From Bacteriovoracia bacterium (GTDB lineage Bacteria > Bdellovibrionota > Bacteriovoracia > Bacteriovoracales > Bacteriovoracaceae), in NCBI GenBank assembly GCA_046570105.1, contig JBKHVI010000048.1, positions 1-19,554 on the forward strand: DNA of 19,554 nucleotides. The letters run 5' to 3'. The notes under the pieces were generated by a model that saw nothing but the letters and a program-made list of their open reading frames with translations, ran no database searches and had not been told where the DNA came from. The position numbers were made by a program, and so were the translations under genes. This document shows positions 1 to 19,554 of this stretch, in pieces (position 1 is the first letter of the stretch; every line of letters begins with the position of its first letter).

Positions 1-1035
1 GGAAGAAGGTTTCAAAAACGCATCCGCGGGATTGAAACACTTAAGAAAGCAGAGGCCATTGAGTTTGAATTGAAGAGAGAACTCGCCCGACTTAAAGAAG
101 AGCGAGTTCCCTACCGCTGGGGTGAATGGTTCGATGAATGTATGAAGCGCATGAAGTATGACCTCATGCCTTCAACCATCATGGGCTACGAGACCAGTCT
201 AAAAAAATGGATTCATCCTCATTGGGACAAAACTGAAATTGGTACAATCACCAAAGCTGATGTTTACGACCTAATGTTCACCAAGTGTTCAGGCATTCCG
301 ACTCAGTACACGAGAAGGAATATTTTGAAGATGGTGAAGAGAATTTTCCAGATGGCGGTTGAGGACGGTGCGATTGATAGAAATCCTTGTACGGGAATTA
401 ACGTCAGGGTTTCCGAAGTGGTGCAGAAGGTTCTCACCAACAAAGAAGTGGAAATATTTCTCCAAGAGGCAAAGCTCGCGAACCATCGCTTCTATCCTGT
501 GTGGCTTATGGCCCTCATGACTGGAATGCGATCAGGCGAACTTTATGCTCTTAGGTGGTCGGACATTGACTTTGATGCGCAAACAATTTCAGTGACCAGA
601 CAGTGGACTTCTAAAAACGGATTCTGTGCTACAAAGACTCGTAGAAGCCGTGTGGTTCCAATCAACGATGACCTACTTTCCTTTTTAAGGGAGTACAAAG
701 GCAAAGCTGAGACAGAACTGGTTCTTCCTAGACTCGGAGAATGGGAACATGGAGAACAAGCACGAGTGACTAGAGATTTTTGTGTGGGAATTGGGATCAC
801 ACCTGTGAAGTTCCATGACTTGAGGGCCACTTTCATAACCAATCTACTGGCGCGAGGCGAAAGCCTGGCCCGTGTGATGAGTATCGTGGGACACAATGAA
901 CTGAAGACCACGAATCTTTATCTCCGTAAGGCCGGTGTGGACGTTCAAGGTGGGACAAACAAGCTTGGTTACAAAGTGCCGAAGGTGGAGAATGCAGAGG
1001 TAATTTCACTGTTTGAGCGAAAAACTATGAAATGA
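1..1035 (+). CDS. int: Tyrosine recombinase / phage-type integrase, 5'-truncated by the window
   Basis: Frame 1 is open from base 1 (GRRFQKRIRGIETLKKAEAIEFELKRE..., arm-domain-like), so the real start lies upstream of the window. The catalytic set is complete: R in TGMRSGEL, K in TKT, HDLR, GH, and Y in TTNLY. The core-binding region includes AVEDGAIDRNPC. Confidence 0.95.
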   Translation, partial: GRRFQKRIRGIETLKKAEAIEFELKRELARLKEERVPYRWGEWFDECMKRMKYDLMPSTIMGYETSLKKWIHPHWDKTEIGTITKADVYDLMFTKCSGIPTQYTRRNILKMVKRIFQMAVEDGAIDRNPCTGINVRVSEVVQKVLTNKEVEIFLQEAKLANHRFYPVWLMALMTGMRSGELYALRWSDIDFDAQTISVTRQWTSKNGFCATKTRRSRVVPINDDLLSFLREYKGKAETELVLPRLGEWEHGEQARVTRDFCVGIGITPVKFHDLRATFITNLLARGESLARVMSIVGHNELKTTNLYLRKAGVDVQGGTNKLGYKVPKVENAEVISLFERKTMK

Positions 1036-1042
1036 TGTTTTT

Positions 1043-1058
1043 TTGCTACAAATTGCTA
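1043..1058 (+). repeat. Direct repeat TTGCTA-N4-TTGCTA, candidate integrase arm-type sites
   Basis: ttgctacaaattgcta has a 10-bp period and lies between the int stop and the att core, the usual place for arm-type sites. Confidence 0.45.
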
Positions 1059-1085
1059 TTCTGATGAGTTAAATAGAATGTAATT

Positions 1086-1118
1086 GGGTGGTTGGCCTTA
1101 AAACCGTCAACCACCCCA
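1086..1118 (+). mobile_element. Putative attachment site (element boundary) containing a displaced tRNA-His 3' fragment
   Basis: CCGT-CAACCAC-C-CCA (1104-1118) has the form of a tRNA-His 3' end: acceptor strand, C73 discriminator, then CCA. It is preceded by the complementary GGGTGGTTG (1086-1094), lies 50 bp after int and is followed by a terminator. Confidence 0.65.
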
Positions 1119-1131
1119 CTTTAGAAATAAT

Positions 1132-1158
1132 AAAGGCCTGCGTAAGCGGGCCTTTTTT
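1132..1158 (+). terminator. Rho-independent terminator
   Basis: AAAGGCCTGC-GTAA-GCGGGCC followed by TTTTTT: a GC stem with a GNRA-type loop and a T tract. Confidence 0.85.
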
Positions 1159-1353
1159 ATGTTTGGATTCGAAATGATAATCGTTAAACACCCTATACAA
1201 ACTTGGTCAGCGATCTTGGTGCTAAATCTGGGCATAATGGCCTGGAAATTGTTCATTAGTAAAAAACGAAAAGATCCTCAAGACTATGTCTTAATATTCA
1301 CCTGCTCGCTTATTTCAATTACCTCTGTGTGCTGTATCTTGTATTTCATTTGA
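1159..1353 (+). CDS. Small hypothetical membrane protein (two hydrophobic helices); start uncertain, 1159 or 1174
   Basis: Two hydrophobic stretches separated by a basic loop (KKRKD). No clear RBS. Confidence 0.4.
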   Translation: MFGFEMIIVKHPIQTWSAILVLNLGIMAWKLFISKKRKDPQDYVLIFTCSLISITSVCCILYFI

Positions 1354-1444
1354 AAGATTGACCTGGTTTAACCCACAGGAATTTTGAAATTAATTTCAAT
1401 CTTTTGTGAAAGCACAAAATGGATTAACAAGCTATTCTCTCTCC

Positions 1445-1606
1445 ATGAAAATTCTAATGTTTTCTCCGAAGGTCGCTTCATTTGTCAGACAACTCTCCAA
1501 TGGTCTGAACAACCACCGACTTGCCCAATCACTAAGACGAATAGCAAGGAAGTTAAAGCAAGTGATTGGGATGGCGTTTTATGTCATGCTATATAAATAC
1601 ATATGA
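1445..1606 (+). CDS. Small basic hypothetical protein (53 aa) coupled to alkC
   Basis: ATG at 1445 is preceded by the -10-like TATTCT-N6. Its stop overlaps the alkC start as ATGA (1603-1606). Confidence 0.4.
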   Translation: MKILMFSPKVASFVRQLSNGLNNHRLAQSLRRIARKLKQVIGMAFYVMLYKYI

Positions 1607-2724
1607 GCAAAACCGACAAACCCTCAGCTTTTAAGAATTGGATCAATTCCGACGTTGTAAAAACCATCGCGGCGGAAATCGCAGCCGTTTATAAATCTTT
1701 CGATCAAAAAGAATTTAATAAGGTGGCGCAAGAGTTTGCACCCTTGGAACTGAAAGATCGTGTTTTAGCTATCACGCGATCACTTAAAACTCATTTGCCA
1801 TCAGACTATGAAAAGTCAGTCGCGATTCTCGTTCAAGTGATGAAGGGAGATAAACTGAGTGGTTTCTCTCTCTGGCCTTTTTCAGAGTATATCGGCCAGC
1901 ACGGGCTGGAGCATTTTGATGAGTCAATGAAGGCGATGCATCTGTTAACTCAGAAATTCACGTCGGAGTTTGCCATCCGTCCTTATTTTATTAAGGATGC
2001 CTCACGGGTGTTGGGCCATTTTAAAAAGTTTGCTCATGATGAAAGTGAACATGTCCGTCGCTGGGTTTCTGAGGGATCACGCCCGCTTCTTCCATGGGGT
2101 CTACGTCTTCCCGTTTTTGTAGAGAATCCTCATCTCACCTTAGAGCTTTTAGAAATATTAAAATTTGATGAAGCACTCTATGTGAGGAAAAGTATCGCCA
2201 ATCATCTAAATGATATTTCAAAGCATCATCCTAAAGTGGTGATTGATACGATCAGTTCTTGGACAAAGAACTGTCCCCCCGAGCACGCTGACAAGATGAC
2301 GTGGATCAAACGACAGGCATTGCGCACCCTTATTAAAAAAGGTCATCCGGGTGCCTTGAAACTTATGGGCGTGGGCGGAGAAACTAAAATCAAAGTGGGC
2401 ACTCTTACTCTCAATAAAGAGCGCTTCAAGCTGAGTGATAAAATTGAATTCTCATTTCTTGTTACTTCGCAAAGTAAGAAGGAACAAAAGCTTGTGGTGG
2501 ATTATCTTATCCACTTTGTTAAATCTAATGGATCACTGGCCCACAAGGTCTATAAACTCAAAAGCTGTCACATCAAAGCGGGCGAGAAGATCTCATTTAA
2601 GAAGTCCCACTCACTTAAGCCCATTACTACAATGAAGTGGTATCGAGGGGAACATGTGATTTCCGTTCAAGTGAACGGGAAGGTTTATGCTAAGAAGAAG
2701 TGGTTCTTTGATATTAAGAAATAA
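1603..2724 (+). CDS. alkC: 3-methyladenine DNA glycosylase AlkC (HEAT-like repeats plus C-terminal Ig-like beta domain)
   Basis: Motifs FTSEFAIRPY, SEHVRRWVSEGSRPLLPWG and YVRKSIANHLNDISK. The beta-rich C-terminus (KVYKLK...KPITT...YRGEH...VQVNG) is typical of the long AlkC form. Confidence 0.88.
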   Translation: MSKTDKPSAFKNWINSDVVKTIAAEIAAVYKSFDQKEFNKVAQEFAPLELKDRVLAITRSLKTHLPSDYEKSVAILVQVMKGDKLSGFSLWPFSEYIGQHGLEHFDESMKAMHLLTQKFTSEFAIRPYFIKDASRVLGHFKKFAHDESEHVRRWVSEGSRPLLPWGLRLPVFVENPHLTLELLEILKFDEALYVRKSIANHLNDISKHHPKVVIDTISSWTKNCPPEHADKMTWIKRQALRTLIKKGHPGALKLMGVGGETKIKVGTLTLNKERFKLSDKIEFSFLVTSQSKKEQKLVVDYLIHFVKSNGSLAHKVYKLKSCHIKAGEKISFKKSHSLKPITTMKWYRGEHVISVQVNGKVYAKKKWFFDIKK

Positions 2725-2756
2725 CCAACACTTGCCGTCCGCGTTAAAGCCTGTGA

Positions 2757-2786
2757 TTGTCGTTTTTAAAGAAGTCTTGTTATCGT
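2757..2786 (+). promoter_or_regulatory. Sigma70-type promoter directly upstream of the start codon (likely leaderless mRNA)
   Basis: TTGTCG-N18-TATCGT with an extended TG, then 7 nt to ATG 2794. No SD. Confidence 0.5.
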
Positions 2787-2793
2787 CTCGAAC

Positions 2794-3585
2794 ATGACAC
2801 TTCCTACTGCTTCAAAGCTTTTTTTGCACTTCGGCCCAGGCGGTAACTGCCTGGTGGAAAAATCTATCTTTGGTTCAGAGCTCGCCATTGAATGGTGGGA
2901 TCAACCCAGCTTCGCGATAGATGATAAAGAGGCTTTATCGAAGCTTCGCCAGGCCGCTGTTGATAAAATCCGCACGATGCACGGATCAGCACATAAGAAA
3001 ATTACCGTGTTCGCCAATAGTTATGGGGCCCATCTCGCAGTGGCCGCCATTCAAGAAGTTCAAGATCTAATTGAGCATGTGGTGATTCTTGGATCACAGC
3101 CCAAGATTTCATCGTCCTATGAAAACCTCGCTCAGTTTCTCCTCATACAAAATCCCAAAAACCTTGAGTTAAAAGAAGCGAGCCTCGCTTTTGGAAAAAG
3201 CAAGACGTGGGAAAGTTTTCAGACTCTCTTAGGGGCCATTAGTAGTGTCGAAGGATTTATGCTGAACTACTGGCACAAAAAAGATTCCAAGGCCTTCAAA
3301 CTTTGGCTCGAGATTGCGTCCCAAGACAAACTTATGAACTTCGATAGTTTCCTCGCGATCATCCAGGGCCACTTTGCGGAAGGCACTTTTGATCAGCTGG
3401 CCTCAGCAGAAGCTATTCCCATTCCAGCTAGTTATATTTACGGAGCTTTCGATCCACTGGCCTGCGAAGAAGAAGATGTGCCTCAATGGAAGCACATCTT
3501 TCCTCAATTGCAAGTAAGGCAACTCGATTGCGGTCACTTCGTTCATTTAGAGGTCGCGACTTCAGATTGGCTCAGTCCTACTTAA
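2794..3585 (+). CDS. Alpha/beta-fold hydrolase
   Basis: Oxyanion loop LHFGPGG, nucleophile elbow ANSYG, acid in YGAFDPL, and His in CGHFVHLE. Confidence 0.85.
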   Translation: MTLPTASKLFLHFGPGGNCLVEKSIFGSELAIEWWDQPSFAIDDKEALSKLRQAAVDKIRTMHGSAHKKITVFANSYGAHLAVAAIQEVQDLIEHVVILGSQPKISSSYENLAQFLLIQNPKNLELKEASLAFGKSKTWESFQTLLGAISSVEGFMLNYWHKKDSKAFKLWLEIASQDKLMNFDSFLAIIQGHFAEGTFDQLASAEAIPIPASYIYGAFDPLACEEEDVPQWKHIFPQLQVRQLDCGHFVHLEVATSDWLSPT

Positions 3586-4465
3586 CTTTCTTTCCCTTTT
3601 TAACAGTGAGATCGGCCAGATCTATCGCCAAATATTCCGGTAATACCGGTGTGGGCTCGATTTGAGTCAAAAGACCAAGTTTCTCTGGCGACTTAGTCAG
3701 CAACACATCAAGCAGCAATCGTATGCAGACTGTCGCATGGCCCACAAGCGCGGCCGGCCCAAAGATGGGAACTCTTTTGCAATCAATCTCGTCTTGAAAG
3801 CCACTTAAGAATGTTTGATCCATATAACTCGAGTGAGGTGTAGAGAAGATTTCAACCACTTCTTTGCCCGGAGGATTGGTCATGCGATCTTTGGGAATCG
3901 ATTGAATAAGATCTTCAAAAGTAAAATCGTTCCCCACAAACTTATAGAATCGAATCCCCATTCCTAAAATATAAGCACTATAAACAGGTATGTTTCTTTT
4001 TCTGGCAGCTTTATGAAGCATGATATGGGCATTGAGTGGATACACATCAATCTCATCGACAATGATATCGCAACCTTCGACAAACTCTTCAACCGTCTCT
4101 TCTGTAATACCTGTGAGATATGTGACTAACTCAAAGTCGTCAGCTATTTTAAGTAGTTCATTTCGTAAAACTTCGGCTTTTGATTGTCCGACTGATTCGC
4201 GATTAGCAATCACTTGCCGCTGAATATTGCTTACATCTACGGTGTCTGGGTCGGTAATTCTTAAATGCCCAACTCCCATCCGCACCAACGTTTCAGCGAT
4301 GTTGGAACCCATCCCTCCAAGACCAGCAACTCCAATTTTAAGTTTTCTAATTTCATCTTGACCGGCTGAGCCCCCAATAAAAAAATGATTTCGTTTAGTC
4401 CTCTCGTGATAAATCTCTTGAGACAATTTTCCTTTATCGAAATACTTGGCATTTTTGTATGACAT
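3578..4465 (-). CDS. ThiF/MoeB/E1-family adenylyltransferase without CxxC zinc motifs
   Basis: RN...IG...Q..I...KIGVAGLGGMGS, DPDTVDVSNIQRQ, VGQSKA and DIIVDEID. SD AGGAG lies upstream on the minus strand. Confidence 0.92.
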   Translation of the reverse strand: MSYKNAKYFDKGKLSQEIYHERTKRNHFFIGGSAGQDEIRKLKIGVAGLGGMGSNIAETLVRMGVGHLRITDPDTVDVSNIQRQVIANRESVGQSKAEVLRNELLKIADDFELVTYLTGITEETVEEFVEGCDIIVDEIDVYPLNAHIMLHKAARKRNIPVYSAYILGMGIRFYKFVGNDFTFEDLIQSIPKDRMTNPPGKEVVEIFSTPHSSYMDQTFLSGFQDEIDCKRVPIFGPAALVGHATVCIRLLLDVLLTKSPEKLGLLTQIEPTPVLPEYLAIDLADLTVKKGKKVK

Positions 4466-4471
4466 TACTTA

Positions 4472-4548
4472 CTCCTAATTTGCTCTAAGTTTTAAATTTC
4501 GTTATTCCGATCGGAATCGCATCAACAAAACTTAGACCTGATTTGGAG
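4472..4548. promoter_or_regulatory. Two-fold symmetric divergent promoter/operator; two overlapping sigma28-like promoters may share a palindromic -10
   Basis: Perfect palindrome ATTCCGATCGGAAT (4504-4517) flanked by TCTAAGTTTT (4484-4493) and AAAACTTAGA (4527-4536). It reads TAAG-N16-TCCGATCG on + and TAAG-N15-TCCGATCG on -. Confidence 0.65.
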
Positions 4549-4552
4549 AAAC

Positions 4553-5233
4553 ATGAAATTAGTTATTCTAAAGAAACCGATTGAGATGCTTACCAGCGAA
4601 GATTGCCGCAAAGTCTTTATGGATGTCATTGAACTAAGACAGCGTCTTTACAGAGAGCAATTCGATAAAGTCTTATGTTTAGATAAATATGATTTAATAT
4701 CAGATCACTTTATTATTTATGACTCAGAAACTCAGCAGCCTATCATCTATATGCGCTCAATCTCTAAACAAGTATGTGATGAATTTAGTGTCCCCGTCCC
4801 TCTTTATGAGTCGTTGAGAAATTCCACAACTCATCTCCAAGACCTCAATACTTTTTATCAACTCACTCCTGCTGCTCTCAACATGAGTTTTTTATGCAAA
4901 GACACAACCTTTAATGAAAAGATCAAGAGACTCAAAATCTGCAACTTGATGATTTGGCTGGCCTTTAAGGCCTCAAATCTTAGTATGCATGAACTTGGAT
5001 ACTGTGCGACCCCAAACGCAAAATATAATTTGAAGCGTAGCCTTAATGAGATCGGAAGTTTTTATGGTACCCTTCCTGAATTCATTCACCCAACAGTACC
5101 TGAGCCACATGAGCTCGTGATGATTCATCAAGTGAGTGCCACTTTTTGGTTTGAAATGGAATTACGCTTTGGAGAACTATTTAATAATCGAAGTGAAATT
5201 TCGCGAGAAGCTGAATTGAATGAAGCTGCCTAG
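4553..5233 (+). CDS. LuxI/FeeM-like (GNAT-fold) N-acyltransferase, putative signal or N-acyl amino acid synthase
   Basis: The N-terminal pattern LRxxxY...DKYD...HF...(YM)R matches the conserved R/aromatic/D-x-x-D/R block of AHL synthases and N-acyl amino acid synthases. SD GGAG at 4545-4548. Confidence 0.6.
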   Translation: MKLVILKKPIEMLTSEDCRKVFMDVIELRQRLYREQFDKVLCLDKYDLISDHFIIYDSETQQPIIYMRSISKQVCDEFSVPVPLYESLRNSTTHLQDLNTFYQLTPAALNMSFLCKDTTFNEKIKRLKICNLMIWLAFKASNLSMHELGYCATPNAKYNLKRSLNEIGSFYGTLPEFIHPTVPEPHELVMIHQVSATFWFEMELRFGELFNNRSEISREAELNEAA

Positions 5234-6081
5234 TTGGCAAATTTAATCTCGAAGCGATCGGTGGAGTCACCTTGATGGACACTTGAGAGTGTACGGGCCC
5301 TCGTAAAGCCGGCACAGAACTCTTGAATAAACCCAACACAACCCCCTTGGCGGTAGGCATTCACAAATGGGGTATCAATGATGTGTGTCTTAAGCTCTTC
5401 CTGACGAATCTCTTTCGCGGTGACTTCTACATTGATGGTTGAAGCAGTCAGGCTTTCAATTTTATAATTAAAATTCGTTTCAAATTTTTGCATGGTCTCT
5501 TCGAAAATCTTCTCCAAAACCTGACTTGGCGTCGCGAGTTCTTGGTAGCCCTCAACCAGAGATTTGTTCTCATTCAGCTTAATGATCTCATATCCCATCA
5601 TATAAAATGCTGAATCACTCATTCCTAAATCATGCGCCTCTGTCAGAATATCCACCAAAAGTGCAATACTCACTTCGGTGTCTGGAGTCTGCAAAATTTG
5701 GCGAGGGAACTTCAATTTATTAAGGATATGATTAAAACTTTTTTCGCCAATCACATTTCGAATGTAGTTTAGCGGCGGCAAACTTGTGCGAACGCGTGAC
5801 CCCCGAGATAAAGTGTACTTTTCCTGTAAGGCAGGCGTTTTCAACCAGTCATAATCGATACGATCGTTAATAAAATCTGAAGCAGTAATATTGAAGTACT
5901 TACTCAGCTTCATAATCGTTAACGGCTGAACCGAGTTTGTCTTTAAATCATCAAGTTCGGAATCTGAGAAGGAAGCCTCTTTATTAATCTCTAGCACGTC
6001 TCTATCGAGAAGCTGACAGAGCTTCTCGTAGCGCGAATAAAGATTATTAGTCGAAGGCAAGCGCCCTTCATGCAAACTCAT
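5230..6081 (-). CDS. Putative regulator: degenerate XRE-like HTH plus H-NOX/V4R/AraC-N-like ligand-binding domain
   Basis: KLSKYFNITASDF resembles the end of an XRE domain. The central region is paralogous to the 6068-6916 protein. The C-terminal SSVHQGDSTDRFEI resembles the V4R C-x3-GD-x2-C-x-F end without the cysteines. Confidence 0.6.
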   Translation of the reverse strand: MSLHEGRLPSTNNLYSRYEKLCQLLDRDVLEINKEASFSDSELDDLKTNSVQPLTIMKLSKYFNITASDFINDRIDYDWLKTPALQEKYTLSRGSRVRTSLPPLNYIRNVIGEKSFNHILNKLKFPRQILQTPDTEVSIALLVDILTEAHDLGMSDSAFYMMGYEIIKLNENKSLVEGYQELATPSQVLEKIFEETMQKFETNFNYKIESLTASTINVEVTAKEIRQEELKTHIIDTPFVNAYRQGGCVGFIQEFCAGFTRARTLSSVHQGDSTDRFEIKFAN

Positions 6082-6916
6082 ATTCCAATATCTCTTTGAA
6101 GAAGACCTGATGTTTGACTTCTACATTCTTGTTCAGATTTGAATAAAGCTTCGCCAAATAGGAAGCAAACGGCGTGGTGTAATCCACAGGCGCTGAACGA
6201 GTATTCTTCATTTTCGGTAAACGAATTCTAGCCAAACGTGACTTAGGATTACACTCAACCGCTTCGTCCACTCCAGCTTGCATATAAACCACTTTGAGGA
6301 ATTCCAAGAAATCGGCCGAGACTTCCTTCTTTGGAATCGCTACGTTCTTAAGAGAATCGCCAAAAACTCGCTGATCTAGTGCGTGAGAGACCATACGATC
6401 AAGGACATTCGATTTTTCAGTAATAACTTTCTCTCTGACTGCCAGCTCAAAAAGATCCCAAAGTAAATTTGCATTGACCAACAATGTGGGCTCTACAAAG
6501 TGGTATTCCTTTAAGTTGAGCGACTTAAGAACTTTAATTGTTTTCTCTTCACCTAGTTGATCTACAAAACTCATCAAAATCGGATAAGCCACACGAATCG
6601 GAGCATTCGCGTTATTCGAGTAACGAGCAGGCAAGAAGTTGGTGTTCTGAAAACTCTTCAACAGCTTCTTGAATGGAATTTGCCCACAGACAAAATTATC
6701 AATTGAAATATCCAGTCCCTCTTTCAAGGTTTGAAGTTGATCTAAATTAAATTTAACCTCACCTACACCTTGCTCCATCTTTGAGAGCCAGCCCTGTGTG
6801 CTGGTTAAAAGAGTGGCCATCTCTTTTTGATTGAGGCCGCAGAACTCACGTGTATAGTGCAGGATTTTATTTGGAGCGTAAGGAGGGAAAAACCAGTATT
6901 TTGTGTTTGATGCCAT
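6068..6916 (-). CDS. XRE (HTH_3) family transcriptional regulator with C-terminal ligand-binding-like domain
   Basis: LHYTREFCGLNQKEMATLLTSTQGWLSKMEQG is a canonical XRE HTH. It overlaps the downstream paralog by 14 bp. Confidence 0.8.
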   Translation of the reverse strand: MASNTKYWFFPPYAPNKILHYTREFCGLNQKEMATLLTSTQGWLSKMEQGVGEVKFNLDQLQTLKEGLDISIDNFVCGQIPFKKLLKSFQNTNFLPARYSNNANAPIRVAYPILMSFVDQLGEEKTIKVLKSLNLKEYHFVEPTLLVNANLLWDLFELAVREKVITEKSNVLDRMVSHALDQRVFGDSLKNVAIPKKEVSADFLEFLKVVYMQAGVDEAVECNPKSRLARIRLPKMKNTRSAPVDYTTPFASYLAKLYSNLNKNVEVKHQVFFKEILEYEFA

Positions 6917-7094
6917 AAAACCTTCTTCGTTTTATAAATTCTAGTGACTTAGAACAGACTGCAGCTAGCTTATTCCCAAAGCCACAAGAGGGGAAGAGAT
7001 ACTCCAATACTAATTATTTTCAGTTCTGACTAAGTCGATCGGCATAATTTTTCGCTTGCGACGAGCTTATTCTCGATGGAATAATATCTCCGCC

Positions 7095-7493
7095 ATGAGC
7101 GAACCATACAAAATTCTGGTAGTAGATGACGAGAAAGAAATCCTCGAAATCATTGGATATGTCCTAAACTCACCTCAAATTCAAATTTTTAGTGCTCCTG
7201 ATCCATTTGCTGCAGATCTTGTTCTGCAACAACATGAAATCAATTTAATTGTTTCTGATGAAATATTTCCTGAAACTCGCGGACAACCTTGGATTTCGAA
7301 GTTAAAGAAAAAATACGACCACATGCAATATATCATATTCTCGGGCCAACTTGATTTAGCCGATATCTGCTCCGGTGCAAATTGCCGTTTTATTTATAAG
7401 CCCGATTTTCAATTGCTTCAAAAAGCCATTAAAGAAATTCATCAAAAATGGCTTGAGAATCAAATGGCTCTTTATTCGAAAGAAGCGAAATAA
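7095..7493 (+). CDS. Single-domain response regulator (receiver)
   Basis: KILVVDDE, phospho-acceptor Asp in IVSDEIFP, IIFSG and YKP. ATG 7095 is preferred over TTG 7056 because the REC domain starts right after it. Confidence 0.88.
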   Translation: MSEPYKILVVDDEKEILEIIGYVLNSPQIQIFSAPDPFAADLVLQQHEINLIVSDEIFPETRGQPWISKLKKKYDHMQYIIFSGQLDLADICSGANCRFIYKPDFQLLQKAIKEIHQKWLENQMALYSKEAK

Positions 7494-8758
7494 AGCCCCT
7501 TTCGCTTTTTCTCATGATCAGTAAACTTCCCCACTCTCCATTTAAAATTCGCCGGAACTCCTTCCGCTACTTTTTCATCTACTCTCTTCTTCAACTCTTT
7601 AATTGAGTAATAGGTGGTGGGGATTTTAGTGGGATCGACTTCAGTACCATCTGACAGTGGCGGATTGGGAATTTTTCGATTGTTACGAAATGGAATGACT
7701 TGAATTTGTTTTAAGCGCATGGATTCAAAATCATAAACTGCGCGAGCCACATAGTTTTGGGCGACTGAAGCTAGCCCTTCATGCAAAAAGTTTCCAGTTG
7801 AAGTAAAGATCACTCCTTGAGTCTTATCCTTTTTCTCAAGATACTTCACTCCTCCCCAAGCATGAGGACCATGACCAAAAACCAGATCACCATCATGTTC
7901 TTGAATAAATTTATCTGCAATTTTCTTTAATAATAAAAATGCTTTCGCCTCAGGTTTCTTATCTCCTGAAGCGTCTTGGGTATGAATCGATAAAATTTTT
8001 AGATCCGCTTGAGAATCACTGAATTCTTTTAAGTACCACTCAATTTGTTCTTCAACGTCGACTTGGGTGTAATCAAAAACTTTGGCATTCGGGATATCCC
8101 AATTGAGAAGTGAGATTGCACCAAGTGCAATCGTAACGTCCTTCCCTTTGATATTCAGCTGTTTAACACTCACGTTCTTGCCACTATCACCCACTCCATT
8201 CCACATAAAATCTTTATTGGGTGTTATGGTGAGTGCAGACTCCTCGGTCATCAGTGGCCCATGCTTCTTTGGAGATTTCATGAAGGCTCGACCAAGATCA
8301 CAGTCTTGCGCATGATTGTTAGAAAAACTAATCAGATTAAAACCGTGATCTATCGCCTGAGTGATGGCTTCTGGATCGGTCAGAAAATAGAATGAGACTG
8401 CGCGACGAATTTTATCACAATGTTTGCCAACGACAGTCTCGAAATTGATAAACGATAAGTCTGCGACGAAAATACTAGCGTAAGGATCGTATTGTTTCAT
8501 AGCGAGATCAAATTCAGCTTTGCGTGCTTTCTTCTCACCATAAATTGGTTTACGACTTAAAGTCCAAGCGGCATCACCTGTTGCACGAACATCTAAAAGA
8601 TTTGCGTAAGATTTCAAGTCAAGCTTGTACTGTTTGTCTTCGGTGGTTTCGACGTCTTTTCCGTACCAAGCTCGATCTTCTAAAATGCCCACAGTAATTT
8701 TGGGTTTGGGAGTGGCGCAACCAACAAGGGCGAATGCCAATAGCAAAATGAACTTCAT
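7472..8758 (-). CDS. CapA (PGA_cap) family metallophosphatase-fold lipoprotein
   Basis: Lipobox LVG-C. Motifs ATGD, FINFET, SNNHAQD, SIH, FGHGPH and STGNF. Confidence 0.85.
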   Translation of the reverse strand: MKFILLLAFALVGCATPKPKITVGILEDRAWYGKDVETTEDKQYKLDLKSYANLLDVRATGDAAWTLSRKPIYGEKKARKAEFDLAMKQYDPYASIFVADLSFINFETVVGKHCDKIRRAVSFYFLTDPEAITQAIDHGFNLISFSNNHAQDCDLGRAFMKSPKKHGPLMTEESALTITPNKDFMWNGVGDSGKNVSVKQLNIKGKDVTIALGAISLLNWDIPNAKVFDYTQVDVEEQIEWYLKEFSDSQADLKILSIHTQDASGDKKPEAKAFLLLKKIADKFIQEHDGDLVFGHGPHAWGGVKYLEKKDKTQGVIFTSTGNFLHEGLASVAQNYVARAVYDFESMRLKQIQVIPFRNNRKIPNPPLSDGTEVDPTKIPTTYYSIKELKKRVDEKVAEGVPANFKWRVGKFTDHEKKRKGLYFASFE

Positions 8759-8853
8759 CTCATGTCTCTTTAAAAAGTTTGTTAATAAATATTAACTCAA
8801 CTTCAAGTGAGTGAATGAAAGTTTTGTGACAATTTTTCTGAATTCACTTTTGC

Positions 8854-10146
8854 TTAAGTTAGGTAACGCACCACGATTCCAAGCAAGGTACAGACACCCA
8901 AGATAGCAAAGAGACTTTGCTTTAATTTGAACTGCATGATCAGTGCGATAAGACAGATTCCGGTCGCAAAATAATCAATCGAACTGAGCACGGGATAATC
9001 AAAATCAAATGCTAAATATCTGACTGAAGCTGATTGGGTAAAGAGCGCCTTCAGGACAAACCAGATTGAGAGATTAAAGATGACCCCTACAACAGAAGCT
9101 GTAATCGCCTGGAGAGCATCCGAGAAGATCTTTTGTCCGCGGATGTACTCAACGTACGGAGCAAAAGTGAATATCCATAGAAAACAGGGCGCAAAAGTCA
9201 TCCAGGTGGTGAGCACTGAACCGATAAATGCCGAGAGGTAAGGCGAACTTAAATCAGAAAAACGGAACGCTCCCATGAAGCCCACAAACTGTACTGTCTG
9301 AATCAAAGGCCCTGGGGTTGTTTCTGCCATCGCTAATCCATCGAGCATCTCAGTGCCCTGCAACCATCCGTACACCTCAACTGCTTTTTGGGCCACATAA
9401 CTCAGGGCCGCATAAGCACCACCAAAGGTCACCATCGACATTTTGCTAAAGAAAATATTGAGAGAGTGAAAAGTTGATTCTTCACCAAAAATTACCAACG
9501 TCAAAATAATCGGTGTGATCCACACGATTAACCAAATACTAAGCGTCTTTAAAGTCGCGGCCATGGGAGGTCGAGCCACATTTGGCATATCCGTCACCAG
9601 CTCGTGATGAGCGATGAATTTGCCATACACCACACCCAATAGACCCGAAAGCACCACCACGATGGGAAAAGAGATGTTGAAGAAAAATAACGCCACAAAA
9701 GCCAGTGTGGCCATGCACCAGTAAAAGGCACTTTTGAGTGATTTTTTTGAGATGCGATTAAGCGCTGCTGTCACAATGGCAATGATCGCAGGCTTCATGC
9801 CATAGAAAAGTCCCTGCACAAAAGGAACGTCGTTATAAATCACATAGAGATAAGAGAGTGCCAAAATGGAGATAAAGCCTGGCAGGATGAATAGTCCACC
9901 GGCAATCAACCCCCCGCGCCACTTATTCATCAACCAACCCATATAGGTGGCCAATTGCTGGGCCTCAGGACCTGGTAAAAGCATGCAGAAATTCAAAGCA
10001 TGCAAGAAACGCTCTTCTGAAATCAACTTTTTGTCTTCTACTACTATCTTGTGAATAACAGCAATCTGCCCGGCCGGACCGCCAAAGCTGTGAGCTGCTA
10101 CATGACTCCAGACTTTCCACTGCTCTTTAGTTGAAATCTTTTCCAT
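8854..10146 (-). CDS. chrA: Long-chain chromate ion transporter (CHR family)
   Basis: Duplicated CHR repeats: SFGGPAGQIA...LPGPEAQQLA and TFGGAYA...ETTPGPLI. Many transmembrane segments. Confidence 0.95.
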   Translation of the reverse strand: MEKISTKEQWKVWSHVAAHSFGGPAGQIAVIHKIVVEDKKLISEERFLHALNFCMLLPGPEAQQLATYMGWLMNKWRGGLIAGGLFILPGFISILALSYLYVIYNDVPFVQGLFYGMKPAIIAIVTAALNRISKKSLKSAFYWCMATLAFVALFFFNISFPIVVVLSGLLGVVYGKFIAHHELVTDMPNVARPPMAATLKTLSIWLIVWITPIILTLVIFGEESTFHSLNIFFSKMSMVTFGGAYAALSYVAQKAVEVYGWLQGTEMLDGLAMAETTPGPLIQTVQFVGFMGAFRFSDLSSPYLSAFIGSVLTTWMTFAPCFLWIFTFAPYVEYIRGQKIFSDALQAITASVVGVIFNLSIWFVLKALFTQSASVRYLAFDFDYPVLSSIDYFATGICLIALIMQFKLKQSLFAILGVCTLLGIVVRYLT

Positions 10147-10184
10147 CGTTATTTGACGATAACGACATATGACTTTGAGGTCAA
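10146..10184 (-). promoter_or_regulatory. chrA promoter with overlapping inverted-repeat operator
   Basis: Minus strand reads TTGACC (10184-10179)-N17-TATCGT (10161-10156), then 9 nt to the ATG. The inverted repeat TCGTTAT-N6-ATAACGA (10146-10165) covers the -10/+1 region. Confidence 0.6.
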
Positions 10185-10211
10185 AAAAAAAGCCCCAGAG
10201 CGGGGCTTTTT
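10183..10211 (-). terminator. Rho-independent terminator of the protein-glutaminase gene (potentially bidirectional)
   Basis: A9-GCCCC-AGAGC-GGGGC-T5. Confidence 0.85.
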
Positions 10212-10226
10212 AACGAAAATCTAACT

Positions 10227-10949
10227 CTATTGATTCATCCACTCTTGGCACTTCTTCTTACCACCGCCAAAGAAGCGTCCAAAGGCGCCTGTCACTGCTT
10301 CAACACAAGATTGATATACTTCGCCTTTGTTGAATTCGGTGCGCTCTAGACGGGCAGGACGGCCTTGAGAGTCTCTTCCAAGTAGGTTGGTGGCAACGCT
10401 TGAAGGGAACCAGTAAGGAGCAGGCACAACGCGGTAATAGCAATCGTATTTCCCATAAACTGTGTTCTCAGGGAAAGTGCGACCCTTGAACATCAACTCA
10501 ATCAATTCCGTGTCGGTGTCTTGAATTTCGCGACAGTTTTTGCTGCCTGCGAAGAAATACAGCCACTCCATAGGATCAAGTGGACCTTTAATTTTCGAAA
10601 AGCCTGCATCGAGCGCCCAAATCTTACCCGCTTCGTTCACTACTGGAGTGACGTGATACCACCAAGTCTTAGTGGTGCCTTCGCCAGTTTTCTTGGTGTA
10701 GAACAAAAACATCTTGGCGCTATCAACATTTTGGAAACGTTTAAAATCGTATGTCCACATCTGAGCACGGTTAGCGCAAATCGAGCCGCCCAGCTTAATA
10801 AATGAGCGATCCATCTTACTGAAGAGGGCTTCTTTAGTGATGCCCAATTCTTTGATGTCATTTAGGACGTAATTATGACTTTCCAGTGTGATGTTTTGCG
10901 CCTGAGCGACTGTCGAAATCAGTACTAAAGCGAGCCATAGCTTATGCAT
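10227..10949 (-). CDS. Secreted protein-glutamine glutaminase-like (Cys-His-Asp) enzyme
   Basis: Signal peptide ending AQA. Triad motifs SICANRAQ, WWYHVTP and ALDAG. SD GAGGGG upstream. Confidence 0.72.
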   Translation of the reverse strand: MHKLWLALVLISTVAQAQNITLESHNYVLNDIKELGITKEALFSKMDRSFIKLGGSICANRAQMWTYDFKRFQNVDSAKMFLFYTKKTGEGTTKTWWYHVTPVVNEAGKIWALDAGFSKIKGPLDPMEWLYFFAGSKNCREIQDTDTELIELMFKGRTFPENTVYGKYDCYYRVVPAPYWFPSSVATNLLGRDSQGRPARLERTEFNKGEVYQSCVEAVTGAFGRFFGGGKKKCQEWMNQ

Positions 10950-11203
10950 GTTATCCCCTCATTTTGAATCTATTGGGAGTGAATTACGGCCGTCGCACTA
11001 ATCAGTAAACTCTTGAGTTCTTTTTTATTAAATAATTTTAGCCGATAGCCCAATACCCTGTAATCCCGTAACGCCAAGGGTGCCGAGGCCTTAGACAAGC
11101 CTTATGGATAAATAAAAAAACTGCTTAATCTGAGAGGAAAAAATCGAAAAAAAGTGAATTTTCTTTTTTGAAAGGTATCAAGAAATAAATAATCGCGGAA
11201 ATG

Positions 11204-11230
11204 TTAATTATTGCCGCTGTTCCCCGAAAA
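11204..11230 (+). promoter_or_regulatory. Candidate sigma28 (FliA) promoter of flagellin
   Basis: TTAA-N15-CCCGAAAA versus the consensus TAAA-N15-GCCGATAA, immediately before the structured leader. Confidence 0.5.
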
Positions 11231-11236
11231 GATTGC

Positions 11237-11344
11237 ACCTCTCTCGAAGAGGTAAAACAAAAACACAGAGTATGGATGCTCGTCGTTTTTCTCACGGTTG
11301 GGAAAAAGTCTACCAGGGATCAGGTAGGGTGATAACCAAGGAGG
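11237..11344 (+). promoter_or_regulatory. Structured flagellin 5' leader with GGA-loop hairpins (CsrA-type sites) and strong SD
   Basis: Hairpins at 11237-11253, 11268-11281 (loop TGGA), 11286-11307 and 11310-11327 (loop AGGGATCA). SD AAGGAGG at 11338-11344. Confidence 0.65.
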
Positions 11345-11350
11345 AACTAG

Positions 11351-12184
11351 ATGGGTTTTCGTATTAATACAAACGTGGCTTCGATCTCCGCTCAAAGGAG
11401 TTTGGGAGTCAACAACAGAGAAAGTGAGAGTAACCTCTCTAAACTCTCATCTGGTTCACGAATCACGAAAGCTGCAGATGATGCTGCCGGCCTCGCGATC
11501 TCAGAAAAACTAAAAGCTAATATTCGTTCAATGAAACAAGCTGACCGAAACGCCAACGATGGTATTTCCATGATTCAAACTGCTGAAGGTGGATTGAATG
11601 AAGTGTCTTCTATTCTCACTCGTATGCGCGAACTCGCCATCCAGACTTCTTCTGATACGGTGGGTGATGTAGAGCGCGGTATGACAGATATGGAATACCA
11701 AAACTTGAAAATGGAACTTGATCGTATTTCACAAGTGACTGAATTCAACGGCCAAAAACTGTTGGATGGTAACGGTAAGAAGTATGACTTCCAGATCGGT
11801 GTTAACAATGATGAGTTCCAAGACCGCATTGGTTATGACTCTGCGACAGTGAATGCCCGTATGGACACGTTGGGCGTATCAGAACTCTCAGTGGGAACCA
11901 AGGAAGGCTCTCAAACATCACTCGCTTCAGTTGATACGGCTATCGAAAAAGTATCTGGCTTCCGCGCCTACCTTGGTGCGATTCAAAACCGCTTGATCTC
12001 GACAAGTAACAACTTGCAGATCAACGTTGAGAACATCAGCCAAGCTAACTCACGTATCCGTGATGTGGATTATGCTGATGCAACTGCAATGCAAGCTAAG
12101 AACACCATCTTGAACGCCGCTGGTACTTCTGTACTTGCTCAGGCCAACTCAAACGGTCAGAACGCTTTGAAGCTGATCGGTTAA
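11351..12184 (+). CDS. fliC: Flagellin (short, D0/D1 only)
   Basis: RINTNVAS...LSSGSRI..AADDAAGLAISE at the N-terminus and RAYLGAIQNRL...SRIRDVDYA...LAQAN at the C-terminus. Confidence 0.98.
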   Translation: MGFRINTNVASISAQRSLGVNNRESESNLSKLSSGSRITKAADDAAGLAISEKLKANIRSMKQADRNANDGISMIQTAEGGLNEVSSILTRMRELAIQTSSDTVGDVERGMTDMEYQNLKMELDRISQVTEFNGQKLLDGNGKKYDFQIGVNNDEFQDRIGYDSATVNARMDTLGVSELSVGTKEGSQTSLASVDTAIEKVSGFRAYLGAIQNRLISTSNNLQINVENISQANSRIRDVDYADATAMQAKNTILNAAGTSVLAQANSNGQNALKLIG

Positions 12185-12194
12185 TATCTCTTAT

Positions 12195-12221
12195 GGGGCC
12201 CCCACTCTGGGGGCCTTTTTT
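12195..12221 (+). terminator. Rho-independent terminator after flagellin
   Basis: GGCCCCCA-CTC-TGGGGGCC followed by TTTTTT. Confidence 0.9.
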
Positions 12222-12277
12222 CCTGAAATTTTTACTGACACTCATGAGACGCTCAGGTTTGCTGTTAGCATTGCCTC

Positions 12278-13039
12278 ATGCGTTTTCTTCTTTCAATTTT
12301 TGGGTTCTGGCTCTCTGTTCCTGCCGTGGCTGGACTCCTGCCCTATAATCCCCAAAGCTGTAACGCTCTAATCGCACTTAACTATGACATCTACACTCAA
12401 GGTGCGGTGAGTTTCACTCGCGGCACTGATGATATGACGATTGATGCCGGCGGTATGACTCGTTTTATGGGAGACTTCCTATCTCAAATTGATAACGGCT
12501 TTAAAAACGCCAAAGACATCACTACCCTCTCCCAGAAAAACCCCTTATGTTATGGCATGTACCACGACAAGAAAGGCGCTAATGCAATTGCCATTGGCAA
12601 AGACAACATCTACTTCGGCTTTAACATGCTGGTCGATATGCAGACCGAATGGAATATCGAAGCGGAATCTGGAATTAAGGCCATCCTCGCCCATGAGTAT
12701 GCCCATATCATCCAGCACCGCTTAGAGCTGCCTTTTAATCTCCCTCTCCCTTTGCTTAATACCAAGAGAAAGGAACTTCAGGCGGATTGCATTGCCGGAG
12801 TCCTGATCACCTATCACCACCCCTCAGGTCGCGCGGTGATTGAGTCTGATCGCCTGATGCACACGATTGGTTCTCATCATTCGGTGAGTAGTCATGGCCT
12901 AAAGACAGAGCGTCGGGCAGCACTTCTACACGGAATGAAAGGCGCCCTTCGCCTGATGATGAATGGAAAAAACAAAACTAATACCCATCTCTGGGACGTA
13001 GTGAATTCTTGCACTGACCTCTATCCATTTTACCGCTAG
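12278..13039 (+). CDS. Secreted neutral zinc metallopeptidase (YpfJ/M48-like)
   Basis: Signal peptide, ILAHEYAHIIQ (HExxH), ELQADCIAG and SHG...RR. Confidence 0.8.
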   Translation: MRFLLSIFGFWLSVPAVAGLLPYNPQSCNALIALNYDIYTQGAVSFTRGTDDMTIDAGGMTRFMGDFLSQIDNGFKNAKDITTLSQKNPLCYGMYHDKKGANAIAIGKDNIYFGFNMLVDMQTEWNIEAESGIKAILAHEYAHIIQHRLELPFNLPLPLLNTKRKELQADCIAGVLITYHHPSGRAVIESDRLMHTIGSHHSVSSHGLKTERRAALLHGMKGALRLMMNGKNKTNTHLWDVVNSCTDLYPFYR

Positions 13040-13092
13040 TCTTGGATGGCACCGTTCTTGATGGTAAGTCCCCTATAATCAAGGGATTTACT

Positions 13093-14793
13093 ATGAAAAC
13101 GGCTTCGTTTTTCGCCTCTATTTTAATGTTTATGAGTAGTTACTCCGCCCTGGGGTCAACGCTCCTCATGAACACCACGCCAACAGATGTGCAAAACTTG
13201 GTCACTGACCAGTCCTTGATAAATGTTTCTGAGGCCCGCGAAGTGTGCCGCCAACTCACCGACGATGATTTTATCTCTCACAAAGGCTTTCCAGTCCCTA
13301 AGCGATCTAAGGGTGTTAAGCGCCACGTGAAGCATCTCTGTGAGCGCGTTGACATGCTCATATGGCAAGAGTCGACCGTATTAACAGAAGACATGAGTGC
13401 GCTCTATGAGTTGCGCCTTTTGCAGACTTCACTGCTACAGAAAGGTAAAGCGGACGCAATCGGAATGACTTTAAGAGGTAAACTCTCGATGGGTCTCTAT
13501 TCTGTCCTCACGCCCTTTACACTCAAATTTAAAAATCGCATCGGGAAAAACGAAGCTGGTAACTTAGAACTTACTAAACCAGTGAGCGAATACACGGTTG
13601 ATGAACTCGCTCTTTTGAATCCAAAAAATTCACCCTTCTTTGAACTCAATACCAACAAAGAAATGCACAAGCGTTTTGGTGATCTCGCTAAGAAGAAAAA
13701 AATTGATGAACGTGAAAAGATGGTCATCGTTTTTGATTCTGTGAGTGACAATGGCAGTGCTCCTAAAATTAAAGCGATTGATTCTCTCAATGATGAAGAC
13801 GAATGGTCTCTCAAGTGGGGCGACGAAATTCACACTGACGTTGTCGGATCGCGCCTCTTTGCTGCGCTAGGCTTTGATGTTGATCACCCTTACTATCGCA
13901 CTCGCGATGACCTCTATGTGGTTTTCCCCCAGGAGAACCTCGATAAGAATGCCGACGATATGCTTAATCGCATTCGCCAAAATTTTAGTATCGATATTAG
14001 TAATTTCGTTTCTAAAACCGGCATCGTGAGTGATGAGGATATCGCTAATAATCCGGAGCTTAAAAACTACAAAGGTCTTCCCTATGTCACCTTCATTGAA
14101 TGTGCCATTGAAGGTCGCCCAGATCGCGTCAAGCGCATGGGCTCAATCGTTCCAGATCATATCGGAAATGCTGATCGTCGTGAATTACGTGGCGCTCTCC
14201 TCGCCCACATGTGGATTGATAACTGGGACGTGCGCGAAGAGAATACTCTTATTTCAGTTAATCATTTAGGTAAGTATAAATACGAAACCCGTGGGGCCTT
14301 CAGTGACCTCGGTACTTCTCTTGGCGTTAAGCTCACTCTTCATAAAGGTGATTTTCGCGTTGGACTACCCAATCAATTCGGTTGGAATCTCGTAAAGCGT
14401 GACTCTGATAAGGCGATCTCATTTCATGGAGTCATGAATTCCAGAATGGCACCTTACAAGAATGCCACTTATGCCGATCTCAAATGGATGGCCCATCAGA
14501 TTGCTCGTATTGATAAAACGGCTCTAGAGAAGATTCTTGAGAAGTCGGGCTGGCCAAAAGATATTCAAAAAATTTATTTCCATAAGTTGGCCTCGCGTCG
14601 TGAGCAAATCCTTACTGGCTTTGATATCACAGATCCTAACCCCATTAAATTTGAAACCACTTTAAATTTTGAACACAACGGTGAAGTGGTGGTTAAAGAT
14701 GGTCGATTAATTAAAGACATCGATGCTGACAAACACCCTATCGGATTCCGTAATACCCGTGGCCGAGTTCGTAATTACGGGAGGTCTTTATGA
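13093..14793 (+). CDS. Secreted protein with atypical kinase-like (HipA/PI3K/CotH-type) motifs
   Basis: ATG 13093 follows an SD-like AAGGGA and TATAAT, and opens a signal peptide. Motifs occur in kinase order: GSAPK, WSLKW, DEIHTDVVGSRLFAALGF, NWDVREEN (D-x-R-x-x-N) and SDLG. Confidence 0.55.
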   Translation: MKTASFFASILMFMSSYSALGSTLLMNTTPTDVQNLVTDQSLINVSEAREVCRQLTDDDFISHKGFPVPKRSKGVKRHVKHLCERVDMLIWQESTVLTEDMSALYELRLLQTSLLQKGKADAIGMTLRGKLSMGLYSVLTPFTLKFKNRIGKNEAGNLELTKPVSEYTVDELALLNPKNSPFFELNTNKEMHKRFGDLAKKKKIDEREKMVIVFDSVSDNGSAPKIKAIDSLNDEDEWSLKWGDEIHTDVVGSRLFAALGFDVDHPYYRTRDDLYVVFPQENLDKNADDMLNRIRQNFSIDISNFVSKTGIVSDEDIANNPELKNYKGLPYVTFIECAIEGRPDRVKRMGSIVPDHIGNADRRELRGALLAHMWIDNWDVREENTLISVNHLGKYKYETRGAFSDLGTSLGVKLTLHKGDFRVGLPNQFGWNLVKRDSDKAISFHGVMNSRMAPYKNATYADLKWMAHQIARIDKTALEKILEKSGWPKDIQKIYFHKLASRREQILTGFDITDPNPIKFETTLNFEHNGEVVVKDGRLIKDIDADKHPIGFRNTRGRVRNYGRSL

Positions 14794-15743
14794 AAAACTT
14801 AATAGCTTCTGCAGTTCTTCTTCTCTCTATCGCTGTGGCCCGCGCCCAGACTGAAGAGCAACGCAAATATGTCTTCTCGGCACTTAATGAGAGAACTCTG
14901 CAAACAGTTGATGGTGGAGCCGTCTTGAATGGACTGACCATCAAAAAACACTCGGTCTATGAATACTATGATCTTTATCTCGATACCGAGGAACTCGATC
15001 TTCTTAAAATGAATTTAAGTCTGCGTATCCGAAAACGTGATTACGGCAATGGCACCATTGAATACGGCATGCAACTTAAGAGCGAGATGCTTAAGGCCGG
15101 TGATATCCGCATGGAGATCGATGAAACAGAGCTTGATTACATGCAAGTTTACTATCGCGGTCATGTGATTAAACTACAAAACGTCCTCGCATCCATCTAT
15201 GAAAGCTTTCAAGCGAAACTTGCTTCAGGTGAAGTAGTCGATCTCTCCAATGATGCCGACATGCAAGAGAACCTCAATATCCTTAAGACATGGTTAGCCT
15301 TCAAGGCCAATAGCGCTGTTGCGCCACTACAGAAATTGCGTCAGCTCAAGCTGCCTCTTGAGAAACGCCAAACGTTGCGTCCTGTGATTATCGGACGCTC
15401 TGTTCGTACGCGCTCACACGTCTATATTGATCGCCAGAACACCACGGAAGATTTAGTGAACTTTGCTGCATCAACCCGCTCGATACTTGAAACTCCAGAA
15501 GGAGTTAAAGGTGAAGACAAAGTTTGGACGATGGAAGCCTCATTTGATCGCGCCCAGTTTTATCGTGTCGATGCGCCAGGTAAGCATTTAATTAATGAAT
15601 TTGAGGTAGAAAACAAATACTTACCTCACGAAAACAGCCGTGAACTTCTCACGCGCTTTGAAGATGGTCTGATATCAGAACTAGCTGCCGAGGTTAATCT
15701 CGAGTCAAAGTATCTGCAGACTATGAAAGCTTTAGGTCTGTAA
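14790..15743 (+). CDS. Secreted CYTH / triphosphate tunnel metalloenzyme-domain protein
   Basis: Signal peptide ending ARA, then EEQRKY (variant ExExK), DLYLDT..L.L....SLRIRKR, QLK, R.EID, ASFD and EFEVE. ATGA overlap with the upstream gene and SD GGAGG. Confidence 0.75.
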   Translation: MKNLIASAVLLLSIAVARAQTEEQRKYVFSALNERTLQTVDGGAVLNGLTIKKHSVYEYYDLYLDTEELDLLKMNLSLRIRKRDYGNGTIEYGMQLKSEMLKAGDIRMEIDETELDYMQVYYRGHVIKLQNVLASIYESFQAKLASGEVVDLSNDADMQENLNILKTWLAFKANSAVAPLQKLRQLKLPLEKRQTLRPVIIGRSVRTRSHVYIDRQNTTEDLVNFAASTRSILETPEGVKGEDKVWTMEASFDRAQFYRVDAPGKHLINEFEVENKYLPHENSRELLTRFEDGLISELAAEVNLESKYLQTMKALGL

Positions 15744-15780
15744 GTCGCCAAATCACTCAATATCAGCTAGACTGGGTCTC

Positions 15781-17070
15781 ATGAATATTTTTACTCATGA
15801 GGCCCTGAATCTTCGTAAAACTCTTACCGCAAAACGCTTCACAAGTGTTTTGCAACCAAAAGACTTAGTCTTAGTCTTCTGTGGTGAGCCCCTGCAAAAG
15901 CCTGGTGGCCACGATCAGACCTATGACTTCCTGGCCCACCCTGATTATCTTTGGCTAACCGGCTCTCGACGTCCCTTCGGCGTCAGCGTGTTCACACTTG
16001 AAGAAGGCTGGATTGATTTTGTTAAGCCGATCAGTCGTGATGAGAAAATCTGGGAAGGCGGCGGTACCGTTATTCCAGGACGTCCGATTGAAGAGCTCGA
16101 TGCATGGATAGAAAAGTTCTCCGCCAAACGTACTTTTTGCATCGGTCAAAAAGGTCTTGCTCATCCGGTTAAATCAGAAAGTGATGAAGTTCTGGCCGAT
16201 GTCCAAGAAGCTTTCAATGAAGTTCGTCGTATTAAAGATGCGGAAGAAGTCGCCCTTATTAGAAGTCTAGCTGCCATGGCGAACGCTGGTTACAAACATA
16301 TTAAAAATTTTATTCGTCCTGGTCTAACTGAGCGCCAAATCCAAATCGCTTACGAAACAGAAGTCTTTAAGGCCGGTGCTGAAAAGATGCCTTACGGATC
16401 AATCGTTGGCACAGGCACCAATGGAGCAATCCTTCATGCCTCTCCTTCTCAACGTGTGGTTAAGTCAGGTGACTTGGTGTTAATCGATGCTGGTGCTGAC
16501 GTCTCTGATTACTGCGTCGATATCACTCGCGTTTTCGCAGCCGATGGCAAAATGACCACGCAACAAAAAATGGTCTACGATCTTGTCCTTAAAGCTCAAA
16601 CAGAATCCATCGCACTCTGTAAGCCAGGCGTAGAGTGGCACGAAGTTCACAAAGCTTCGGCACGTGTCTTTGCTAACGGTCTCAAAGAGATGGGCATTAT
16701 CAAAACTGAAGCTGAAGCGGCCCTGGAAGCAGGCGCAGCCTCCGTATTCTTTCCACATGGTGTGGGCCATATGGTGGGCTTACGTGTGCGAGATGTAGGC
16801 GGACGCTTCACTAAAAATGCCCGCACGGCTTTTGGTGTGCGCGTACGCGTTGATATGCCAATGCAAGATGGCTTCCTCATGACTGTTGAACCAGGCCTCT
16901 ACTTCATACAAGCACTCATCGATGATGCAGATACACGCACAAAGTTCGCTGATCACATCAATTGGAGTGAAGTCGAGAAGTGGCGCGAGTTTGGTGGCAT
17001 TCGTTTGGAAGATGACATTCTCATTACCAAGCAAGGTCCACAGAATCTCACGGCCGTCGTGGAAAAATAA
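15781..17070 (+). CDS. pepP: Xaa-Pro aminopeptidase (M24B)
   Basis: AMP_N-like N-terminus, RRIKDAEE, ILH, LIDAG...DITR, HGVGH, TVEPGLY and GGIRLEDD. Confidence 0.92.
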   Translation: MNIFTHEALNLRKTLTAKRFTSVLQPKDLVLVFCGEPLQKPGGHDQTYDFLAHPDYLWLTGSRRPFGVSVFTLEEGWIDFVKPISRDEKIWEGGGTVIPGRPIEELDAWIEKFSAKRTFCIGQKGLAHPVKSESDEVLADVQEAFNEVRRIKDAEEVALIRSLAAMANAGYKHIKNFIRPGLTERQIQIAYETEVFKAGAEKMPYGSIVGTGTNGAILHASPSQRVVKSGDLVLIDAGADVSDYCVDITRVFAADGKMTTQQKMVYDLVLKAQTESIALCKPGVEWHEVHKASARVFANGLKEMGIIKTEAEAALEAGAASVFFPHGVGHMVGLRVRDVGGRFTKNARTAFGVRVRVDMPMQDGFLMTVEPGLYFIQALIDDADTRTKFADHINWSEVEKWREFGGIRLEDDILITKQGPQNLTAVVEK

Positions 17071-17825
17071 TGACGATTAAAACTCAGCAAGAACTAGAAA
17101 TGCTTAAAAAAGCCGGACGAGTTGTAGCAGAAACGCTGCAACTTATGATTCGTTCGGCTGAAGCCGGCATGACGACGGCTGAACTTGATTTAATCGGAAG
17201 AAAAAATCTAGAAAGACACGGCGCTCGCTCGGCCCCAGAACTCACTTATAATTTTCCTGGTGCCACTTGTATTAGCATAAATGAACAAGTCGCTCACGGA
17301 ATTCCCAGTGATCGCAAAATTCAAATTGGTGATTTGATCAATATTGATGTCTCTTGTGAGTTGAATGGTTTTTTTGCTGATACCGGCGCTTCTTTTCAGT
17401 TCCAAGGAAATGATGCCAAGCTTGCAAGCCTCATGGACGTGACCAAGAAGAGCCTGAAAGAATCAATTAAGAAGTGCCGTCCCGCTCAGCGATTTAATCT
17501 CATCGGCCAAACAATAGAAACCCACGCCAAGCGCGCTGGCTTTTCAGTCATTGAAAACATCGGCAGTCATGGTGTAGGCCGCGCCCTTCACGAGGCCCCT
17601 GAATTTATCGCTGGCTACTACGACCCTCAAGATCGTCGCACCATGCATGAAGGCCAAGTCTTTACCATTGAACCGTTCATTTCAACGGGTGCGCAAATGG
17701 TTGAGGAGCTCGATGATAAATGGACGCTCGCGACTTCTGATCGCTATAGAACTGCTCAATATGAACACACTATTGTGATTACCAAAAACTCTCCCATCGT
17801 CATCACTGCCAACGAGATGTTCTAA
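17070..17825 (+). CDS. map: Type I methionine aminopeptidase
   Basis: CISINEQVAHGIP, NIDVS, ADTG, HGVGRALHE, FTIEP and AQYEHT. TAATG overlap with pepP. Confidence 0.96.
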   Translation: MTIKTQQELEMLKKAGRVVAETLQLMIRSAEAGMTTAELDLIGRKNLERHGARSAPELTYNFPGATCISINEQVAHGIPSDRKIQIGDLINIDVSCELNGFFADTGASFQFQGNDAKLASLMDVTKKSLKESIKKCRPAQRFNLIGQTIETHAKRAGFSVIENIGSHGVGRALHEAPEFIAGYYDPQDRRTMHEGQVFTIEPFISTGAQMVEELDDKWTLATSDRYRTAQYEHTIVITKNSPIVITANEMF

Positions 17826-18476
17826 TTAAAATTTGAAATTATTGTGAAGAGCTGCCAAGCGCTCTTCTACCAAGTGACAGTACTCCGTCACTTGCTCTGG
17901 AGTTGCGTCTTTGGGAACCATAATGGGTTCGCCATAAGTGATAACAATAGTTGAAAACGGTTTGGGTACCTTGAAACGATCCCAAGAATTAAACTCCCAA
18001 ACAGACTTCGCTTCAGCAATGACTGGAAGTATGGGGGCCTGTGTTTCCTTAGCAATCAAAACAATTCCTGGCTTACACCCATGCCGAGGTCCCTTGGGTC
18101 CATCAATCGTAATGCCACCAGAGATTCCCTCACCCATTTTGGCGATGTACTCCTGAATGGCCTCTTTACCACCTTTGTCTTTGTTCTTTTTGCGAGAAGA
18201 ACCGCGCACCGGAATGAAACCAAACTTCTTACAAACAAAGGCGGCGTAGTCACCATCTTTGCTACGAGAAGCCAGCGTCAGAAACGGTACAGTCCATGCG
18301 TGAGCACTCAAAACTGATAAAACATGTTCATGCCAGACAGCAAAGACAAAAGCATTTTTGGAATTGAGAGATTTTACTTTTTCGCGATGCTCGAGACCGC
18401 GAATTTCGAATTTCTGAGTCAAACGAATGGCCCAGACCAGAAACCAGATTATGTTTTGTAGCACCCTATGTAGCAT
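17826..18476 (-). CDS. DUF374 / lysophospholipid acyltransferase family protein (LpxJ-like)
   Basis: WH, SRSKDG, RGSS, DGPKGP and SWDRFKVPKPF motifs. Confidence 0.85.
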   Translation of the reverse strand: MLHRVLQNIIWFLVWAIRLTQKFEIRGLEHREKVKSLNSKNAFVFAVWHEHVLSVLSAHAWTVPFLTLASRSKDGDYAAFVCKKFGFIPVRGSSRKKNKDKGGKEAIQEYIAKMGEGISGGITIDGPKGPRHGCKPGIVLIAKETQAPILPVIAEAKSVWEFNSWDRFKVPKPFSTIVITYGEPIMVPKDATPEQVTEYCHLVEERLAALHNNFKF

Positions 18477-18499
18477 AGGGTGCCACTATAACTTAAATC

Positions 18500-18823
18500 T
18501 TAAAGACGTGGCAAACGGACGGTCACTTTCTTAGTTGCGCCATGGCCAGTAATTGAAACAGAAACCGGAGTAATGACACGATCCATAGTCCCCTGGTCAT
18601 TCATAACGCCTTTAGAAAAGTTCAGAACGTATTCGTAGCAAGCGCAACGAGGAAAAACACCACGAGTAGCGTGCGTGTCCACAACATTGGCCAAAACGAA
18701 ACCCTTCCCAACCATTTTTTCTTCGGCAGCGATAACTTTCTCTTCATTCATCATCGTGCGGATATCGAAAGCCATAGCAGACATGCTCATCATAAGAACT
18801 GCGATAGTAAGCAAGAATTTCAT
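18500..18823 (-). CDS. Small secreted hypothetical protein
   Basis: Signal peptide ending AMA, SD GGGAG upstream, and a CxC motif. Confidence 0.75.
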   Translation of the reverse strand: MKFLLTIAVLMMSMSAMAFDIRTMMNEEKVIAAEEKMVGKGFVLANVVDTHATRGVFPRCACYEYVLNFSKGVMNDQGTMDRVITPVSVSITGHGATKKVTVRLPRL

Positions 18824-18981
18824 AAAATCTCCCTTTGAGGTTTAGGGGTAAACTAGAGAAACTCTCTTAATTCAATAAGACGATTGAAAATAATACCTAT
18901 ACACGGTCTTAACACCTTGTGAAAACAGGGGGTGTCACACATGAGATCGGTGTATCATTAACCTATATTCAAAGGGGTTGT

Positions 18982-19491
18982 ATGACCAAAATTCTCATGC
19001 TTTCAGCTTTTTTTATCTGTTCAACTGCTATGGCACAAGAGATAGCCACCGTGGTTCTAGTTAAAGGAGAAGCCTTAAGCGGAACGACTGCACTTAAAAA
19101 AGGCGATCGTATTGCAACAGGGAGTAGTATCACAACCAAGGACAAGTCTTTCGTCCGTATCAAATTTGATGACCAGGTCGCAATTCAAGCTGGTTCGAAT
19201 ACTGAATTCAAATTGAGTCGTAATGAGAAGAAAGACAATACGCTTTTAGAAATCGTCAAAGGTGAGGTGCTTTCGAGAATCCAACCGAAAGCTATTTTCC
19301 ATGAACGCTTTACGGTGAAAACACCGCAAGCGACGATGGGGATACGCGGGACAACTCTCTTCACTCATGTCGCCAATGATCAGCACACTTTCTTATGTGT
19401 TTGCGAAGGAAAGGTTGCGACGAGATACGGCAATAAAGAAGAGATTATTAAAACAACTAAGCATGACCGCCCAATTGATATGGTGGTGTAA
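18982..19491 (+). CDS. Secreted FecR-domain protein, possibly 3'-truncated
   Basis: ATG 18982 follows AAGGGG and opens a signal peptide. FecR-type motifs LKKGD.I..G..I.T, G.NT, VKTPQATMGIRGT and CVCEGKV. Confidence 0.8.
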   Translation: MTKILMLSAFFICSTAMAQEIATVVLVKGEALSGTTALKKGDRIATGSSITTKDKSFVRIKFDDQVAIQAGSNTEFKLSRNEKKDNTLLEIVKGEVLSRIQPKAIFHERFTVKTPQATMGIRGTTLFTHVANDQHTFLCVCEGKVATRYGNKEEIIKTTKHDRPIDMVV

Positions 19492-19554
19492 GAAATCTTG
19501 TGTAAATTCTGATTTGGCCTAAGCATGGCCCTCTCCATAGAATTGGTTTGCTTC
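19482..19554. mobile_element. Probable terminal inverted repeat of an IS256-family element continuing beyond the window
   Basis: GGTGGTGTAAGAAATCTTGTGTAAAT fits the IS256-family end pattern G-N4-TGT...TGTGTAA as I recall it. The FecR stop codon falls inside it. Confidence 0.55.

Follow-up and report, generated by a model that had tools for sequence, protein, structure and literature searches.

The window analyzed here, a 19,554-nucleotide stretch from a member of the Bacteriovoracia, carries six tightly packed genes between positions 2794 and 7493, and all six open reading frames, with junction overlaps of 8, 4 and 14 bp, lie where an earlier note on this DNA had placed them. An alpha/beta hydrolase of 263 aa (2794..3585, + strand; Pfam Abhydrolase_1, E 1.2e-8) is followed by a stand-alone ThiF/E1-like adenylyltransferase of 295 aa (3578..4465, - strand; Pfam ThiF, E 1.1e-37). 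A gap of 87 bp separates the ThiF gene from a divergently transcribed 226-aa GNAT acyltransferase with a LuxI/FeeM fold (4553..5233, + strand), the candidate signal synthase, and within this divergent promoter region sits a perfect 14-bp palindrome, ATTC-N6-GAAT (4504..4517), a candidate operator. Convergent with the acyltransferase gene and overlapping it by 4 bp is regulator R1 (283 aa; 5230..6081, - strand), a candidate ligand sensor comprised of a divergent XRE-like HTH and a heme-less H-NOX/V4R domain. Next to it lies regulator R2 (282 aa; 6068..6916, - strand), which joins an XRE HTH to an H-NOX/V4R-like domain and is the candidate DNA-binding partner of R1. A second ATTC-N6-GAAT box (7069..7082) falls between R2 and the gene for a single-domain receiver of 131 aa, a possible output gene (7098..7493, + strand; Pfam Response_reg, E 9.7e-11), for which we take the ATG at 7098 as the start, the longest open reading frame beginning at 7056. 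The GC content of the cassette is below that of the genome (0.38-0.42 vs 0.446), and an integrase is present at the contig end.

A widespread and variable cassette

This cassette is widespread, conserved and unnamed in the Bdellovibrionota. The acyltransferase family is present in 102 of 401 sampled genomes, about a quarter, and at least 90 of the 102 matches have a regulator within 5 kb, as do at least 60 of the 68 matches outside the profile's training set. In at least 44 of those 68, the regulator is convergent and no more than 200 bp away. These counts are lower bounds, because eight weak or split acyltransferase rows were left out and 45 further regulator matches were not included. The synthase-regulator arrangement is far beyond chance. 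Of the 150 regulator matches listed, 34 have no synthase within 6 kb, resembling LuxR solos in this respect. Within the genus the cassette is patchy, occurring in one of ten other genomes. Among cultured strains, Bdellovibrio sp. HCB337 has both ThiF and the synthase (L224), and Bdellovibrio sp. qaytius has the synthase (L216).

Per-locus presence was scored over 101 loci, after the removal of ten (L062, L064, L066-L068 and L070-L074), nine of which are OlsB-like without a cassette and one a split weak match; at L092 and L115, no synthase was called by the ORF script. R1 is found in 85 loci, R2 in 61, a methyltransferase family in 44, ThiF in 37 and the hydrolase family in 31, the last counted within 4 kb of the acyltransferase. 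The receiver, which the earlier note had included, is not a core cassette member: its synteny is weak, and apart from the window and L004, 8 of the 101 loci hold a gene of a single-domain receiver cluster. The two points on which that note let its proposal stand or fall in genomic terms, a GNAT/LuxI-type fold and co-occurrence of the genes across the phylum, both hold as examined here.

The candidate synthase and its putative tailoring partners

Fold assignments were based on Foldseek, Atlas and hhalign. The AlphaFold model of the acyltransferase (pLDDT 94) finds RpaI, BjaI and EsaI as its top Foldseek matches (TMq 0.53-0.57; RpaI at E 4.9e-6 and TMq 0.57), and the seven best chains are all AHL synthases. 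In the Atlas, the protein reaches a TM of 0.70 to FeeM (PF21926) clusters and likewise 0.70 to a ThiF-GNAT fusion cluster. The synthase profile, run by sequence against solved structures, returned nothing meaningful. Sequence profiles point elsewhere: the profile probability is 93.8% for an OlsB-like set, 31% for a FeeM-like set and 2.4% for LuxI. None of 34 family members exceeds the cut-off of PF00765. In this genome PF00765 has no match, and its positive control gave none either; across the phylum there are weak partial matches in 20 of 301, the best at 32 bits, and of those listed none coincides with a cassette position. A single family member of 34 matches PF21926 (E 0.0085), which falls short of placing the family with FeeM, and the acyltransferase itself lies below the Pfam cut-offs of both PF21926 and PF13444.

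The residues give a similar picture. The LuxI test set comprised R25, F29, W35, E44, D46, D49, R70, E101 and R104 (TraI numbering). The acyltransferase's N-terminal R/K29, Y33, D44 and D47 align to TraI R25, F29, D46 and D49, while W35, E44, E101 and R104, invariant in nine LuxI proteins, are absent; the alignment to LuxI is of low probability, and the missing residues are also absent from the family's own list of conserved positions. The D-x-x-D-x-x-x-x-H motif is shared with FeeM-type synthases (PF21926) and OlsB-like GNATs (PF13444). The beta-strand Glu of the LuxI/FeeM motif (E79 in the FeeM-like set), which is catalytic in FeeM, is replaced by N110 here and by Tyr in 68% of the family, and the chemistry of the synthase may therefore differ. 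Unlike the FeeM/OlsB-like enzymes, the cassette synthase is also consistently tied to a regulator. The earlier designation as LuxI/FeeM-like thus holds for the GNAT fold but not for the residues diagnostic of either family, and the nearest profile is OlsB-like. Without the Trp, Glu and Arg found in LuxI, the acyltransferase is by its sequence neither LuxI nor FeeM and is assigned to a new clade.

The neighboring ThiF (3578-4465) is a candidate carboxylate-activating cyclase. It scores below every named NCBIfam cut-off shown, and its family ranges from 267 to 390 aa. As the earlier note had it, the enzyme stands alone, with no CxxC motif (0 of 38 family members) and no nearby nitroreductase (none among 96 of 100 listed neighbors scanned at E 1e-12). 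PDB entries 9EGB-9EGD are the only ThiF structures that match most of the profile length, and we found no paper naming them. A CBASS Cap2 or E1-E2 defense role for ThiF is not supported, as neither an E2 domain nor a cyclase or ubiquitin-like partner was found in ThiF or among the neighbors scanned. An N-acyltransferase of AHL-synthase-like scaffold adjoining a ThiF enzyme is also the arrangement of the OxzAB, TyzACB and TrzAS systems, and the pairing of an N-acyltransferase with a stand-alone ThiF is already known from TyzA/TyzB, where TyzB likewise stands alone and is encoded on the opposite strand (PMC10404671). The tyz and stieleriacine papers do not mention a regulator, and the cassette differs from these systems in having dedicated regulators, a box and a hydrolase, in the missing nitroreductase, and in a ThiF that is optional. 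For NAS-ThiF clusters in other organisms, one study reports no detectable oxazolone (PMC12479983).

ThiF, then, is not a core component, as the earlier note had supposed, but one of two interchangeable partners. ThiF and the methyltransferase family never occur together in the 101 loci, with 20 loci having neither, and the two have exchanged places 11 times on a quick acyltransferase tree. Directly upstream of the synthase, ThiF is found in 15 loci and the methyltransferase in 25; L049 and L053 are examples of the methyltransferase type, and one ThiF locus (L112) also has an unrelated methyltransferase nearby. In phylogenetically independent pairs, the exclusion is not significant (eight pairs, about four informative, none against, median p 0.125), and we do not rely on Fisher values that ignore kinship (p 2e-13 for the exclusion and 1e-9 for the box discussed below). 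That the two never co-occur suggests that they are alternative caps for one carboxylate. The methyltransferase's best solved-structure matches are unassigned or N-methyltransferases, which does not pin down a carboxyl chemistry. The hydrolase has an intact Ser76-Asp220-His248 triad, invariant in 27 family members, and is a candidate signal-removing or uncapping enzyme.

Paired regulators and a palindromic promoter box

R1 and R2 are paralogs by profile comparison (probability 99.6%, E 3.6e-24), as the earlier note had proposed; BLASTP between them does not detect this. Its description of an XRE-type HTH with a V4R-like ligand domain is likewise supported. The R1 model (pLDDT 87) matches H-NOX best in Foldseek, followed by the phenol sensor MopR and palmitate-bound Bet3, and hhalign gives R1 against H-NOX at 95%; the V4R Pfam family itself is matched by only 1 of 26 regulators. 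Conserved receptor residues are Y89, S95, D144, N203 and Y206. The regulators differ from H-NOX proteins in their fused N-terminal XRE HTH and in the lack of heme ligation features, with M197 at the proximal His position of R1 and no YxSxR. Heme sensing by R1 or R2 was rejected because the heme ligands are missing. MmyB gave no match in profile and structure searches of the regulators, and PF03472 (LuxR) has none in this genome (88% complete), where a positive control was detected.

Q30, Q41, S45 and E48 of the R2 HTH are conserved at 93-98% in 61 members, and the two proteins look non-equivalent, with the conserved HTH apparently kept only in the distal R2. A small gene of XRE type takes the place of R2 in 13 of the 28 loci that have R1 alone. 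R1 and R2 are predicted to form a heterodimer, with a complex score of 0.81 (best control 0.00), runs agreeing in at least 88% of contacts and partner pLDDT of at least 82; of 157 solved complexes, 116 attain the mark used for this score, as do 2 of 215 mismatched pairs. Because the partners are paralogs, the score may instead reflect a common XRE dimer surface.

The earlier note had called the 87-bp gap a symmetric divergent region. Its length is as described; its symmetry is modest (46 of 85 positions, reached by 6 of 500 shuffles) and its longest palindrome arm is ordinary (reached by 137 of 200 shuffles). We reject the whole-gap symmetry as an operator and favor the central 14-bp box, whose conservation in other genomes is what gives the symmetry meaning. 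The exact box lies upstream of 20 of 98 acyltransferases, the same set on which it was discovered, vs 27 of 905 other genes, and it is also upstream of 14 of 66 R2 genes. The box occurs 76 times in the 644 kb near cassettes and 27 times in 760 kb of more distant sequence, whereas the same half-sites with other spacers give 13-23 and 17-23, respectively. Of the 61 loci with R2, 29 have a promoter-placed box, vs 2 of the 28 R1-only loci, an association confounded by clade. This contig has only two boxes, and the 3.0-Mb genome has 52. The second box lies 16 bp upstream of the receiver gene here, as one also does in L004. Conservation thus points to a candidate operator that marks cassette promoters and tracks with R2.

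A proposed signaling circuit and its alternatives

We favor, at a probability of roughly 0.6, an autoinducer-like circuit in which the chemistry of the signal and the type of receptor would both be new, and in which the cassette would produce, cap and detect a small molecule of its own. The acyltransferase would carry out acyl transfer to give an N-acylated amino-acid-type molecule, whose carboxylate ThiF would adenylate to form a saturated oxazolone (azlactone), while in other genomes the methyltransferase would produce a methyl ester. Both would be neutral, membrane-permeable forms. The pocket of R1 would bind the capped form, the R2 HTH would read ATTC-N6-GAAT, and ligand might alter the R1-R2 interaction so as to switch the genes for the synthase, the tailoring enzymes and the regulators, along with two-component genes close by, through autoinduction or derepression. 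The hydrolase would reverse the cap or product, and the molecule would act between cells. Against this reading, neither a transporter nor a conserved output regulon was seen.

Such a circuit has much in common with LuxI/LuxR systems of the esaI/esaR type, where EsaR acts at esa boxes by autoinduction or derepression. As in quorum sensing, the genes for the synthase and a ligand-domain regulator are linked, and a candidate operator accompanies them. Shared features are the AHL-synthase fold, the convergent overlapping synthase and regulator genes (overlapping by 4 bp here and by 29 bp for esaI/esaR in L209), the palindromic promoter box and the regulator solos. The differences are a synthase without the four invariant LuxI residues, regulators of XRE plus H-NOX/V4R type in two unequal copies, and added tailoring enzymes.

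It is unlikely, though worth weighing, that the cassette is instead a self-regulated biosynthetic cluster for a functional lipid or an anti-competitor or anti-prey compound, with R1 and R2 providing intracellular product feedback and no cell-to-cell signaling. The closest relative by profile is a GNAT with a housekeeping role whose gene adjoins that of another acyltransferase, a pair that we label OlsB/OlsA-like, and most boxes precede genes of the cassette itself. The ligand domain of MmyB is PAS-like, whereas that of the cassette regulators is of H-NOX/V4R type. Regulators with an XRE HTH and a lipid-binding domain do sit beside biosynthetic genes and control them, as described for the fatty-acid-binding MmyB/MltR (PMC3406030), and neither oxazolones nor NAMEs have a proven signaling role (10.1101/2020.06.11.147165; PMC11580390). 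However, the constant partner of the synthase is a regulator (85/101) and not a tailoring enzyme (at most 44/101), boxes are also placed ahead of genes for histidine kinases (5 sites), receivers (4) and HATPases (3), the regulators without a synthase resemble LuxR solos, and there is no conserved exporter.

Less probable still is a LuxI-like synthase whose direct product is a lactone-type signal or another one derived from SAM; ThiF would then activate an acid at an earlier step, and the hydrolase would be a lactonase. The AHL-synthase structure matches and the four corresponding N-terminal residues fit this idea, but the lost invariant residues, the low LuxI profile probability, the unmatched PF00765 (as was its control) and the lack, among the PDB matches, of OlsB-like structures that could compete weigh against it, and it leaves the ThiF/methyltransferase exclusion unexplained. 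Most improbable is a protein- or RNA-modifying module (a GNAT toxin paired with XRE antitoxins, or phage defense through an E1-like enzyme). The patchiness, low GC, integrase at the contig end and generic E1-E2 matches of ThiF would agree with it, but those matches span only the common nucleotide-binding part, neither the synthase nor the hydrolase nor the receiver has a PADLOC match, the cassette neighbors show no recurrent ubiquitin-like, E2 or JAB family, the partners are small-molecule enzymes, and the fold is that of the LuxI/FeeM branch of GNATs.

The signaling reading gains from the ThiF/methyltransferase exclusion and the palindromic box at cassette promoters, both new beyond the earlier note. 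We found no published description of a self-made autoinducer circuit in the Bdellovibrionota, and the main text of a comparative-genomics paper on the phylum (PMC11656739) contains none of the terms ‘quorum’, ‘ThiF’, ‘acyltransferase’, ‘XRE’ or ‘GNAT’. More tentatively, and with the odds somewhat against so specific a picture, azlactone and methyl-ester N-acyl amino acids, a heterodimeric XRE/heme-less H-NOX receptor divided between a sensor and a DNA reader, and the 14-bp box might together allow predators to count kin or mark occupied prey. If true, this would be a cell-to-cell signaling class native to the Bdellovibrio phylum, with lineage-specific dialects arising from azlactone vs methyl-ester caps.

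Organisation and distribution of the locus

The earlier note described six open reading frames, and these were recovered on the claimed strands, with their overlaps of 8, 4 and 14 bp and the 87-bp divergent gap: a hydrolase (2794-3585, +), a ThiF enzyme (3578-4465, -), a GNAT acyltransferase, here the synthase (4553-5233, +), regulators R1 (5230-6081, -) and R2 (6068-6916, -), and a receiver (7056/7098-7493, +). The expectation that this gene set co-occurs across Bdellovibrionota is borne out by synthase-regulator linkage. Synthase profile matches occur in 102 of 401 phylum genomes and R1 matches in 116, and a regulator lies within 5 kb of 90 of 102 synthase matches, including 60 of 68 outside the training genomes, where 44 of the 68 have it convergent and within 200 bp. 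With the single synthase protein as query, one of ten other genomes of the genus matched. Within 4 kb of the synthase in 101 annotated loci, we find R1 in 85, R2 in 61, one methyltransferase family in 44, ThiF in 37, the window's hydrolase family in 31, a second hydrolase family in 18 and histidine kinases in 18. For 34 of the 150 regulator matches listed, R1-R2 pairs included (L148-L150), no synthase match lies within 6 kb; these regulators (L145-L154 and others) are possibly 'solo' receptors, and some may reflect missed or split synthases.

The window is one entire contig of a 3.0 Mb, 88% complete genome, in which a genome-wide check found no close paralogues of the synthase, regulators or hydrolase. 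Bdellovibrionota is the commonest taxon of the Atlas clusters nearest the synthase and R1, and named relatives also give this phylum; phylum membership alone suggests a predatory source organism. An ORF at the contig end (1-1035, +), integrase-like of the tyrosine type by its motifs, lies 1.8 kb from the cassette, across which GC falls to 0.38-0.42, and an island context is possible. Immediately 5' of the hydrolase is a DNA-alkylation-repair-like gene (1603-2724, +), found in one other genome (G007) and not kept in the remaining cassette loci. A PGA_cap/CapA-family gene (7472-8758, -) overlaps the receiver by 22 bp and weakly matches the MslH epimerase; such genes also adjoin the synthase at L082, L113 and L143 and could encode an accessory enzyme. 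Further off, an ORF of 566-583 aa without Pfam match (13042-14793, +) overlaps a CYTH-domain gene (14790-15743, +).

Regulators and a candidate operator

R1 and R2 are paralogues, each with an XRE-type HTH domain. In R2 this domain is conserved (Q30 98%, Q41 93%, S45 95%, E48 95%), whereas in R1 it is not; R1 keeps Y89, S95, D144, N203 and Y206 instead. H-NOX domains fill the top structural ranks for the R1 model (pLDDT 87), followed by Bet3 and the phenol sensor MopR; its profile aligns to that of 13 H-NOX proteins at 95% probability, but R1 lacks the heme His and YxSxR. The predicted R1-R2 complex scores 0.81 (best control 0.00; 116 of 157 solved complexes reach the mark, as do 2 of 215 mismatched pairs), though this score may echo a homodimer surface because the two are paralogues. 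At least 88% of contacts agree between runs, with partner pLDDT of at least 82. R1 would be the sensor and R2 the DNA reader. At 13 of the 28 loci that have R1 but lack R2, the position immediately 5' of R1 is taken by a small XRE-type gene.

A dyad search 5' of the synthases recovered the palindromic box ATTC-N6-GAAT in 19 of 101; across ten shuffles, the leading dyad occurred 6-8 times. With refined starts, the box lies upstream of 20/98 synthases, 14/66 R2 genes and 0/99 R1 genes, compared with 27/905 other genes. There are 76 sites in 644 kb near cassettes versus 27 in 760 kb further out, while control spacers of 4, 5, 7 and 8 give 13-23 and 17-23. Counting boxes placed at promoters, 29 of 61 loci that include R2 have one, as do 2 of 28 that have R1 alone and 1 of 12 that lack both regulators. 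Kinship inflates these contrasts, and the synthases were themselves the set from which the motif was discovered. The window's contig carries two, at 4504 and 7069, one in each of the cassette's divergent gaps.

Synthase fold and proposed chemistry

The synthase most likely N-acylates an amino acid. ThiF would then adenylate and cyclise the carboxylate, as OxzB and TyzB do (PMC12596934; 10.1101/2020.06.11.147165; PMC10404671; PMC12856293) but without oxidation, or a methyltransferase would convert this carboxylate to an ester. R1-R2 would recognise the resulting neutral compound and control promoters bearing the box, and the hydrolase, whose triad is invariant in 27 family members, would reverse this cap. 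ThiF and the methyltransferase family occur together at 0 of 101 loci (neither at 20), and their states swap 11 times along the synthase tree; phylogenetically independent pairs give a median p of 0.125, none against, which falls short of significance because such pairs are too few. At one locus an unrelated methyltransferase lies close to ThiF. A scan of 96 of the 100 neighbours listed for ThiF loci turned up no nitroreductase. Against the scheme count the strand Glu missing from the synthase, the methyltransferase's best solved matches, which do not pin its chemistry to carboxyl groups, and some NAS-ThiF clusters for which oxazolones are reported as not detected (PMC12479983). A metabolite cluster under feedback regulation is an unlikely alternative to signalling.

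The unnamed ThiF-fold entries PDB 9EGB, 9EGC and 9EGD cover positions 8-252 of the cassette-ThiF profile, longer than any named enzyme; a literature search found no paper on them. Accessory sets adjoining the synthase (L038, L041, L043, L114, L137, L047, L051, L131, L099, L100, L105, L108) comprise a fatty-acid desaturase, a heme-oxygenase-like diiron enzyme with an unnamed family of 230-290 aa, an argininosuccinate-synthase-like ligase, and a PLP enzyme co-oriented with ThiF, which suggests further signal chemistries.

A Pfam scan of the 226-aa synthase gave only a GNAT match, below threshold. The predicted LasI/EsaI/FeeM-type fold is recovered in its AlphaFold model (34 sequences, pLDDT 94): the best Foldseek matches are the AHL synthases RpaI, BjaI, EsaI, MesI, TofI and LasI (E 5e-6 to 2e-4, TMq 0.48-0.57), with FeeM at ranks 15 and 17. 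These matches would suit a LuxI-like lactone synthase, but that is improbable: against nine LuxI proteins from plasmid records, R25, F29, D46 and D49 have synthase counterparts, whereas W35, E44, E101 and R104 do not. The family profile matches FeeM-like proteins at 31% and LuxI at 2.4%, and the Atlas model has TM 0.70 to FeeM clusters and to a 644-aa ThiF-containing fusion cluster, versus 0.66 to an AHL-synthase cluster. Closest by profile to 98 family members are nine housekeeping GNATs adjoining a second acyltransferase (93.8%, E 1.8e-7), a pair we take to be OlsB/OlsA-like. The synthase may act like LuxI, FeeM or OlsB-like acyltransferases, yet belongs to none of these groups. FeeM-family matches occur in 118 of 201 phylum genomes (89 above cut-off), many in proteins of 400-500 aa, and separate putative N-acyl amino acid synthases are common across Bdellovibrionota. 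A toxin or defence module is very improbable; the matches from PADLOC were limited to generic E1 and HTH ones.

A new set of parts

No description of the cassette was found in searches of openly available articles, nor by term look-ups in the body text of PMC11656739, PMC10385382 and PMC8461301. Every named homologue is annotated 'hypothetical protein'. The cassette's logic is of a known kind, linking synthase, receptor and operator; its parts are new throughout.
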